From the NCBI GenBank assembly GCA_964472415.1, contig CAYYLC010000003.1, forward strand, positions 2,219 through 66,218: a stretch of 64,000 nt of DNA, written 5' to 3'. Source of the stretch: an uncultured Gammaproteobacteria bacterium (GTDB taxonomy: Bacteria; Patescibacteriota; Microgenomatia; Levybacterales; GWA1-39-11). The position numbers and the translations under genes are program-made. Of the stretch, positions 1 through 64,000 are shown one piece after another; positions within the stretch are counted from its first letter, which is position 1, and every line of letters starts with the position of its first letter. Below the pieces are notes generated by a model. The model did not search any database and was not told the origin of the DNA. It saw nothing but the letters and a program-made list of their open reading frames with translations.

Positions 1-742
1 GCTCGAACCAAAGAGGACAAATCAGCAGAGTAGTAATTTGTGTCGAGATGTGGCGGCTAATGCTTGTAACGAATTTCTCGGCACAAACTATTCAGGAAGT
101 GAAGCTTTGAATGCAAAGCATAATCCTTCTAATCCAGTTAGTGAGGAATTTAGGAAATGTGTTATTGAGCAGTGGGCGATTGCAGTAAAGGCGAATTGTG
201 CTGATAGTCCGTTGTATTTGTATGGACCGGAGGGGATGAGCGTGAATGTGAAGATCGGGGTTCCTGTTACTGAAAGTAAGGCACCCTATAACCCGATCAA
301 TGGGTACTCTGGTGTATTAACAGGAAAGGGTGGGATCGTAATAGGAGGAGTGATGTACCCTTCTTTGGAATATGATTATCAATTAGGAGGTAAGTTCGTC
401 CCGCCAACGAGAGGAGTTGTGATAAATCGTGCGACAATTGATAGTCAGCTGAGGGAGTATGCTGAAAAGCTAGGAATGAATGAAGTCGAGGCTTATGATT
501 TCATAAAATACATACAGGCAAATACATCCGGAGAAAAGTTTTTCCTTTCGCACTTCTCGCACAATATCTCATCGAAATTACTTCCTCTTCATTTCACACC
601 ACAACCTGATTCGTACACAAATATTATTTTCTATATTGATGAAGAATCGAGAAATCTTCAGGATATTGAAGAAATGGGTGAATTTGAAAAGATTAGAAGA
701 AATGGATATACGGCTGTTGAAATTAGTTACATTATTCGTTAG
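1..742 (+). CDS. hypothetical protein, 5'-truncated at window edge
   Basis: The frame of the 38..742 ORF stays open back to position 2, so the true start lies upstream of the window. No recognisable motifs. Confidence 0.45.
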   Translation, partial: LEPKRTNQQSSNLCRDVAANACNEFLGTNYSGSEALNAKHNPSNPVSEEFRKCVIEQWAIAVKANCADSPLYLYGPEGMSVNVKIGVPVTESKAPYNPINGYSGVLTGKGGIVIGGVMYPSLEYDYQLGGKFVPPTRGVVINRATIDSQLREYAEKLGMNEVEAYDFIKYIQANTSGEKFFLSHFSHNISSKLLPLHFTPQPDSYTNIIFYIDEESRNLQDIEEMGEFEKIRRNGYTAVEISYIIR

Positions 743-805
743 ATAGTATTTATTGATCCATTTTTCCTTGCTTTCTTGCTCGATAACGGGTAGTATATTT
801 CTTGA

Positions 806-1375
806 ATGGTATTATCAGATAAAGATATAAAATCACTTGTGACAAAAGGGGTTATCGAGGTTTTCCCCAAGCCCGATTTCAAAACACAGCTCGGATCATG
901 CTCGTTAGATTTACGGCTTGGAAATGACTTTAGAGTTTTTGAACATAGTAAGAATGCGTATCTTGATCCCACGAAAAAAGATTATACCAATGAGATAACT
1001 CGAAAAGTAACTGTTAAAGATGGTGATGCGTTTATCATGCAGCCTGGAGATTTCGTATTAGCCGTTACTATGGAGCGAATAAAGATCCCTGATAATTTAT
1101 TGGGGAGGCTTGAAGGGCGATCTTCTCTTGGAAGGCTCGGAATTGTTGTGCATTCGACTGCGAGTGTATTTGATCCAGGGTGGGATGGTCAGTGCGTCTT
1201 GGAGCTCGGAAATTTAGGAAGAATGCCGGTTGCGCTCTATCCTGGAATGAGAATTTGTGCGATGACATTCGATCAGCTTTCAACACCCGCTGAGAAGCCA
1301 TATACTAAGCGGGAATTGGCAAAGTATAAATTCCAAAGTGGTCCTCAGGAAAGTAGATATAATCAAGACAAGTAA
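806..1375 (+). CDS. dcd: dCTP deaminase
   Basis: The N-terminus MVLSDKDIKSL...VFPKPD and the length (189 aa) match the dCTP deaminase/dUTPase-fold family. ATG at 806. Confidence 0.85.
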   Translation: MVLSDKDIKSLVTKGVIEVFPKPDFKTQLGSCSLDLRLGNDFRVFEHSKNAYLDPTKKDYTNEITRKVTVKDGDAFIMQPGDFVLAVTMERIKIPDNLLGRLEGRSSLGRLGIVVHSTASVFDPGWDGQCVLELGNLGRMPVALYPGMRICAMTFDQLSTPAEKPYTKRELAKYKFQSGPQESRYNQDK

Positions 1376-1408
1376 TTTTTATTCCCTAGCATTTTTAATG
1401 CGATGTAT

Positions 1409-2488
1409 TCACAGTGTAAGCAAGAGCGCTCCGCCAATTATCAGGAGTAGAATTCCTCCTGTTATTACATAGGTCTGCATAGGTGAGCCAGGATTTGCAA
1501 TAGTTGGGGTAGGCGTGTTTGTTGCAGTCGTAGCAGCTGGCATGGTGGGGGTGAGCGTCGCAGTAATTTGAACATTGATGGGCGTTGCAGTCGGAAGTGT
1601 TCTGGTAGGGGTATTTGAAGGGATATTTGGTGTCGTTGACGGGGAGACGACTACTTCTATTGGGGTCGGCGTGGTTGGTATTGGGGTAGGCGTGTTTGTT
1701 GTGGTTGGTAGAAAACTTGTAGGAGTCGGGGTAAGTTGGGATGTTGGTGAGGGTGTAATAGTAGGTGTAGGAGTTACGGTGAAAGTAGGTAGCGGGGTAA
1801 TTGTGGGGGATAGAGTTATTGTAGGATCAATGGAGGGAGTGGGAGTCCGGGTAATTTCCGTATCTGGATCACTCCCAAAAGTTGTTGTCCAATACCACCA
1901 ACCATTTTGTCCTGGTATGCGTGCGATTCCGATAACTTGCTTGTCTGAGCTCCCCATATTCCGTCTGTGTCCTGGTGAGTTAAACCATGAGGTGAAAGCG
2001 CTTTGTGCGCTTGCGTATGAGTAGGTAATATTTTCTGCTATTGCACCACCCGTATAGCCAAATGCTTGGAATCGTTCTTCTATGTTCCTTCCAAGAGAAT
2101 CGACATGACTAAGTGATTGCCTTTGTGCCATATCATTTGATTGCCAGTCAGCGGCTTCTGTGAGTTTTTGCGATATTTTAAGAGGGGTTTTTAAGCCGAG
2201 ATCGTTTATGCGATATTCGTTAATAATATCTAAAAAATTCCATTCTTCACTATCAAGTTCGGCAGAAGACATTGGTAAAGATTCATCTGTGGAGAATGCG
2301 TTAAAATCTTGAGCTTGGGTAGGCGTAGGGGTAGATAGGGTTTCTGTGGAAGGAGTGTTGTCATTTTTGGAAAAATGAAAAAGAATAATGCTAACAATTC
2401 CAACGAGAATTATTATCCCGACAATAAGGAATTTTTTTTGGATTACTCCCATTAAATTATCATAGTACGAAATAAGGGCTTGCCACAA
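1409..2488 (-). CDS. membrane-anchored CAP/SCP (YkwD-like) domain protein with Thr/Pro-rich linker and C-terminal hydrophobic tail
   Basis: N-terminal TM helix. CAP-family signature FNSPGHRRNM. Long T/P-rich repeats (TPTPT...) followed by a C-terminal hydrophobic segment. Confidence 0.6.
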   Translation of the reverse strand: MWQALISYYDNLMGVIQKKFLIVGIIILVGIVSIILFHFSKNDNTPSTETLSTPTPTQAQDFNAFSTDESLPMSSAELDSEEWNFLDIINEYRINDLGLKTPLKISQKLTEAADWQSNDMAQRQSLSHVDSLGRNIEERFQAFGYTGGAIAENITYSYASAQSAFTSWFNSPGHRRNMGSSDKQVIGIARIPGQNGWWYWTTTFGSDPDTEITRTPTPSIDPTITLSPTITPLPTFTVTPTPTITPSPTSQLTPTPTSFLPTTTNTPTPIPTTPTPIEVVVSPSTTPNIPSNTPTRTLPTATPINVQITATLTPTMPAATTATNTPTPTIANPGSPMQTYVITGGILLLIIGGALLLTL

Positions 2489-2510
2489 GTATAGAGAGGG
2501 TTATATTGTG

Positions 2511-2582
2511 AGGTGCGAACGGGATTCGAACCCGCGAATAACGGTTTTGCAGACCGCCGCGTTACCACTTCGCCACCGCACC
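2511..2582 (-). tRNA. tRNA-Cys (anticodon GCA)
   Basis: The minus strand reads GGTGCGGTGGCGAAGTGGTAACGC...GCGGTCTGCAAAACCGT...GCGGGTTCGAATCCCGTTCGCACC-U. It has a 7-bp acceptor stem, a D arm, an anticodon loop CTGCAAA (GCA), and a T arm GGTTCGAATCC. The discriminator is U, as is typical for tRNA-Cys. No CCA is encoded. Confidence 0.8.
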
Positions 2583-2640
2583 GAATGGTAATAACACTCG
2601 AGTTTACCAAAAAAGATCCTCAATATCCAAGGCAATTCCT

Positions 2641-3552
2641 CTATTGGGTAAGGAGTTTGACACTTTCTGCTTTGCGCGCATTTAAGAATTCTGCAAATGT
2701 GCCGTATTCTCCTTCTGTGGCATCTTGGATTTGTATGAGAAAGAATCTCTTATTGTTCTCAAAAATATTACTAACATCTCCTACTTCAAGAAGAAATACT
2801 TCTTCAGTTTGAAGTGGGGAAAGGAATATGTTTGATTGAGTAAGCATAATATCTTCTAGAAAGTGTAGATTTTGCGATTGTGGGATAGGTGAATTTACTG
2901 TTTCAGAGAGTGTAGATTCGAGTGAGTTTTCTTTTAATGACTCAAAAAAAGAACGGGTTTCTGCTTCTATATCATTTGAAAACACGATATGAGCAGTTCG
3001 AGATGGTGATACGATTGCGGCAATTTTTTCTGCGAGGACCAGGTCTTTTGCGAGTTCTCGGTTCACTGTTACGGTTCTGGAGAGAGTTTCGAGAAGATCC
3101 ATTTTATTACTTATTTCTTGATCAGATACTGTAATTTTTCGCTTCTCTGCTTCGAGCGTAATAATTCGTTTTCTGATTACCTCATCGAGGAGCTCACTCT
3201 GGAGGGCTGAAGGTGCAGTTGTGTATGTTGTGGCGTTTTGCTGTTTCGTGTATTCACGGTCGATGTCTGCTTTTGTTATGGTAGTATTTCCTACTCGTGC
3301 GATTGGTTGCTCTGTGAGGGGTTGTGTATTTGACGCCTGTTGTCTGAGATCTTGTTGGCTATTTATTTGCCAGATAGTTACTGGGAGAGCAAGAAGCACT
3401 ATAGCTCCTAAGATGATTGGTACAAACCGTGCTTTAGAAATGGATGACGATTGTGCTGGAGGTTCTTCATGCTGGCTCTGAGGATTAGTAGCGCGGAATC
3501 GGGTCGGTGTAAGGGGACCGTTAAATGGTGAATTATTTTGTAGGGGATTCAT
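2641..3552 (-). CDS. membrane-anchored SurA N-terminal-domain-like chaperone protein
   Basis: N-terminal TM helix. The segment IARVGNTTITKADIDREY resembles the SurA_N/PpiD chaperone domain. No parvulin domain is recognised. Confidence 0.4.
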   Translation of the reverse strand: MNPLQNNSPFNGPLTPTRFRATNPQSQHEEPPAQSSSISKARFVPIILGAIVLLALPVTIWQINSQQDLRQQASNTQPLTEQPIARVGNTTITKADIDREYTKQQNATTYTTAPSALQSELLDEVIRKRIITLEAEKRKITVSDQEISNKMDLLETLSRTVTVNRELAKDLVLAEKIAAIVSPSRTAHIVFSNDIEAETRSFFESLKENSLESTLSETVNSPIPQSQNLHFLEDIMLTQSNIFLSPLQTEEVFLLEVGDVSNIFENNKRFFLIQIQDATEGEYGTFAEFLNARKAESVKLLTQ

Positions 3553-3594
3553 TCTCTCATTATTTCAAAAAATGCACTAGGAAATCAACTTGCC

Positions 3595-4257
3595 TTACAG
3601 TGCTGGAAGAGGAGTAGCGGGCGAAGTTAGGGGAGGTTCCGTAGTGGTTATAGGTGCAGGTGAGGAAGCGGTCGGAAGCATAATCGTGAGTGGCTGAGCG
3701 GCTCTCAGAAGAGAGTTAGTGCTTTGTAGCGTTCGTACCGTTGTTTTCGGGAGCACAGTAATTTCAGTTGAGTTCAGTGCAGAATAGAGCGTATTAAATC
3801 TGAGCGTTGCAATGGTCCCTGCCCCGCTTACTTCTTCAGCATCAAGGCTCCCAAGCGCAATGATAAATGTTATACGCCCAAGATCTGGTTCTACGGAATT
3901 TACGAGAACTCCTGGATTTTCCCCAAAAAGATTATTCTCAGTCGGTGCTATGGATACGTTAGCGAGGACGGTTGGGTCATAAGAAAGTTGAAGTTCCACG
4001 CCGGAAATATTTTGACCATTCGTATCTACCATAACGTCCACTATATGCGCAGCTGTGGTTGCAGTAGAGGTGTCTATAGACGACGGTGAGAAGGAGATAT
4101 CAGTCTGCGGATTTATAGTGGGAATAATATCTTCCTCAGAAGCAGGCGCTTCAGTAATATCAGGTGGGCTTTGGTTTTCTGTTCGAATCGCGATATACAC
4201 GAGTCCCACGGTAAAAAGAAGTAGGATAACGATAAGAATAGTGGTTTTTTTGGGCAT
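3595..4257 (-). CDS. cohesin domain protein (signal-anchor, T/P-rich C-terminus)
   Basis: N-terminal TM helix. The cohesin hallmark LQLSYDPTVLANVSI and the GAGTIATLRF beta-strand pattern resemble clostridial cohesins. Confidence 0.55.
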   Translation of the reverse strand: MPKKTTILIVILLLFTVGLVYIAIRTENQSPPDITEAPASEEDIIPTINPQTDISFSPSSIDTSTATTAAHIVDVMVDTNGQNISGVELQLSYDPTVLANVSIAPTENNLFGENPGVLVNSVEPDLGRITFIIALGSLDAEEVSGAGTIATLRFNTLYSALNSTEITVLPKTTVRTLQSTNSLLRAAQPLTIMLPTASSPAPITTTEPPLTSPATPLPAL

Positions 4258-4306
4258 GGCTCCTTTATCTTCTTATAACTGAGTGATTATTGTCAAGTAA
4301 TTTGTG

Positions 4307-5824
4307 TTACCGCTGTGTTGCTCCTTGCCTATTAGCAAAACCTCTTTGCATTGCGGTAAGGTCAATGGTGTCAATTTTTCCATTTTCGTTCAAGTCTGCT
4401 CGAGTTTTTGCATCATCCGTACAAATCGCTTCATCTTTGTAGCATGCGATAAAAAGATTGTAATCTGCAAGATCGAGGATGTCATTGCTATTTCCAGTTC
4501 TGTCAATATCTCCGGAAATAAGAACTATCTGTGAGAGCTCTGTTGTGCTATTCGTTGTGATAAGTGGAAAGCCTGGGATTTCTGAGTAGAGTGTGTTATC
4601 AAGTCTCACCAGTACAAGATAATTTGCAGTAGGGAGACTTCCGAGATTAACAGTTCCTTTGTAGGTAAATGTGGTGGGATCAAACGTAAGTGTTCCTATT
4701 GCGGGGTTTTGATTTCCTGTTGCGAGATTCGTCACGTCTGTTCCGGTGGCAGATTCAACGCGCACTTCCACCTGGCGAGTAGTTCGCACGGGGTTTTCTG
4801 TATTATTCAGAGTGCCTGAGCCGGATGCTGCTGTATTTGATCCGATTCCCGGGAGTGCAAGGCTAAGAGAGATTCTTGTTCCACCGGCAGTTGTTGGCTG
4901 GCTTGTTACGGTCGGCATGGGGGTGCTGCTACTTTTTGGTTTTTGTGTTATAGAAGGAGCAGTTTTTGTTGGAATCGGGGTAGGAGTTGAGATAGGTGAT
5001 GATTGTATTGAAGTAGGTGTCGAGTTAATAGGTGGTTGTGTTGGGGTAGGAGTGGGTCTTTCCGGGCTTGTGCAGATACCATCTTCACATTTATTACTTG
5101 CACAGAGGTATGGGACGGGGATCCCTCCAAGCTTACAGGTGCATCCCCCAGGACGGTTTGCACTATTACTGCTACAGCTATTCCATCCTCCAGAAGGGGC
5201 AGTAGTGGGTGTAGGCAGTGGGTTGTCACTGAGAGTGCACAGTCCTGTTGCTGGATGGATCGAATACCTTGCGCCGCAACAGCCAAACCCTGCTGGAGGT
5301 TTTTCTCCCGCTCTCCCACATTGGTTTGTGTTTCCACCAGTGTCACCGTTATCTTTTTCTCCATTTTCTGAAGAGCCGCAAACAACTTCAGATGTGTACG
5401 ATGTGGAGGTTAGTTGTTTACCGCTTTTGTCGGTTGCTGAGACTTGAAATATATATATTGCTCCTTGCTCGAGTCCGTTTGCTGCATAGGAAGTTTGATC
5501 AATTGCTTGGATATTTATGTTTTTGATGGGATTTTGCCCTTCTTTAACATAGTGAACAGTTTGGATTGCAATAGCAGATCTTGGACTTGCTTGCGTCCAA
5601 CGTACTATGAGATTTCTGCAATTTGATCCTTCAGTGACGGATATGATTGAAGGAGGAGTAGTGATGCTTCCAGATGCAGCGCGTTGTCTCAGGTCTTGCT
5701 GTTGTTGGGTGAGTATTATGGTTATGGGAAGTGCAAGTGCGAGGATAAGTCCACCGATAACCATAGCTGTCCTTTGCCAGGAGTGGAAGAAAGCACCATC
5801 AATAAGGCTACGAATAGATCTCAT
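4307..5824 (-). CDS. secreted FN3-like, Cys-rich protein with C-terminal dockerin-like repeats
   Basis: Signal-anchor, an FN3-like segment, a Cys-rich block and a T/P-rich linker. The C-terminal GDIDRTGNSNDILDLADYNL...DLNENGKIDTIDLTAMQRGF matches duplicated dockerin Ca-binding repeats. Confidence 0.55.
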   Translation of the reverse strand: MRSIRSLIDGAFFHSWQRTAMVIGGLILALALPITIILTQQQQDLRQRAASGSITTPPSIISVTEGSNCRNLIVRWTQASPRSAIAIQTVHYVKEGQNPIKNINIQAIDQTSYAANGLEQGAIYIFQVSATDKSGKQLTSTSYTSEVVCGSSENGEKDNGDTGGNTNQCGRAGEKPPAGFGCCGARYSIHPATGLCTLSDNPLPTPTTAPSGGWNSCSSNSANRPGGCTCKLGGIPVPYLCASNKCEDGICTSPERPTPTPTQPPINSTPTSIQSSPISTPTPIPTKTAPSITQKPKSSSTPMPTVTSQPTTAGGTRISLSLALPGIGSNTAASGSGTLNNTENPVRTTRQVEVRVESATGTDVTNLATGNQNPAIGTLTFDPTTFTYKGTVNLGSLPTANYLVLVRLDNTLYSEIPGFPLITTNSTTELSQIVLISGDIDRTGNSNDILDLADYNLFIACYKDEAICTDDAKTRADLNENGKIDTIDLTAMQRGFANRQGATQR

Positions 5825-5891
5825 CTAAAAATAACTATGTTCTTATAGTAGAAAAGTTGACAGAAGGAAGTCAAGTGAAATAGCGGAATTA

Positions 5892-7166
5892 CTATTTTTT
5901 CTTTGCGATTACGTTCATCCAGTCACTTTCAAGAGGGCTGAATGGTTTTCTGAAAACATAATCCCAACTTTTCCCATCAAAAGTAGATCCGTAGAAATTG
6001 ATATCACTGAATCCTAGATTCATGAGGAGTCTTTCAAGTCCAATCTGGGTGATATATGCGAATATGGAGTTTTTAACTCCGTATGATGACCACTTGTTGT
6101 CGGTTTTGTCAAATACTGCAAACGTTTTAAGGATTGTCATTTCTTCTTCATCTGGCTTGTCGTAGAATTCAAGGAATGCATGCTCATCTCCTGGTTCTTC
6201 GTAAGAGTCTTTATCAACAAATGTGAGGTTAAGGAGTCTATTTCGTGTCTTAAGAACTTTTTGAAAATTCGTATTCTGTATGAGTAAAAGTGATGGTCCG
6301 CTCAGGAGCTCTGATGCTTCACTCAATGTTTGCTGGTAAATGTAGGGGTTGTGGGAGAGTGTATTTCCCCAAATCATAACGCAATCAAATGGCTTAGAGA
6401 TCTGCTCTGGCGAAATGTTATTATAATCCCCACAAATAAATGAAAGACGTTTTTTTATCTTTATCGGGAGATGTTCCATTCTTTTTTTTGCCTCTTCAAT
6501 CATAGGGTTGCTTCTGTCTATTCCTGTTACGTGGAACCCTTCTTTTGCAAGCGCTATGACATGATCGCCGGTCCCGCAACCGATATCAAGAATTGTTTTT
6601 ACATCGTTTTCCTTAAATAATGCGATAAGATCAGGGAGTTCGTGTGAAAGTCTATTTTCTGTATCGACTGTTTTATAGTAATTTTTCGTGAGCCAATCAT
6701 TGTATTCTTCATCCACACTTATTACCAATTTTTCTCGTGTTATACATTGGAATATGTCGGTATTTGAAATACTCCCAATTAGCTCCGAATTTTCATCTAT
6801 TACTGGAAGATAGGGAGTATTGTGTTGCTTCATAAGTTTCAGTGCTTCTTGGAGTGGAGCACTTGCTTTAATAGCAATAACTTTTTTACTCATCACTTCT
6901 TTTACCGGAATTTTAAAAGCACGAGAAACCTTTTCTTCTATAGCAGCTGTATGAGAATTCTGTGCGGGATCGAGGATAAATTCTTCTGGGTTCAAAAATA
7001 CATTCGATAAGATGTCTTGCTCTGATATAAATCCTACGATTTTTTTGCCTTCGCAAACGGGGAGGCCAGTAATTTTTCGACCAAAAAGAAGCTGTGATGC
7101 ATAATTGACCGTGTCATTTACGGAAACAGAGTCGACTTGTCGGGACATGATGTTTGCTACCTTCAT
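5892..7166 (-). CDS. CBS-pair domain fused to class I SAM-dependent methyltransferase
   Basis: Two CBS-like segments at the N-terminus. Methyltransferase motif I ILDIGCGTGDH in the C-terminal half. Confidence 0.7.
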   Translation of the reverse strand: MKVANIMSRQVDSVSVNDTVNYASQLLFGRKITGLPVCEGKKIVGFISEQDILSNVFLNPEEFILDPAQNSHTAAIEEKVSRAFKIPVKEVMSKKVIAIKASAPLQEALKLMKQHNTPYLPVIDENSELIGSISNTDIFQCITREKLVISVDEEYNDWLTKNYYKTVDTENRLSHELPDLIALFKENDVKTILDIGCGTGDHVIALAKEGFHVTGIDRSNPMIEEAKKRMEHLPIKIKKRLSFICGDYNNISPEQISKPFDCVMIWGNTLSHNPYIYQQTLSEASELLSGPSLLLIQNTNFQKVLKTRNRLLNLTFVDKDSYEEPGDEHAFLEFYDKPDEEEMTILKTFAVFDKTDNKWSSYGVKNSIFAYITQIGLERLLMNLGFSDINFYGSTFDGKSWDYVFRKPFSPLESDWMNVIAKKK

Positions 7167-7270
7167 ATTGTATTGTCGCGTACTGGTTCAGATTATACTC
7201 TATAAGTCCAAGGAGTTGTAGTGCGGTGTTGTAGATGAGGTTATAGTATGGTAAAATCGCTCAGTTTAAA

Positions 7271-8302
7271 ATGAACTCAAAAGAAACACCTCAAGTTCCA
7301 GAATCAAGGGAGATTCTTCTTAATGATCTCGTTAATATAGCAATAAACGAATATGCAGGAAGATGCATGCCGGTTTTGAGAGATAAAGTAAAAAATGGGG
7401 AAGATAAAAAAATTATTAAGCTGGGAAAAAGAAAGGAGTATAAAAGAGGAGATGTTGTTACGAGCATTGATCCTATAGGTGAAAATCTTCTGCACGAGAT
7501 TGTTGATGGATATAATATACCTGCTACGATTTATGGTGAGCACCAATTGTTCCCTTCTCCGACAGGAGACTCTCTTATAGATTTTGAGATTGATCCCTTT
7601 GATAATACAAAAGAATATCAATCAGGGCTTGATACGCCTCCTTGGACCGTGTTGAGTGCATATATCGCACGTAAGCCAGCGGCAGCATTTATAGGAAGTA
7701 TTAAAGATAATAAAGCGTACATACTCCAAAACGGTGAGGTTTTTGAAAGAAATCTTGATAACGGGCAAAATGTTATTGTGAAAAAATCCGAACGGAAGAC
7801 TCTTCAAGACCCAGAATCAAGACTTGCATCATATTGTGGAAGCTCAGAGTATACATTGCCATTCGATAGAGAGTTTGGAGATTTTAAAAATAATAGGCCC
7901 CATGAATCTTTATTTTATGGGGGAGGAGGCGCTTTTATATATGGATATTTAGCTTCAGGTAAGGTCGATGCTTATGTAATGTGGCAAGAGCCATATGAAG
8001 AAATTGATCCTGGTGTTGCAATAGCTCTTGCTGCTGGATGTGAAGTAGGTTATTTAGATGAAAGAGGAGTATGGCATGATTATGAATATAATCCAGACAG
8101 GGAAGACAAGACTACACCTGGGGTTTTTGTGGCTGCAGCTACGCCTGAAATTCGTGATGAAGTGATTGATCATTATATTGATCAACACACATTTCATCTC
8201 TCATCAGACGAAATACCTCTCGCAGAGCGCCAGGAATTGCCTATATTACCAGAGAGACACTCTTCATGGTACGAGAAGTCTCAGTTTGCGGGAAAAAAAT
8301 AA
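7271..8302 (+). CDS. inositol monophosphatase/FBPase (FIG) family protein
   Basis: An IMPase-like metal-binding motif EIDPFDNTKEY (DPxDxT) and a downstream W..AAG-like segment. Only family-level similarity. Confidence 0.5.
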   Translation: MNSKETPQVPESREILLNDLVNIAINEYAGRCMPVLRDKVKNGEDKKIIKLGKRKEYKRGDVVTSIDPIGENLLHEIVDGYNIPATIYGEHQLFPSPTGDSLIDFEIDPFDNTKEYQSGLDTPPWTVLSAYIARKPAAAFIGSIKDNKAYILQNGEVFERNLDNGQNVIVKKSERKTLQDPESRLASYCGSSEYTLPFDREFGDFKNNRPHESLFYGGGGAFIYGYLASGKVDAYVMWQEPYEEIDPGVAIALAAGCEVGYLDERGVWHDYEYNPDREDKTTPGVFVAAATPEIRDEVIDHYIDQHTFHLSSDEIPLAERQELPILPERHSSWYEKSQFAGKK

Positions 8303-8309
8303 ATGGAGC

Positions 8310-9635
8310 CTACGGGAGTCTAAATTTACTTGCAAATTTCTTTACTTCTCCCGAAATTCTTTCTAGTTCTTTATTATTATCAATATCGTCTTTGAATGCT
8401 TTGAAAAAGACCGTTCGCTTTTCTTGGGTCGTTGGAAGTCCCCATTCGCCACACGCAACAATCGTTTCATTAATCCATTTCGCGATTTTTTTCATGTCAG
8501 CCTCATTCATGCCTCGGGTTGTGATAGCAGGAGTTCCAATACGAATTCCTGAAGGATAAAATGGTGGATTTGTGTCATTTGGAACTGAGTTTTTATTTAC
8601 AATAATATTTGTCCTTTCAAGTGCGTATGCAGCAAGTGCGCCGTTTATTTTTTTGTTTTGGAGATTGACAAGCATAAGGTGATTGTCAGTGCCGCCACTT
8701 ACGATATCAAATTCGTAATTTGTTAGTTCTTTACTGAGAGTTTTTGCATTTTTGACTATTTGCTTTGCATACGATTTAAATTCTTCAGTACTAGCCTCCT
8801 GAAGTGCTACGGCAATAGCTGCAGTTTGGTCATCATGGGGGCCACCTTGGAGTCCAGGGAATACTGCTTTATCGATTTTTTCAGCAAGTTTTGGGTCTTT
8901 GGAAAGGCCTCTTTTGGTGACCATTATTATCGCACCTCGGGGTCCGCGGAGAGTCTTGTGTGTTGTTGTCATGATGATATCTGCGTATCGTGCTGGAGAT
9001 GGATGTGCGCCACCTGCGATGAGTCCTGCGATATGAGAAATATCTGCTACGAGATATGATTTATTTTTATTAGCAATTTCTGCAAATTCTTCAAATGGTA
9101 GCGTCCTAGAATAGGCTGTTGCTCCAATAAAGATAAGGGTTGGTTTGTGTTTTTTTGCAAGCGTTTTTACTTCTTTTATATCAATTCGTCCGGTTGCATC
9201 TACGTGGTATTGAATACCATTATAAAACTGGCCTGTCACGCTCGCTTTCCATCCATGAGTGAGATGTCCACCATCAGGAAGTGCATGGCCGAGAACAGTA
9301 TCTCCTAGTTTGCAAAGAGCGACGTAAATCGCAAGATTTGCAGGGCTTCCGGAGTAGGGCTGAACGTTCACATGTTCAACTTTAAACAACTTTTTAGCAC
9401 GTTCTATCGCAAGAATTTCAGCACTATCTATGAATTTATTTCCTTGATAGTATCGTTTTTTCGGATAGCCTTCAGAGTATTTGTTTGTTAGAGCTGATCC
9501 GAGCGCAGCGCGAACTGCAGTGGAGGCATAATTTTCTGATGGGATGAGCGTAATGGTTTCTTTTTGGCGTTTTTCTTCTTGGTGAATTATTTCATCTATC
9601 TGAGGATCTATTGAGGAAAGTTTTTGTATGCTCAT
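8310..9635 (-). CDS. glyA: serine hydroxymethyltransferase
   Basis: Motifs LIPSENY, VQPYSGSPANLAIY and the PLP-lysine region TTTHKTLRGPRG. Confidence 0.9.
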   Translation of the reverse strand: MSIQKLSSIDPQIDEIIHQEEKRQKETITLIPSENYASTAVRAALGSALTNKYSEGYPKKRYYQGNKFIDSAEILAIERAKKLFKVEHVNVQPYSGSPANLAIYVALCKLGDTVLGHALPDGGHLTHGWKASVTGQFYNGIQYHVDATGRIDIKEVKTLAKKHKPTLIFIGATAYSRTLPFEEFAEIANKNKSYLVADISHIAGLIAGGAHPSPARYADIIMTTTHKTLRGPRGAIIMVTKRGLSKDPKLAEKIDKAVFPGLQGGPHDDQTAAIAVALQEASTEEFKSYAKQIVKNAKTLSKELTNYEFDIVSGGTDNHLMLVNLQNKKINGALAAYALERTNIIVNKNSVPNDTNPPFYPSGIRIGTPAITTRGMNEADMKKIAKWINETIVACGEWGLPTTQEKRTVFFKAFKDDIDNNKELERISGEVKKFASKFRLP

Positions 9636-9700
9636 TGAGTGTAAATGATATCACATTTTGCCTATAAAGACAATGCTTTATGAGGCGCGAGAGATGATAA

Positions 9701-10378
9701 TTATTGGAGAAGTTGATTTTGTTGATTGAGTCTTTCTTGCGCATCTGGTGCAAGAAGAGGAGAACTTGGTGCAAGAATTACGTCTAGATTTACAAATCCT
9801 ACAGCAAGCACTTTCCCATCGGCTTCATTTATAGTTGTTTCATCAGAAATAGTAATTGATGTGGTGTTGCTCGTATCGGGATGAGGAGTGAATCGTATAT
9901 CTGCTATTTTTCCCTCGCCGCTTATAACATTATCGCTTCCAATGACTACTTCAAGGTATCCTTTATTTTGATCCTCATTGATGATAAATACTTTTGTTTG
10001 GGGACCGAAAAGTGGCTGGTCGGCAGCTGGTTCTACAGATATATTTCGGATAAGAGTAGGGTTGTATTTGAGAGCGAGGCGGACGCTTTTTATATAGTTG
10101 CCCTTTACATTCATAAATAGTGCAGCTATTTGCTGCCCCACTATTTTTGAATTTGCAAGATCTATGATAGGAGGGTCAAAATATAACTCTGCGTCATATG
10201 ACGTTTCCTGCGCTGTTTTTTGAGGAGTTTTGTCTTCAGATGGGGACTCATTATTTTTTGAAAAAAATGCAAATATCAAGATAACAGTAATGATTAGGCT
10301 TAGGATCGTAATTCCTATAATGATTAGTGTCCTTCTATTTTTTAGTATTTCAATAGTCATAATAGCTAATTTCTGCAT
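9701..10378 (-). CDS. cohesin-like secreted protein (signal-anchor)
   Basis: N-terminal TM helix. LALKYNPTLIRNISVEP and GEGKIADIRFTP parallel the cohesin core of the 3595..4257 protein. Confidence 0.45.
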   Translation of the reverse strand: MQKLAIMTIEILKNRRTLIIIGITILSLIITVILIFAFFSKNNESPSEDKTPQKTAQETSYDAELYFDPPIIDLANSKIVGQQIAALFMNVKGNYIKSVRLALKYNPTLIRNISVEPAADQPLFGPQTKVFIINEDQNKGYLEVVIGSDNVISGEGKIADIRFTPHPDTSNTTSITISDETTINEADGKVLAVGFVNLDVILAPSSPLLAPDAQERLNQQNQLLQ

Positions 10379-12123
10379 TCACCGTATCTACTTGAAAATG
10401 GTTTTCTACAAAAACTTCCAAACTTCCCATCTTTGGTATTTCTACAGCTGATGTTATCCTCACAACATTTTGAGTCAGCACTTCTGACGCAGGCAACAGA
10501 GCACTCAGCCTTAGGATCTGTTGGATTTACGACTGTGCAGCGTGAAGGGTCATTTGTTCCACCTTGGGGCATTTTTGTGGGAGAGAGTTGATCCGTAATG
10601 GTTGGATTTGTACTTGAGCTTGGAGGATTACAGGTTTGAAATCCTGCGTTATTGATACAGACAGAACCAGTATTACAACATGGGGCGCTTCCGTAGCATG
10701 CATTGCCATCCGCTACGCATGATGGTTGAGAGGTTGCTGTTGAGTATGAGATTGATTGATAGTTATTCTCTTCATTTGTCTCACGAATTGATTCAGAAGA
10801 GTCAGCCCATGCGATCATGGTGAAAGACCCTATCTCATCTGGTGCTGAGACAATAGGAGGACTATTGAGCGAAACGTTTTTTCTTACTTCTTCGTTCTGT
10901 GAAAGATTTACGCTAAATGTCTGATTTTTTGTGGCGCATTGGGATGGGTCTCCGGGACATTGTGATTTGATCCCAGACACAGATCCATTCCTGAAAATTG
11001 ATACCGTGATATTGCCTTTATACGCATCTCCATTATTTTTAATAACCACAGTTGCAGTCATAGATTCTTTCGGGCTGTATGTGCTTTTATTTATTTCGAT
11101 TCTTGGGAGTTGGATGTCATAATTTGCTGATGGTGCAGGGGTAGGATTAGGGGCTGATACATCAGGACAGCGATAGAAGTATTGGGTGATTGCAGAGCCA
11201 GTCGTGACATCACAATACGGATCGGCGCCGCTTGAGTCATAGTCGTATCGAGCTACCCATTGAGCATTTTCTTTTGCACATGTAGGATTTCCGACAGGTG
11301 TCATAGTGGAAAGAGTCGGCGCAGCGTCTCCACAATATCCCACACCAGGAACTGGAGGGATTGTGGGTTGAGCAGGTGCAGAGTTGTCTGGTGGTATTGG
11401 CTGTTGTGGGGGCGCTGTGTCACCGCTGTTTCCATCACCACTATTGTCTGGAGCAATAAGTTGACAGCAGGTAAGACCGACTTGGCAGCTCGAATTTCTC
11501 CCTGAATATGATACTCTACCTGCTGAACAGGAGGTTTGGCATTCGTATTCTCTTTCTCCTCCCCTCAGGCTATTTCCTATATTGACACAAGTGTTTGCGG
11601 TGGGTGGGAGGGGGACTACTGGGGGATCAGCCGGAGGAGGCGTGGAGTCTTGAGAAGCATAACAGCATGTTAATCCAGTCCCGCAAGTAAAGGATGATGC
11701 GGTATGTCCAGCTGGGCATAAGTTGCCTGGATAACAGGTATATGAGTAATTGCCCACAGGACAGTTATTAACAGGTGCTGGTGCTTTCGTGGGGGCCGGC
11801 GGGTCAGGAATATATGGAGGAAAGTTTGGGATATCGCCACCTGGGTCGTGGGCACATATGCCATCTATGCAGATCCCAAGCTCACAGTCATCAGCTTTAT
11901 CTCCATTACCATTTAGGTCTTCACAGCTGTACCCAACTCTCTTTTTGCATTCATCTTTTACGCACGTTTTTACGCCTCTACAGTAGATTCCGCAGACATT
12001 ATTTTGAGTAGTAGATTGTTGTGCAGAAGCGGTGTCTGTAGAGAGAGTTATAATCCCGAAAAAAATCAAAGCAAGAAGAACGATAATATTTTTACACCAC
12101 GTAACTTCAGATAATGACTTCAC
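10366..12123 (-). CDS. large secreted cysteine-rich protein (putative adhesin)
   Basis: Signal peptide and more than 50 Cys in repeated Cys-rich modules. A CARDB-like beta segment ATVVIKNNGDAYKGNITV. Pro-rich linkers. Confidence 0.5.
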   Translation of the reverse strand: MKSLSEVTWCKNIIVLLALIFFGIITLSTDTASAQQSTTQNNVCGIYCRGVKTCVKDECKKRVGYSCEDLNGNGDKADDCELGICIDGICAHDPGGDIPNFPPYIPDPPAPTKAPAPVNNCPVGNYSYTCYPGNLCPAGHTASSFTCGTGLTCCYASQDSTPPPADPPVVPLPPTANTCVNIGNSLRGGEREYECQTSCSAGRVSYSGRNSSCQVGLTCCQLIAPDNSGDGNSGDTAPPQQPIPPDNSAPAQPTIPPVPGVGYCGDAAPTLSTMTPVGNPTCAKENAQWVARYDYDSSGADPYCDVTTGSAITQYFYRCPDVSAPNPTPAPSANYDIQLPRIEINKSTYSPKESMTATVVIKNNGDAYKGNITVSIFRNGSVSGIKSQCPGDPSQCATKNQTFSVNLSQNEEVRKNVSLNSPPIVSAPDEIGSFTMIAWADSSESIRETNEENNYQSISYSTATSQPSCVADGNACYGSAPCCNTGSVCINNAGFQTCNPPSSSTNPTITDQLSPTKMPQGGTNDPSRCTVVNPTDPKAECSVACVRSADSKCCEDNISCRNTKDGKFGSFCRKPFSSRYGECRN

Positions 12124-12162
12124 CTATTTTATTGAAACCCTTTTTTTCCATGGTGTCAATAT

Positions 12163-12681
12163 TTAGCATCCAGTAGGATTGCCATCGTAGGTCGCAATAT
12201 CAGCTTCATTGCTAACAAGTCGTATCCGCCAGCTATTGGTGTTAAATTGAAGGCTATTGGGGAGGAGAAAAGTTTGGTTCATCGTTCCGCCAGGAAAGTC
12301 AAGGGTAATAATTTGCTGGTAATTTCCAGAATTCTCAACTTCTAGAATAATATTTCCTGTATCGCTCGAGGCAATTGTGGCTGTTGCTTCCATCCTGGGT
12401 TCTTTGGCGGTTTGACATCCGAGGAGTGAGACGGTAATCGTTTCATTTGTATTATCTTCCGGTGCTTGGGTGGGTGTCAGGGTGAGAGTGGCGGATGGAG
12501 AAGATGAGGGTGTGGTCGAGATGTCTGGGAGATACTCTCCTTCTGAAGGGTTGGCAGGAGTTAGCTCAAAATCACTAAATCCTGAAACCATCATTATGGA
12601 GAAGAGTAGTATTGCGATGAGAATTACCGCAACAAACGCAAACCCAGATTCAGGATTATTATTCTGAAAATATTTTTTCAT
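12163..12681 (-). CDS. small membrane-anchored secreted protein
   Basis: N-terminal hydrophobic anchor (PESGFAFVAVILIAILL), a T/P/S linker and a C-terminal beta-rich domain. No E at +5, so not called a type IV pilin. Confidence 0.4.
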   Translation of the reverse strand: MKKYFQNNNPESGFAFVAVILIAILLFSIMMVSGFSDFELTPANPSEGEYLPDISTTPSSSPSATLTLTPTQAPEDNTNETITVSLLGCQTAKEPRMEATATIASSDTGNIILEVENSGNYQQIITLDFPGGTMNQTFLLPNSLQFNTNSWRIRLVSNEADIATYDGNPTGC

Positions 12682-12683
12682 AT

Positions 12684-13622
12684 CTATGAATTTCCGCCTA
12701 CGGAGTTACAGATCTTTGTTGAAATTTCGTTGTAGATTTGATCAAGGTTTTCAGGGTTTGGTGTTTCATAATAGCTGTCTTCAGATGCTATGCGTTGCAT
12801 CATATCTTTTAAGTCATTCTGAAAACAGGTGTCTCGAGAGTCAAATAATGCAATTGCGAATATTCGAATCCCTGAGTTTTTGATTTGCTGGGCTAGATCT
12901 CCGCCCGAAATTGAAGTATTTGTAGGGTCTTGTGTAGTTTCAAAGCATCTATTTCTATCGGGCGAGCATGCGGGTGCTGTGCAGGTTCGGAAAATGGATT
13001 CAGGGATTCCATCCGAAAGGAATACGAGATTGTGTTGTTTGTCAGGAAATCGTTGTTGTGCTGTTATGAGGCGTTGTATGGCGAGGTTAAATGCGCTTCT
13101 TGTTTGAGTAGCACCACTTGCGTGGAGAGAAGTGATGGCAGATCTCATTTGTGTGCTGTTGTTTGAGAATAAATCAATAGGTACGTTTTCAGTCACGTTT
13201 TGTGAATAGCTAATAAGCCCTGTGACAGAGCTATCTCCCATTTGGTCAAGGAACCTATTCAGTGCTTGTTTGAGATTTGGTAATTTATTACCAAACTCCA
13301 TGGATCCTGAGCGATCTACGAGAAGTGCTGCGGATGCTTGACCTTTACATTCTTTAAATCTAATGGTTTTTAACTGTAGGTTTCCTCTGGTATTATCAAG
13401 TTCACGGAGCGATTCTTCATCTATCTCATATACTGCTTCAGGATTTTCTGGTGTAGAAAGTTGTTCTTTTGGAAAAGGATTTCCTCCTGTTAAAAAGAAT
13501 GCTCCTCCAATAACAACTCCTAAGAATGCAAGGAATATAGCCTTGCTTCCCGAGAGGAGGGAGGTTGGAGATGAAGCTCCACCAAAATTATAAAATCCAT
13601 TCTTCTTATTTCTATTCGCCAT
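12684..13622 (-). CDS. membrane-anchored von Willebrand factor A (vWA) domain protein
   Basis: N-terminal TM helix. MIDAS motif LLVDRSGSM (DxSxS) with downstream T and D residues. BatA/B-like architecture. Confidence 0.7.
   Translation of the reverse strand: MANRNKKNGFYNFGGASSPTSLLSGSKAIFLAFLGVVIGGAFFLTGGNPFPKEQLSTPENPEAVYEIDEESLRELDNTRGNLQLKTIRFKECKGQASAALLVDRSGSMEFGNKLPNLKQALNRFLDQMGDSSVTGLISYSQNVTENVPIDLFSNNSTQMRSAITSLHASGATQTRSAFNLAIQRLITAQQRFPDKQHNLVFLSDGIPESIFRTCTAPACSPDRNRCFETTQDPTNTSISGGDLAQQIKNSGIRIFAIALFDSRDTCFQNDLKDMMQRIASEDSYYETPNPENLDQIYNEISTKICNSVGGNS
13417..13563. repeat. exact 147-bp direct repeat, copy 1 (5' coding region of vWA gene)
   Basis: Identical by eye to 14277..14423. 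It encodes the shared signal-anchor segment SLLSGSKAIFLAFLGVVIGGAFFLTGGNPFPKEQLSTPENPEAVYEID. Confidence 0.85.
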
Positions 13623-13624
13623 AG

Positions 13625-14470
13625 TTATGATCCTACAGAGCTACAGATTTTTTCCCCAATTTCCTTATAAATATTCTCCAGTTCAGCTCCAGTAGGAGAG
13701 TGGTAGTAATGATTAGGCGAAGAAGCAAGCCTTTGTAGTAATCGTGAGCCTGAGTCATTGGCGTTAGGAAAAATCCCAATGGTATAGACAGTCACGCCCA
13801 TGTTTTTAATTTCATCAGCTGGATTTGGGTCAAATAATGTAGGATCTTGTTCGGGAGGCACTGGTATCCCGTCAGACAGAAAAATGAATGAAAACTTTCT
13901 GTCGGGGTATTGTGGGAGCGCCTCATCGAGGCGAGCTTTTGCATATGCGAGTGCATCATGGGTGGGCGTTTCCCCTCCTGGTGATAGTCCATTTATACGA
14001 TCAGAAATTATACTCTTTACATCACGATAATAAGAAACTGGAATATCAGTAGTCCTGCTAGCACTGTTAAAAGACTGAATGCCGATTACAGAATTATCAC
14101 TAAGGTTATTAGTAAAAGTGAGTACAGCGTTTTTCATTTGATTTATCTTTTGCCCTCTCATAGATCCAGATCTATCAAGCATCATTGTTACTGCTGATAC
14201 TCCACCGCACTCCTTAAATCCGATAGTTCGAAGCTGTAAATTTACCCTTCCACTTTCATCAGGTTGTAAGGCACTCTCATCTATCTCATATACTGCTTCA
14301 GGATTTTCTGGTGTAGAAAGTTGTTCTTTTGGAAAAGGATTTCCTCCTGTTAAAAAGAATGCTCCTCCAATAACAACTCCTAAGAATGCAAGGAATATAG
14401 CCTTGCTTCCCGAGAGGAGGGAGCCTTTGGGGTGTCCGACAATTGCGCCCCCGCGTTTGTTCTTTGCCAT
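13625..14470 (-). CDS. membrane-anchored vWA domain protein (paralog of upstream gene)
   Basis: MIDAS motif MMLDRSGSM. The N-terminal 49 aa are identical to the neighbouring paralog. Confidence 0.7.
   Translation of the reverse strand: MAKNKRGGAIVGHPKGSLLSGSKAIFLAFLGVVIGGAFFLTGGNPFPKEQLSTPENPEAVYEIDESALQPDESGRVNLQLRTIGFKECGGVSAVTMMLDRSGSMRGQKINQMKNAVLTFTNNLSDNSVIGIQSFNSASRTTDIPVSYYRDVKSIISDRINGLSPGGETPTHDALAYAKARLDEALPQYPDRKFSFIFLSDGIPVPPEQDPTLFDPNPADEIKNMGVTVYTIGIFPNANDSGSRLLQRLASSPNHYYHSPTGAELENIYKEIGEKICSSVGS
14277..14423. repeat. exact 147-bp direct repeat, copy 2
   Basis: Identical to 13417..13563. The flanks diverge immediately at 13416/14276 and 13564/14424. Confidence 0.85.
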
Positions 14471-14623
14471 ACGGTTTTATTGTATGGATAAATTAAGAGT
14501 TAAGTCAAATAGATTTATCGTATTTGCGCTTGCGTATTGAGGTATTCTTTAGTATACTTGCTCGCATCACGCACATTCGGCGTAAAATCCTGAAACATCA
14601 AGCCGAGTGGAGGAAAAAGGATT

Positions 14624-15370
14624 ATGAAACAGATTACATTAGAAGAATTATTGTCAGCTGGTTGTCATTTCGGACATCAGATAAATCGTTCTAACCCCAA
14701 AGCAAATGCGTTTATTTTTGAGGCACGAGCGAATGTCCATATTATTGATTTGGAACAAACACATAAAGGGCTTCTTGAGGCTGCTGAGTTCATGAAAAAA
14801 ATTGCTGCAGAGGGGAAGACGTTGGTACTTGTGGGCACTAAAAGACAGGCAAAGCAGGTTGTAGAGGCGCAAATAGAGCGTGCGCGAGTTGTGACACCGG
14901 ACACAATTCATTATGTAACCTCTCGTTGGGTTGGTGGAATTTTAACAAATTTCCAAGAAGTTTCTAAAAATTTCAAACGGCTGAAAGAACTTGAGGAGCT
15001 TTTGAGAACTGATCGATCAAAAGAATATACAAAAAGAGAACTGGCATTGTTTGAAAAAGAGCTTGCAAAATTAAGGAATTATTATGGAGGAATCCAGGAT
15101 TTGAAATCTACCCCTGATGCACTTTTTATTATCGATACCCATTATGAAAAAACTGCGGTTAGCGAAGCAAATCGAGTAAATATTGAGACAGCGGGGATTG
15201 TCGACACGAATGGAGACCCTTCATCAGTTGATTATGCAATTCCAGCAAACGATGATGCAGTAGGTTCTATAGAGCTTATTACGTCATATATAATAGATGC
15301 GTGGATTGAAGGATCAAAGAAGATAAAAAGTGAAAAGGAAGAGGCAAAAGTTGAGAAAGCAGGAAAATAA
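14624..15370 (+). CDS. rpsB: 30S ribosomal protein S2
   Basis: LLSAGCHFGHQINRSNPKANAFIF and the overall S2 pattern. RBS GAGTGGAGGAAAAAGG upstream. Confidence 0.95.
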   Translation: MKQITLEELLSAGCHFGHQINRSNPKANAFIFEARANVHIIDLEQTHKGLLEAAEFMKKIAAEGKTLVLVGTKRQAKQVVEAQIERARVVTPDTIHYVTSRWVGGILTNFQEVSKNFKRLKELEELLRTDRSKEYTKRELALFEKELAKLRNYYGGIQDLKSTPDALFIIDTHYEKTAVSEANRVNIETAGIVDTNGDPSSVDYAIPANDDAVGSIELITSYIIDAWIEGSKKIKSEKEEAKVEKAGK

Positions 15371-15373
15371 ATT

Positions 15374-15826
15374 ATGAAAGTATCAGCATCGGATATTAAA
15401 AAACTGAGAGAAATGACATCTGCGGGATTTGCAGATTGTAAGCAAGCTTTAGAAGCGGCAAGTGGTGATCTTAAAAAAGCAGAAGAGATTCTGAAAGAAA
15501 AAGGGATTGCAAAGGCTGCAAAAAAAGGCGACCGTGCAACTGGAAGTGGAGTAGTGGAGACATATGTGCATTTAAATGGACGAATTGGAGTTGCGGTAGC
15601 GCTACTTTGTGAGACAGATTTTGTTGCACGAACAGATGAATTCAAGAATCTCGCACACGAGATTGCTATGCAGATTGCTGCGATGAATCCAGAGAGTAAA
15701 GATGAGCTCTTGAAGCAGGATTATATCCGTGATGGAGGAAAGACTATCGAGGGTCTGATCAAAGAGGCAATCGCGAAGCTCGGTGAGAATATTCAGCTTG
15801 GAGAGTTTTCAAGAATTGCTATTTAG
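15374..15826 (+). CDS. tsf: elongation factor Ts (short form)
   Basis: The N-terminal UBA-like IKKLREMTSAGFADCKQAL and the core GRIGVAVALLCETDFVART. Immediately downstream of rpsB. Confidence 0.85.
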   Translation: MKVSASDIKKLREMTSAGFADCKQALEAASGDLKKAEEILKEKGIAKAAKKGDRATGSGVVETYVHLNGRIGVAVALLCETDFVARTDEFKNLAHEIAMQIAAMNPESKDELLKQDYIRDGGKTIEGLIKEAIAKLGENIQLGEFSRIAI

Positions 15827-15980
15827 TTTCTATTTCTGTAAAAGTTGAACCTCTTCCTTTTCATTTTTTTCAAATCTATAATTATATTCTCAATGTATCT
15901 GTTTGTGAATTTAGTGGAGAGATAATGAGAAAGAAAAGAGGGCTACAATGAATTTGTATTATCCTGTATAATAGTTCTCT

Positions 15981-17087
15981 ATGCTGATTACGATTATTGC
16001 ATTTCTTCTTATATTGTCAGTCCTTGTTTTGGTGCACGAATTGGGACATTATTTCGTAGCAAAATTTTTTAAAATAAAAGTCGAAGAGTTTGGGTTTGGA
16101 TTTCCACCGCGAGTTTTTGGGAAAAAGGTTGGTGAAACGTTGTATTCTATAAATCTTCTCCCAATCGGAGGGTTCGTCAAGCTTTATGGTGAAGATGATG
16201 CGGGAGGTGGGAGTCTTAATATAAAGAAAAAAGCGGAAACTGAGGACCTTTCCCGAGCATTTTTTGCGCGACCTTTATGGCAGCGGATGAGTGTAGTTGT
16301 GGCTGGAGTTGCAATGAATTTTCTTCTTGCAGTTATTGTGATCTCAGCTCTTTTTGCAACACAGGGGGTTGCGGTTCCTACAGAGAATATTTTAATCAAC
16401 GATATACAGAGCGATTCGCCCGCAGAGATTGCAGGGCTTCAATCAGGAGATGAGGTAGTTTCTGTAAACGGGCAAGAGATGCAAACTCCTGAAGAATTTA
16501 TCGTGATAACGAACGATAATTTAGGTGAAGAAATGCTGCTGCTAATTTTACGTGAAGGAAAAGAGATGCAAATTTCTCTTACTCCGAGAATAGATGCACC
16601 AGAAGGACAAGGTGCATTGGGTGTAGTGATTTCAAATGTGAAAGTTAAGAAATATGCATGGTATGAAGCGCCGTTTTATGGAACACTTGAAGCGGCTAAT
16701 TTTTCTCGAATGATTTTTCTCGGATTGGTAACGTTGGTTAGTGATCTATTTACCACGGGCCAAGCTCCTGAAGGAGTAACCGGGCCAGTAGGAGTGGCGC
16801 AGCTTACCGGGACAGTTGTTGAGAATGGAATTGTTGCGACATTGTGGTTCGTGTCTCTTTTGTCGCTCAATCTTGCGGTACTCAATATTCTCCCCATTCC
16901 CGCACTTGATGGAGGAAGATTTTTCTTTCAGATAATTGAGCTTGTAACTCGAAAAAAAGTAAGTCAGAAGTATGAAGGATATGCACACTTTGCAGGACTT
17001 GTAGTGCTTCTCGGCTTGATGCTTTTAATTACTGTTTTTGATGTAGGGCGATTAATTTCGGGGCAGAGTTTAATACCAGAATTGTAA
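15981..17087 (+). CDS. rseP: RIP metalloprotease RseP (site-2 protease, M50)
   Basis: HExxH motif in the first TM helix (LVHELGHYF). A central PDZ-like region. The C-terminal LDGG motif (ALDGGRFFF). Confidence 0.85.
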   Translation: MLITIIAFLLILSVLVLVHELGHYFVAKFFKIKVEEFGFGFPPRVFGKKVGETLYSINLLPIGGFVKLYGEDDAGGGSLNIKKKAETEDLSRAFFARPLWQRMSVVVAGVAMNFLLAVIVISALFATQGVAVPTENILINDIQSDSPAEIAGLQSGDEVVSVNGQEMQTPEEFIVITNDNLGEEMLLLILREGKEMQISLTPRIDAPEGQGALGVVISNVKVKKYAWYEAPFYGTLEAANFSRMIFLGLVTLVSDLFTTGQAPEGVTGPVGVAQLTGTVVENGIVATLWFVSLLSLNLAVLNILPIPALDGGRFFFQIIELVTRKKVSQKYEGYAHFAGLVVLLGLMLLITVFDVGRLISGQSLIPEL

Positions 17088-17090
17088 ATT

Positions 17091-17651
17091 ATGAATGATA
17101 TTGTAACTTCTTCAAAACAAAAGATGGAAAAGGTCTTTGACGTATTGAAGACAGATCTTGGTACTGTGCGAACCGGAAAGGCAAATAATCAAATGGTAGA
17201 AAATATTGAAATAGTTGCATATGGAGGTTCAGCGAGGCTTAAGATTTTAGAGCTTGCGAGTATTTCTGTCCCAGATCCAAAGACGATCATTGTTACCCCA
17301 TTTGACGCATCTGTGATTGGGGATATTGAGAAAGGAATTAATGATTCGGGCCTCGGGATAAATCCAGTGGTAACAGATAATATTATTCGACTCTCGGTTC
17401 CGCCATTGACTGAGGAGCGTAGGGCTGAGATGGTGAAGATGATCAATCAGAAATGTGAGAATGGGAAGGTTATGATCAGGCAAGTCAGACAAGACGGTAT
17501 GCGAGAAATTAAAAAGCTTAAAGACGAGGCAAACGTATCTGAAGACGACGTAAGCCGAAGTGAGAAAGAAGTACAAAAGTATACAGACGAATTTATTAAA
17601 AACATCGATACGCTCCGTGACCTCAAAGAAAAGGAGCTAATGACTGTATAG
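17091..17651 (+). CDS. frr: ribosome recycling factor
   Basis: Length 186 aa. VRTGKANNQMVENIEIVAYGG and IRLSVPPLTEERR are typical of RRF. Confidence 0.9.
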   Translation: MNDIVTSSKQKMEKVFDVLKTDLGTVRTGKANNQMVENIEIVAYGGSARLKILELASISVPDPKTIIVTPFDASVIGDIEKGINDSGLGINPVVTDNIIRLSVPPLTEERRAEMVKMINQKCENGKVMIRQVRQDGMREIKKLKDEANVSEDDVSRSEKEVQKYTDEFIKNIDTLRDLKEKELMTV

Positions 17652-17691
17652 TTAGGGAAAGTGTATCTTTTCTGAATCGTAGAATATTCAT

Positions 17692-18297
17692 ATGAAAATT
17701 CCAAGAGCAGTAGAACGCGTGATAGAAGGATTTGAGCGACTCCCCGGAATAGGTCCGAAGTCAGCACAGCGCTTGGGATTTTACCTTCTTCATGTCCCTC
17801 AGGATCAGCTTGAAGAGTTTGCGCAAGCATTATCTCAACTCAAAAAAGAAACAATGATGTGTGAAAATTGTTTTAATATTGGGAATAGTGAGCTTTGTGA
17901 AATTTGCAGTGATGAGAAGAGGGATCAAGGATTTATTTGTGTGGTAGAAGACCCGCTTGATGTCGTAGCCATAGAAAAGAGCAGGAAATTTTCGGGGACA
18001 TATCATGTACTCCATGGAGTGATTGATCCTCTTAATTCTATTGGTCCCGATGATATTTATATTCCACAATTATTAGATCGGTTGAGAAAGGATTCTGATG
18101 TCCACGAGATTCTTGTTGCGACGAATCCTACGATGGAGGGGGAGGCGACTGCAATGTATCTGAATAAGCAGATGCAGGAGAAACATCCTGATATTAAGAT
18201 TACGAGAATCGGTCGCGGATTGCCGATCGGTGCGGATATCGAGTACGCTGATGAAACGACGATTTCCCGAGCTCTTGAGGGAAGAAGTGAGTACTAG
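17692..18297 (+). CDS. recR: recombination protein RecR
   Basis: Helix-hairpin-helix LPGIGPKSAQRL, a C4 zinc finger CENCFNIGNSELCEIC, and a Toprim region. Confidence 0.9.
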   Translation: MKIPRAVERVIEGFERLPGIGPKSAQRLGFYLLHVPQDQLEEFAQALSQLKKETMMCENCFNIGNSELCEICSDEKRDQGFICVVEDPLDVVAIEKSRKFSGTYHVLHGVIDPLNSIGPDDIYIPQLLDRLRKDSDVHEILVATNPTMEGEATAMYLNKQMQEKHPDIKITRIGRGLPIGADIEYADETTISRALEGRSEY

Positions 18298-18302
18298 GTT
18301 GC

Positions 18303-18593
18303 CTATTTTTCTTCGGTAGGGTTGTTTTGAGTATTCTCTCCAGTGGAATTTAACAATCCTGAGACTTGCTGTTGGGGGAAGCTTTCAGCTTGTTGTGATG
18401 AGTTTTCTGGATGGAAAGGAGGGTTTGCACTGTTGTCTTCTGGGATTTGCGGTTGGATTGGAGGAATTTCCGTAGGGATTATTTGCTTGAGTCTTTGCTC
18501 TTCTTTTCTTTTGTTAAATATATCGCGCCCTTCTGAAATTTCTTCCATAGGTATACAGATTACAGGAATCGTGCAAGATGTGTCAAGGAACAT
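18303..18593 (-). CDS. small acidic Pro/Gln-rich hypothetical protein
   Basis: ORF only. It is the last gene of a minus-strand run with the CofE-like gene. Low-complexity composition. Confidence 0.25.
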   Translation of the reverse strand: MFLDTSCTIPVICIPMEEISEGRDIFNKRKEEQRLKQIIPTEIPPIQPQIPEDNSANPPFHPENSSQQAESFPQQQVSGLLNSTGENTQNNPTEEK

Positions 18594-18608
18594 ACTGATC
18601 TAGTCTTT

Positions 18609-19361
18609 TTAAGAATTGGACTTTTCTCCTTTTTTCCAGGGGGCAAGTTTGAGTAATGATGAATAAAGATCTGTGTCAATATCAATTTTTAGATGGTCGA
18701 GTTCCTCCTCAGTAGGGTTTCTTTCTTGGAATTGTACATTCTCAGTATCAGTAACGAGTGCTAAAGGAGTTTGTTCACGTCCTTCTCCCATTACACAAAC
18801 TGCAGCCGCAGCAATTCCATCCATGATATTTGATTCGGTAACGCGCATGGTTTTATCGAACAAATCTGATTTCCCAATATACGTGTTGAGTGCTTTAAAT
18901 CCGGAATGTGCTATTGCAACGCCGGTAGTTCCCCAGCGAAGTGGGGAAGTTTTACTGTCAGTGATAATAATGCCGATATGCTTTTTATTATATTTTTTTG
19001 TTAGATGTTCACGGATATCATTTGCGGTTTTTTGTGGATTTTTCGGCCAGAGAATATAATACCCATTTCCATTGCTTTCATCAATTCCAGCGGTTGGGAT
19101 TAGAAGATTTTGCGTTATTGTGAGACTAAACCCATACTTGTTCTCGCTTTTTTCTAAAAAATATTCTGATTCTTGTTTGATTAGCTCATCTTTATCTGCC
19201 TTTTCGGTCTGGATAATTCGCCCCTCGCAAATGGAAATAATTTTTGATGTGATGCAGAGAATTGATCGCTCCTCTAATGTGTCAATATAGCTATCGATAA
19301 CATCGAGAATATTAGTATCCTTATCTGTTATTTTACGGGTTTTAACTGCTACTATTTTCAT
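18609..19361 (-). CDS. F420-0:gamma-glutamyl ligase (CofE)-like amidoligase family protein
   Basis: CofE family motifs ILCITSKIISICEGR, PTAGIDESNGNGYY, GIIITDSKTSPLRWG and MGEGREQTPLALV. These correspond to CSTVISKAEGR, NAGIDASN, GVIITDTNGR and GEG. Confidence 0.6.
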   Translation of the reverse strand: MKIVAVKTRKITDKDTNILDVIDSYIDTLEERSILCITSKIISICEGRIIQTEKADKDELIKQESEYFLEKSENKYGFSLTITQNLLIPTAGIDESNGNGYYILWPKNPQKTANDIREHLTKKYNKKHIGIIITDSKTSPLRWGTTGVAIAHSGFKALNTYIGKSDLFDKTMRVTESNIMDGIAAAAVCVMGEGREQTPLALVTDTENVQFQERNPTEEELDHLKIDIDTDLYSSLLKLAPWKKGEKSNS

Positions 19362-19497
19362 GTTTCAGATACATTTTTGGTTTTAAAACTTTCTTCCCAA
19401 TATTTTGCAGCAAGATCCTGATATGGAATAGGGAGTGCATGTTTTGTATTATAATGTACCGGTAAAAAATTGTCACTTTTTCCCGATCTGTACAGTT

Positions 19498-20280
19498 TCA
19501 GAGATTTATTTCGAGAAGTTCTATATTAGACCATGACAGTACTTTTTTTAACTCATGAATTGTGGAATTATTTTCATCATTTTTTTTATTTATCAATACT
19601 GATTTTCGAAAGAACCCTTCATTATCCGGTTCTGTAAAAAAGAATACCGGAGTTTTTTCTGCCATATCATCTGGAGTTTTTATCAATATATCATGTTTTC
19701 GAGTGGAGACTTTCGGTTTGCCTCCGAGCTTGAGCTTAAACAATTGAAGACCGATTCTATTGATTTCAGGTCGATGATGATCAGTGCCGTGATTCATTTT
19801 TTGGTAGCCTTCATTTTGAAAAGATTTGATGAGGAGGTATTCTGCCCAAAAATCTAATGTCGTTTCAAATTTATATTTTTTATTTATTTCTCTGTCAAAA
19901 ACTCTCAATGAGATCTTTGCAAGTTCTTTATCTTTTAAATATAAAGTTCCTCCTATAAATCTATTTGTTGTTTTTTCAAATACTGAAAGATGATGATAAT
20001 TATATCCTTTTTCGAGTCGCTGTATGATTTGTTCATATTTCGCTTTTGTATTTAATATGTAATCTTTTCGTTGTCCAATCACTTTTTCGTAGAGTGGAAA
20101 AAATGTATTTGAGAAAAAATCTTTTGTAGTTTTTTCTTGTTTATACAAGAAAATATTATTAAAATCTTTTTCACTTTTTTTAATTCTCTTTACGAGTGAT
20201 GGGTAGAAGATGTCCTCCCAGGGTCTGTTAATAGCAATATACCAAGTGGTAAGCGTATGCATGGATAAGCTCGTGCTCAT
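19498..20280 (-). CDS. hypothetical protein (operon partner of CofE-like gene)
   Basis: The ORF overlaps the upstream gene by 4 nt (translational coupling). No confident motif. It could be an acyl/aminoacyl-transferase fold, but this is unsupported. Confidence 0.4.
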   Translation of the reverse strand: MSTSLSMHTLTTWYIAINRPWEDIFYPSLVKRIKKSEKDFNNIFLYKQEKTTKDFFSNTFFPLYEKVIGQRKDYILNTKAKYEQIIQRLEKGYNYHHLSVFEKTTNRFIGGTLYLKDKELAKISLRVFDREINKKYKFETTLDFWAEYLLIKSFQNEGYQKMNHGTDHHRPEINRIGLQLFKLKLGGKPKVSTRKHDILIKTPDDMAEKTPVFFFTEPDNEGFFRKSVLINKKNDENNSTIHELKKVLSWSNIELLEINL

Positions 20281-21422
20281 TGTAGCGGGTTGCTGAAATC
20301 CGGAATTAGAATTGGTTTCTTATCAATCAAATTATACTTCATGAGGAGTTTTGTTGTATGAGGATTTTTAGCATAGTACATTAGTTCTTCAGGATTATCT
20401 CTCAGAAAGTCGAGTACTGCCTTATATCCTAGAAGATATGCTGCATCTTTTGGATAGCCTCCTGGCTTACTGGTGTCATGCATTCCTCGTTTAACACGAA
20501 ATGTTATATTAAAGGCTTGTTTTTTTGATAGTTTATCACTGAGAAGCATAACGTAAATTTGTCGAAAACTGAGATGAGAATTTTTGATAGCTTTTAAGCG
20601 ATAATAATAATTGGTGAGTGCACTTTTTGTTATTGTATTTGTTTTAACTTCATTGAATACACCCAGTCCTTCAGAGTATAGATTTGAGTCAGAGAGTTTT
20701 GATAGTGCCGTTAGAGAATTTGTTGCATTTCGCATATTGTAATTTTGGAGTGTGTGACTTTCTATTTCATGCACGATAAGTCTATTTGTATTATTTTGGA
20801 ATCGCTTAATATTTTTTCCGATATTAATTTGTTTCGAATTTACAAAAATAATGTTGCTCGTAAAATCATTTACCTCTACAGGAATATTGTGAATTTTATA
20901 TTTGTCTACTAAAGCTTTTTTAAGCTGTTTCGCAATTTCTTCGGCATTGGTCATGTTGCCGGTATGTTCATTATTGAATTCGAATTTGGGAAGTTTTTTT
21001 AAAAGCTCATCGGGATCATGGATATCCCAATCAAAAGCAAGTTTTGCATAGCATGGAAACGTGGGTTTTCCAATAGATCGTCTTGCATGATAGAGAAATC
21101 TGAGATGGTTTACATAATCAATAAGATGACGCATTAAGTCATATGGAAGATTTTCTATATTTTCTATTTGCTGTTCGAGTTCATCTATTTCTGTTTCAAA
21201 TTGGTTTGGGAGAAGATTAAGGTAAGAAAATTTTGGATTATACGTTCTACTATTGAGAAACTTCTCTTTTTCCGGCAAGAAATTTAGTGGAGTGAGGGCT
21301 GTAGATTCTAGTATGAGAGAGGTGCGTATCCGTGCGCCGTGTTTTGCGATTTGGAAAAGTTTTTGTTTATCTGTTTGTGAGATAGAGCGTGTATACATAG
21401 TAGTCACATTGTACCAAACCAT
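20277..21422 (-). CDS. HExxH zincin-like protein (resembles DUF1704/QEGLA-motif family)
   Basis: VHEIESH (HExxH) followed by YSEGLG, resembling the QEGLA motif of the DUF1704 zincin-like family. Family assignment is from memory only. Confidence 0.4.
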   Translation of the reverse strand: MVWYNVTTMYTRSISQTDKQKLFQIAKHGARIRTSLILESTALTPLNFLPEKEKFLNSRTYNPKFSYLNLLPNQFETEIDELEQQIENIENLPYDLMRHLIDYVNHLRFLYHARRSIGKPTFPCYAKLAFDWDIHDPDELLKKLPKFEFNNEHTGNMTNAEEIAKQLKKALVDKYKIHNIPVEVNDFTSNIIFVNSKQINIGKNIKRFQNNTNRLIVHEIESHTLQNYNMRNATNSLTALSKLSDSNLYSEGLGVFNEVKTNTITKSALTNYYYRLKAIKNSHLSFRQIYVMLLSDKLSKKQAFNITFRVKRGMHDTSKPGGYPKDAAYLLGYKAVLDFLRDNPEELMYYAKNPHTTKLLMKYNLIDKKPILIPDFSNPLQ

Positions 21423-21455
21423 ATAATTGTTTTCTTACACTGTATAATAAATATT

Positions 21456-22310
21456 ATGAATAAAAAAATTACTGTAGTATCTGTTCTGATTCTTGTGATA
21501 GTGGGGGTGGTGATTTGCATATTATTAAATTTGGAAACGGTTCGAGCACTTTCTCAAAAATCTGTAGAGATTGTAGAGGGGGCTATTGGGATGCGAGTGA
21601 ATACTTCTGGACCTTTAAGAAAGGAAGGTGATGATGCGGGATCAAATCTTACTGTGCAGGGAGTAATCAGAGAGACAAATCGTCGCAGGGTAGAGGCAGG
21701 TCTTCCTCTGCTTTCTGAGAATGTGTTGTTGGATCTTTCTGCTCAGAGAAAGGTTGATGATATGTTTAAGAGGCAATATTTTGAACATGATGCACCGACT
21801 GGAGAAAGCGCGGGAGATTTGGTAGTAGATGCGGGGTATGAATTTATAACAGTAGGTGAAAATCTTGCATTGGGAAATTATCAGAATGATATGATTCTTG
21901 TCCAAGCATGGATGGATAGTCCAGGACACAGGGAGAATATTTTGAAAAATTCCTATACAGAGATTGGAGTTGCGGTAGCGCGTGGGATGTTCGAGGGAAA
22001 AGAAACATGGCTTGCGGTGCAGCATTTTGCAAAGCCATTATCTGATTGTCCTGCAATTAATGCTAATCTTAAGTCTCAAATCGACTCTCATAATTCTAAA
22101 ATTGAGAGTATGAAATCTGATTTGGAACGCCGTAAGATTTATCTCTCAGAAAAACCTATAACTCAGGAGGAAGCAAGTGATTACAATAGGCAGGTCGATG
22201 AATTTAATGCGCTCGTAAATGAATATAATGCATTACTTTCTGAGACGCGAGATTTTGTTTCTCAATATAACTCACAAATACAGGATTTTAATAGTTGTGC
22301 AAAAGAATAG
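21456..22310 (+). CDS. membrane-anchored CAP/SCP (YkwD-like) domain protein with C-terminal coiled coil
   Basis: N-terminal TM helix. CAP signature WMDSPGHRENIL...EIGVAV. A coiled-coil tail. Confidence 0.65.
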   Translation: MNKKITVVSVLILVIVGVVICILLNLETVRALSQKSVEIVEGAIGMRVNTSGPLRKEGDDAGSNLTVQGVIRETNRRRVEAGLPLLSENVLLDLSAQRKVDDMFKRQYFEHDAPTGESAGDLVVDAGYEFITVGENLALGNYQNDMILVQAWMDSPGHRENILKNSYTEIGVAVARGMFEGKETWLAVQHFAKPLSDCPAINANLKSQIDSHNSKIESMKSDLERRKIYLSEKPITQEEASDYNRQVDEFNALVNEYNALLSETRDFVSQYNSQIQDFNSCAKE

Positions 22311-22389
22311 TCTTTCTACGATCCTTGTAATAGTTTTGACTTTCGTGTTAAGATGACTTTATTATTACTGAGGGAGGTGAAGATTTACA

Positions 22390-22752
22390 ATGGATAATAA
22401 TCAAAATCAAGGAGGACAGCCAGGGATGCCAGGAAATGATGCGCCGACAGCTCCAACAGGAGATGTGAATCCTACTCCTGCGATGCCGGGAGCAGGGATG
22501 CCAGGAAGTGAGGTCCCAACCCCTCCAGTGGCGGAGAATCCAGATCCTAGCATGCCACCAACTCCTCCAGCAGGAGATGTTCCACAACCGGGAACAGGCA
22601 TGCCAACTCCTCCAGCACCGGAAGTACCAGCTCAGCCAGAAATGCCTCAGCCGGAAGTTCCTACACCAGGAAGTGATGCGCCAACAGCTCCAACAGGAGA
22701 AGCTCCACAACCGGGAGCAGGTGTGCCAGGAGATAGCCCTTTGCAGGGTTAA
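22390..22752 (+). CDS. small proline-rich repetitive protein
   Basis: Strong RBS GGAGGTGAAG 8 nt upstream. Internal repeats (G[NS]DAPTAPTG[DE], MPxPxVP). Followed by a strong intrinsic terminator. Confidence 0.5.
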   Translation: MDNNQNQGGQPGMPGNDAPTAPTGDVNPTPAMPGAGMPGSEVPTPPVAENPDPSMPPTPPAGDVPQPGTGMPTPPAPEVPAQPEMPQPEVPTPGSDAPTAPTGEAPQPGAGVPGDSPLQG

Positions 22753-22770
22753 GTTAGAAGATTTGAGAAA

Positions 22771-22798
22771 AAGCCGCGGATGTACTCTGCGGCTTTTT
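22771..22798 (+). terminator. rho-independent terminator
   Basis: An 8-bp GC-rich stem GCCGCGGA/TCTGCGGC with a 5-nt loop, followed by TTTTT. It lies 19 nt after the stop of 22390..22752. Confidence 0.75.
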
Positions 22799-22833
22799 AG
22801 TAATTGACGAGGGGGTACGATATTTGTTAAAAG

Positions 22834-23292
22834 ATGAGAATGAATAAATATACAGTTTTTGCATTTATAGCAGTTATACTATTTGGGTTTCTCCTTGCTG
22901 GACTTTTAACATCGCAAAATGAAAGGACAGGTGCTACAATAGAACAACAGCAAGCCATGGAATTGGAAGAATTAAAAATAGAAGAAATTCAAGAAGGGAC
23001 TGGAGAAGAGTCTGTAGTAGTGGGAGATGATATTGTAATTCACTACAGAGGAACTCTTGCGGATGGGACAGTCTTTGATTCCTCGTATGATAGAGGAGAG
23101 CCATTTCAGACTCAGATCGGGGTAGGGCAGGTAATTCAGGGATGGGATGAAGGGGTGATAGGAATGAAGCCCGGTGGGAAAAGAAAGCTTACGATCCCTC
23201 CGCATATGGCATATGGTGAGCAAGGAGTGGGAAGTATCCCTCCAAATTCCACGCTTATTTTTGAAGTTGAGCTTGTCGAAATTCTCAAATAA
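22834..23292 (+). CDS. FKBP-type peptidyl-prolyl cis-trans isomerase (signal-anchored)
   Basis: FKBP core [24 protein letters not shown]...VIQGWDEG...LIFEVELV. Confidence 0.85.
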
Positions 23293-23409
23293 AAATCCTG
23301 GTCTGTTTTTTCTCCGTTCGTAAGTACTACTAGGTTCAAGGTATCGTGTATTAACAGTAAAAAGAAAAGATTTATTAAATTATCTAAAATTTGGTAAAAT
23401 ATACTCCTT

Positions 23410-24309
23410 ATGTATACGATTCTCTTATATTATAAATATATAAAAATTCAGTATCCAAAGCGACTTATGAAGGAGCAGAAGAAACTCTGTGAGGATCTTG
23501 GCTTGAAAGGGAGGATTATCGTTTCTTCGGAAGGAATAAATGGAACAATTGAAGGGTTAGCGGAGAATGCTGAGAAATATGTCTCCGTGATGAAAAAAGA
23601 TAAACGATTTCAAGATATTAATTGGAAGAAATCAAATGGAACAGGGAATGCGTTTCCAAAGCTTTCTGTGAAAGTACGGAATGAAATTGTAAGTTTGCAT
23701 TTAGGAGAAAAGGATCTCGATCCGAACAAAACTACGGGAAAATATCTAACTGCAGAAGAACTCCATGAGTGGTTTAAAACCGAAAAGGAATTTTACATTG
23801 TAGATATGCGAAATGATTATGAATACCTTTCTGGGAGATTTGAGAAGTCCGTATTACCAGGACTTGAAAATTTTCGGGATTTGAAAAAAGAATTACCAAA
23901 ACTTGAGCATCTTAAAAACAAAACAGTCCTTACGGTGTGTACCGGCGGAGTGCGATGTGAGAAGGCTTCTGGGTTTTTATTGCTGAATGGATTTAACGAT
24001 GTTTATCAGCTCCAGAATGGAATCGTAACATATATGGAAAAATATCCAAATGAGCATTTTAAGGGGAAGTTATATGTGTTTGATGGACGAGTTACCATGG
24101 GATTTAATACAGAAAGTCCAGAGCATGAAATAGTTGGTCGTTGCGAAAAGTGCGATAGTCCCTCAGAGCATTATATAAACTGTAGTACTGTCGGATGTCA
24201 TAGGCATTTTATATTATGCGAGAATTGTTCAAGGAGCGGAAAAGGAGTATGTCCAAAAGGATGTGATTTCCGTCGTAAAAAACAGAGAGAAAATCCAGTA
24301 AATTCTTAA
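23410..24309 (+). CDS. trhO: tRNA uridine(34) hydroxylase, rhodanese-domain protein (YceA/TrhO family)
   Basis: YYKY...GRIIVSSEGINGTIEG, the rhodanese active site CTGGVRCEKAS, and a C-terminal Cys cluster CEKCDSP...CHRHFILCENC. All are as in E. coli YceA. Confidence 0.8.
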   Translation: MYTILLYYKYIKIQYPKRLMKEQKKLCEDLGLKGRIIVSSEGINGTIEGLAENAEKYVSVMKKDKRFQDINWKKSNGTGNAFPKLSVKVRNEIVSLHLGEKDLDPNKTTGKYLTAEELHEWFKTEKEFYIVDMRNDYEYLSGRFEKSVLPGLENFRDLKKELPKLEHLKNKTVLTVCTGGVRCEKASGFLLLNGFNDVYQLQNGIVTYMEKYPNEHFKGKLYVFDGRVTMGFNTESPEHEIVGRCEKCDSPSEHYINCSTVGCHRHFILCENCSRSGKGVCPKGCDFRRKKQRENPVNS

Positions 24310-25485
24310 TCAGATAGCCCTTTTCCTTCGCAGTTCAGAATAATATTGTTTCTTTGCTACAAAAAATCCGCCCATTCCGAGAAGTACTATAATAAGATCA
24401 ATGATCATGGAGATTATAGGCAATAAGCTTAGTATGAAGTAGACTGTCACACCCACGGTAAGCGCCCAAATATCACCTTTATCTTTATATGTTTTATCAA
24501 GAATAAATCTCCCTATAAGAAGAAGTGCAAATATTCTTACAAACCAGAGCACCCCAAAGAAGAGAATAATAAAAAATAGTCCAAGAGGAATTCCGAAAAA
24601 GGTGAGCATTAAAATGATTGATACGATCGGGATAAAAATTACCGCTAAAAGTCCAATGAAGAGTGAAATCCCCATATTGGTTTTCATGTATTCGCTAACT
24701 CTTTTCGTATAGATGGGAAACATTGTGATAAGGATGAGTCCTGCAATAAGTAGGAGTATGACATCTGCTAGTCGGATGAAAAAAAATATGCTTGCAATTT
24801 CACTCGCTTGCACTTCAGGATTTTTCTTTGAGGTTTTTGGCATTTGTTGGGTGATCGCGCCTGATATTGAAGCAGATTCTGATATGTCAGCTCGTGTTTC
24901 GCTCCAGTAAGTTACATTCCCATTAATCTGAGCTCCATCTTCAATTATCAATCTTCCTACCCTTGCATTGATATCATTATTGACAGAATTTCCTATTGTT
25001 ATACTTCCTCCAGCTGCATAGATAGTATCTCTGACAGATGATAATATTTGAATATTCCCGCCTGATGAGACGATGCCTCCTCCAATTTGAGTATCTCTAT
25101 CAAATGTTATTTGCCCTCCTAATACTGTTACGTTTCCCCCGATCTCTGCACCTGCAAGTGTTACAGTCCCTCCGGCAATTCTGACATCCCCATTAACTTC
25201 ACCAGTTATGAGGATATTTCCTCCACCTCCGATAAGATCATTGGTGATTGTCCCATCGATAGTTATAGATCCGCCACCAATATACGCATCGCCTTGGACA
25301 ACGCCTGACAATCTAACTGATTCATTTGTCGCGAAATATGTTCCTGTATATGTTTCATTTGCAGAAAGCATGGTAGTGGTAGGTCGCGAGCTGTCCTGGG
25401 CAAAAACTTGCTTTGAAAAAATAAGAGGAAAAAGCAAGATGAGGATTATTATTACTGATAATTTTTTCATGAATAAAAATTTCAC
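24310..25485 (-). CDS. secreted Gly-rich beta-helix repeat protein with C-terminal polytopic membrane domain
   Basis: Signal peptide. Tandem bactofilin/beta-helix-like repeats (GGGSITIDGTITNDLIGGGGNILITGEVNGDVRIAGG...). About five C-terminal TM helices. Confidence 0.5.
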   Translation of the reverse strand: MKFLFMKKLSVIIILILLFPLIFSKQVFAQDSSRPTTTMLSANETYTGTYFATNESVRLSGVVQGDAYIGGGSITIDGTITNDLIGGGGNILITGEVNGDVRIAGGTVTLAGAEIGGNVTVLGGQITFDRDTQIGGGIVSSGGNIQILSSVRDTIYAAGGSITIGNSVNNDINARVGRLIIEDGAQINGNVTYWSETRADISESASISGAITQQMPKTSKKNPEVQASEIASIFFFIRLADVILLLIAGLILITMFPIYTKRVSEYMKTNMGISLFIGLLAVIFIPIVSIILMLTFFGIPLGLFFIILFFGVLWFVRIFALLLIGRFILDKTYKDKGDIWALTVGVTVYFILSLLPIISMIIDLIIVLLGMGGFFVAKKQYYSELRRKRAI

Positions 25486-25612
25486 TTAATCAATCATGAC
25501 AAGTAAATGTAAAAATTTTGTAAGACGATTGTTATAACTAGTGTAGAGCTTATGATTTTTTTAACAAATATTTATCAAAATATGGTACTATGGTTCTATA
25601 ATAAAGAGGAGA

Positions 25613-25789
25613 TTGATTAGGCCGAAAAAAGGGAGAATTGTTGCTGGAGTATGTTTGGCTATCGCGAATTATTTTAATGCGCCTGTTCTTATCGTTCGAA
25701 TAATTTGGATATTACTTTTATTCCCTGGTGGTCTCCCTGGACTCTTGCCGTATCTCTTATTATGGGTAGTGGTTCCTTCTGAAGAATAA
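25613..25789 (+). CDS. PspC-domain small membrane protein (non-ATG start; absent from ORF track, under 60 aa)
   Basis: My manual translation gives GRIVAGVCLAIANYFNAPVLIVRIIWILLLFPGGLPGLLPYLLLWVVVPSEE*, matching the PspC domain consensus. The putative TTG start at 25613 follows AAAGAGGAG, but the spacing is short, so the exact start is uncertain. Confidence 0.55.
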   Translation: MIRPKKGRIVAGVCLAIANYFNAPVLIVRIIWILLLFPGGLPGLLPYLLLWVVVPSEE

Positions 25790-25794
25790 AAAAA

Positions 25795-26277
25795 ATGCAA
25801 GGAGAGCATATTGGAATTGTGATCGGGCGTTTTCAGCCATTCCATTTTGGCCATATTTGGTTAATTCAAAAAGCGCTTGAAAAATTCGAGAAAGTGATTA
25901 TTCTTATTGGCTCTTCAAATAAAAATGATAGCAATAATCCTTGGAGTTTGGATATGAGAAAGCAAATGCTTCATAAATTTGTTCAAGAGCAAAATTTAGA
26001 AAATAGGATCATAAAAATATCAGAATTAAAAGATTTGCCGGATGACAATGAATGGTTCAACTTGGTGATAGAAAAAATTGGGACAAATAATTTTACCATA
26101 GTAGGTGATAATGAATGGGTAAATCAGATTTTTGAAGCGAAAGGATATGAGGTTTTTCGTATCGGATATTATAATAGGGATGTGTATGAGGGAACAAAAA
26201 TCCGAGAACTATTTCATCATAAAAAAGATTTAAAAAAAAGTGTGCCATCGTATGTTGTCTCGATATTAGAAAATTGA
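25795..26277 (+). CDS. nicotinamide-nucleotide adenylyltransferase, archaeal NadM-type cytidylyltransferase
   Basis: N-terminal GIVIGRFQPFHFGH (the (H/T)xGH nucleotidyltransferase motif in NadM/NadR context). Length 160 aa. Confidence 0.7.
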   Translation: MQGEHIGIVIGRFQPFHFGHIWLIQKALEKFEKVIILIGSSNKNDSNNPWSLDMRKQMLHKFVQEQNLENRIIKISELKDLPDDNEWFNLVIEKIGTNNFTIVGDNEWVNQIFEAKGYEVFRIGYYNRDVYEGTKIRELFHHKKDLKKSVPSYVVSILEN

Positions 26278-26943
26278 ATGGAATTTTTTGCGTTATTTAT
26301 TTTTCTTATAATTATACTTTTCTTCTTATCTCGGAGGCTTACATCTGAGATATTTAAGTTCTGTTATCATATAACACGGAGCGAGCACCTTTCTACAAAT
26401 GTTCTGGCACTTATTTTTTTTCCTGGAGTGGTGGTTCATGAGCTCTCCCATTATTTTGCAGCAAAATCCCTTTTTGTTCCCACAGGAAAAATTAGTTTAT
26501 CTCCGAAGCGTGAGGGGAATTATATAAGGTTAGGAAGTGTGCAGATTGCCAAAAGTAATATTTTCAAGGAATTTATTATCGGTATTGCACCGCTTTTTGT
26601 TGGGGTAGCCCTCATTCTCGCAATTGTATATTTTTTTCTTGTAATTCCAGGATTCGGAATTCCAAGAATCGTCATATCTTTTTATGCAATTTTTCTTATT
26701 TCAAATACTATGTATACTAGTAGGAGAGATTTAGAGGCAGCAGTCCCATCATTAATAATAATTTTTATTCTTGGTACCGTATTTTTTATCGGAGGAATAA
26801 AATTTCCTCAGATATCAGTTGAGTTTTTGCCACATATAGAACCTGCGAGAATATTTCTTATTGGGAGTTTGTATTTAATAATTCCTGTGATTATTGATAG
26901 TGCAGTTATTCTGCTGCTTCGAATTTTTGACCGCATGTGGTAG
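26278..26943 (+). CDS. polytopic membrane protein with HExxH motif (putative membrane zinc metalloprotease)
   Basis: VVVHELSHYF sits within a hydrophobic segment. About five TM helices. Family unclear (DUF3267/M50-like). Confidence 0.4.
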   Translation: MEFFALFIFLIIILFFLSRRLTSEIFKFCYHITRSEHLSTNVLALIFFPGVVVHELSHYFAAKSLFVPTGKISLSPKREGNYIRLGSVQIAKSNIFKEFIIGIAPLFVGVALILAIVYFFLVIPGFGIPRIVISFYAIFLISNTMYTSRRDLEAAVPSLIIIFILGTVFFIGGIKFPQISVEFLPHIEPARIFLIGSLYLIIPVIIDSAVILLLRIFDRMW

Positions 26944-26946
26944 GAT

Positions 26947-27576
26947 ATGCCTATGGATTCCAAGAATTGGCTGCTGCTATTTTTTGTTGTGGGCGCAATT
27001 GGATTCTTTGGGTACCATGTTATTGATTCATCATCTTCGGAAATATCTCAGGATATTGATTTGACACCAACGCCAGTTTCCCAAGTTGCGGGAGACGGAG
27101 AAACTGAGGATTGGGAAAAATATGCTGGAAAAACAATACAATTTTCCTATCCTCCTGAATGGGAGCCTGAAGAGCGTAATCCGTTCGGAGGGACGGTGAT
27201 TGAGGACGTGGAGCTAAACATTCCCAAGTCAACTGATAACTATTTATTTTATTCTGCAAGTCCATACGATTCAGTAAAACCTGAAGATATTACTTATGAG
27301 CAAAGTTTTGAAATTAAAGAGAGAGACTGGATACAGTGGACGAGAGAAGGGGAGGGTTATGCAAGTTATGATTTCTTCACGAATGATAAAGTGGCAACAG
27401 GAGCAGGGAGTTTTGGAATTCATGTAACGCTTCCGGAGAAAAATGGAGACGTAGAAAAAAAGCTCCGTAACCTTATCCAGACGATCAAATTTGAAGATGA
27501 TATACTAGAAGAAGAAGCGTCTCCTTCAGCATCGATTACTCCCACCTCTACAACTTCTGCGGATTTACACGAATAA
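26947..27576 (+). CDS. hypothetical signal-anchored protein
   Basis: N-terminal TM helix. No motif recognised. Confidence 0.4.
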   Translation: MPMDSKNWLLLFFVVGAIGFFGYHVIDSSSSEISQDIDLTPTPVSQVAGDGETEDWEKYAGKTIQFSYPPEWEPEERNPFGGTVIEDVELNIPKSTDNYLFYSASPYDSVKPEDITYEQSFEIKERDWIQWTREGEGYASYDFFTNDKVATGAGSFGIHVTLPEKNGDVEKKLRNLIQTIKFEDDILEEEASPSASITPTSTTSADLHE

Positions 27577-28711
27577 TTTTATCGTCACCGCTTCTCGGAT
27601 TTCCGCGACCATCAAGATTTGAAGTGGTGATATATAACATGTTATCAGGGCCTATAATTACCTCACGAATTCTTCCAAATTGATCTGAAAAATATCTTGA
27701 AAGCACATACTCATCACCGCTTTTTTTAATTGTATAAAGTGTACTTCCTCTGAGTCCACCAAAATAGAAGGTTCCATCTTTATACGCGAGCCCTGCAGGT
27801 GCCCAAGTGTCATTCGCACCGGAATTAAGGATTGGTGTAATCATTCCCTCTTGTGTTTTATTTCCTTCTATTTCTGGCCATCCATAATTATTTCCCAGTT
27901 CGATTTTATTGAACTCATCAAGTCCGGAGAGTGCGCCAGATCTCCCGTGTTCTGTTGCAAACAATTCTCCGCTATCATTCCAGGTAATTCCTTGAGGATT
28001 TCTATGGCCATAAGAATATACGAGATTTCCAAATGGATTATCATTTGCAGCATTCCCATTTCGATCAACTCTGAGAATTTTCCCTGCAAGAGAATTTGTA
28101 TTTTGTGCACGAGAAGGTTCTTGTGCATCACCTGTGGTGATATAGAGATAGTTATCCGGTCCGAACTTTATTCTTCCACCATCGTGATTTGACGCACCGG
28201 GGATATTATCAACAAGAACTGTTTCGTGAGAAAGAGCATTGTTTTGGAATGTATAGCGGGAAACTCGATTCGTGGTATTTTCATTGTTTGAACGCGTAGT
28301 GTAGTAAATATAGACATAGTCATTTTCTTCATATTCGGGGTCGAGTGCAATACCATGAAGGCCACTTTCGCCTGTCTGCACAACAGGGATTTGTGCAATG
28401 GTGCTGACATCTCCATTGTCAATTATTTTTATACTGCCACTCCGTTCTGTGACGAGAATCTTTTTATTTGGTAGGAAAGCAAGAGCCCATGGAACTGAAA
28501 GATTTTCTGCGACTACTGATATTCTGGGAAGATCCTCTATTGGAGATTCCTGAGAAAAATCTACTTTTTCAAGCTTTTCTGTCGGAGGAGTAAGAATGTG
28601 CATTTTTTTGACAAGGAAATAGATGGATAAGAGGAATATTGCGATTAGAATGATGAGTATAATCTTTTTCATAGGTCTAGTGTATACTAAACAGGTGAAG
28701 TTCATCAACAA
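27548..28711 (-). CDS. PQQ-dependent soluble sugar (glucose/sorbosone) dehydrogenase family beta-propeller, signal-anchored
   Basis: PWALAFLPNKKILVTERSGSIKII matches the GSDH/YliI family hallmark (PWGLAFLPDG..LVTER.G). Length about 390 aa. Confidence 0.7.
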   Translation of the reverse strand: MLMNFTCLVYTRPMKKIILIILIAIFLLSIYFLVKKMHILTPPTEKLEKVDFSQESPIEDLPRISVVAENLSVPWALAFLPNKKILVTERSGSIKIIDNGDVSTIAQIPVVQTGESGLHGIALDPEYEENDYVYIYYTTRSNNENTTNRVSRYTFQNNALSHETVLVDNIPGASNHDGGRIKFGPDNYLYITTGDAQEPSRAQNTNSLAGKILRVDRNGNAANDNPFGNLVYSYGHRNPQGITWNDSGELFATEHGRSGALSGLDEFNKIELGNNYGWPEIEGNKTQEGMITPILNSGANDTWAPAGLAYKDGTFYFGGLRGSTLYTIKKSGDEYVLSRYFSDQFGRIREVIIGPDNMLYITTSNLDGRGNPRSGDDKIIRVNPQKL

Positions 28712-28867
28712 ATTCTTTTCGTGGATACGGATTTTTGCGTTTATTTTATTAGGAATTTACGCATTATTGTACTTTATAGCTGCTCTATTTAATTAGTGTA
28801 TTGATTTTATTTTTCTGTTTCAGCTTTTTCTAAAGATAAGAAGGTTGTATGGAAGAAATAGTATTCA

Positions 28868-29821
28868 CTAGATTCTTTCGCACGTTATTTTTGGAAAGAA
28901 GAAAAAGTAGTGCTGCGTATATTCAAGATAGCAGACAGTTCTGCTGAATGGGAAGAATCCAAGAAATCTTTTCATGGTATAAGGGTTAATAGGTGTAGGG
29001 CTAGGAGGGGTTACAGAGGGGGTGGACGTTGGTGAAGGGTTTTCGGTTGGGGTTATTGTTGGTGTGCTGGTGGGAGTAGAAGTCGGTTGACTTGTTGTCG
29101 TTGGTACTATCGTCATAGTTGGGCTAGTAGTGGGTGTAGGCGTTTCTGTAGGGTTTGTAGGAGTTGAGCTTTCAGGATTTTCTGGGGTACTATTCGTATT
29201 TTGTGGATTTGATAGAGTGGGAGAAGAGTGTCTTACAAAGTCGTTTGCGTTGTTATCTGTGTCTTCTCCATTTCCAAGGTTATTATCTGTTCCAGATGGC
29301 GCCATGCTTTCTGAAGTAGATGTGTCGTGCGCTTTTCGTTCAATACTTCTATTTGAAATAGGGAGAGAGACTGTAACCTCTTCTCTTGTACTTGCTTCTC
29401 CGAATCCTACCAAATCAATAGTATTATTATTTTCATCTCTGAGAATTATGGAATTATTATCAGCGATATTTTGGTCAGTGTACGTGATGTCCGGTGTAGT
29501 CGTGTCGTCATAGTTTTCATGAGCGATCAGCATAAATCCATGTGGTTGAATAGTTCCGCTAAGGGTTGCGATAAGCTGCTCTTCAGCATCTATTGATTGA
29601 GTCTTTCTCATTACTTTCCATCCGGAAAGATCCATTTCATTTGTTGTGGGATTGTAGAGTTCTACAAATTCATCAGTGGTGGTGCTCCCTGCTGCTTGAA
29701 TTTCAGAGATCACAACATGGTTCGCAATAGCATAAGCGATATTTGGTGAAGTCGACTGAATGGAGGATATAATTAAAAGAATTATAAGAGGAGCGAGAGT
29801 AACACTGATTATTTTCCTCAT
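28868..29821 (-). CDS. secreted lamin-tail-domain (LTD) protein with T/P-rich tail
   Basis: Signal peptide. HVVISEIQAAGSTTTDEFVELYNPTTNEMDLSGWKV matches the LTD consensus. T/P/S-rich C-terminal region. Confidence 0.6.
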   Translation of the reverse strand: MRKIISVTLAPLIILLIISSIQSTSPNIAYAIANHVVISEIQAAGSTTTDEFVELYNPTTNEMDLSGWKVMRKTQSIDAEEQLIATLSGTIQPHGFMLIAHENYDDTTTPDITYTDQNIADNNSIILRDENNNTIDLVGFGEASTREEVTVSLPISNRSIERKAHDTSTSESMAPSGTDNNLGNGEDTDNNANDFVRHSSPTLSNPQNTNSTPENPESSTPTNPTETPTPTTSPTMTIVPTTTSQPTSTPTSTPTITPTENPSPTSTPSVTPPSPTPINPYTMKRFLGFFPFSRTVCYLEYTQHYFFFFPKITCERI

Positions 29822-30054
29822 ATAAATTACTATAAGAACAGACAGAAAAGCTTGTCAATAGAAAAAAATATATCAATATGTACCAATTTTTTACAAACAC
29901 TTGACATATTTTTCGTTAAAGTTCATTATTAATGCAGATCTATGATTGGAAAGACTCTGTGTAGTTCAGAATTATTTCTCAAATACTTCAGGCAGCAGAT
30001 CAATATTTTAAAGTATAGTTTTCTTCATTAGTAAATCTTCTATCTTGCATTTTT

Positions 30055-30474
30055 GTGGCTTCCAACTATAATCTTTCTATGGCAGTTGAGGCAGGATTTT
30101 TTCAATATGAAGGAGAGAAGCAGCATATAGTGGCTGATCTTTATATAGAGGCAGGTGATATAAAAATTTTAGGATACGAGGGCGAAGTAGATTTGATGAT
30201 CATTTCATCAATCGATAATCAGCATGGAGGTGTTTTTGTTAAGCCGAATAATCAATTCGAAATTAAAAAAATTATTCATGAAGAAAAGGAGTCTGTAACT
30301 CAAGATGCTAACTTTGACTGCTTAATTTTATTAGAAGAGGGACAGGAAGTAGAAATTAAAACAAAAGAAGAGCCTGTTAGGGGTATGGCATTATGGGTGT
30401 CAGCAGATGAAGGAGATGACGATGGTGAATACGAAAAACCACCACTAATTCCTGAATGGTCGCGTACTCGATAA
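30055..30474 (+). CDS. hypothetical acidic protein
   Basis: ORF only. Confidence 0.35.
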   Translation: MASNYNLSMAVEAGFFQYEGEKQHIVADLYIEAGDIKILGYEGEVDLMIISSIDNQHGGVFVKPNNQFEIKKIIHEEKESVTQDANFDCLILLEEGQEVEIKTKEEPVRGMALWVSADEGDDDGEYEKPPLIPEWSRTR

Positions 30475-30498
30475 TATCATTCATGTATAATCTTTTGT

Positions 30499-31266
30499 AT
30501 GTCCCAGTATTACAATCCTACAAGAAAACGCAATCGTTATAACCCTCACTCAAATGAACCATTTCGCCTCAGTCGTAGCAAGATAGACTTATTCGTGCAG
30601 TGCCCTCGTTGTTTTTATCTTGATCGGAGGCTTGGAGTGGGACAGCCGCCAGGGTATCCATTTAGCCTTAATTCTGCAGTTGATGCGCTTTTGAAAAAAG
30701 AATTTGACGTACATCGGGCACAAGGGACGCCGCATCCATTGATGCGTGAGTATGGGGTGGATGCAGTCCCGTTCAAGCATGAGCGCATGGATGAGTGGCG
30801 AGATTCATTGCGGCGAGGAATAACAGTTCCGATCAATGGAACGAAAGTAATAGTCACTGGTGGCGTTGATGATGTATGGAAAAATTCAAATGGAGAATTG
30901 ATAATAGTTGATTATAAGGCAACTTCCAAGAGTGGTGAAGTGACACTTGAAGCAGAGTGGCAGAACGGATATAAACGGCAAATGGAGATATATCAGTGGT
31001 TATTTCGAAGAAACGGATTTATTGTTTCTGATACTGGATATTTCGTGTATTGTAATGGAGATTCGGACAAGGAGGCATTTGATGCGCGGCTTGAGTTTCG
31101 AATATCACTTCTTCCTTATACTGGAAATGATTCCTGGATAGAAGGGACTGTTCAAGATGCAATTTCTTGCCTTGAAAAGGAGGCTATTCCTGCATCAGGG
31201 ACTGATTGTGATTTTTGCAAATACAGAGCAGCTGCAAGAAGCGTTGAGCGAGAGAGTTTATTTTAG
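30499..31266 (+). CDS. PD-(D/E)XK nuclease family protein with putative Fe-S Cys cluster (Cas4/RecB-nuclease-like)
   Basis: D...IIVDYKAT (the D/ExK motif). N-terminal CPRC plus C-terminal C-x12-C-x2-C, as in Cas4/AddB nuclease domains. No CRISPR or cas neighbours. Confidence 0.55.
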   Translation: MSQYYNPTRKRNRYNPHSNEPFRLSRSKIDLFVQCPRCFYLDRRLGVGQPPGYPFSLNSAVDALLKKEFDVHRAQGTPHPLMREYGVDAVPFKHERMDEWRDSLRRGITVPINGTKVIVTGGVDDVWKNSNGELIIVDYKATSKSGEVTLEAEWQNGYKRQMEIYQWLFRRNGFIVSDTGYFVYCNGDSDKEAFDARLEFRISLLPYTGNDSWIEGTVQDAISCLEKEAIPASGTDCDFCKYRAAARSVERESLF

Positions 31267-32474
31267 ACAAAAGTGAGCGCGACGCCCTTTTTATTCGCGC
31301 GGCCTGTTCTTCCGATTCTGTGAATATAATCTTCGTAGGTTGCCGGCATATCATAGTTTATTACATGGCTCACATTATCAATATCAAGTCCTCGAGATGC
31401 GACGTCTGTTGCGAGAAGAATGTTAATAACATTGTGTTTAAATTCTTTTAATGTACGCTGGCGCTGATTTTGGGATTTATTTCCATGGATTGCGCCTGCT
31501 TTGAATCCTCGATAGACGAGTTCATTTGAGAGTTTTTGAATCCCGTGTTTTGTCCGGCCAAAAATTATAACCTTCTCAAATTCACTTTTTATGAGTACTT
31601 CGTGTAGCTGTTCAATTTTTTTGTTTTGGGTTATTGTTTTTATTACTTTCTGGTTGATATTGTGGGTTGTTTCACTTTTTTTCACAGAGATTGTTATAGG
31701 GTTTTTAACAAATTGATTGATAATTTCTTGAACCTTTCTATCGATTGTTGCAGAGAAAAATAATGATTGTCGTTTCTCGGGTAGAAGAGAGATAATGAAT
31801 TTAATATCCTGAATAAATCCGATGTCCACCATGTGATCTGCTTCGTCCAGAACAATATTTCGGAATTGTGACAGGTTCAGATTATTGCTTTTAATAAGAT
31901 CTTTAATTCTTCCTGGGGTTCCGACGACAAAATTAAATGGTTGCTTGAGTGCTCTTTTTTGATGAAATGCATTCACTCCGCCAATTATGAGTATCGATTG
32001 TGTATTCATGCTTCTGGAGAATGCTATAAATTCTTCTTGGATTTGGATAGCAAGTTCACGAGTGGGGGTTACTATGAGGACTTTTTGAGTTCTATCCTGG
32101 AGAACTTTATGAATAAGCGGGATAAGAAATGCTGCTGTTTTTCCAGTCCCTGTGTTCGCAATTCCGATAATATCTTTCCCTTCCAGAATGTGGGGGATTG
32201 ATTCATCTTGGATAGGGCTTGGGGATGTATATCCTTTTTGTACAATATTACGCTTTAAGTCTTCATCAACCTGGAAATCAGAAAATTTGTGTTTCGGGAT
32301 AAACTTTTCCTCTCTTGTCTGTGAGGGGAGCGTGTTGTTGATGATGTCTTTTGGGTTGAATGTTCCCACAGGACCTCTCTTTTTACCGCCTTGAAAAGAT
32401 CGATTTTTTTGCGGCTTAGATTTGAATTTTTTTCCACGATGTGAGTTTCGCGGGAAGGAGGATTGGGAATACAT
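31263..32474 (-). CDS. DEAD-box ATP-dependent RNA helicase
   Basis: Q motif, Walker A ANTGTGKTAAF, DEAD box VLDEADHM, and SAT, HRIGRTGR-like motifs. Confidence 0.9.
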   Translation of the reverse strand: MYSQSSFPRNSHRGKKFKSKPQKNRSFQGGKKRGPVGTFNPKDIINNTLPSQTREEKFIPKHKFSDFQVDEDLKRNIVQKGYTSPSPIQDESIPHILEGKDIIGIANTGTGKTAAFLIPLIHKVLQDRTQKVLIVTPTRELAIQIQEEFIAFSRSMNTQSILIIGGVNAFHQKRALKQPFNFVVGTPGRIKDLIKSNNLNLSQFRNIVLDEADHMVDIGFIQDIKFIISLLPEKRQSLFFSATIDRKVQEIINQFVKNPITISVKKSETTHNINQKVIKTITQNKKIEQLHEVLIKSEFEKVIIFGRTKHGIQKLSNELVYRGFKAGAIHGNKSQNQRQRTLKEFKHNVINILLATDVASRGLDIDNVSHVINYDMPATYEDYIHRIGRTGRANKKGVALTFV

Positions 32475-32484
32475 GAATAATATT

Positions 32485-32775
32485 TTATCTTAACTGTTTC
32501 TTTTTTTCTGATGCTGCAGTTCCAGGTGCTGATTGCTTCTCTGCATTTTTTTTACTTGCATACGCTTCATTTCTCATTTTTAATGCTTCTCGTTTTCTGA
32601 TTTCTTCGGCAGTCTTTTTCTCAAAGTCCCTTTCGCACTGATCATCTGTGCAGGCGAGTTGTGTGTGGGTGAGTTTGCTTTCTCCAGCACGAGTTTCTAT
32701 GACCTCAATCCAGGTTTTTACCACTTTTGTAGGTTTCCCGCATCGAGAACATGTAGAAATACTATCTTTTTTCAT
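32485..32775 (-). CDS. small basic Zn-ribbon-like protein
   Basis: CSRCGKP...C..C arrangement and a Lys/Glu-rich tail. Immediately upstream of the helicase. Confidence 0.4.
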   Translation of the reverse strand: MKKDSISTCSRCGKPTKVVKTWIEVIETRAGESKLTHTQLACTDDQCERDFEKKTAEEIRKREALKMRNEAYASKKNAEKQSAPGTAASEKKKQLR

Positions 32776-33001
32776 AGGTTATATATAGGTGAGAGTTCGG
32801 CGAGAAAGAATATGCAATAAATATCTTCTATCATTCAGCACTCTTAAAACTTATAGTTCCTATTATAGCACATCTAGGGAGAAATAGAAAGTCACTATAG
32901 GATTTTCGAGTAAGAGTATTGGCTATTTCAAAATCAACGTACAATGTACAAAGAATTCGCTTCTTTCCAAGATCTGATATACTATTTCTATTCCAGATTC
33001 T

Positions 33002-33616
33002 ATGCAAAGATTGCAGAATGTAATGCATAAGTCATTTTTCGCTTTGGGAGATCGCCTTGCGTTCCTTTTGGTAATTATTGTCTTTTGCTCTCTTTTTTTC
33101 CTCGAATCTGTTCATCCAGCATTTTCGCAGGAAGAAGATGTGCAAACTGGTTATTCTAAGAATGGATTAACGTATGATTTGTATTTAAATATTTCGTATT
33201 CTGAGGAGAAGTATCCTGAAATTAAAATCGAAAAACACCAGTATTTTGAAGAAAGAGTAATTGAGCATTTCAAATTTTCAGAGTCCAGTGTGGAGTCGGA
33301 ATTGCAACAAGAGACTGATATTGTTGTTGAGGTGGAGGATTCTGATCAGGTGCAAACTTTTTTATCTCAGGAGCCTGTAGGGGATGAAGTATGGGAGGAG
33401 TTGGCTCAGTGTGAGTCAGGGGGAAATTGGAGTATCAATACGGGAAATGGATATTATGGTGGATTGCAGTTTTCTGAAGGTGCATGGGGTTCGGTAGGCG
33501 GAGTAGGGCTTCCTTCTGAGGCATCACGAGAGGAGCAGATAGAACGTGGGAAGAAGCTTCAGGCAGTGCGTGGTTGGGGGGCATGGGGAGCATGTGCAAA
33601 GCGCCTTGGCCTCTAG
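33002..33616 (+). CDS. resuscitation-promoting-factor-like transglycosylase domain protein
   Basis: AQCESGGNWSINTGNGYYGGLQFSEGAW matches the Rpf/transglycosylase-like domain signature. N-terminal signal-anchor. Confidence 0.65.
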   Translation: MQRLQNVMHKSFFALGDRLAFLLVIIVFCSLFFLESVHPAFSQEEDVQTGYSKNGLTYDLYLNISYSEEKYPEIKIEKHQYFEERVIEHFKFSESSVESELQQETDIVVEVEDSDQVQTFLSQEPVGDEVWEELAQCESGGNWSINTGNGYYGGLQFSEGAWGSVGGVGLPSEASREEQIERGKKLQAVRGWGAWGACAKRLGL

Positions 33617-33623
33617 GATACGT

Positions 33624-33983
33624 ATGAAAACAAATTTTGAAAAAGATCTGAGAGTTGCAGGTTTTCTTGCAGATTTGTCTGATACGAAATTTCAAGTTGC
33701 AGGTTTTCGATTCGGAATAGACCCTCTTATCGGCGTTGTTCCGATAATAGGAGACTTGCTGGGAGTTGTTTTATCATTATATATTTATGCACTTGGGCAT
33801 AAAATGAGAGTTTCTTCGTGGCATAAATTTGTGATGCTTGTGAATATTATGATCGATCTGATTATCGGGTCAATTCCTATGGTAGGAGATGTATTTGATT
33901 TCTTTTATAAAGCAAATCAAAAAAACTATAAAATTCTTGCCTCGTATAGAAAAGAGGATGTTGAGAAGAAAAATAATCCATAA
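33624..33983 (+). CDS. DUF4112-like membrane protein
   Basis: FGIDPLIGVVPIIGDLLG matches the DUF4112 core. Start set at the internal Met after the stop of the preceding gene; ORF track had 33546..33983. Confidence 0.5.
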   Translation: MKTNFEKDLRVAGFLADLSDTKFQVAGFRFGIDPLIGVVPIIGDLLGVVLSLYIYALGHKMRVSSWHKFVMLVNIMIDLIIGSIPMVGDVFDFFYKANQKNYKILASYRKEDVEKKNNP

Positions 33984-34197
33984 GCATTGATTTCATGAGG
34001 CAAATTATTTCTTCTTAGATGCGTATTCTTCATTCCGAGAGTAGAGTATTTAGGTTTAGATAGCTTTAGGAGGAAACCACGATGCATCGACGAGATCTCC
34101 AGAGGATTCAAGGTATATATCCAAAAAATTGAACTGGATTTTTTTGAGAAGACTAGCAGATAAATATTCTGAGAAATAACTTTGGTATAATTGGAAG

Positions 34198-34917
34198 ATG
34201 GATAGATTGGTATTTTTAGATACAGAAACTACTGGGAACGACGTTTATTTTGATCGTCTTTTTGAGGTAGCTTATAAATTTCGAGAAAAAACATACTCTG
34301 GATATTTCAAACCTCCAATTCCGATCTCTGTAAAATCATCAAGCATTACTCATGTGACAAATGAGATGGTAGAAGGCAAAATTCCTTTCATGGAATCCCA
34401 AATGAGAACAGATTTAATGGAGATTTTGAAGGATAATATTCTTGTTGCACACAGTGCTGCATTTGATATCGAAGCGCTCGCGAAGGAGGATGTGAAGGTC
34501 TCAAATTTTATCTGTACGTTGAAAGTTGCGCGATATCTTGATACAGAATCTGAAATTCCAGAATACGGATTACAGTATTTGCGGTATTTCCACAATCTCA
34601 ATGTCACAGACGCGGGAGCGCATGACGCAAGAAGCGATATAAAAGTTTTGGAGGCAGTATTTAATTTTCTCTTCAATAAAATGAAAGAAAGCGGAAAATC
34701 AGAGGAAGAGATTTTAGATGAGATGATGAGAGTGTCGCAGCAGCCAGTACTTTTTAAGTTTTTTCCATTTGGAAAACACAGAGGAAAAAAACTTGAAGAA
34801 ATCGCAGTCTTTGATAAAGGATATCTTGAGTGGATGCTTGATCAAAAACTGCAAAGCAATAAATCTGAAGAGGATTGGATCTTTACGTTGAAATATTATT
34901 TGCAGATAAACGATTAG
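34198..34917 (+). CDS. DEDDh 3'-5' exonuclease (DnaQ-like) fused to DUF3820-like C-terminal domain
   Basis: Exo I FLDTETTG, Exo II AHSAAFD, Exo III HDARSD. The C-terminal FGKHRGKKLEEI...YLEWM resembles DUF3820. Confidence 0.7.
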   Translation: MDRLVFLDTETTGNDVYFDRLFEVAYKFREKTYSGYFKPPIPISVKSSSITHVTNEMVEGKIPFMESQMRTDLMEILKDNILVAHSAAFDIEALAKEDVKVSNFICTLKVARYLDTESEIPEYGLQYLRYFHNLNVTDAGAHDARSDIKVLEAVFNFLFNKMKESGKSEEEILDEMMRVSQQPVLFKFFPFGKHRGKKLEEIAVFDKGYLEWMLDQKLQSNKSEEDWIFTLKYYLQIND

Positions 34918-36001
34918 AAAGCTTGTTCCTCAGAAGATCGAGAAGTGCCATTTCTTCCCATGATAATCCTGAAATATCAACCTTCTTGTCTCTGTATTCT
35001 CCGAAATACGGAATAAGAGAATTTGTCTCATACGATTTAAAAATAGCAGGGTGGATATAGTAGCTTTTACATACCGCGACCGTATTTCCGAGATACTCTG
35101 AAACAGTCCTGCATGTTTGAGAAAGCGCTTTTTTGAGGTGGGTTTTATTTCTGTACGGACCGATTTTATAGAGATGCGTTGAGGCGATATTACTTCCGCC
35201 CCATGTGCGAAAGTCTTTTGCCGAGAAATCATCATGCGCAATTTCTTTCAAAAAATCATTAACATCCTGAGAATCGATCGCGTGTTTTTTTCCATGATCA
35301 TCGATATATTGGAATAGTTCATATCCCGGGAGTTCAATACATTTTTTGATAATTCTACTAACAGTTGGATGTGTTATTTCGAGCTGGTGTTCGACTCCAG
35401 ACTTGCCGCGGAAGTGGAATCGTACATCATTTCCCCGTATTTGTACGTGCTTATCTCTGAGCGTAGTGAGTCCATAGGAATTATTTTCTCGAGAATATTC
35501 TTCATTTCCAATTCGAATAAATGTGTGCTCAAGGAGCCAGACGATAGTTGCAAGTATCTTTCGTTTATCCATTCCGGAAAGCTTGAGGTCATAGCTAATT
35601 CTTCTCCGAATTTTAGGGAGCGCTAAAGCAAAATCAGTCATCTTTGAAAATTTATTTTCTTGCGCAAGCTTTTTCCAGTCTTCGTGATAAATATATTGCT
35701 TTCGCTTCTTTTCATCGAATCCTGTTACCTGGAGGTGTGTGTTTGCAAGAGGCGATATCCATACCTTTTGCCATGCCGGAGGGATAGTAAGATGTTTAAT
35801 TCTATCGAGTTCCGCTTTTTCCGTTATTTTTCTTCCTTGAGAATCATAGTAAGAAAATTTATCATCTAATTTCTGTCGGAAAAATCCTGGGACTGTATCG
35901 CGAATATAGCGGAGTGATTCCTTTTTGAGGCTTTGCTCAATTTGAGGACTCAGTATATTCATGGAGTAATTAAGCTTACCGAAAAATTGGAAACAGTACA
36001 A
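34883..36001 (-). CDS. type IB DNA topoisomerase (poxvirus/bacterial TopIB type)
   Basis: RIGNEEY, FRGKSG, TWGG and the tyrosine-containing AVCKSYYIHP correspond to the Arg/Lys/Arg/His/Tyr catalytic pentad regions of TopIB. The true start may be the internal Met at about 35962. Confidence 0.7.
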   Translation of the reverse strand: MYCFQFFGKLNYSMNILSPQIEQSLKKESLRYIRDTVPGFFRQKLDDKFSYYDSQGRKITEKAELDRIKHLTIPPAWQKVWISPLANTHLQVTGFDEKKRKQYIYHEDWKKLAQENKFSKMTDFALALPKIRRRISYDLKLSGMDKRKILATIVWLLEHTFIRIGNEEYSRENNSYGLTTLRDKHVQIRGNDVRFHFRGKSGVEHQLEITHPTVSRIIKKCIELPGYELFQYIDDHGKKHAIDSQDVNDFLKEIAHDDFSAKDFRTWGGSNIASTHLYKIGPYRNKTHLKKALSQTCRTVSEYLGNTVAVCKSYYIHPAIFKSYETNSLIPYFGEYRDKKVDISGLSWEEMALLDLLRNKLSNRLSANNIST

Positions 36002-36022
36002 TATATATGATACGGTAAATAT

Positions 36023-36601
36023 ATGCAGATAGCTGAGAAACGGAGGACATATTTTCGTTCATTTGAGGCGAAGTCTCTGCGGACTCGATCACTCTTAACA
36101 CAGCTTTCTGACAAACTCACCGAAATCTGTGGCTCTACTACGTTTCTGATCTTTCATATTATCTGGTTTAGTGTGTGGCTTATGATAAATACGGGGAACA
36201 TTCCGTGGATTAGTCCGTTTGATCCGTTTCCTTTTGGATTTCTTACGCTTGTGGTATCACTAGAGGCGATATTCCTCTCGCTTTTTATTCTGGTTTCCCA
36301 GCATAGACAGTCATATATCACGACAATTCGTGACGAAGTGCACATGGGAGTGTCTTTAATTATAGAAGAAGAAGTGACAAAAATCCTGGGAGTTCTTGCT
36401 GAGATACGAAAAGAAGTAGGGATCAAAACTCCGGATCCGGAGCTTGAAAAAATGAGTCATAGAATTGATACTGCATATTTAGAGCGAACGATTACGGAGC
36501 AGCTTCGTCGTGCGAATAGACCGCTTGTGGAAAAACTCCTTCAAGATCTATCTCAAACGATAAGCTATCCTCACGGCAAAGAGATTGAGAAGAAAGATTA
36601 G
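36023..36601 (+). CDS. DUF1003 family membrane protein
   Basis: FGFLTLVVSLEAIFLSLFILVSQHRQ matches the DUF1003 core. Confidence 0.55.
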   Translation: MQIAEKRRTYFRSFEAKSLRTRSLLTQLSDKLTEICGSTTFLIFHIIWFSVWLMINTGNIPWISPFDPFPFGFLTLVVSLEAIFLSLFILVSQHRQSYITTIRDEVHMGVSLIIEEEVTKILGVLAEIRKEVGIKTPDPELEKMSHRIDTAYLERTITEQLRRANRPLVEKLLQDLSQTISYPHGKEIEKKD

Positions 36602-37182
36602 TTGCAGAGCTCTTCGCGGCAGACGATTTGCTCATTGCCCTCCAAGCTATCGCAAGCTGCGCATGCAGCATTCGTATCATCGGGTGAGTTCATTTCTTTT
36701 ACCTGCATAGAGTAGTCGATAAATTTTTTATCGAGAGGGATTATGAAGAGATTCTTATCCTTATTCTCTAGATCGCCACATTCGTAATCGACAACAGTAT
36801 TGAGGCTTATTGTATTATTTTCTAAATCATTCTGAAGCTTGGTGATAGAATAGCTTTCATTTGCAATTTTAATACCTTCCGGTGCATCAGGGCTCCAGAT
36901 GTAGGTATATTGAGTATCTCGAATCATGCTACCGGAGGCTCCATCAGAACCTGTAAAGTTTCCTCGCAGACTGCCGTTTATTTTATGGATTGTCCCAGAA
37001 CCCTGAGGAGACGAGAAAGTGCACGTGGTCGAATCTCCACTAAATTCTAATAGTTCAGCAAGTTTTTTTGTTGGGTCTGTTTCTGGAGAAAATGTTTTAG
37101 GTCGTGTGAAGAAATAAGAGGCGCTTGCAAGCAGAATGATTGCGACGACAAGTATAAGAAGTTGTGGCCACTTAAGCTTCAT
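36598..37182 (-). CDS. hypothetical signal-anchored secreted protein
   Basis: N-terminal TM helix. Cys-containing C-terminal region. Confidence 0.4.
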   Translation of the reverse strand: MKLKWPQLLILVVAIILLASASYFFTRPKTFSPETDPTKKLAELLEFSGDSTTCTFSSPQGSGTIHKINGSLRGNFTGSDGASGSMIRDTQYTYIWSPDAPEGIKIANESYSITKLQNDLENNTISLNTVVDYECGDLENKDKNLFIIPLDKKFIDYSMQVKEMNSPDDTNAACAACDSLEGNEQIVCREELCN

Positions 37183-37228
37183 AGTACTATTCTAGCATAT
37201 TCGAAATACCGTATAATACGTATATTCC

Positions 37229-38275
37229 ATGAAGAAGTTAATTCTTATAATAATTATCGCGTTGGTAGCCATTGCTGCTTTTGTATATCGGTGGCAGATG
37301 GATAATTTGACTACCGGTGTTCAGGAGTTTGCAGATAAGAATATTTCAGAAAGGATTGCTGATTTTCATCCGTTATCTATAGAATCGCTTAGGCGAGGAG
37401 AATATTTAGGGAGTGATATAGAAATAGAACAGGTTTTGCCTTCTGGTAGTAATTACTCCCGTTACATCACATCCTACAGTTCTGAGGGCCTCAAGATATA
37501 TGCTCTTTTGACGGTTCCCAACGGAAACGCGCCAGAAGGAGGTTTTCCTGTCGTTGTCTTTAATCACGGATATATCCCTCCTGCAGAATACGAAACTACT
37601 GAAAGATATATTGCGTATACAGATGGTTTTTCTAGAAATGGTTATGTGGTTTTCAGGTCAGACTATAGAGGTCATGGTAATTCTGAGGGTAGGGCAGAGG
37701 GCGGTTATGGAAGCAATGCGTATACGATAGATATACTCAATGCAGTAGCGAGTGTTAAAAAACTTGAATATATAAATCCAGAAAAAATTGGAATGTGGGG
37801 ACACAGTATGGGAGGTCATATAACGCTGCGTAACATGGTGGTAAATAAAGACGTCAAGGCCGGGGTTATATGGGCAGGAGTAGTCGTTTCCTATCCTGAC
37901 CTTCTGGAAAGATGGAGAAGGGGGAGTGTCAATTCGACTGGTACGCCGTCGCCATTTCCGACCAGATCGAATAGAGGAGGATGGAGAAATGGATTTATAG
38001 AGATATTTGGGAGTCCCGCAGATAATCCTACATTTTGGAGTTCCATTTCTTCAAATTCCTATCTAGGTGACATTTCGGGTCCTGTGCAGCTTCATCACGG
38101 AACGGCTGACTCATCTGTACCATTTGAATTCTCTGAAAAACTTTCTGAGCAGCTGGAGGCGGAGGGTAAAGAGGTTGAGCTATATATATACGAAGGCGAT
38201 GACCATAATTTGTCCGGGAATTTTTCGATTGCGATGCAGCGCTCTATAGAGTTTTTTGATAGATACCTCAAATAA
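37229..38275 (+). CDS. signal-anchored alpha/beta hydrolase (S9/dienelactone-hydrolase-like)
   Basis: Nucleophile elbow GHSMGGH and a catalytic His near the C-terminus (DDHN). Paralog of 42349..43464. Confidence 0.7.
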   Translation: MKKLILIIIIALVAIAAFVYRWQMDNLTTGVQEFADKNISERIADFHPLSIESLRRGEYLGSDIEIEQVLPSGSNYSRYITSYSSEGLKIYALLTVPNGNAPEGGFPVVVFNHGYIPPAEYETTERYIAYTDGFSRNGYVVFRSDYRGHGNSEGRAEGGYGSNAYTIDILNAVASVKKLEYINPEKIGMWGHSMGGHITLRNMVVNKDVKAGVIWAGVVVSYPDLLERWRRGSVNSTGTPSPFPTRSNRGGWRNGFIEIFGSPADNPTFWSSISSNSYLGDISGPVQLHHGTADSSVPFEFSEKLSEQLEAEGKEVELYIYEGDDHNLSGNFSIAMQRSIEFFDRYLK

Positions 38276-38336
38276 TAATTTCCTATAAGGTAGATATTTA
38301 TTTTTTCCATAATGAGCTAATTGTTCAATATTAAGC

Positions 38337-38365
38337 TTGCAAAGGGTCATAATATGTGATATATT
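38337..38365 (+). promoter_or_regulatory. candidate sigma70-type promoter upstream of SipW/TasA-like operon
   Basis: TTGCAA, then 17 nt, then TATATT. It lies about 150 nt upstream of the first gene, so it would imply a long 5' UTR. Confidence 0.3.
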
Positions 38366-38515
38366 ACAGGCCAATTCTGCCAACTGCCCATATTAGTTGG
38401 TTTTTAAAACCTTCTATTTAATAACTGCCCACGTTATTAAATGAAAAACTTAATCCGAAATTTAAATTTTAAGTCAGCAGCGTAAAGCGAGCTGGCTTTT
38501 TTTGTTTGAAAGGAG

Positions 38516-39061
38516 GTGAAGATAATGAAAAAAATATTAATTAGCGTATTTACGATTCTTGCAGTATCTGCTGCAACTTTCGGTGCAACTCAGGCTTTAT
38601 TTTCAGACGAAGAGACTAGTATTGGAAATACTTTTTCTGCAGGTACTCTTGATTTAACAATTGATGGTGTTAATGACAATGTTGTTAAATTTAATGCTTC
38701 AAATATGAGGCCTGGAAGTCAGCCACATGGTGCATACACTCTTAAAAACGAGGGTAGTATAAACGGGAAACTTAATCTAAGCGATATCAAAGTTTACGGT
38801 GGAACTTTAGGTGAGGTTGTTAACGTAGCTTTGTTTGTAGATAGAGATGGAAATGGATGGTGGAGCACAGGAGATGTTTCTATTTATAGTGGAAAGGTTT
38901 CTGATATTCCGTCAAGCATCACTTTCAACGAGCAGTTGAATGCAGGTGCATCAACAAAAATAGTTACAATATTCAATTGGTGGTCAACACCAAATGATAA
39001 CGATTATCAGGGTGAATCAATGATGGTTGATTTTACCTTCGAATTGTTGCAAAACTTATGA
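38516..39061 (+). CDS. TasA/camelysin-like secreted protein with SipW-cognate signal peptide
   Basis: GATQALFSDEETSIGNTFSAGTLDL matches the SipW-cognate motif (TasA/CalY: ..AxFSDxExS.GNTF.AGTLDL). RBS AGGAGGTGAAG. Confidence 0.65.
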   Translation: MKIMKKILISVFTILAVSAATFGATQALFSDEETSIGNTFSAGTLDLTIDGVNDNVVKFNASNMRPGSQPHGAYTLKNEGSINGKLNLSDIKVYGGTLGEVVNVALFVDRDGNGWWSTGDVSIYSGKVSDIPSSITFNEQLNAGASTKIVTIFNWWSTPNDNDYQGESMMVDFTFELLQNL

Positions 39062-39606
39062 AAAAAATAGGATTTATAAAAAACACAATTTATTCGATAG
39101 GGCTATCGCTTCTGATTGTCATTGCGGTGGTTCTTTTTGCGGGAAAATTCGGGATAGGTGGAGTTAGGGCATTGGTTGTCCAGTCGGGTTCTATGGAGCC
39201 TACGATCCACACAAAGAGTGTCGTGATAACCGTGCCTAGTAGTTTTTACGGTGAAAATGACGTAATTACATTCAAGCAATCCGGCCGTGAGAATGTGTTG
39301 GTTACCCACAGAATCGAAAGCACCATCACAACTCCAAATGGAAATGAATTCGTCACGAAAGGTGACGCGAATGAAGAAGCAGATGGCGAAACAATTCCTG
39401 CAGGGGACGTTATAGGAAAAGTTGTCTTTACGATTCCATTTATAGGTGCCCTAATATCATTTGCTCAGACACAGATAGGATTTCTGATACTGGTCATCAT
39501 CCCTGCTGTTGCGATCGTCTATAGCGAAATATTGAATATTAAAAATCAGATAGTGAGGTTTTATGGAGATAGAAAGGGTAGGCGTCTAGTGAGGCCATTA
39601 GAATAA
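39058..39606 (+). CDS. sipW: signal peptidase I, SipW (archaeal/ER-type S26B) family
   Basis: Catalytic Ser box VVQSGSMEPT. N-terminal and C-terminal TM helices. Length 182 aa. Overlaps the upstream stop (ATGA). Confidence 0.8.
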   Translation: MKKIGFIKNTIYSIGLSLLIVIAVVLFAGKFGIGGVRALVVQSGSMEPTIHTKSVVITVPSSFYGENDVITFKQSGRENVLVTHRIESTITTPNGNEFVTKGDANEEADGETIPAGDVIGKVVFTIPFIGALISFAQTQIGFLILVIIPAVAIVYSEILNIKNQIVRFYGDRKGRRLVRPLE

Positions 39607-39608
39607 TT

Positions 39609-40469
39609 ATGAAAGAAAGAATTTTAAAACTGATACTGCTTTTGATTTTACCCTTGGTTCCATTTACGGGTATATCTAACGCGCTGCTATATGACACGGA
39701 AAGTTCTATGAACAATAGTTTTTCTGCAGCAAGTCTAGACATCACTCTCTTGGATGATGGCGGTGATGAGATTGATGGTCTGCTTTTTGACAAAAACAAA
39801 TTAAAAAGTAATGAAGAGCTAATCCAGAAAATCAAAGTCTCAAATTCCGGCACACTGGATTTTTATTACCATCCAGAATTTGAACTAAAAAATGGAAATC
39901 TAGATGTTTGTGAAGAGCTATCATTGAAAGCCTCGAAAGAAGGTAGCGAGGTCTATGAAGGTTCGCTGAAAGACTTTAATCTCGCAACTATGTCAGCGCA
40001 GATCACAAATAGCATTGACGAGTGGGAGTTTGCGCTTACCCATGAGAATAGTGGTGAGAGTCTACAAGGAGAAATTTGCGAATTCAATATCGCATTTCTG
40101 GCATACCAAAACATCGATAATACTGGATTTTCCGATACAGACAAAGTAGGAAGTAAAGTAGGAATTGCATATGAGCCAGTACTAACAGCATATCACAACT
40201 CTTCATCCCACAAATTCATCTTTACGCTATCTGGCCTTACGAATTTTACGGGGTTTGATTATAGCCTGATCTACGATACAGACACGATAACAGGCTTTGC
40301 AAGCGGGTCCGCATCATTAAGTGGCGAGACCAGCAAGGTAACTGAGATAGATTTGGGAACGGAGTCATATGGTGTACTTACTCCACAAATAAATCCGCAT
40401 AATTTCAACCTAAATATCAATCTTGTTGATATAGATGGTGATGCACTTACGCTTTCCGAGCAATTGTAG
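39609..40469 (+). CDS. second SipW-cognate secreted protein
   Basis: Signal peptide followed by ALLYDTESSMNNSFSAASLDI, the same cognate motif. Confidence 0.55.
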   Translation: MKERILKLILLLILPLVPFTGISNALLYDTESSMNNSFSAASLDITLLDDGGDEIDGLLFDKNKLKSNEELIQKIKVSNSGTLDFYYHPEFELKNGNLDVCEELSLKASKEGSEVYEGSLKDFNLATMSAQITNSIDEWEFALTHENSGESLQGEICEFNIAFLAYQNIDNTGFSDTDKVGSKVGIAYEPVLTAYHNSSSHKFIFTLSGLTNFTGFDYSLIYDTDTITGFASGSASLSGETSKVTEIDLGTESYGVLTPQINPHNFNLNINLVDIDGDALTLSEQL

Positions 40470-40474
40470 CTACA

Positions 40475-41407
40475 ATGAAAAATTTCCTAGTTTCGATCAT
40501 CTGCCTCATCATTTTTTTGGGTTTTGGCAGCTTTTCATATGCATATGATCTAGATGTCCAGTGTGATGACACTAGGTGTAATCTTTCATCTCGCGATCCG
40601 ATCTTTAAAGGTGATGACATGTGGACTCCTGGAAAATCTGTAGAAAAAAGTGTCGGTATCAAAAATACTGGAGAAAGCGAAAAGGAAATCTATCTCAGGA
40701 TAAAGACCAACGAATCTACAGGAGAGCTTGATGAGCATATGTTAATTAGTCTCATGCAGCAAGGAGCGGGAAGTCCTATCTGGACAGGGACATTGAAAGA
40801 GCTGATTGAAGACGAAACAGTGCTGATCGAGGATTTTTCCAAGGACGAACAAATCGAACTTATAATTTCTGCGCAAATGGATAGCGCAGCATCAAATGAG
40901 CTCCAGGGTGGATCTTCAGTATTTGATTTCGGATTCGGATTTGAGGGGGATTTGTCTGATGATAACGGGAGCGAGGAAGATTCAGATGAAAACGATTCTA
41001 ATTCAAATTCTAACGAAGATGATAGTGTGCAGGGTTCCATAGGGCAAATCCTTGATGGCGTTAATACTTTTATATTTGGCTCTCAACCACAAGCCTTAGA
41101 GCAACAGGGAGACGTTGCTGGGGAAAGTTCTGACGAAAAGAGTGACAAATCAGATATTATGGGGATTTCTGATGAATGTTTAGACAATAATATTTGGGTA
41201 GTTTTTCTTGCATTTCAAATTATTGGAGGAGGTTTGTATTTCTTGAAAAAGCTTACTATGAAGATTTCTATATTTGTCAATGGAATCGTTGCGGGAGTAG
41301 TTTCTCTGTATTTCTATTTCAGCTTGTGCTTTCTATGGCCTATACTAATTTCTCTCGGGATTTTCGTCTTTTGGCTCTTCGTAGCAAGAAGGAAATTGGT
41401 ATCGTAG
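40475..41407 (+). CDS. secreted acidic protein with C-terminal membrane anchor (TasA-like beta region)
   Basis: Signal peptide. An IKNTGESEKEIYL beta-sandwich-like segment paralleling the 38516 gene. A D/E/S-rich linker. Two or three C-terminal TM helices. Confidence 0.45.
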   Translation: MKNFLVSIICLIIFLGFGSFSYAYDLDVQCDDTRCNLSSRDPIFKGDDMWTPGKSVEKSVGIKNTGESEKEIYLRIKTNESTGELDEHMLISLMQQGAGSPIWTGTLKELIEDETVLIEDFSKDEQIELIISAQMDSAASNELQGGSSVFDFGFGFEGDLSDDNGSEEDSDENDSNSNSNEDDSVQGSIGQILDGVNTFIFGSQPQALEQQGDVAGESSDEKSDKSDIMGISDECLDNNIWVVFLAFQIIGGGLYFLKKLTMKISIFVNGIVAGVVSLYFYFSLCFLWPILISLGIFVFWLFVARRKLVS

Positions 41408-41514
41408 TTTGTTAGGTATTATTTCCTGGTTCTTCTAGATGGAGATAATAATTGCGACAACGCCTAATAACATGCTTTTAGTATAGTAGAAAATTTATGA
41501 AAAATACAAGCATG

Positions 41515-42273
41515 TTATTTGAATAGATTTTCGCTTCTTAGATATTCTATTATCCCTAGGGCAAGTCCTTCTGCCGAAGTGAGGGGATCACCTACGATGA
41601 GTGTTCTGTCTGATGCATTTGTGAGAAATCCAGTTTCAAGAATTGCAGCAGTTGTCATGGGGTGTATCGCATGCCTAAACCTCCAAAACGAAAATGCATA
41701 GTAGCCGCGCATATTTGTAGTAATTTTAGGATCTCGTGGTAGCAGAGTAGATTCACCGTAATATTTTTCTATATAGTCTGCGAGCTTCTCTGCTTTTCCA
41801 GTGTAATCACGCCAAGGAGCCGCGATTTTATATCCAGATTTAGAAGGATCCTCGGATCCGTCTGCATGTATTGAAATAAACACATCTGCCCAGTATGATT
41901 CAGGAATCGTAGCGGGGAGGATATCTACTATGATGCCATTTTTTTCAAGGATATCTTTTGTGAGTATAGCTATTGTATGGTTCACTTCCCATTCGCTTTT
42001 TCCACCGCCTGAGGCGCCGGTATTGCCCCTGAGTTTTTCAAGTTCATCTGGTACTTCTTCTAATTTCCAATGTCCGACCTGTAGGCCAACTTTTGGAGGT
42101 CCATCAGGCCGTTTCCAGTGTTCAAGGAGCCCAAACTTTCCGAGATGAGATGAATTTTCATTTTCTCCTATGTATGCAGGCGCGGCAAATATTTGCAGAA
42201 ACTTCTCTCGCATCACGAGCGTTATAATAGGAGTTATAAGAAGAAGTATGATAAATAGTATGTTCTTTTGCAT
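41515..42273 (-). CDS. N-acetylmuramoyl-L-alanine amidase (Amidase_3 family), signal-anchored
   Basis: ISIHADG and AAILETGFLTNASDRTLI match Amidase_3 metal-binding and Glu motifs. Confidence 0.7.
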   Translation of the reverse strand: MQKNILFIILLLITPIITLVMREKFLQIFAAPAYIGENENSSHLGKFGLLEHWKRPDGPPKVGLQVGHWKLEEVPDELEKLRGNTGASGGGKSEWEVNHTIAILTKDILEKNGIIVDILPATIPESYWADVFISIHADGSEDPSKSGYKIAAPWRDYTGKAEKLADYIEKYYGESTLLPRDPKITTNMRGYYAFSFWRFRHAIHPMTTAAILETGFLTNASDRTLIVGDPLTSAEGLALGIIEYLRSENLFK

Positions 42274-42348
42274 GGAAAAATCATTATAGCATGGCTGAAT
42301 TTTCAGTTTACAAAACGTTTATAAGTCTTTACAATACAAAAATCTTTT

Positions 42349-43464
42349 ATGGAAGATCAGGAAGACTTGAATCCATCTCATTACCATAGTATGCCACAGG
42401 CGAAACATAGCCTTTCGAAAGTATTCGGAGGAGTTGTTGTAGTCATTTTTATGATTGTTACTTGTGTAGCGGGATATTTTTTAGTGCAAAGAGGTAGTAT
42501 TGCACCATCTCCTATAATAGAGGATAATTCCTCTATTCAGACTCAGCTTGAAAATTCTGAGCCATTTTTATTTCAAGATATGACTATTCCGTATTTACGA
42601 GAGAAGGCGTATGAAGGTGCGCTGACGAGTTTGGAAGAAGTTTCCTCAAATTCTGACTATATGTCATATCGTACTACATATATTTCGGATGGTCTAACGA
42701 TTTATGCACAAATCACGAAACCTGCAAATGCAATGCCAGAAGGTGGATTTCCGGCAATTATATTTGTTCATGGATATATTCCTCCTGCTCGTTATCAGAC
42801 TTTTTCAAATTACGCCTCATATGTAGATGCACTTGCGAGAAGTGGTTTTGTGGTTTTCAAGATAGATCTTCGCGGGCATGGAGAATCTGAAGGAGAGCCG
42901 AGTGGGGCATACTATTCAGGAGATTATGTTGTGGATATTCTCAATGCGCGCGCAGCGCTGAGAGTTACTGAATTTGTAAATCCTGAAAAAATCGGATTGT
43001 GGGGACACAGTATGGCGGGGAATGTCGGACTCAGAAGTTTCGTGGTAGCACGTGATATGCCGGCAATATCTCTTTGGAGTGGTGCAGTATATACATATGA
43101 AGATTTGGGAAAGTATGGCATTAGTGATGCGAGCTATCAACCACCTGATATGAATTCTGAGAGACAAAAGAGGCGTGAGATGCTTAGGGAAATGTATGGA
43201 GAGTTTGATAAAAATAGTGAATTTTGGAGCCAGGTAGTACCTATAAATTATCTCGATGATGTTCGTGGAGCAATTCAGCTGAATCACGCAGTGGATGATG
43301 ATGTTGTAAATAGCGGCTACAGTAGAGATTTGAATATATTACTTGATAATACTGATATTGTGCATGAGTTCAACGAATATTCATCTGGTGGACATAATCT
43401 CAGCGGGAGTACATTTACTCGTGCCATGAATGACACAATAAAGTTTTTTCATGAGCATTTGTAG
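42349..43464 (+). CDS. signal-anchored alpha/beta hydrolase (paralog of 37229..38275)
   Basis: GHSMAGN nucleophile elbow. Roughly half of residues identical to the 37229 paralog over the catalytic domain. Confidence 0.7.
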   Translation: MEDQEDLNPSHYHSMPQAKHSLSKVFGGVVVVIFMIVTCVAGYFLVQRGSIAPSPIIEDNSSIQTQLENSEPFLFQDMTIPYLREKAYEGALTSLEEVSSNSDYMSYRTTYISDGLTIYAQITKPANAMPEGGFPAIIFVHGYIPPARYQTFSNYASYVDALARSGFVVFKIDLRGHGESEGEPSGAYYSGDYVVDILNARAALRVTEFVNPEKIGLWGHSMAGNVGLRSFVVARDMPAISLWSGAVYTYEDLGKYGISDASYQPPDMNSERQKRREMLREMYGEFDKNSEFWSQVVPINYLDDVRGAIQLNHAVDDDVVNSGYSRDLNILLDNTDIVHEFNEYSSGGHNLSGSTFTRAMNDTIKFFHEHL

Positions 43465-44039
43465 TGTATGATAATAGTATGAGAAAAATTCTTTTTATCG
43501 TAATGATAATAGTGGCAGCAGGGATTGTCGGATGGATCGTTTCACCTGAATTGCCTGGGATAGGAGATAATCAGGCAAATCTTTCCGATAGTGACGGGTC
43601 AATTAATTCTTTTGAAGAGTGTATTGCGGCAGGTTTTCCGGTCCAGGAAAGCCATCCACAGCGGTGCATAGTTTCTGACGAAAAGTCATTTACTGAAGAA
43701 ATTTCTGAGGAAGCAGAACGCGATATTATAGTTTCAGCTCCTCTGATTGATGCGAGGGTGACTTCTCCGTTTCAGATTTCCGGAAGTGCTACAGGGAGTT
43801 GGTATTTTGAGGGGAATTTTAGCGCAGAGTTATATGATAACGAAGGAAATGTTATTGCGACGGCAGTCTTAACTGCGCAAGAGGATTGGATGACAGAAGG
43901 GATGGTTCCTTTCCAAGGTGAGATTGAGTTTGAAGAGCAATATATAGGGAGTAGTGGAGATTTGATTTTATTGAGCGCAAATCCTTCAGGAATTTCTGAG
44001 AATCAGCGGGAAATTTCCATCTCAGTCCGTTTTGAATAA
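43464..44039 (+). CDS. Gmad2 (immunoglobulin-like) domain protein, signal-anchored
   Basis: VTSPFQISGSATGSWYFEGNFSAELYDNEGNVIA matches the Gmad2 domain pattern. Confidence 0.5.
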   Translation: MYDNSMRKILFIVMIIVAAGIVGWIVSPELPGIGDNQANLSDSDGSINSFEECIAAGFPVQESHPQRCIVSDEKSFTEEISEEAERDIIVSAPLIDARVTSPFQISGSATGSWYFEGNFSAELYDNEGNVIATAVLTAQEDWMTEGMVPFQGEIEFEEQYIGSSGDLILLSANPSGISENQREISISVRFE

Positions 44040-44329
44040 CTATCTTTTCAATTTCTTACAATAAATTTGTTCGGTTATCATACAAGAGCGATAAGATGGT
44101 TTTTATGATAACGCAAGCGATACGAATACCACTCAACAGATATCAAGCAATCGAAAAAGTAGAAGGAGAAGGGAAGACTGCACTAGATGCAATTTATCAA
44201 ATTGGGTATGTGAAGCCGTTATCACTACAGAGAGTAGCAAAAAGCTTTTGGAGAGTATTAACCGCACGGGTCGAATAAAAAATAGTGAATATTGCAGGTT
44301 ACAATTATAATATTTACGATGATGTTACA

Positions 44330-45001
44330 ATGCAGGGAATGAATCATAAAATCCTTATTGTTGAGGATGACACAAACATTCGGGATTATTTAGTTGAGGC
44401 TTTTGAAGAAGCTAACTATAGTACATCTGGGACTGGTGATGGGATAGAGGCTTTAAAGAAAATCCGCGAGGAAAATATAGATTTAGTAATTCTTGATTTA
44501 GGAATAGAAAATATTTCCGGCGAAACAGTGTGTATAGAAGCGAAAAAAGCTAAACCAAATCTTCCAATAATTATACTTACTGCCAAAAATACGAGCAAGG
44601 ATATCGTATACGGGCTTGATATCGGGGCTGATGACTATATCTCAAAACCCTTTGATACTGATGAGCTCTTAGCTCGGGTTCGGGTTCGGCTGAAACAACA
44701 GGGAAGTGACGTTTTGCAAATTGATGATTTGACGCTCAATACTTCAACATTAGAGGTGATGAGGGAAAGCAAAAAAATCCCGCTTACTGCAAAAGAATTT
44801 AAGCTCCTTGAGTATCTTATGATAAACAGTGGTGTAGTTTTGAGTAGGGAAACGATTCTTGACCATATCTGGCTTTATTCTCCGGATATTGAAACGCGAG
44901 TGGTAGATGTTTATATCGGATATCTCAGAAAAAAAATAGATGACGGGTTTGAAAAGAAGCTGATACAGTCTGTTCGAGGATTTGGATACACCCTTAAGTA
45001 A
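44330..45001 (+). CDS. OmpR-family two-component response regulator
   Basis: Receiver KILIVEDD...DLVILDLG and a winged-helix C-terminus VDVYIGYLRKKID. Start taken at an internal Met of the ORF 44285..45001. Confidence 0.8.
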   Translation: MQGMNHKILIVEDDTNIRDYLVEAFEEANYSTSGTGDGIEALKKIREENIDLVILDLGIENISGETVCIEAKKAKPNLPIIILTAKNTSKDIVYGLDIGADDYISKPFDTDELLARVRVRLKQQGSDVLQIDDLTLNTSTLEVMRESKKIPLTAKEFKLLEYLMINSGVVLSRETILDHIWLYSPDIETRVVDVYIGYLRKKIDDGFEKKLIQSVRGFGYTLK

Positions 45002-46226
45002 GAGTTCCTATATCATAATGATATGCGAACGATATTCTTTTTACGCTTTCTTCAAGGTCCTGTTTTGTTTTCGGTAGATTTAGCCGAACTACTTGATTTG
45101 TAAATTCTTTATTCGTGGAATAGAATCCATGACCAGGGACAGTGTGAAGATTTAATTTCCTGAGATTTTCATAGAGGTTTGAGTCTTTTCCTCGGATGCA
45201 AAATATTGGGACTCTATTATCTGTGGGTAGTATCTCGATGTCGTTTTTTTTCAATTCATCTATAAATTCAGATTTTAATGCTTTAATTTTCGGGCGTACT
45301 ATTTTGAGGTGGGAGTCTATTATCTCAGGGTTTGAAATGATATTTGCAGCTGCTTTTTGGGATGCAGATATATCAAACGGTCTTCTGAAGGTGCGGTAAT
45401 GATCTCCGATGTTCTTATTTGTTGCCATATATCCGATACGTTCTCCGGGAAGACCGAGTGTTTTTGAATAAGAACGGATAACGCTTAGGTTCCCCTTTTC
45501 TTCAATGAGATTTATAGCTGACTCCTCATCGGGCAGAACATCACCAAATGCTTCATCGATAATTACAAAATCTGGATTTTTTCTGTCTGCGCAAAAATCT
45601 ACAAAATCCTCGATTGCATTCAGTGAGGTAGTGTTTCCGAGCGGATTTCCAGGATTACTTATATAGTAGGTTATGTTTTGTTGAGAGGAGTTTTTTTTGC
45701 GGCGTTCTTTTGCTATGGCGAGCCCTTCAGTAATTGATGAACGAGTAGGAGCATCGATGGGTCCATATATGACGCCTTGTGGATCTTTCCCAGCAGCATG
45801 AATTCTATTTGTATAGTTTACGATATCAGGGAAATGAGGAGGAAGGCCAAATATTCTCCGTTTTCGATTACCGTGATGAAGCATGAATGTAAGTCGCTCA
45901 AGGATCTCGTCGCTTCCGCCACCGCTAAAAATTACATCTGCATTTCCTCCTAGACCGAATCGGGTTTTTACGTTTTCAATTGCTTCTTCTGGTTCTGAAA
46001 GTCTGTATTCAGACATGCTTTTTAGTAACACCCCCTCATCTATAGATTTTTTGAATAGGTGCTCGAATTCAGAGGGTGGGCCGAACGGAGATTCGCCATA
46101 TTTTAATGAGATCTCTCTTTGGCTTGAGGTGATAATATTTTCTGCATCATATGCGTATTTTGAACCTTCTTGGCGTTCACCAAAAAATCGGGTTACATTA
46201 AATGCCCCTCGATTTAATTGTTCCAT
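44994..46226 (-). CDS. class I/II PLP-dependent aminotransferase (HisC-like)
   Basis: PLP-lysine motif SYSKTLGLPGERIGYM. N-terminal extension of about 100 aa. Confidence 0.7.
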   Translation of the reverse strand: MEQLNRGAFNVTRFFGERQEGSKYAYDAENIITSSQREISLKYGESPFGPPSEFEHLFKKSIDEGVLLKSMSEYRLSEPEEAIENVKTRFGLGGNADVIFSGGGSDEILERLTFMLHHGNRKRRIFGLPPHFPDIVNYTNRIHAAGKDPQGVIYGPIDAPTRSSITEGLAIAKERRKKNSSQQNITYYISNPGNPLGNTTSLNAIEDFVDFCADRKNPDFVIIDEAFGDVLPDEESAINLIEEKGNLSVIRSYSKTLGLPGERIGYMATNKNIGDHYRTFRRPFDISASQKAAANIISNPEIIDSHLKIVRPKIKALKSEFIDELKKNDIEILPTDNRVPIFCIRGKDSNLYENLRKLNLHTVPGHGFYSTNKEFTNQVVRLNLPKTKQDLEESVKRISFAYHYDIGTLT

Positions 46227-46299
46227 AATGTTTTGCCTTGATTCTAGTCCATTATAGGCTAAATATCAATGAGAAATCGCAATTTGATAGAATAACACT

Positions 46300-47535
46300 G
46301 TGGCATATGTAGTGCGCGATAAAATCCAATTTCTCTCTGAGGCGAGCAAGATCCTTTCTTCAACCCTTGATTATAATGTGACCTTGGTGAGTGTAGCAAA
46401 GCTTGTGGTTGAGGGAATTGCTGATTTTTGCATTATCGATATTGCGGAAGGTGAAAAAATGGAGCGGGTTGTAGTAAGGACTTCTCGAAAATCAGATCAA
46501 AGGCTTGCAAATAAAATGTTTAATTTTCAACCCGACCCGAAAAATAAGTTTGCTATTTATGACGCTGCAAACACTGGTTCATCAATTCTTATTGAGAAGG
46601 TTACGAAAAAATGGCTCAAAACTATCTCACGGATACAAGAAGAGCAGGAGATAGTAGAAAAACTAGAACTTAAATCATTTATTTTTACTCCACTTATCTC
46701 TCGAGGAAAAATTATCGGGGTACTTACTGTTGGTTCTAGTAGGCAGGGATTCTCCTACACTGTAGATGACGTACTTTTCGTGGATGAACTTGCTGGGAGA
46801 GCCGCACTTGCAGTAGATAATTCTCGATTATTTTCTGAAGCACAACAAGCGATTCAAACTCGAGATGAGTTTATGTCTATTGCTTCGCATGAGCTGAAAA
46901 CTCCTCTTACGAGCATTCTTCTTACTCTCCAATTTGCGCACCGGAGACTTTTGAAGCAGGATGCACATAAGAACGTCCTGAATGCAATAGAAACCGGAAT
47001 CTTACAAACTCGAAGACTTTCAGGACTTATGAATGATCTTCTCAATATTTCGGTTATATCTACTGGGAGATTAAAAATTCAAAAGGAAGAAACAGAGCTG
47101 ATAGGGCTTTTAAATGATGTAATTTTGTGGTTTGAGCTGCAGGCAAAAAATAGTGGAGTAAAAATTATTTTTAAAATAAAACGGAAGAAGATCTGGGGAT
47201 TTTGGGATAAGGTGCGACTTGAAGAAGTATTCTCAAATTTAATTTCCAATGCTATTAAGTATGGGAACAATAAACCAGTAACAATAGAAGTGTCACTCAA
47301 GGAAAATATGGCAGTTATTAAAATAAGTGATGAGGGAATTGGAATTGAAGCTGAGGAGAGAGAGAAAATATTCGGATTATTTCGAAGAACTGTAGCAGCA
47401 CGTGAATTTAAAGGAATGGGTGTAGGACTTTATATAAGCTATCAGGTCGTGAAGGCTCATAAGGGAACGATGTCTGTCGAGAGTACGCCAGGAAAAGGGT
47501 CAATGTTTGTCGTGAAGCTCCCTCTCCGATTTTAA
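46300..47535 (+). CDS. cytoplasmic GAF-domain sensor histidine kinase
   Basis: H-box ASHELKTPLTS. N, G1 and G2 boxes (GMGVGLYIS). An N-terminal GAF-like region. No TM helix. Confidence 0.8.
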   Translation: MAYVVRDKIQFLSEASKILSSTLDYNVTLVSVAKLVVEGIADFCIIDIAEGEKMERVVVRTSRKSDQRLANKMFNFQPDPKNKFAIYDAANTGSSILIEKVTKKWLKTISRIQEEQEIVEKLELKSFIFTPLISRGKIIGVLTVGSSRQGFSYTVDDVLFVDELAGRAALAVDNSRLFSEAQQAIQTRDEFMSIASHELKTPLTSILLTLQFAHRRLLKQDAHKNVLNAIETGILQTRRLSGLMNDLLNISVISTGRLKIQKEETELIGLLNDVILWFELQAKNSGVKIIFKIKRKKIWGFWDKVRLEEVFSNLISNAIKYGNNKPVTIEVSLKENMAVIKISDEGIGIEAEEREKIFGLFRRTVAAREFKGMGVGLYISYQVVKAHKGTMSVESTPGKGSMFVVKLPLRF

Positions 47536-48086
47536 ATTCTTACAAGGCTCTCAATTTTTTTTGCTTTGTTTTTCATAAAAAGATTGTTTAATTGTATTAT
47601 GAGATTCAAAGAATTCAGTATCTTGCAGCATAAGTTTAATAACAATAAATGGTTTGCAGTAACTGGATTGAGAAAGATAGAGAAAAAGGTCCGAGAAATT
47701 GAGATAAAAAAATTTAGGATGGAGCGAAAAGAGACGGTAGGATGGTCTGCATAAATAGTATTGAGTTTTGAAGGAGAGAGATATAAATCTATACAGAAAA
47801 ATAATGTACCATGCACACAATGAAACAATATATATTCATAAAAACGAAAGCTCCAAGTAAGATCCAGAAACTATTCAGTATGTTTAGAGCACGCAGAGAG
47901 CTCCAAAGAAACCGGACGATGATAGCGGCAAATGAAAAGATCACTGATTACTTCAGAACTTCTCAAAACGGTAAGAAGATAATACATCTTTACTAGAAGA
48001 GATCTTTTGAGAAGTAATAAACTATCGCCCACTTGTTTGATACGGTGGGTTTTAGTTTGAGATTCAGAGAAGGAGGTGGTTAAGAA

Positions 48087-48299
48087 ATGGCAGAAAGAGT
48101 TGAAGAGCATCATCATTATGAAGGGAGGAGAAGTAGCTCTCTAGCAGTAATCCTTGGAGGAGTGCTCGTAGTGGGATTCGTGATAGTTTTATTGTTCATA
48201 TTGGGAAGTGGGTTTTTTGGCGGAAAAGAAACTATGAATCCAACTATAGGTGTTCCAGATCAAATTGATGTAAATGTGGATGGTGCAGATATCCAGTAG
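48087..48299 (+). CDS. small membrane protein
   Basis: Strong RBS GAGAAGGAGGTG. One TM helix. Confidence 0.35.
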   Translation: MAERVEEHHHYEGRRSSSLAVILGGVLVVGFVIVLLFILGSGFFGGKETMNPTIGVPDQIDVNVDGADIQ

Positions 48300-48325
48300 A
48301 TAAGATACGGTTTGCTTGCAGGAAG

Positions 48326-50503
48326 TTAATTTTTTGCAATTGTGAGTCTTCCTGTATGTTGCAGTTTTGTCCATGCGATTATTTCTCCTCTGAGTGCATT
48401 GAGAATAGCTGTGAAGAGTACAATATACATAATTTGCGTATAGGGAAATCTTAAAAATACAAAATAAAACAAAGGAGTTTTCTTGTGCGGTGATAAGATA
48501 GATGCTACTAATATTACACTGAATTGAATAAGAAGATAGAGCCCGAGAAAAATGAGCGTAAGTGTTCGTTCTCCGATGAGAAGATTGTAAATAATAAGAA
48601 TATCGACAAGTGGACTGAGCAGAATTGATGGGATCTGTAAAAATGCATAGCGCGGGAATAAGATGATTCCGAAGAAGCCATATTTTTTATTGAATAATGC
48701 GTCTTTATGTTTGAAGATAACTTGTAGATTTCCAAAATTCCATCTCAATCTTTGGGTGAATAATTGATTAAGTGAGGTGGGAGCTTCTGTATACGCGACA
48801 GCTTTATCTGCGTATTTCACTCTATATCCTTTCTTAATGATGCGGAGGCTTAAGTCATAATCTTCAGCATGGGTTTGCTTATTGAATCTTCCCGCTTTTA
48901 TAATAGCACTTTTTCTCCATGCACCAAAAGCACCTGGGACAATCGGTACTACGCCAAATATATCACTTATCCTTTTTTCAATACTCTGTGCGACTATGTA
49001 TTCTATATTTTGAATTCTAGTAAGGAAGTTATTAGGATTTCCCACTAAAAGATGTCCTGCAACAGCGCCAATTTCTTTATCGGTAAAATACTGAACAATT
49101 TTATTTATAGAACTAGTTCGAAGTCTGGTATCAGCATCAATACAGACGAGAATCTTTCCTTTTGCATGCTTTAATCCGAGATTGAGTGCTAAATGCTTTC
49201 CACTTTTTTGTGTGTTTAAGATTGTTACTTTTTTATTTTTTATCTTTTGTGCCTCTTGAAGACTGTTATCACTACTTCCATTATTTATTACAATAATCTC
49301 TATATTCTTATAGCTATTTCTGAGTACGGATCGTATGGTTGCTTTTATGGACTTTTCTTCGTTATGCATCGGGATAATTATAGATATAAGACATTTGTAT
49401 TTCCCTTTCTTGTTAGTGGTCTTTCTTTTCAGATTTATTTTACCACTGAGTGCGAGCGTGAGTATGAAAAAAGTATGAATAAGAACAACTACAAACCCAA
49501 TAGCAAATCCTTGCCTCAGTAAATTTGGAGCTTGTTTATAGGTATCATATGCAAAAAATGCCATACCTGCAAAGAGTTTATCTGCATAGCTTGCCTCGGC
49601 AGAAACAGGGAGATTATTTTGCCTTGCAAGCGCTGAAATTGTCGTAAATTCATAACCTCGCATTTTATAAAATTTTATAATTTCTGGAAGTGATTCTATG
49701 GTTGTCGTCCTTTCCCCTCCAGCGTCATGAAAGAGGATGACAACGGTCCTTACATGAGAAGTAGTGGCGCGTTTTATAACCTCTTCCTTAGTAGTGTTTT
49801 CGAGCCAGTCCAACGAGTCTACTGTTGGGGCAGAAATCGTAAACCCTCTTTTGTATGCTTCTCCGATGTATTGGAGAGAGTTGTATGATAGCCTATCTTC
49901 GACTCCTACATATGGAATTCGAAAAATGAGTGGCTTATACCCAAAGTAGTGAACAAATATTTTTTCTGTAAAGTCTAACTCTTTTACGAATTCTAATTGT
50001 GATAATTCTTCTTCATTTGGATTCTCAAAATGTGAGAAAGTGTGAGTTCCAATATCAGATCCTTGATCAATGATTTCCCGGACAATGTCGGGATATTTGT
50101 ATGTTTGTAATCCTGTTACAAAAAATGTCCCTGGAACATTTTCTTGGGATAGAACTTCCAGGATTTTTGGAGTAAATTCTGGATCAGGACCATCATCAAA
50201 TGAGAGAACAACCTGTTTTTTTTCTTCACCGAATCGTTTAATATACTCTTCACCATAAACATTTTCTATTGTGAGAAATGTTCCTTGGTTCAAGACAGGG
50301 CGTTCCTGAGCATTAATTTCTTCAATTGCAGCATCTACCTGTGTGTCAATAAGTGTATTTTTTGCACCAAATGGGGACGTAATATATGAAACGACCGAAA
50401 ATGTTGCAAACAAAGTTATAAAAAATATTAAAACGATGCTAAAAAGTTTAATTTTTTTCCAACGCTTCCCTGTGTCATAGAATATAGGTTTTCTTTTTTT
50501 CAT
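48326..50503 (-). CDS. polysaccharide deacetylase (NodB) fused to processive family-2 glycosyltransferase (PgaC/IcaA-like poly-beta-1,6-GlcNAc synthase type)
   Basis: NodB motif VVLSFDDGPD. GT2 motifs ISIIIPMHNEE and CIDADTRL. Processive-synthase QxxRW (TQRLRWNFG). N-terminal and C-terminal TM helices. Confidence 0.8.
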   Translation of the reverse strand: MKKRKPIFYDTGKRWKKIKLFSIVLIFFITLFATFSVVSYITSPFGAKNTLIDTQVDAAIEEINAQERPVLNQGTFLTIENVYGEEYIKRFGEEKKQVVLSFDDGPDPEFTPKILEVLSQENVPGTFFVTGLQTYKYPDIVREIIDQGSDIGTHTFSHFENPNEEELSQLEFVKELDFTEKIFVHYFGYKPLIFRIPYVGVEDRLSYNSLQYIGEAYKRGFTISAPTVDSLDWLENTTKEEVIKRATTSHVRTVVILFHDAGGERTTTIESLPEIIKFYKMRGYEFTTISALARQNNLPVSAEASYADKLFAGMAFFAYDTYKQAPNLLRQGFAIGFVVVLIHTFFILTLALSGKINLKRKTTNKKGKYKCLISIIIPMHNEEKSIKATIRSVLRNSYKNIEIIVINNGSSDNSLQEAQKIKNKKVTILNTQKSGKHLALNLGLKHAKGKILVCIDADTRLRTSSINKIVQYFTDKEIGAVAGHLLVGNPNNFLTRIQNIEYIVAQSIEKRISDIFGVVPIVPGAFGAWRKSAIIKAGRFNKQTHAEDYDLSLRIIKKGYRVKYADKAVAYTEAPTSLNQLFTQRLRWNFGNLQVIFKHKDALFNKKYGFFGIILFPRYAFLQIPSILLSPLVDILIIYNLLIGERTLTLIFLGLYLLIQFSVILVASILSPHKKTPLFYFVFLRFPYTQIMYIVLFTAILNALRGEIIAWTKLQHTGRLTIAKN

Positions 50504-50508
50504 ATTAT

Positions 50509-51270
50509 TTATCTCCAGTTAACTTGTGATGTGGTTATGATTTCTTTCCAAGGCCCTTCTGGGACCTCTGCCTCATTTACAAATTGCCAATCTACATAAT
50601 CATTTGTAGCCATATGAAGGCAGCCTTTCAGGGCTGGTGAAAGATCTATTCCTGCACGCTCGTTTTTCGGTTTTGCAGACCCAAATACATATTCGATATC
50701 ATTATCTTCAAAGGGGCCAACATCTTCCCATTGGGCATAGCAAATTTGATCATTGTGTTTGATTCGAATCCATCGATTTTTTAGATAAGAATAATCTCCT
50801 GTAATTTCAGTGAAATACCAGGGGATTCTGGTAGCGTTTTCTTTTCTTCCTGAATCAGAAAAATCATTATAGGGAAGGGCAAAGTAGAAAGGATTTTGTT
50901 TGGGGATGAATCCTTTTGGATAATTTCCCTCTCGTGTATAGGGGTTGTCTATTCCCCCAAAATTGTCTAACCAGTGAGTATCCCATGCGCTTGCTTCGTT
51001 GGGGATGTAGTCATTTTCGTCTGTAGCTTTTTCTCCAACCCAAAACATCGTGGCATAAATATCCCGATGTACTGGATAAGCATGAGACCATATGGGTGTT
51101 GGAGGAAAGGATGTGGGGGTAGGCGTAATTGTGATCAAGTTATTATTTGACCGAGCATATTTTTCTTTTGCATCATTATGAGTGTTTGTTGCTACGAGAA
51201 TCCAGCCCAAAAAAATACCAGCAATTATTCCTGCTAATATAGTTAAAAAAATAATTCTCTTTGAATTCAT
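50509..51270 (-). CDS. hypothetical signal-anchored protein downstream of GT2 synthase
   Basis: ORF with an N-terminal TM helix. Separated by 5 nt from the synthase gene. Confidence 0.4.
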   Translation of the reverse strand: MNSKRIIFLTILAGIIAGIFLGWILVATNTHNDAKEKYARSNNNLITITPTPTSFPPTPIWSHAYPVHRDIYATMFWVGEKATDENDYIPNEASAWDTHWLDNFGGIDNPYTREGNYPKGFIPKQNPFYFALPYNDFSDSGRKENATRIPWYFTEITGDYSYLKNRWIRIKHNDQICYAQWEDVGPFEDNDIEYVFGSAKPKNERAGIDLSPALKGCLHMATNDYVDWQFVNEAEVPEGPWKEIITTSQVNWR

Positions 51271-51546
51271 GTATAACTACTCCTTATTACTTAATTTTAT
51301 TTGGGGGAGAAACCCAATCGAATATTTGGTGGTATAGTTTAACATATTTATACATAGATTGATACTATTTTTAGTCCTATAATTTATGTTCGTTCTATCT
51401 ATATTATAAATTCCTTATGGAGAATATTTATGAGAAATGTAAGAAATTGTTTAAGAGGCTCTATAGCCATTCGATGTGATAGAAAATACGTATAGTTTTG
51501 AGTTGTATGAAATTTTTGTCAAACACGCTATAATGGATATATCACC

Positions 51547-52149
51547 ATGTTGCGAAAAATAAACCCTATTGTTCTTGCTTTTATTTTTTCTGAGGCATTT
51601 TTTTGGTCTGCTTGGAATTTAGTATCTCCAATAATTGCGGTCTACGTCGTTAGTACTTTGCCGAGCGGGACTGTGCAGACGGCAGCTTTCGGATTCACGC
51701 TATATTTATTGGTTAGAGTGATAGTTGGATTATTTGTGAGCAATTTGGTTAAATTCCCCTCTGATAGAAAACGTATGATTACTGATGCAGTCGGTATGGT
51801 ACTCCTTTCTTGTTGCTATCTTTTGATTGCATTTATTCCGAGTATCGTAACTTTTTATATTTTCTTTATTATTGCCGGAGTAAGTTTTGGAATATCCTCA
51901 CCTGCTAAATATCCGATGTTCTCACTAAATCTTAATAGACAGCAGGCATCTAGAACGTGGAGTACGTATGATGCTATAACATTTACTGGGATGGGAATCG
52001 CGATTGCTTTCGGAGGAGTGATAGCAACGAAATTCGGTTTTAAGGCGTTATTTATATTATCAAGCTTCGTAAATCTAATAGGGATTTTGCCTTACTGGGT
52101 TTATAATTCTCTTCACAAAGATCACAAGCATTTTATTGCCGAGCGGTAA
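51547..52149 (+). CDS. polytopic membrane protein (MFS-like six-helix unit)
   Basis: About six TM helices. Confidence 0.4.
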   Translation: MLRKINPIVLAFIFSEAFFWSAWNLVSPIIAVYVVSTLPSGTVQTAAFGFTLYLLVRVIVGLFVSNLVKFPSDRKRMITDAVGMVLLSCCYLLIAFIPSIVTFYIFFIIAGVSFGISSPAKYPMFSLNLNRQQASRTWSTYDAITFTGMGIAIAFGGVIATKFGFKALFILSSFVNLIGILPYWVYNSLHKDHKHFIAER

Positions 52150-52296
52150 TGAATGAAAACAACCTTTCTTCAACAATAATCAATCCTGGTAGCGTATTTA
52201 ATATTAAATGTCAGTAGGGAATCAAGGAATGGCCTCTTAAACTGATTAAGATAACGAAAGTAAGTAATTATTTGGTATTCTGCTATAATTGGCTTC

Positions 52297-53394
52297 ATGA
52301 ACTTATCAGTAGGAATTGTAGGTCTCCCGAATGTAGGGAAATCTACACTTTTTAATGCGCTTTTGAAAAAGCAGGCGGCACTTGCTGCCAACTATCCCTT
52401 TGCTACAATCGAACCAAATACTGGTATTGTTCCGGTCCCGGATGAACGTTTAGAAAAACTTGCTGAGATAACTAAATTAGAAGAGGGTATGCAGAGTTTG
52501 CCACCTATAAAATGTGCTACTGTAGAATTTGTAGATATTGCAGGGCTTGTGAAAGGAGCTTCAGAAGGGGAAGGATTGGGAAATAAATTCTTGTCTCACA
52601 TTCGTGAGGTAAGAGTCATTGCGCATGTGGTACGCGCATTTGAGGATAGTAATGTCATAAAAGAAGGTGCAGTGGATCCAAAAAGTGATTACGAAACGAT
52701 AAGGTATGAACTCCTTCTTTCAGATCTTCAGACGCTTGAGAACATTAATGAAAAAACTCTTCGTTATGATAAAGTAAAAGCGTCAGCCGTTTCAAAGCTA
52801 AAAGAAGCGCTTTCTAGTGGGAGTGTCATTGGTGCAAATCTTACTAATGAAGAGTATGAAAGAATACGTGAGTTAAATTTGCTCTCCCAGAAAGAAGAAA
52901 TAATTGTATTAAATGTAGCAGAGGATGATTATTCGGAACAAAAAATTTCAGAAATCATTACGCAGTATTCAGAAATTTTAGGATTTGATAAAAGTCAGTT
53001 TGTCGTAGTTTCTGCAAAGATAGAATCAGAGCTTGCAAGTTTAAATACATCTGAGCAGAAGGAATATCTTCAAGATTTGGGAGTCGAGATTTCTGGGCTT
53101 GAGCGATTGATTAAAAAAGCATATGAACGATTGGGGCTTATTTCGTTTCTTACAGCAGGAGAAAAGGAGGTCCGTGCATGGACTATTAAAAATGGGAGTA
53201 GTGCAGTTGAGGCAGCAGGAGAGATCCATACAGATTTCATGCAGAAATTCATAAAAGCAGAGGTCGTTTCATTGCAAGATTTTAGAGAAAATAACGGATG
53301 GAAAGGAAGTCGTGAGAAGGGAAGAGCTCGACTCGAGGGGCGTGATTATATTGTGCGCAACGGTGATATAATAGAGTTTAAGATAGGGAGGTAG
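52297..53394 (+). CDS. ychF: ribosome-binding ATPase YchF (Obg family)
   Basis: GIVGLPNVGKSTLFNAL and a TGS-like C-terminus. Confidence 0.9.
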   Translation: MNLSVGIVGLPNVGKSTLFNALLKKQAALAANYPFATIEPNTGIVPVPDERLEKLAEITKLEEGMQSLPPIKCATVEFVDIAGLVKGASEGEGLGNKFLSHIREVRVIAHVVRAFEDSNVIKEGAVDPKSDYETIRYELLLSDLQTLENINEKTLRYDKVKASAVSKLKEALSSGSVIGANLTNEEYERIRELNLLSQKEEIIVLNVAEDDYSEQKISEIITQYSEILGFDKSQFVVVSAKIESELASLNTSEQKEYLQDLGVEISGLERLIKKAYERLGLISFLTAGEKEVRAWTIKNGSSAVEAAGEIHTDFMQKFIKAEVVSLQDFRENNGWKGSREKGRARLEGRDYIVRNGDIIEFKIGR

Positions 53395-53395
53395 T

Positions 53396-53845
53396 ATGGA
53401 GCGCGGATATTTTTATGGTGCAGTAGAAGAGGCAGAAAAGATTATTTCTGATGATCGGTATTTTGATCTTATAGCTCCTGATCGATCTCTTGAAGTAATT
53501 TCATATCATATACAACGACACGTAGTCCCAAATTTGTCAAGGTATGAATTTGAAGCTGAAAAGTTAGAATCATACAGCTTTTTAGCAGATTATGTGAATA
53601 CAGCTTTAGATGCTCATGATGAACGCGGTGAAAGATCTCGAGCAGTTCGAATAAAGCTTAATGCAAATCAGCTTGAAGATATTATGAGTCTTCCGATAGA
53701 CGAAAATTTAGAATTACGCTATCGGTTTGAAGTAAGAGATTCCATGAGTGATATACAGAAAGCATATGAAACGGAACTCGCAAAAAATCAGCAAAAAGAC
53801 GGGAAAATTAAAAAATTATTTAATAAAATGAGACGAAAAAAATGA
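53396..53845 (+). CDS. hypothetical protein
   Basis: ORF only. The stop overlaps the HIT gene start. Confidence 0.4.
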   Translation: MERGYFYGAVEEAEKIISDDRYFDLIAPDRSLEVISYHIQRHVVPNLSRYEFEAEKLESYSFLADYVNTALDAHDERGERSRAVRIKLNANQLEDIMSLPIDENLELRYRFEVRDSMSDIQKAYETELAKNQQKDGKIKKLFNKMRRKK

Positions 53846-54156
53846 AAAACTGTATATTTTGTAAAATAATCCGAGGCGAAATTCCTTCTACGGTGCGATA
53901 CGAAGATGAGAAGATAATTGCATTTAATGATGTGAATCCTATGAAAGACGTTCATGTATTATTTATTCCGAAAGAGCATATAGAAGTATTTGAAAAAATT
54001 TCTGATGATAGTATATTTCCCTCAATTCGAAAAGCTATTCAGCAAATTATTACAGAAGAAGAGCTAGTTGGAAAAGGGTATAAGATCGTTGCGAATGGAG
54101 GAGGGCATCAAGAAGTAGACCACCTTCATTTTCACCTCATAGGACCACAAAAATAA
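53842..54156 (+). CDS. HIT family protein
   Basis: CIFCKII N-terminus and the histidine triad HLHFHLIG. Confidence 0.8.
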   Translation: MKNCIFCKIIRGEIPSTVRYEDEKIIAFNDVNPMKDVHVLFIPKEHIEVFEKISDDSIFPSIRKAIQQIITEEELVGKGYKIVANGGGHQEVDHLHFHLIGPQK

Positions 54157-54795
54157 TATTCTGGACTTTCTTCTCATTACATTCTGATTTATGAGATTTT
54201 TTGGAATATAAAAGGTTGCCCCCGCAAAAGCTTAGAGCTCATACGGGGGCGAATAAAAAGAGAAATATTTACCAAAAGAAAAAAAATCAGAGAGCAAATC
54301 CCTGAAATAGCTTTTGGTAAAGAGTGACAATGTGTGAATGTTCTTAGTGGACACAGACTAATTTGTCTTGTTGGCCGACTTTTTATTACTCGTTCCCTCC
54401 CTGAAGTCGAGGATAAAAAGGGGCCAAAAGCTCCTGACGTGCTCCGTTTGCACGGGGAGTAGGGTCCTCCTTTGTTAGTGACGTGGAACGCCACCGAGAT
54501 AATAAATAAATGCGAACTGATGACAGTACGGTTCCCTCTTATCACATAATAAGAGATGCTCGGTCGGTGACCGAATGTGAACCATTTCACTTCTCCTTTT
54601 TAACGTGCTGACTCTTCAAGAGTCGCGATTCCCAAATACTGGAATAGAAAAATAATTATTCTATTACTCTAACTTGAGAATTCGGGTATTCTAGCATAAC
54701 TTGCAAGAGCGGTCAAGTATTATAGGTTAATTTAATAGTGTCTATTATTTACGAAGGCTCGGATATCGTTCCTTTAATTTTTTATAAATTTGCGC

Positions 54796-54801
54796 TATAA
54801 T
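54796..54801 (+). promoter_or_regulatory. candidate -10 element for rpsU
   Basis: A perfect TATAAT 37 nt upstream of the rpsU ATG. The -35 is only AT-rich (TTTAAT at a 17-nt spacer). Confidence 0.35.
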
Positions 54802-54838
54802 AGACGCATATCTTGTAGTAAGAGGGGGTGTTTTTTAT

Positions 54839-55018
54839 ATGGTATATATTAAGAAAAAACCAGGAGAGTCTCCAGACTCTATGATTCGAAAATTCAGCAG
54901 ACAGGTTATGTCTGAAGGAATAATTCTTGAAATGAAAAGAAGAGAGTTTCATCTCAAGCCTTCTCTTTCGAAAAAATATCGCAAGGAGTTAAATCGGAAG
55001 ATGAAAAATATCATCTAA
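54839..55018 (+). CDS. rpsU: 30S ribosomal protein S21 (59 aa, below ORF-track threshold)
   Basis: Manual translation gives MVYIKKKPGESPDSMIRKFSRQVMSEGIILEMKRREFHLKPSLSKKYRKELNRKMKNII*. RBS AGAGGGGGTG. Confidence 0.8.
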   Translation: MVYIKKKPGESPDSMIRKFSRQVMSEGIILEMKRREFHLKPSLSKKYRKELNRKMKNII

Positions 55019-55035
55019 TTTTCCCAAGAATTTTT

Positions 55036-55422
55036 ATGGCTACGGTACGTGTTCCTATATACGTTGAGAGCAGATATAAGGTTAATCGTAAAAAGATTAA
55101 AGAATCTGTTCATAAAGTGTTAGATGAGCATAAAATAAATGCGCCATCTGAGGTTTCTGTGGCTATAATCGGGAGTCGGAAAATGCGGGGATTGAATAAG
55201 AAATTTCGCAATATCGACAAATCTACAAATGTTTTGTCATTCCCACAGCGCGAGGGGGATATCGTAGCGCCTGTTGCAAACACGTTATATTTGGGGGATA
55301 TAGTTATTGCATACCCGAAAGTTATCGAGGAGGCAGCTCGTGAGAACATGCTTGTAGATGATAAAATATCAGAACTGGTGGAGCACAGTATGCGGCATCT
55401 TTTGGGAATTCATCATAAGTAG
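55036..55422 (+). CDS. ybeY: rRNA maturation endoribonuclease YbeY-like
   Basis: NVLSFP and the C-terminal HxxxHxxGxxH-like LVEHSMRHLLGIHH. Confidence 0.65.
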   Translation: MATVRVPIYVESRYKVNRKKIKESVHKVLDEHKINAPSEVSVAIIGSRKMRGLNKKFRNIDKSTNVLSFPQREGDIVAPVANTLYLGDIVIAYPKVIEEAARENMLVDDKISELVEHSMRHLLGIHHK

Positions 55423-55505
55423 AAAACTTTCAGTTGAAAAGTGAGAGCTTTGTTTGAATATAGGTTATAACTAGTGTATAAACGATTCACAGCATCTTCG
55501 TCCCT

Positions 55506-56849
55506 ATGGTTTACTATAGAAAATATCGTCCACAAAAAATACAAGAATTAGATCTATTATCTGTTCGAGAAAAATTGAATTCAATATTGGCCTCCAAAAA
55601 TATTCCTCATGCGTTTTTGTTTACTGGATCAAGAGGACTTGGGAAGACTTCAAGTGCACGAATTCTCGCAAAAGCCATTAATTGTAATTTAAGAGATGGT
55701 ATAGAACCGTGTAATACATGTGATACGTGCATTGCGATAACAAACGGATCGCATATTGATATTGTAGAGATTGATGGCGCTTCAAATCGAGGGGTTGATG
55801 AGATTAGGTCGCTGCGTGAGAAAGTAAAGTTTTCTCCTTCAGAATTAATAAAAAAAGTGTACATCATAGATGAGGTACACATGCTTACGAATGAGGCATT
55901 TAATGCGCTTTTGAAGACTCTTGAAGAACCGCCAAGTCACGTTGTATTCGTGCTTGCAACGACTGAAGTTCATAAAATTCCTCAAACAATTTTATCCAGG
56001 GCTTTTTCTGTAAAATTTGAGTCTCCTACTGATTTGGAGATTATAAATTCTCTTAAGCGAATTTCTGATGGGGAGAGGCTAAAAGTTGATACAGAAGCAT
56101 TGCAAAGTGTGGCAAAGCTTTCTGAAGGGAGCTTCCGAGATGCTGCAAAAATTCTCGAAGAGTTAATGCTGAATACAGATGGTGTGATAACGGTTGAAGT
56201 GATTGATAAATTATATAAGACAGGCTCTGTAGAAAAAATGTCTAAAAATCTACTTTCGCTTTTGAATAAAAAAGATTTGGAGGGTGCACTTTCTACGATA
56301 GATAATATTGTTGTAAATGGAGTAGATTTTCAGAAAATAATTGAAGAGATGGTAGGAATCCTGAGGAGTGATTTCCTTTCAAATAAGAGTCAATTTGCAA
56401 TTCTAGAATCTAAAAAATTACTTACTTTGCTCAATGAAGCATACCAGAATGTAAAAATTGCAGTTGTTCCCCAGCTCCCATTAGAATTGGTGGTGATTGA
56501 GTGGTGTATGTCAGATCCAATCTCAGTTTCCCGAGATGAAAAGACAAAGAAAGGTTCGGATGGAGCGAAGAAGATATCAGAAAAAAAGCCGTCTCAGACT
56601 GAGGTGAAAAACCCGAGCGAGCAATTTTTAAAAGATTTGATAGAGCTTGTTCACGCAGAAAGCAGACAGGTGGCAGCATTTCTCAGGAGTTGCAAAGATT
56701 CAAGTGTTGACGGTTCAACACTTATTTTGAGAACTCCATACTCACTCCATGCAGACCGCCTTTCAAAAAAAGAATTTGCTGATTTGATTCTGAAGCATGC
56801 TCAGACACTAGATAAAAGGATCGCTGATCTAAAAGTTGTTGCGGATTAA
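55506..56849 (+). CDS. dnaX: DNA polymerase III subunit gamma/tau
   Basis: YRKYRPQ, Walker A GSRGLGKTS, Zn module CNTCDTC, and SRC/box VII motifs. Confidence 0.85.
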   Translation: MVYYRKYRPQKIQELDLLSVREKLNSILASKNIPHAFLFTGSRGLGKTSSARILAKAINCNLRDGIEPCNTCDTCIAITNGSHIDIVEIDGASNRGVDEIRSLREKVKFSPSELIKKVYIIDEVHMLTNEAFNALLKTLEEPPSHVVFVLATTEVHKIPQTILSRAFSVKFESPTDLEIINSLKRISDGERLKVDTEALQSVAKLSEGSFRDAAKILEELMLNTDGVITVEVIDKLYKTGSVEKMSKNLLSLLNKKDLEGALSTIDNIVVNGVDFQKIIEEMVGILRSDFLSNKSQFAILESKKLLTLLNEAYQNVKIAVVPQLPLELVVIEWCMSDPISVSRDEKTKKGSDGAKKISEKKPSQTEVKNPSEQFLKDLIELVHAESRQVAAFLRSCKDSSVDGSTLILRTPYSLHADRLSKKEFADLILKHAQTLDKRIADLKVVAD

Positions 56850-56916
56850 AAATATTTTTTCTAAGCAAGCTCAGAAAGTGTATATAATCCCTGCCTATTG
56901 TTAGGTATCTTATCAT

Positions 56917-57690
56917 ATGAAAGAAGTAAAAATAGTAAAGTTGGGTGGGTCTTTGATTACTGATAAGTCACAGGCCTATGTATTTAAGCCGGAAATAGTT
57001 CGGAGCTTGGCCAAAGAGCTAGGAAGAATTATCTCTCCACTAATTTTAATACACGGAAGTGGGAGCTTCGGGCATGTGAGTGCAGCAAAATATGGTGGGG
57101 CGAGAGGATATAAAAGCAGACAGGGGATTGCTAAAGTTTCACGGGATGCTATGGAGATAAATCGATTAGTGATGGATGTGCTTATAGAGCAAGGGGTTCC
57201 TGCAGTTTCTGTGCGACCAGGCGGTATGATTTTAGCATCAGAAGGTGAGCAAGTTAAACACAGATTTGAAATTATAGAAGAGATTTTGAATCAAAGACTA
57301 GTTCCTGTTTTGTATGGAGATGTGATCTGGGATACGGAATGGAAGAGTACTATTTTTTCTGGAGAAAAAATATCAGCCGATCTCATTAAATTTCTGCTCT
57401 CTCAGGGATGGAAAATTTCGAAGGTTATCCATGTAGGAAATACTGATGGAGTATATGATCAGAATGGCGATACAATACCACTAATCACAGCCGATAAATT
57501 TGAATCTATAAAAGAGTTTATTGAGGATGTCCAGTATGCAGATGTTACCGGTGGAATGAACCATAAAATCGAAGAATCATTAGCAATGAGTAAGTTGGGA
57601 ATACAGACATATATTATAGATGGAAACAGAGAGAGTGAATTGACAGATGTTTTGGAAAAAAATGAGACGAAAGGAACGGTAATTAGATGA
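56917..57690 (+). CDS. isopentenyl phosphate kinase (amino-acid-kinase fold)
   Basis: VKLGGSLITDK, catalytic IHGSGSFGH, LYGDV, VTGGM and C-terminal GTVIR closely parallel archaeal IPK (e.g. ILKIGGSVITDK...HGGGSFGH...IGTVIR). Confidence 0.75.
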   Translation: MKEVKIVKLGGSLITDKSQAYVFKPEIVRSLAKELGRIISPLILIHGSGSFGHVSAAKYGGARGYKSRQGIAKVSRDAMEINRLVMDVLIEQGVPAVSVRPGGMILASEGEQVKHRFEIIEEILNQRLVPVLYGDVIWDTEWKSTIFSGEKISADLIKFLLSQGWKISKVIHVGNTDGVYDQNGDTIPLITADKFESIKEFIEDVQYADVTGGMNHKIEESLAMSKLGIQTYIIDGNRESELTDVLEKNETKGTVIR

Positions 57691-58316
57691 TGTTGGAATC
57701 TGGAAGAATGCTCGGTGTAAACAAAGAGATGTTAGGAGGAGGAAATATCCGAGGTGTTGCCGGAATAATATTTTCTGAAGACGGTAAGATTTTGGTGGGG
57801 ACAGAGCAGAGAGATAAACCAAGCACGAAAAAATTAGCAGGACAAACTTCAATTCCGATGGAGACGTTGAAGCCGTTTGAGGTGGGTTCCCAATCTCATA
57901 TGATTGCTGCCTTGCTTACAGAAATTACCAATGATATGTCGATGGATCTGCTGAAAGAAAGATTATCGTGTAGCGGGATTGTGGATCGGGTTAGTGTGGA
58001 TGAGGGGGTTGATCTTGCAATAGTTTTTTTACGATTTCAGGGTGATAGTTATGATGAGATGCCATTTATTTCACCAAATGAGGATGAATTTTCCGATCTC
58101 AGATGGGAAGCGGGATTTTTGCAAGATTGCCATAATGTGCGACCGTATGCAGGGTCTGTGATCAACTTTTTGGAGTCAAGATTATATGGTGGAGACGATT
58201 TGGACATAGAATATAAAAACTTAAATCTTGATGAATTTTCTCCTTATAATTATTCCAATTATCGAGAGCAGGTAAACGATATTTTGATGCCTAATCAACA
58301 TTTGGTTCGTAAGTAA
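57687..58316 (+). CDS. hypothetical protein (translationally coupled to IPK, ATGA overlap)
   Basis: ORF only. Confidence 0.4.
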   Translation: MMLESGRMLGVNKEMLGGGNIRGVAGIIFSEDGKILVGTEQRDKPSTKKLAGQTSIPMETLKPFEVGSQSHMIAALLTEITNDMSMDLLKERLSCSGIVDRVSVDEGVDLAIVFLRFQGDSYDEMPFISPNEDEFSDLRWEAGFLQDCHNVRPYAGSVINFLESRLYGGDDLDIEYKNLNLDEFSPYNYSNYREQVNDILMPNQHLVRK

Positions 58317-58453
58317 TATGCTTATTGCAGTTCATTTGTAGTAGAGAGATATATTGTAGGATAAATGTGTATGTGTAAGATCGTAAAAAAGAGCTTGCGA
58401 ATCTAATCTAAAATTGATAGTCTATATAGACAATTAAGGAGGTGTTTTAGTAT

Positions 58454-58732
58454 ATGTTTAACCCAATAAAACAAGCAGGAGAGCTTAAAAAACTTCGTGA
58501 TGAAGCAAAAAAAATTGAGCGAGAACTCGAACAGATTGAGGTTCATGAAGAGAAAAATGACATTAAGGTAACTGTTTCCGGAAATATGAAAGTCCTCTCG
58601 ATAGAAATTGATGGTGAGAGTAGGGATGATGTAGTAGATGTATTAAATTCTGCTATGAAGGAAGCGCAAAAGAAAGCAGCGATGAAAATGCAACAGCTTG
58701 GAGGAGGACTTAAGGGACTTCTTGGCGGCTGA
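58454..58732 (+). CDS. ybaB: nucleoid-associated protein YbaB/EbfC
   Basis: About 92 aa. ...KKLRDEAKKIERELEQIEV...VTVSGN..V..IEID and a Gly-rich tail. Confidence 0.85.
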   Translation: MFNPIKQAGELKKLRDEAKKIERELEQIEVHEEKNDIKVTVSGNMKVLSIEIDGESRDDVVDVLNSAMKEAQKKAAMKMQQLGGGLKGLLGG

Positions 58733-58740
58733 TAAAAAAT

Positions 58741-59640
58741 ATGCTTTTTGTAGGAGATTTGCAGAACCGGGCGTTATCAGATGACCTGGGAAGATTATTA
58801 GGATGCGAAGTTATTTATCCTGATAAGCATGTGTTTGATGATGGTGAGCAGCGTATTAGAATTGAGCAGAATGTTTTGGACGCTGATGTGTACGTTCTGA
58901 AGTCTATTTCTGATCCTGTAGATAATAGTATCATCGAATTCCTGTTTATTATTGATGCGCTGAGAAGAAGCGGTGCAAAAAATGTTACTGCAATAATTCC
59001 ATATTTGGGATATTCTCGAGCTGATCATATATTCCGCGAGGGAGAGGCTGTAGGGTTAGAAGTTGTTATGAGGAGTATAGAGGCGACAGGCTTAGATAAG
59101 ATAATTGTGATTGATCCGCATACTATTAAGCTTCCAGAAATGTTCCGCATTGAATCGAAAATGCTCTCTGCTCTCCCATTATTTGCTGAAAAAATTCGAG
59201 AATTAGGGATTGAAGGGGATCGAGTTTCTATAGTGAGCCCTGATATGGGAGGAATTCGGCGAGTAAGGCAGCTTTCAGAGCTTGTTCCCGGTTCCACGTA
59301 TGCTGCAATAAATAAAGATAGAGATTTGGCAACTGGTGAACTGACTGGTTCACGGGTTGCAGAAGGTGAGATTCGAGAGATTTGTATCGTAACTGATGAT
59401 ATTATTTCTACCGGTGGAACCATGGTTCGAGGAGTAGATACTTGTATAGAGGCGGGGGCTAAAACTGTCTACATTTTTGGATCTCAACCGGTATTTTCAA
59501 ACGGAGCCTATAAAAAGCTCAAAGAGTCCAAGGCAGAGAAAATATATGTCACTGATGCGATTCATATCCCAGACGAGGAAAAGTTTGATAATCTCGAAGT
59601 TTTATCCCTTGCTCCGGTAATTGCTGATTTTATATTGTAA
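58741..59640 (+). CDS. prs: ribose-phosphate pyrophosphokinase
   Basis: DGEQRIRI, IPYLGYSRAD, DPHT and the PRPP-binding loop VTDDIISTGGT. Confidence 0.9.
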   Translation: MLFVGDLQNRALSDDLGRLLGCEVIYPDKHVFDDGEQRIRIEQNVLDADVYVLKSISDPVDNSIIEFLFIIDALRRSGAKNVTAIIPYLGYSRADHIFREGEAVGLEVVMRSIEATGLDKIIVIDPHTIKLPEMFRIESKMLSALPLFAEKIRELGIEGDRVSIVSPDMGGIRRVRQLSELVPGSTYAAINKDRDLATGELTGSRVAEGEIREICIVTDDIISTGGTMVRGVDTCIEAGAKTVYIFGSQPVFSNGAYKKLKESKAEKIYVTDAIHIPDEEKFDNLEVLSLAPVIADFIL

Positions 59641-60037
59641 ACTAGCCTTTTTGCATATTTTGAAGATTTTTTGTTATTATGTTATGGTGGATCAAGATAC
59701 TTCAAATTTGAATTCGTATATAACCCAGGTTGAAAAAGATTTAGTTGATGAGATTGTTAAGAAGTTGAAAAGTAATAATATTTCTCCCGCAAAAGCACAA
59801 TCGTTTGCAAAAGAATTCCTCTCTCAACTTCCCCCGAAAGACTTCAATGCGTTAGTTGATATTCTAAAAGAGATAAGCGAGAAATATGAAGAGATGAATC
59901 ATGTATATGCAAAATACTATGCGATACGGGGTGACATGGAGGATACAAAAAAAGTCCATGCTATGGCAAGTCATATCAAGCAAGGGAACATAGAAGAAGC
60001 AATTGCAATTGCAAAAGGAGGAGATACCAATGCCTGA
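59621..60037 (+). CDS. hypothetical protein
   Basis: ORF only. The likely true start is the internal Met near 59684. Confidence 0.3.
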   Translation: MLILYCKLAFLHILKIFCYYVMVDQDTSNLNSYITQVEKDLVDEIVKKLKSNNISPAKAQSFAKEFLSQLPPKDFNALVDILKEISEKYEEMNHVYAKYYAIRGDMEDTKKVHAMASHIKQGNIEEAIAIAKGGDTNA

Positions 60038-60875
60038 AGGAATTGAGGGAATGAGTGCTCCATCGAATACTATCGAGTCGGCAACTGAAGTTGCTAGTCA
60101 GTCAGCAGTGGATACTGTGGAGACAGGGGCGAGTGAATTTGCACAAGATTTAGCTCAGTCAATCGAAGATATAGATGTCGAGCAAGGCCCTCAAGCAGCA
60201 TTAGAAAACTTGGCAGGAGAAGTATCTACAGAAAATTTAGACAACTCCCCAGAAGATCCAATCGTGCAAAATCCTGAGAATTCAGAGAGCGACCAGGGGA
60301 TAATTGATCAGCAAGCAGAGGAGCAGGTGCAAGGCCGCAGAGATGATTTGCAAACTGAAGATCTTGATCATTCAGAAACGGTGGAGAATGATGAAGACAA
60401 TATACCGCAAAAGTCTGAAGAGGGAGATTCTAGTGAATCTTCTGAGGAGCAAGTTGGGCAGGAGGATGGCGAAAGTGCGCTTTTGGCAGAAAATAAAGCT
60501 CTTTTAGCAGAAAATGAATCATTGAAAGCCGAGCTTGGGGAGAAAGTTGCCCAACTTGAAGCATATAAAAACATAGAACAGATTCTTGAGAATATTGATC
60601 TAACAGCTCTCAATATGGAATCAGAGCAGCCTTACGAGCAGAGAAAGAAGTCTTTGGGGCTTATATTCGCTGCTTTACAACTTGCGCTTTTGTTTTTTAA
60701 AGAAACCGCGAAGGCAGAAAATAATAAGAATAACTCCATTAAAAAAACTGAACGGAAGCGTGTAAGACCTGCTCAAGATAGGAATACAGAACTGATCAAT
60801 CAGATTGCCCCACGGCCTAAAAATGAATCTCATTCATCAGCGGTAGAATCTGCCCCTACTCTTAAGAGTTCTTAA
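60003..60875 (+). CDS. acidic coiled-coil hypothetical protein
   Basis: Highly acidic with a heptad-like ENKALLAENESLKAEL segment. Confidence 0.4.
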   Translation: MQLQKEEIPMPEGIEGMSAPSNTIESATEVASQSAVDTVETGASEFAQDLAQSIEDIDVEQGPQAALENLAGEVSTENLDNSPEDPIVQNPENSESDQGIIDQQAEEQVQGRRDDLQTEDLDHSETVENDEDNIPQKSEEGDSSESSEEQVGQEDGESALLAENKALLAENESLKAELGEKVAQLEAYKNIEQILENIDLTALNMESEQPYEQRKKSLGLIFAALQLALLFFKETAKAENNKNNSIKKTERKRVRPAQDRNTELINQIAPRPKNESHSSAVESAPTLKSS

Positions 60876-60972
60876 TCTATAAGTAACTTGTTAGGTTTCT
60901 ATGATCCTCATATCAAGTTCTGTTTACCTCCGTTATTTATACTAGCCTCAATATACGAAAGGAGCAATATAT

Positions 60973-61611
60973 ATGGATGACACAATACGGGTAGGACCTG
61001 ATATCACCCCAGAGATGGATTTCTCAGAAGCAATTCCTGAATTGGTGGAAGATTCTAGTATTCCAGAATACGGAGTATCTGAGAGTACATTTGTATTAGG
61101 GGCTGCGGATAATGATACATCTCGCACATCTTTTGTAGATATTGAAAATGAGATCGTACTTGAGCAGGATTTAGAGAATGAAATCTCAGAAGAAGAGTTT
61201 CGTACGGAATTAGAAGAAACCACGGAGATAGGTATTGATGAGCATTTAGATAATATAGAAGAGAAGCTTGATAAAGTACGAGAAATGCTTGAGGAGGAAA
61301 TTCAGTCTCAGCGTGAGATGCTGGACCCAGGAGGGATAGATGATAAACAACTCAAAAGGCTTTTATTTTTGATGACTATGATTCTTATGCGAGATGAGGA
61401 AGCTCGAAAAAAAGATCAAGAAGGGTTTTTGAAGACTGTGGTTTTTGCTATCGGAGCGTTGATGCGAGAAATGTTTGTGCCAGAAGAGGAAAATAGAGAA
61501 AAGTTTGGAAGGACATCAATCTTTTCTAAATTTTATGCAAATACCGGTTCTCGTGTAGATTTGGAAAACGTTTTTCAGAGACGACAGAGTTTCAGAAAGT
61601 TTTTCAGTTGA
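60973..61611 (+). CDS. acidic hypothetical protein
   Basis: ORF only. Confidence 0.4.
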   Translation: MDDTIRVGPDITPEMDFSEAIPELVEDSSIPEYGVSESTFVLGAADNDTSRTSFVDIENEIVLEQDLENEISEEEFRTELEETTEIGIDEHLDNIEEKLDKVREMLEEEIQSQREMLDPGGIDDKQLKRLLFLMTMILMRDEEARKKDQEGFLKTVVFAIGALMREMFVPEEENREKFGRTSIFSKFYANTGSRVDLENVFQRRQSFRKFFS

Positions 61612-61635
61612 AAATGGGATAAGTGATGGATATAC

Positions 61636-62850
61636 TTGTGTGTAATGCGATATTCGTTATTATTTCCAAAAACGATAAAAAATACCCCTTCAGAAGAAGT
61701 GGCAATAAATGCGAAATTACTCCTCCGTGCAGGATTTATCGACAAGATGATGGCAGGGTCTTATACACTGCTTCCACTCGGTCGTCGCGTAGAGCGAAAA
61801 ATAGAGCAGATTATTCGTGAAGAGATGAATAGAACTGGTGCGCAAGAGATTCTCATGCCACTCTTGCACCCAAAGGCTATTTGGAATGAGACTGGACGGT
61901 GGGATACTGCGCGTGAGGTGATGTATCAGTTTAAGAAGGACGAGAAAGAGTATGCGCTTTCTTTTACGCATGAGGAAATAGTCCTTGATCTAGTTCGAAA
62001 GCATGCACAAACGTATCGAGATTTTCCAATCAAAATGTATCATTTTTCTACAAAATTTAGGAATGAGTTGCGAGCAAAATCCGGGATTCTTAGGGGCCGT
62101 GAGTTTCTCATGAAGGATCTATATAGTTTGCATGAAACTCAAGAGGAGCTCGATAAATATTATTGGGAAATAAAGGATGCTTATATGAGAATTTTTGAGC
62201 GATTAGGACTTGATGCGAAAATAGCAGAAGCAGGTGGAGGAGTATTTACCGATTCGAATACGCATGAATTTCAAGTTCTTTCTCCGAGTGGTGAAGATAC
62301 AATTTACCACAAAGATGGATGGGAGTACTGGAAGAATAAAGAAGTAATGACTGAAAAAGATTTGAATGATTCAGATGTTCATTCGGAAAGTGCGATAGAG
62401 ATTGGGAATATATTTCGATTCGGGACTGTCTATAGTGAGAAAATGAATCTCCATTTCACAAACAAGGTAGGGGAGAAAAAGTATGCACATTTCGGAAGTT
62501 ATGGAATTGGGCTTACTCGCATGGTTGGAGTCTTAGCAGAAATTTTTCATGATGAGAAGGGGCTTATTTGGCCTGAAAGCGTTTCACCGTTTCAAGTTCA
62601 TCTGGTAGGGCTTTCAGAAAGGGCAGAAGATGTGTATAAAAAGCTTATTGATTTGGGAATTGATGTTTTATATGATGATCGCGATGCGAGTGCAGGCGAG
62701 AAGTTTAATGATGCAGATTTGATCGGAATTCCTACCCGGATAGTGGTTTCGAATAGGATAGAAAAGGGGAAAATTGAGATAAAAAAAAGAGACGAGAAAG
62801 ATTCAAAAATAGTTTCGTTTGAGGAATTCCTATCCTCGCTAAATTCATAG
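61636..62850 (+). CDS. proS: prolyl-tRNA synthetase (short bacterial type lacking editing insertion)
   Basis: LLLRAGFI..., the class II motif 2 region FRNELRAKSGILRGREFLMKD, and a C-terminal anticodon-binding domain. Length 404 aa. Confidence 0.85.
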   Translation: MCVMRYSLLFPKTIKNTPSEEVAINAKLLLRAGFIDKMMAGSYTLLPLGRRVERKIEQIIREEMNRTGAQEILMPLLHPKAIWNETGRWDTAREVMYQFKKDEKEYALSFTHEEIVLDLVRKHAQTYRDFPIKMYHFSTKFRNELRAKSGILRGREFLMKDLYSLHETQEELDKYYWEIKDAYMRIFERLGLDAKIAEAGGGVFTDSNTHEFQVLSPSGEDTIYHKDGWEYWKNKEVMTEKDLNDSDVHSESAIEIGNIFRFGTVYSEKMNLHFTNKVGEKKYAHFGSYGIGLTRMVGVLAEIFHDEKGLIWPESVSPFQVHLVGLSERAEDVYKKLIDLGIDVLYDDRDASAGEKFNDADLIGIPTRIVVSNRIEKGKIEIKKRDEKDSKIVSFEEFLSSLNS

Positions 62851-62937
62851 CTCTACTTCTACGTATTAAAATACTTGTGTTATACCGATACTCTGCATTC
62901 TTGCCACTCGATAAATTAGTTTGCAGGAGAGGTTATT

Positions 62938-63396
62938 CTAGAACGGTTTAAAAAAAAACACTATCCAAAAGAAAGTCCACGCTACGAAAAATATTATTCC
63001 CAAGATTATGATAAGTGTTTTTGAGATACCTTTTTTTGCACCTTCGACGTTTTTATTTTTGTTGTCTCCAAGATTGTTGAGAGAGAATGATTTTATTCCT
63101 GTAGATTCTACTGGTGGACGTGGGGGAGTAGAAGTGAGAAATGGTTCTTGCGCGGTTGGAGTCTCCATAGGTGGTTGAGGTAGGACGGTAGGATTTTCTG
63201 TGGCAGGGTTTTGCTGAATGGTGCCTTGCTTCGTTTCGGGTATTGTAGCTGGAGGAGTTTGTGCTACGGGAGGATTCGTTGAGGGTGGGGGGGGAGTTGC
63301 TGGTGTTTTTGCAGGAGTGTTCATGACTCGGTCATAAATTTGTTTCAAATCTGGGGATAAATTTTGGGGAGTTTTATTCTGCGCAGCCATACACAT
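62938..63396 (-). CDS. Pro/Thr-rich protein with C-terminal TM anchor
   Basis: Low-complexity P/T-rich sequence and a C-terminal hydrophobic helix. Confidence 0.35.
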   Translation of the reverse strand: MCMAAQNKTPQNLSPDLKQIYDRVMNTPAKTPATPPPPSTNPPVAQTPPATIPETKQGTIQQNPATENPTVLPQPPMETPTAQEPFLTSTPPRPPVESTGIKSFSLNNLGDNKNKNVEGAKKGISKTLIIILGIIFFVAWTFFWIVFFFKPF

Positions 63397-63471
63397 CTAG
63401 TTTATTTATAAAACAGCGTGAAAGTCAAGGTTTATTGAGTTTTGAAGCAAAAAAAGCTATACTTCAATGAC

Positions 63472-64000
63472 ATGAAGCAAATCGTTACTCATAAATCTCC
63501 AGATCTCGATGCTATCGGTTCGACTTGGTTATTGCTCCGTTTCCTCCGTGGATGGGAGGATGCAAAGATAGAACTCGTCTCGGCAGGAGAAAAGTTACCT
63601 GGAAATTATGAGAATGAAGGAGCGGTTATAGAGATTGTTGATGGTGTAGAGACAATTCATGTAGATACTGGATTGGGGAAACTTGACCATCATCAGACGC
63701 AAGACGCCAACACTTGTGGCGCAAGCCTAACATTAGAGCATATTCTTTCTGATAATAGCGCTCCGCTTCATGGGCGTGATACGGAAAGAGAAGCAGTTAA
63801 GCGAATTGTAGAAATGATTGTAGATGATGATCATTTTCAGGAATATTATTACCCAGAACCATCCCATGACCGATATGACTTTTCGCTTCGGGGGATTTTG
63901 CAGGGATATAAAATGATGTATCAGCAGGATGATGAGAAGGTTATAGATCTGATCCTCCAAGATTTTGATGCACTACTACATTCGTTTAAGATAAAAATTT
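63472..64000 (+). CDS. DHH-family phosphoesterase (NrnA-like), 3'-truncated at window edge
   Basis: By manual translation the frame is open from the ATG at 63472 to the window end. It is absent from the ORF track because no stop falls inside the window. Motif I HKSPDLDAIGS and motif III GKLDHHQ. Confidence 0.65.
   Translation, partial: MKQIVTHKSPDLDAIGSTWLLLRFLRGWEDAKIELVSAGEKLPGNYENEGAVIEIVDGVETIHVDTGLGKLDHHQTQDANTCGASLTLEHILSDNSAPLHGRDTEREAVKRIVEMIVDDDHFQEYYYPEPSHDRYDFSLRGILQGYKMMYQQDDEKVIDLILQDFDALLHSFKIKI

Follow-up and report, generated by a model that had tools for sequence, protein, structure and literature searches.

A candidate minus-strand structured RNA between HIT and rpsU in a Candidatus Levyibacteriota genome

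Introduction

RNAIII of Staphylococcus aureus is about 514 nt long, folds into many hairpins and encodes the 26-aa delta-haemolysin. The hok-type type I toxin mRNAs are about 400 nt long, and a 5'-3' fold-back hides their ribosome-binding site until the 3' end is processed. 6S RNA forms a rod (about 180-200 nt) that carries a bubble at its center, and SRP RNA is marked by the GNRA loop of domain IV together with conserved internal loops. The compact genomes of the Candidate Phyla Radiation (CPR) leave little space for non-functional DNA. In the GC-IGR screens of the Breaker laboratory, orphan long GC-rich intergenic regions were left "unnamed", 427 of them in 50 genomes (PMC8632094, PMC11109978).

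Here we analyze the gap between a HIT gene and rpsU in a 64-kb stretch of DNA (64,000 nt, hereafter the window), whose source genome belongs to Candidatus Levyibacteriota (Microgenomates, CPR). A preliminary description had labeled this gap an unassigned structured RNA candidate without naming a strand. The label is fair, because the region is non-coding, GC-enriched and significantly structured, and the signals favor the minus strand.

The element resembles the "unnamed" GC-IGRs in that it is long, GC-enriched and folded in an AT-rich genome, with three representatives at most. It differs from them in its unusually clear promoter and tandem terminators, as predicted, and in the two non-homologous analogues that occupy the same syntenic slot in relatives. 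Because the representatives are too few for a consensus or covariation model, the element counts as an "unnamed" candidate in GC-IGR terms. Judged from sequence alone, it is similar to dual-function RNAs of the RNAIII type in having its own promoter, an intrinsic terminator, a length of several hundred nucleotides, multiple hairpins, an internal short ORF with a Shine-Dalgarno (SD) sequence, and a narrow range; however, it has no sequence or structural homology to RNAIII and no quorum-sensing or other regulatory context. It is also similar to the hok mRNAs in size, in its short ORF and in a predicted long-range helix that pairs the SD region with a near-3' segment, but its 36-aa peptide is neither hydrophobic nor membrane-spanning, there is no convincing antisense RNA gene and no homology, and neither the organism nor the chromosomal housekeeping setting is typical of such an mRNA.

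The explanation that we tentatively prefer, and rate at just under an even chance, is a structured RNA of about 400-470 nt, transcribed independently from the minus strand and restricted to this species, which may be dual-function through a mini-ORF and a fold-back helix. If transcribed, it would be among the very few candidate regulatory RNAs described in CPR bacteria.

Results

The gap is present in independent assemblies and holds no credible gene

The YchF protein of the window is 64-69% identical to YchF of Levyibacteriota MAGs, and the plus-strand gene order is ychF, a gene for a 149-aa hypothetical protein, HIT, the gap, rpsU, ybeY and dnaX. The features that delimit and flank the gap are as follows.

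53842-54156, plus strand: HIT gene (ORF call, Pfam label)
54839-55018, plus strand: rpsU (ORF call, Pfam label)
54189-54590, minus strand: 133-aa ORF, the only long ORF in the gap
54172..54202, plus strand: possible intrinsic terminator of the HIT operon, a weak AT-rich hairpin (UCUCAU-13 nt-AUGAGA) followed by U6 (sequence reading, inference)

The gap spans 54157-54838 (682 nt) in a genome that is AT-rich and compact, with 90.7% coding on a crude map. Same-species contigs were retrieved through exact matches to the rpsU and HIT proteins, and the gap sequence is 100% identical across five independently assembled contigs from ENA, Logan and JGI that derive from different samples, indicating that the gap is not an assembly artefact. 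Since all same-species contigs are identical, they offer no variation to exploit. The possible HIT-operon hairpin, which falls outside the minus-strand element, is missing from the terminator scan list because its stem has just 2 G-C pairs.

The preliminary description had seen no credible ORF between HIT and rpsU, and our searches bear this out. The 133-aa ORF has no Pfam or NCBIfam match and no homologue among 5.8e9 proteins. A HMMER search against 1.84e9 cluster representatives returned only a summed weak match to a five-fold tandem-repeat protein, which is an artefact. The compositional island that had been reported is also there, with GC of 0.47-0.56 in 100-nt windows at 54350-54550, compared with about 0.28-0.36 in the flanking spacer and 0.39 in the whole window. 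The two hairpins that had been singled out both exist: the coordinates given for GCCCCCG-19 nt-CGGGGGC (54218..54250) are exact, and GACTC-ttcaa-GAGTC, placed at 54609..54623, lies 1 nt further on, at 54610-54624.

Known RNA families do not match the region

At gathering thresholds, Rfam 15 finds only a tRNA-Cys (2511-2582) in the whole 64-kb window, and ARAGORN likewise reports just this tRNA-Cys and no tmRNA. A permissive Rfam 15 scan (E<=10) of both strands of 54000-55000 yields six chance-level matches, all to unrelated families; the best of them, rli48, reaches 23 bits against a gathering score of 100. Neither RNase P, tmRNA, 6S and SRP RNA nor any riboswitch, intron or known large ncRNA is among these permissive matches, and OLE, GOLLD, ROOL, HEARO, raiA, T-box and other Rfam 15 models have no match in the region. 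In the literature on CPR ncRNAs and S21 leaders, we found nothing specific to the window element.

The preliminary description had proposed RNase P RNA, tmRNA, 6S RNA or SRP RNA, and these identities are unsupported, because both Rfam (at gathering and at E<=10) and ARAGORN are negative. RNase P RNA was rejected since the RNaseP_bact_a/b models match neither the window at gathering nor 54000-55000 at E<=10. The P4 / CR-I and CR-V blocks (GGAAAGUCC..., ACAGAA.CCGGCUUA) are missing from both strands of 54157-54838, and the sole AAAGUCC-like string (54167-54161, minus strand) is located outside the element, beside the HIT stop codon. tmRNA was rejected on the negative ARAGORN result, the lack of any tmRNA-clan match at E<=10 and the lack of a tRNA-like domain. 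6S and SRP RNA were rejected as they have no Rfam matches and the predicted minus-strand fold is multi-branched and longer than 400 nt; the SRP domain IV motif is absent by sequence reading. The preliminary description had itself failed to see RNase P or tmRNA signatures, in agreement with our reading.

A divergent CPR-type version of one of these four universal RNAs is highly improbable in our estimate. In its favor, abundant stable RNAs typically combine a size like the one predicted here (about 400-470 nt) with a promoter of their own and tandem terminators, which are likewise predicted. Divergence is also a feature of CPR genomes, and since 17 relatives' loci scanned at gathering (about 260 kb in total) return no Rfam match at all, the housekeeping-RNA models have no positive control in this lineage. 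Against this reading, no model matches even at E<=10 with permissive filters, and ARAGORN and the search for P4/CR motifs, a tRNA-like domain and the SRP domain IV motif are negative as described. Moreover, a universal RNA should keep conserved sequence in relatives whose YbeY is 80-87% identical, yet nothing alignable is found there, and the three positional analogues are unequal in length (220, 470 and 700 nt). For a single-species orphan, the practical value of the negative result is that it removes RNase P, tmRNA, 6S and SRP RNA as explanations.

The region folds more stably than shuffled sequence

Compared with shuffles, the 682-nt region has a fold z-score of -6.0 on the minus strand and -5.2 on the plus strand, and the 481 nt between the predicted transcript ends (54205-54685) reach -7.6 on the minus strand and -5.1 on the plus strand. 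In sliding windows, the most extreme folding is found at 54140-54320, which spans two terminator-like hairpins. The 120-nt windows over these hairpins (at 54218-54320) have z-scores of -4.9 to -6.5, and the hairpins account for about half of the folding signal. The 364-nt core that remains without them gives z=-3.6/-3.3. The background, 48 same-size windows of the same sequence, has a mean of 0.0, a standard deviation of 1.1 and a minimum of -3.0, the last coming from one coding window, and the remaining intergenic gaps in the window range from +0.9 to -2.4. The core lies beyond this background by about three standard deviations, and its z-score of about -3.5 is just moderately extreme. The structure is genuine, yet less striking than the headline z-score implies. 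The region had been called highly structured, and this stands insofar as folding exceeds that of shuffles both for the whole region and for the core. The predicted fold of the minus strand is favored by 11 kcal/mol over that of the plus strand. The numbers of G-U pairs on the two strands (16 vs 17) do not discriminate between them, and folding by itself therefore leaves the strand undecided.

Predicted signals favor a minus-strand transcription unit

The features of the minus-strand unit are listed from its predicted 5' end to its predicted 3' end.

54716-54688, minus strand: predicted sigma-70-type promoter TTGACC-17 nt-TAGAAT with an extended -10 (TGc) (promoter scan, 10/12 matches plus TG)
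54610..54681, minus strand: 5' domain, comprising a nested hairpin at 54681-54628 (10-bp outer stem, 7-bp inner stem) and the hairpin GACUCU-UGA-AGAGUC at 54624-54610 (fold)
54477..54495, minus strand: hairpin GGUGGCGU-UCC-ACGUCACU (fold)
54322..54470, minus strand: GC-rich multi-hairpin domain with CUCC/CGUGC-AAACGGA-GCACG/GGAG and a long irregular hairpin UUGGCC...GGCCAA (fold; GC 0.47-0.56)
54268..54321, minus strand: extended hairpin that includes the putative proximal terminator T1, with an outer stem of 10-11 bp (54321-54311 / 54278-54268) (terminator scan, perfect 11-nt inverted repeat I5, fold)
54205..54250, minus strand: putative distal terminator T2, a hairpin GCCCCCGUA...UGCGGGGGC (54250-54218) with an inner 5-bp stem, followed by AACCUUUUAUAUU (54217-54205) (inverted repeat I3, MFE fold)

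The predicted signals favor a minus-strand transcription unit. Promoter sites with at least 10/12 matches plus TG occur just twice on both strands of the window (128 kb), the site at 54716-54688 being one of them. Transcription is predicted to start at about 54681, and the first predicted helix begins at this expected start, with the promoter immediately upstream. The inner stem of T1 has 7 bp (UCAGGGA/UCUCUGA, 54305-54287) and is followed by U8 (54286-54279); the U-tracts of both terminator-like hairpins are present on the minus strand alone. A same-strand promoter and Rho-independent terminators, as predicted, thus bracket a non-coding segment, which is the generic mark of a stand-alone sRNA, and the unit is best filed as an orphan of this generic kind, the stand-alone bacterial sRNA-like transcription unit.

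On the preferred explanation, the unit would be transcribed from the minus strand, diverging from rpsU and converging on HIT. The extended -10 promoter would start the RNA, which may fold its 5' hairpin domain first and the closed multi-branched domain next, and which would end at T1 (about 400 nt) or at the back-up T2 (about 470 nt). The RNA may work as a free structured regulatory or protein-binding sRNA.

A predicted long-range helix encloses the SD sequence of a 36-codon mini-ORF

Two further features connect the 5' part of the predicted RNA with the segment between its terminators.

54255..54267, minus strand: 3' strand (UAUUUCUCUUUUU) of a predicted 13-bp long-range helix, which pairs with 54600-54588 (MFE and centroid of the 481-nt fold)
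54475..54598, minus strand: candidate mini-ORF, with AAGGAG (54598-54593), a 7-nt spacer, AUG (54585-54583) and 36 codons to 54475 (ORF list, sequence, fold)

The 13-bp helix closes the multi-branched domain, and its 5' strand holds the SD-like AAGGAG. Since the 3' strand sits between T1 and T2, a transcript that ends at T1 would expose the SD sequence and a read-through transcript would hide it. Judging from the predicted structure, terminator choice may thereby act as a 5'-3' fold-back switch: in the short T1 isoform the SD sequence of the mini-ORF would be exposed, and in the long T2 isoform it would be sequestered by pairing with 54267-54255. The RNA may then double as the mRNA of the 36-codon mini-ORF. 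The mini-ORF passes through a predicted three-way junction (54585-54528), and its start codon is followed by strong predicted hairpins. No Pfam or NCBIfam family matches its 36-aa product (MVHIRSPTEHLLLCDKREPYCHQFAFIYYLGGVPRH), which also lacks a transmembrane stretch and recognizable features. A hok-like type I toxin mRNA was rejected, as there is no transmembrane peptide and the sole plus-strand promoter-like site nearby (54629-54656) is weak, with 9/12 matches.

These observations bear on whether the unit is primarily a protein gene, either through a real 133-aa ORF or as an mRNA with structured UTRs for the 36-aa protein (and perhaps for a 31-aa ORF after it), which we consider improbable. 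In favor of a protein gene, the near-consensus AAGGAG stands 7 nt ahead of the AUG at 54585, and the two positional analogues in relatives (loci L086 and L090, described below) likewise have an SD-like sequence and an AUG ahead of short ORFs (13 codons and 15 codons) that are about as far from the promoter (some 90-150 nt from the predicted start in all three units). However, the three short peptides are unrelated and differ in length, and the short ORFs are buried in strong predicted hairpins. By a back-of-envelope estimate, the chance of an SD-like motif before some AUG in a region of this size is about 0.1. The 133-aa ORF begins at a GUG within the spacer between the SD sequence and the AUG and is left uncalled by gene callers on complete contigs, in addition to its lack of a homologue or family match.

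Relatives carry unrelated inserts in the same spacer

Genome and metagenome contigs of relatives were gathered through YchF, through HIT homologues and through YbeY alignment. Apart from the identical strain, the 5.8-billion-protein collection holds no HIT homologue more than 69% identical, and the YbeY proteins of the nearest relatives are 78-87% identical. The HIT-rpsU-ybeY synteny is found in about 75 related loci, where the usual spacer is 100-270 nt, and the closest relatives (L094, L095, L087, L088, L093 and L174) have a short spacer only. The preliminary description had proposed looking for conservation in related genomes, and the outcome is negative: an nhmmer search with the window region finds no homologue in 173 loci, including the approximately 75 syntenic ones. 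The nearest relatives (L094, L087, L086, L095 and L174) have none either. Lack of an Rfam match and lack of conservation were two of the three conditions under which that description would have given up its candidate, and both are observed here. Likewise, k-mer and protein searches find no homologue of the element in relatives, and a single-sequence covariance model of the SD sequence and the three-way junction (R2) has no match in the relatives' loci. Phages and plasmids, searched by blastn, and viral contigs, scanned with two exact patterns, yielded nothing. Because no homologue turned up, the fold has neither covariation behind it nor any sign of selection.

The slot itself is variable. Unrelated protein genes occupy it in L089, L115/L157, L119, L136, L137, L175 and the P0013 locus, and two other loci carry structured segments. 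In L086, a minus-strand promoter is followed by about 700 nt of near-perfect GC-rich hairpins (4340-5062, minus strand), with z=-11.8 and GC of 0.555 compared with 0.387 in the flanks; its near-perfect stems of 9-13 bp fold equally well on either strand (z=-11.8/-9.9). In L090, the promoter TTGACA-17-TAATAT is followed by about 220 nt of GC-rich structured RNA-like sequence (about 4430-4660, minus strand), and the whole 518-nt gap has z=-5.8 on the minus strand. Both resemble the window element in slot (from HIT to the rpsU promoter), orientation, sigma-70-like promoter, GC enrichment and significant folding. However, at 700 and 220 nt they differ from it (about 470 nt) in length and show no sequence, k-mer or covariance-model similarity to it. 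Smith-Waterman scores among the three units are within the range of shuffles, and their shared k-mers are not significant. Four motifs shared by the window element and L090 (GUGAAAUG, UGCAAACG, GGGAGGGA and CGUAUGAGC) differ in structural context and were taken as coincidental. Searches with nhmmer using the L086 and L090 RNAs against all loci return self matches only, and Rfam (E<=10) finds nothing relevant in the L086 gap. When a spurious 64-aa ORF of L086 served as the query for homologous RNAs, it retrieved itself alone, showing that the L086 RNA is an orphan too.

A constrained RNA stays alignable at this divergence, as seen for the rpsU leader motif R1 described below, indicating that the three units are either independent acquisitions or RNAs constrained in architecture only. 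The second possibility would make the HIT/rpsU spacer of Levyibacteria the host of a fast-evolving class of divergently transcribed structured RNAs, in which the window element, L086 and L090 share one job, such as the binding or titration of a ribosome-associated factor, or of the 30S subunit itself, by exposed SD-like sequences, and in which selection acts on architecture and homology searches are blind. We regard such a class as quite doubtful. If the window unit is transcribed, finding unrelated structured units repeatedly in a single syntenic slot would amount to a small natural experiment on how new RNA genes originate.

The variable slot also bears on the main rival of the preferred explanation, namely that the gap contains a relic without function: DNA left over or recently gained at a variable site of insertion, in which hairpins, including old terminators, persist. 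We hold this to be somewhat unlikely. It accords with the short usual spacer, with the unrelated inserts of relatives (protein genes as well as the structured segments of L086 and L090) and with the restriction of the element to one species. In addition, long GC-rich intergenic regions without relatives are common, as the "unnamed" regions illustrate (PMC11109978). On the other hand, decaying DNA in a compact AT-rich genome should drift to AT and lose structure, whereas this region is GC-enriched and folds beyond shuffles, and its predicted signals are complete and correctly ordered, a rare strong promoter followed by two terminators. None of the proteins inserted at the slot in relatives resembles the window region, and a pseudogene of a protein gene was rejected because no residual similarity to families or to those proteins is left. 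A mobile-element search (repeats, terminal inverted repeats and target-site duplication) gives short chance-level repeats only, with no second copy in the window and without the repeats or terminal inverted repeats typical of mobile elements. On the preferred explanation of a transcribed minus-strand RNA, the unit would have arisen or been inserted in the lineage of the species, at a spacer that may be a hot spot for lineage-specific insertions.

The rpsU promoter and the plus-strand reading

The region directly upstream of rpsU lies outside the element.

54773..54838, plus strand: rpsU promoter region with TTTAAT-17-TATAAT, a conserved TTTGnnnTATAAT at 54789-54801, a short 5' UTR and the SD sequence GAGGGGGUG

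The TTTG(N3)TATAAT block and the SD sequence align with the relatives L094, L095, L086, L087, L088 and L093. Because a conserved promoter of its own lies some 40 nt ahead of the rpsU start, the gap region is not needed as an rpsU leader. This weighs against a functional plus strand. On that reading, the gap would serve either as a long, structured 3' UTR of the HIT operon or as an rpsU 5' leader with control over S21 synthesis, one conceivable means being base pairing between 54534-54551 and the ribosome-binding region of rpsU (54809-54826). Several observations are consistent with such a role: folding on the plus strand is significant too (z=-5.1 to -5.2), there is no strong plus-strand terminator between HIT and rpsU, an 18-nt inverted repeat with 78% complementarity (I2) joins 54534-54551 to the rpsU SD region, and many relatives have a structured plus-strand leader ahead of rpsU. 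However, the conserved block at 54789-54801 leaves only a short leader, both terminator-like hairpins are oriented for the minus strand, and the I2 complementarity is one among seven similar chance-level pairs. Moreover, the covariance model of the relatives' rpsU leader (R1), run with filters off on the whole window, has no match in 54157-54838, and its best hit, at E=1, lies elsewhere. We consider a functional plus strand very unlikely.

The R1 leader motif of relatives

In many relatives, a conserved structured motif, R1 (about 74 nt), precedes rpsU on the sense strand. A second hairpin, abutting a strong SD sequence (AGGAGGUG), frequently comes after it, and compensatory changes are found in 11/17 consensus pairs of R1. 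Like the window element, R1 is a structured RNA in the spacer beside rpsU; unlike it, R1 is only about 74 nt long, lies on the plus strand in a cis-regulatory position and covaries across about 45 sites. With its covariation support and no Rfam counterpart, this leader motif of rpsU and ybaB is the more useful by-product of the analysis. The R1 covariance model detects 45 copies in 478 kb, including tandem copies in L111 and L122, and ten copies lie ahead of a ybaB/ebfC-like gene downstream of dnaX.

The HIT-rpsU spacer as an insertion site

The spacer between the HIT gene and rpsU, which in the window holds the candidate structured RNA unit, is a hot spot of lineage-specific insertions across the related loci L086 to L175, where its usual length is 100-270 nt. 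The genes inserted there in several relatives encode unrelated hypothetical proteins and lie on either strand:

L089: hypothetical protein of 345 aa
L115 and L157: hypothetical proteins of 390 aa and 422 aa, respectively, related to each other
L119: hypothetical protein of 209 aa
L136: hypothetical protein of 340 aa
L137: hypothetical protein of 440 aa
L175: hypothetical protein gene
P0013 locus: hypothetical protein of 453 aa

Structured units occupy the same HIT/rpsU slot as the window element at two related loci:

L086, 4340-5093, minus strand: hairpin array
L090, 4430-4689, minus strand: structured unit

The L086 array comprises about 700 nt of GC-rich hairpins with near-perfect stems of 9-13 bp, and its GC content is 0.555 vs 0.387 in its flanks. 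Its folding z (folding energy scored against shuffled sequences, with negative values more structured) is -11.8 on the minus strand and -9.9 on the plus strand. The array is preceded by a promoter (TTGATT-16-TATAAT) and terminates in a strong hairpin with a U-tract; it has no match in Rfam, and no homologue of it was found. The L090 unit, about 220 nt in size and preceded by the promoter TTGACA-17-TAATAT, contains a perfect Shine-Dalgarno sequence (AGGAGGUG) and a 15-codon ORF, and its sequence is unrelated to that of the window element.

A conserved leader motif in relatives

An RNA motif, conserved and about 74 nt long, is also present at the relatives' loci; it forms a long hairpin with irregular pairing (CCCGCC-UAAGC-UUA-CCGU-UC-GCC ... 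GGC-UCA-CGG-AGC-GCUU-GGUC-GGCGGG). About 35 loci have the motif on the sense strand upstream of rpsU, and 10 have it upstream of a ybaB/ebfC-like gene that comes after dnaX; it is often followed by a second hairpin adjoining a strong Shine-Dalgarno sequence. Examples at related loci are:

L111, 1069-1142 and 1195-1268: two copies
L171, 375-448 and 2643-2716: two copies
L138, 782-855: one copy
L122, 1213-1290 and 1343-1437: two copies

Compensatory changes are present in 11 of the 17 pairs, and a covariance model of the motif gives 45 matches at E<=0.01. The motif is without a match in Rfam and is absent from the window; it is a candidate for a new element of Microgenomates, either a cis-regulatory leader or riboswitch-like.

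The extended Shine-Dalgarno sequence of rpsU

At 54820-54838 of the window, and at the corresponding place in about 80 loci, rpsU almost invariably has in front of it an extended Shine-Dalgarno sequence, (A/G)GG(A/G)GGUG, and then a U-rich spacer, even at loci whose remaining spacer is not alignable. This arrangement in the window and its relatives recalls the rpsU of Flavobacteriia, in which the extended Shine-Dalgarno sequence reportedly serves bS21 autoregulation (PMC9976891).

Folding background of the window

Among the 48 same-size control windows that served as folding background for the core of the window element, the lowest z is -3.0, on the minus strand at 53500-53863. This stretch is coding (the gene for a 149-aa hypothetical protein), and its score is probably due to chance.
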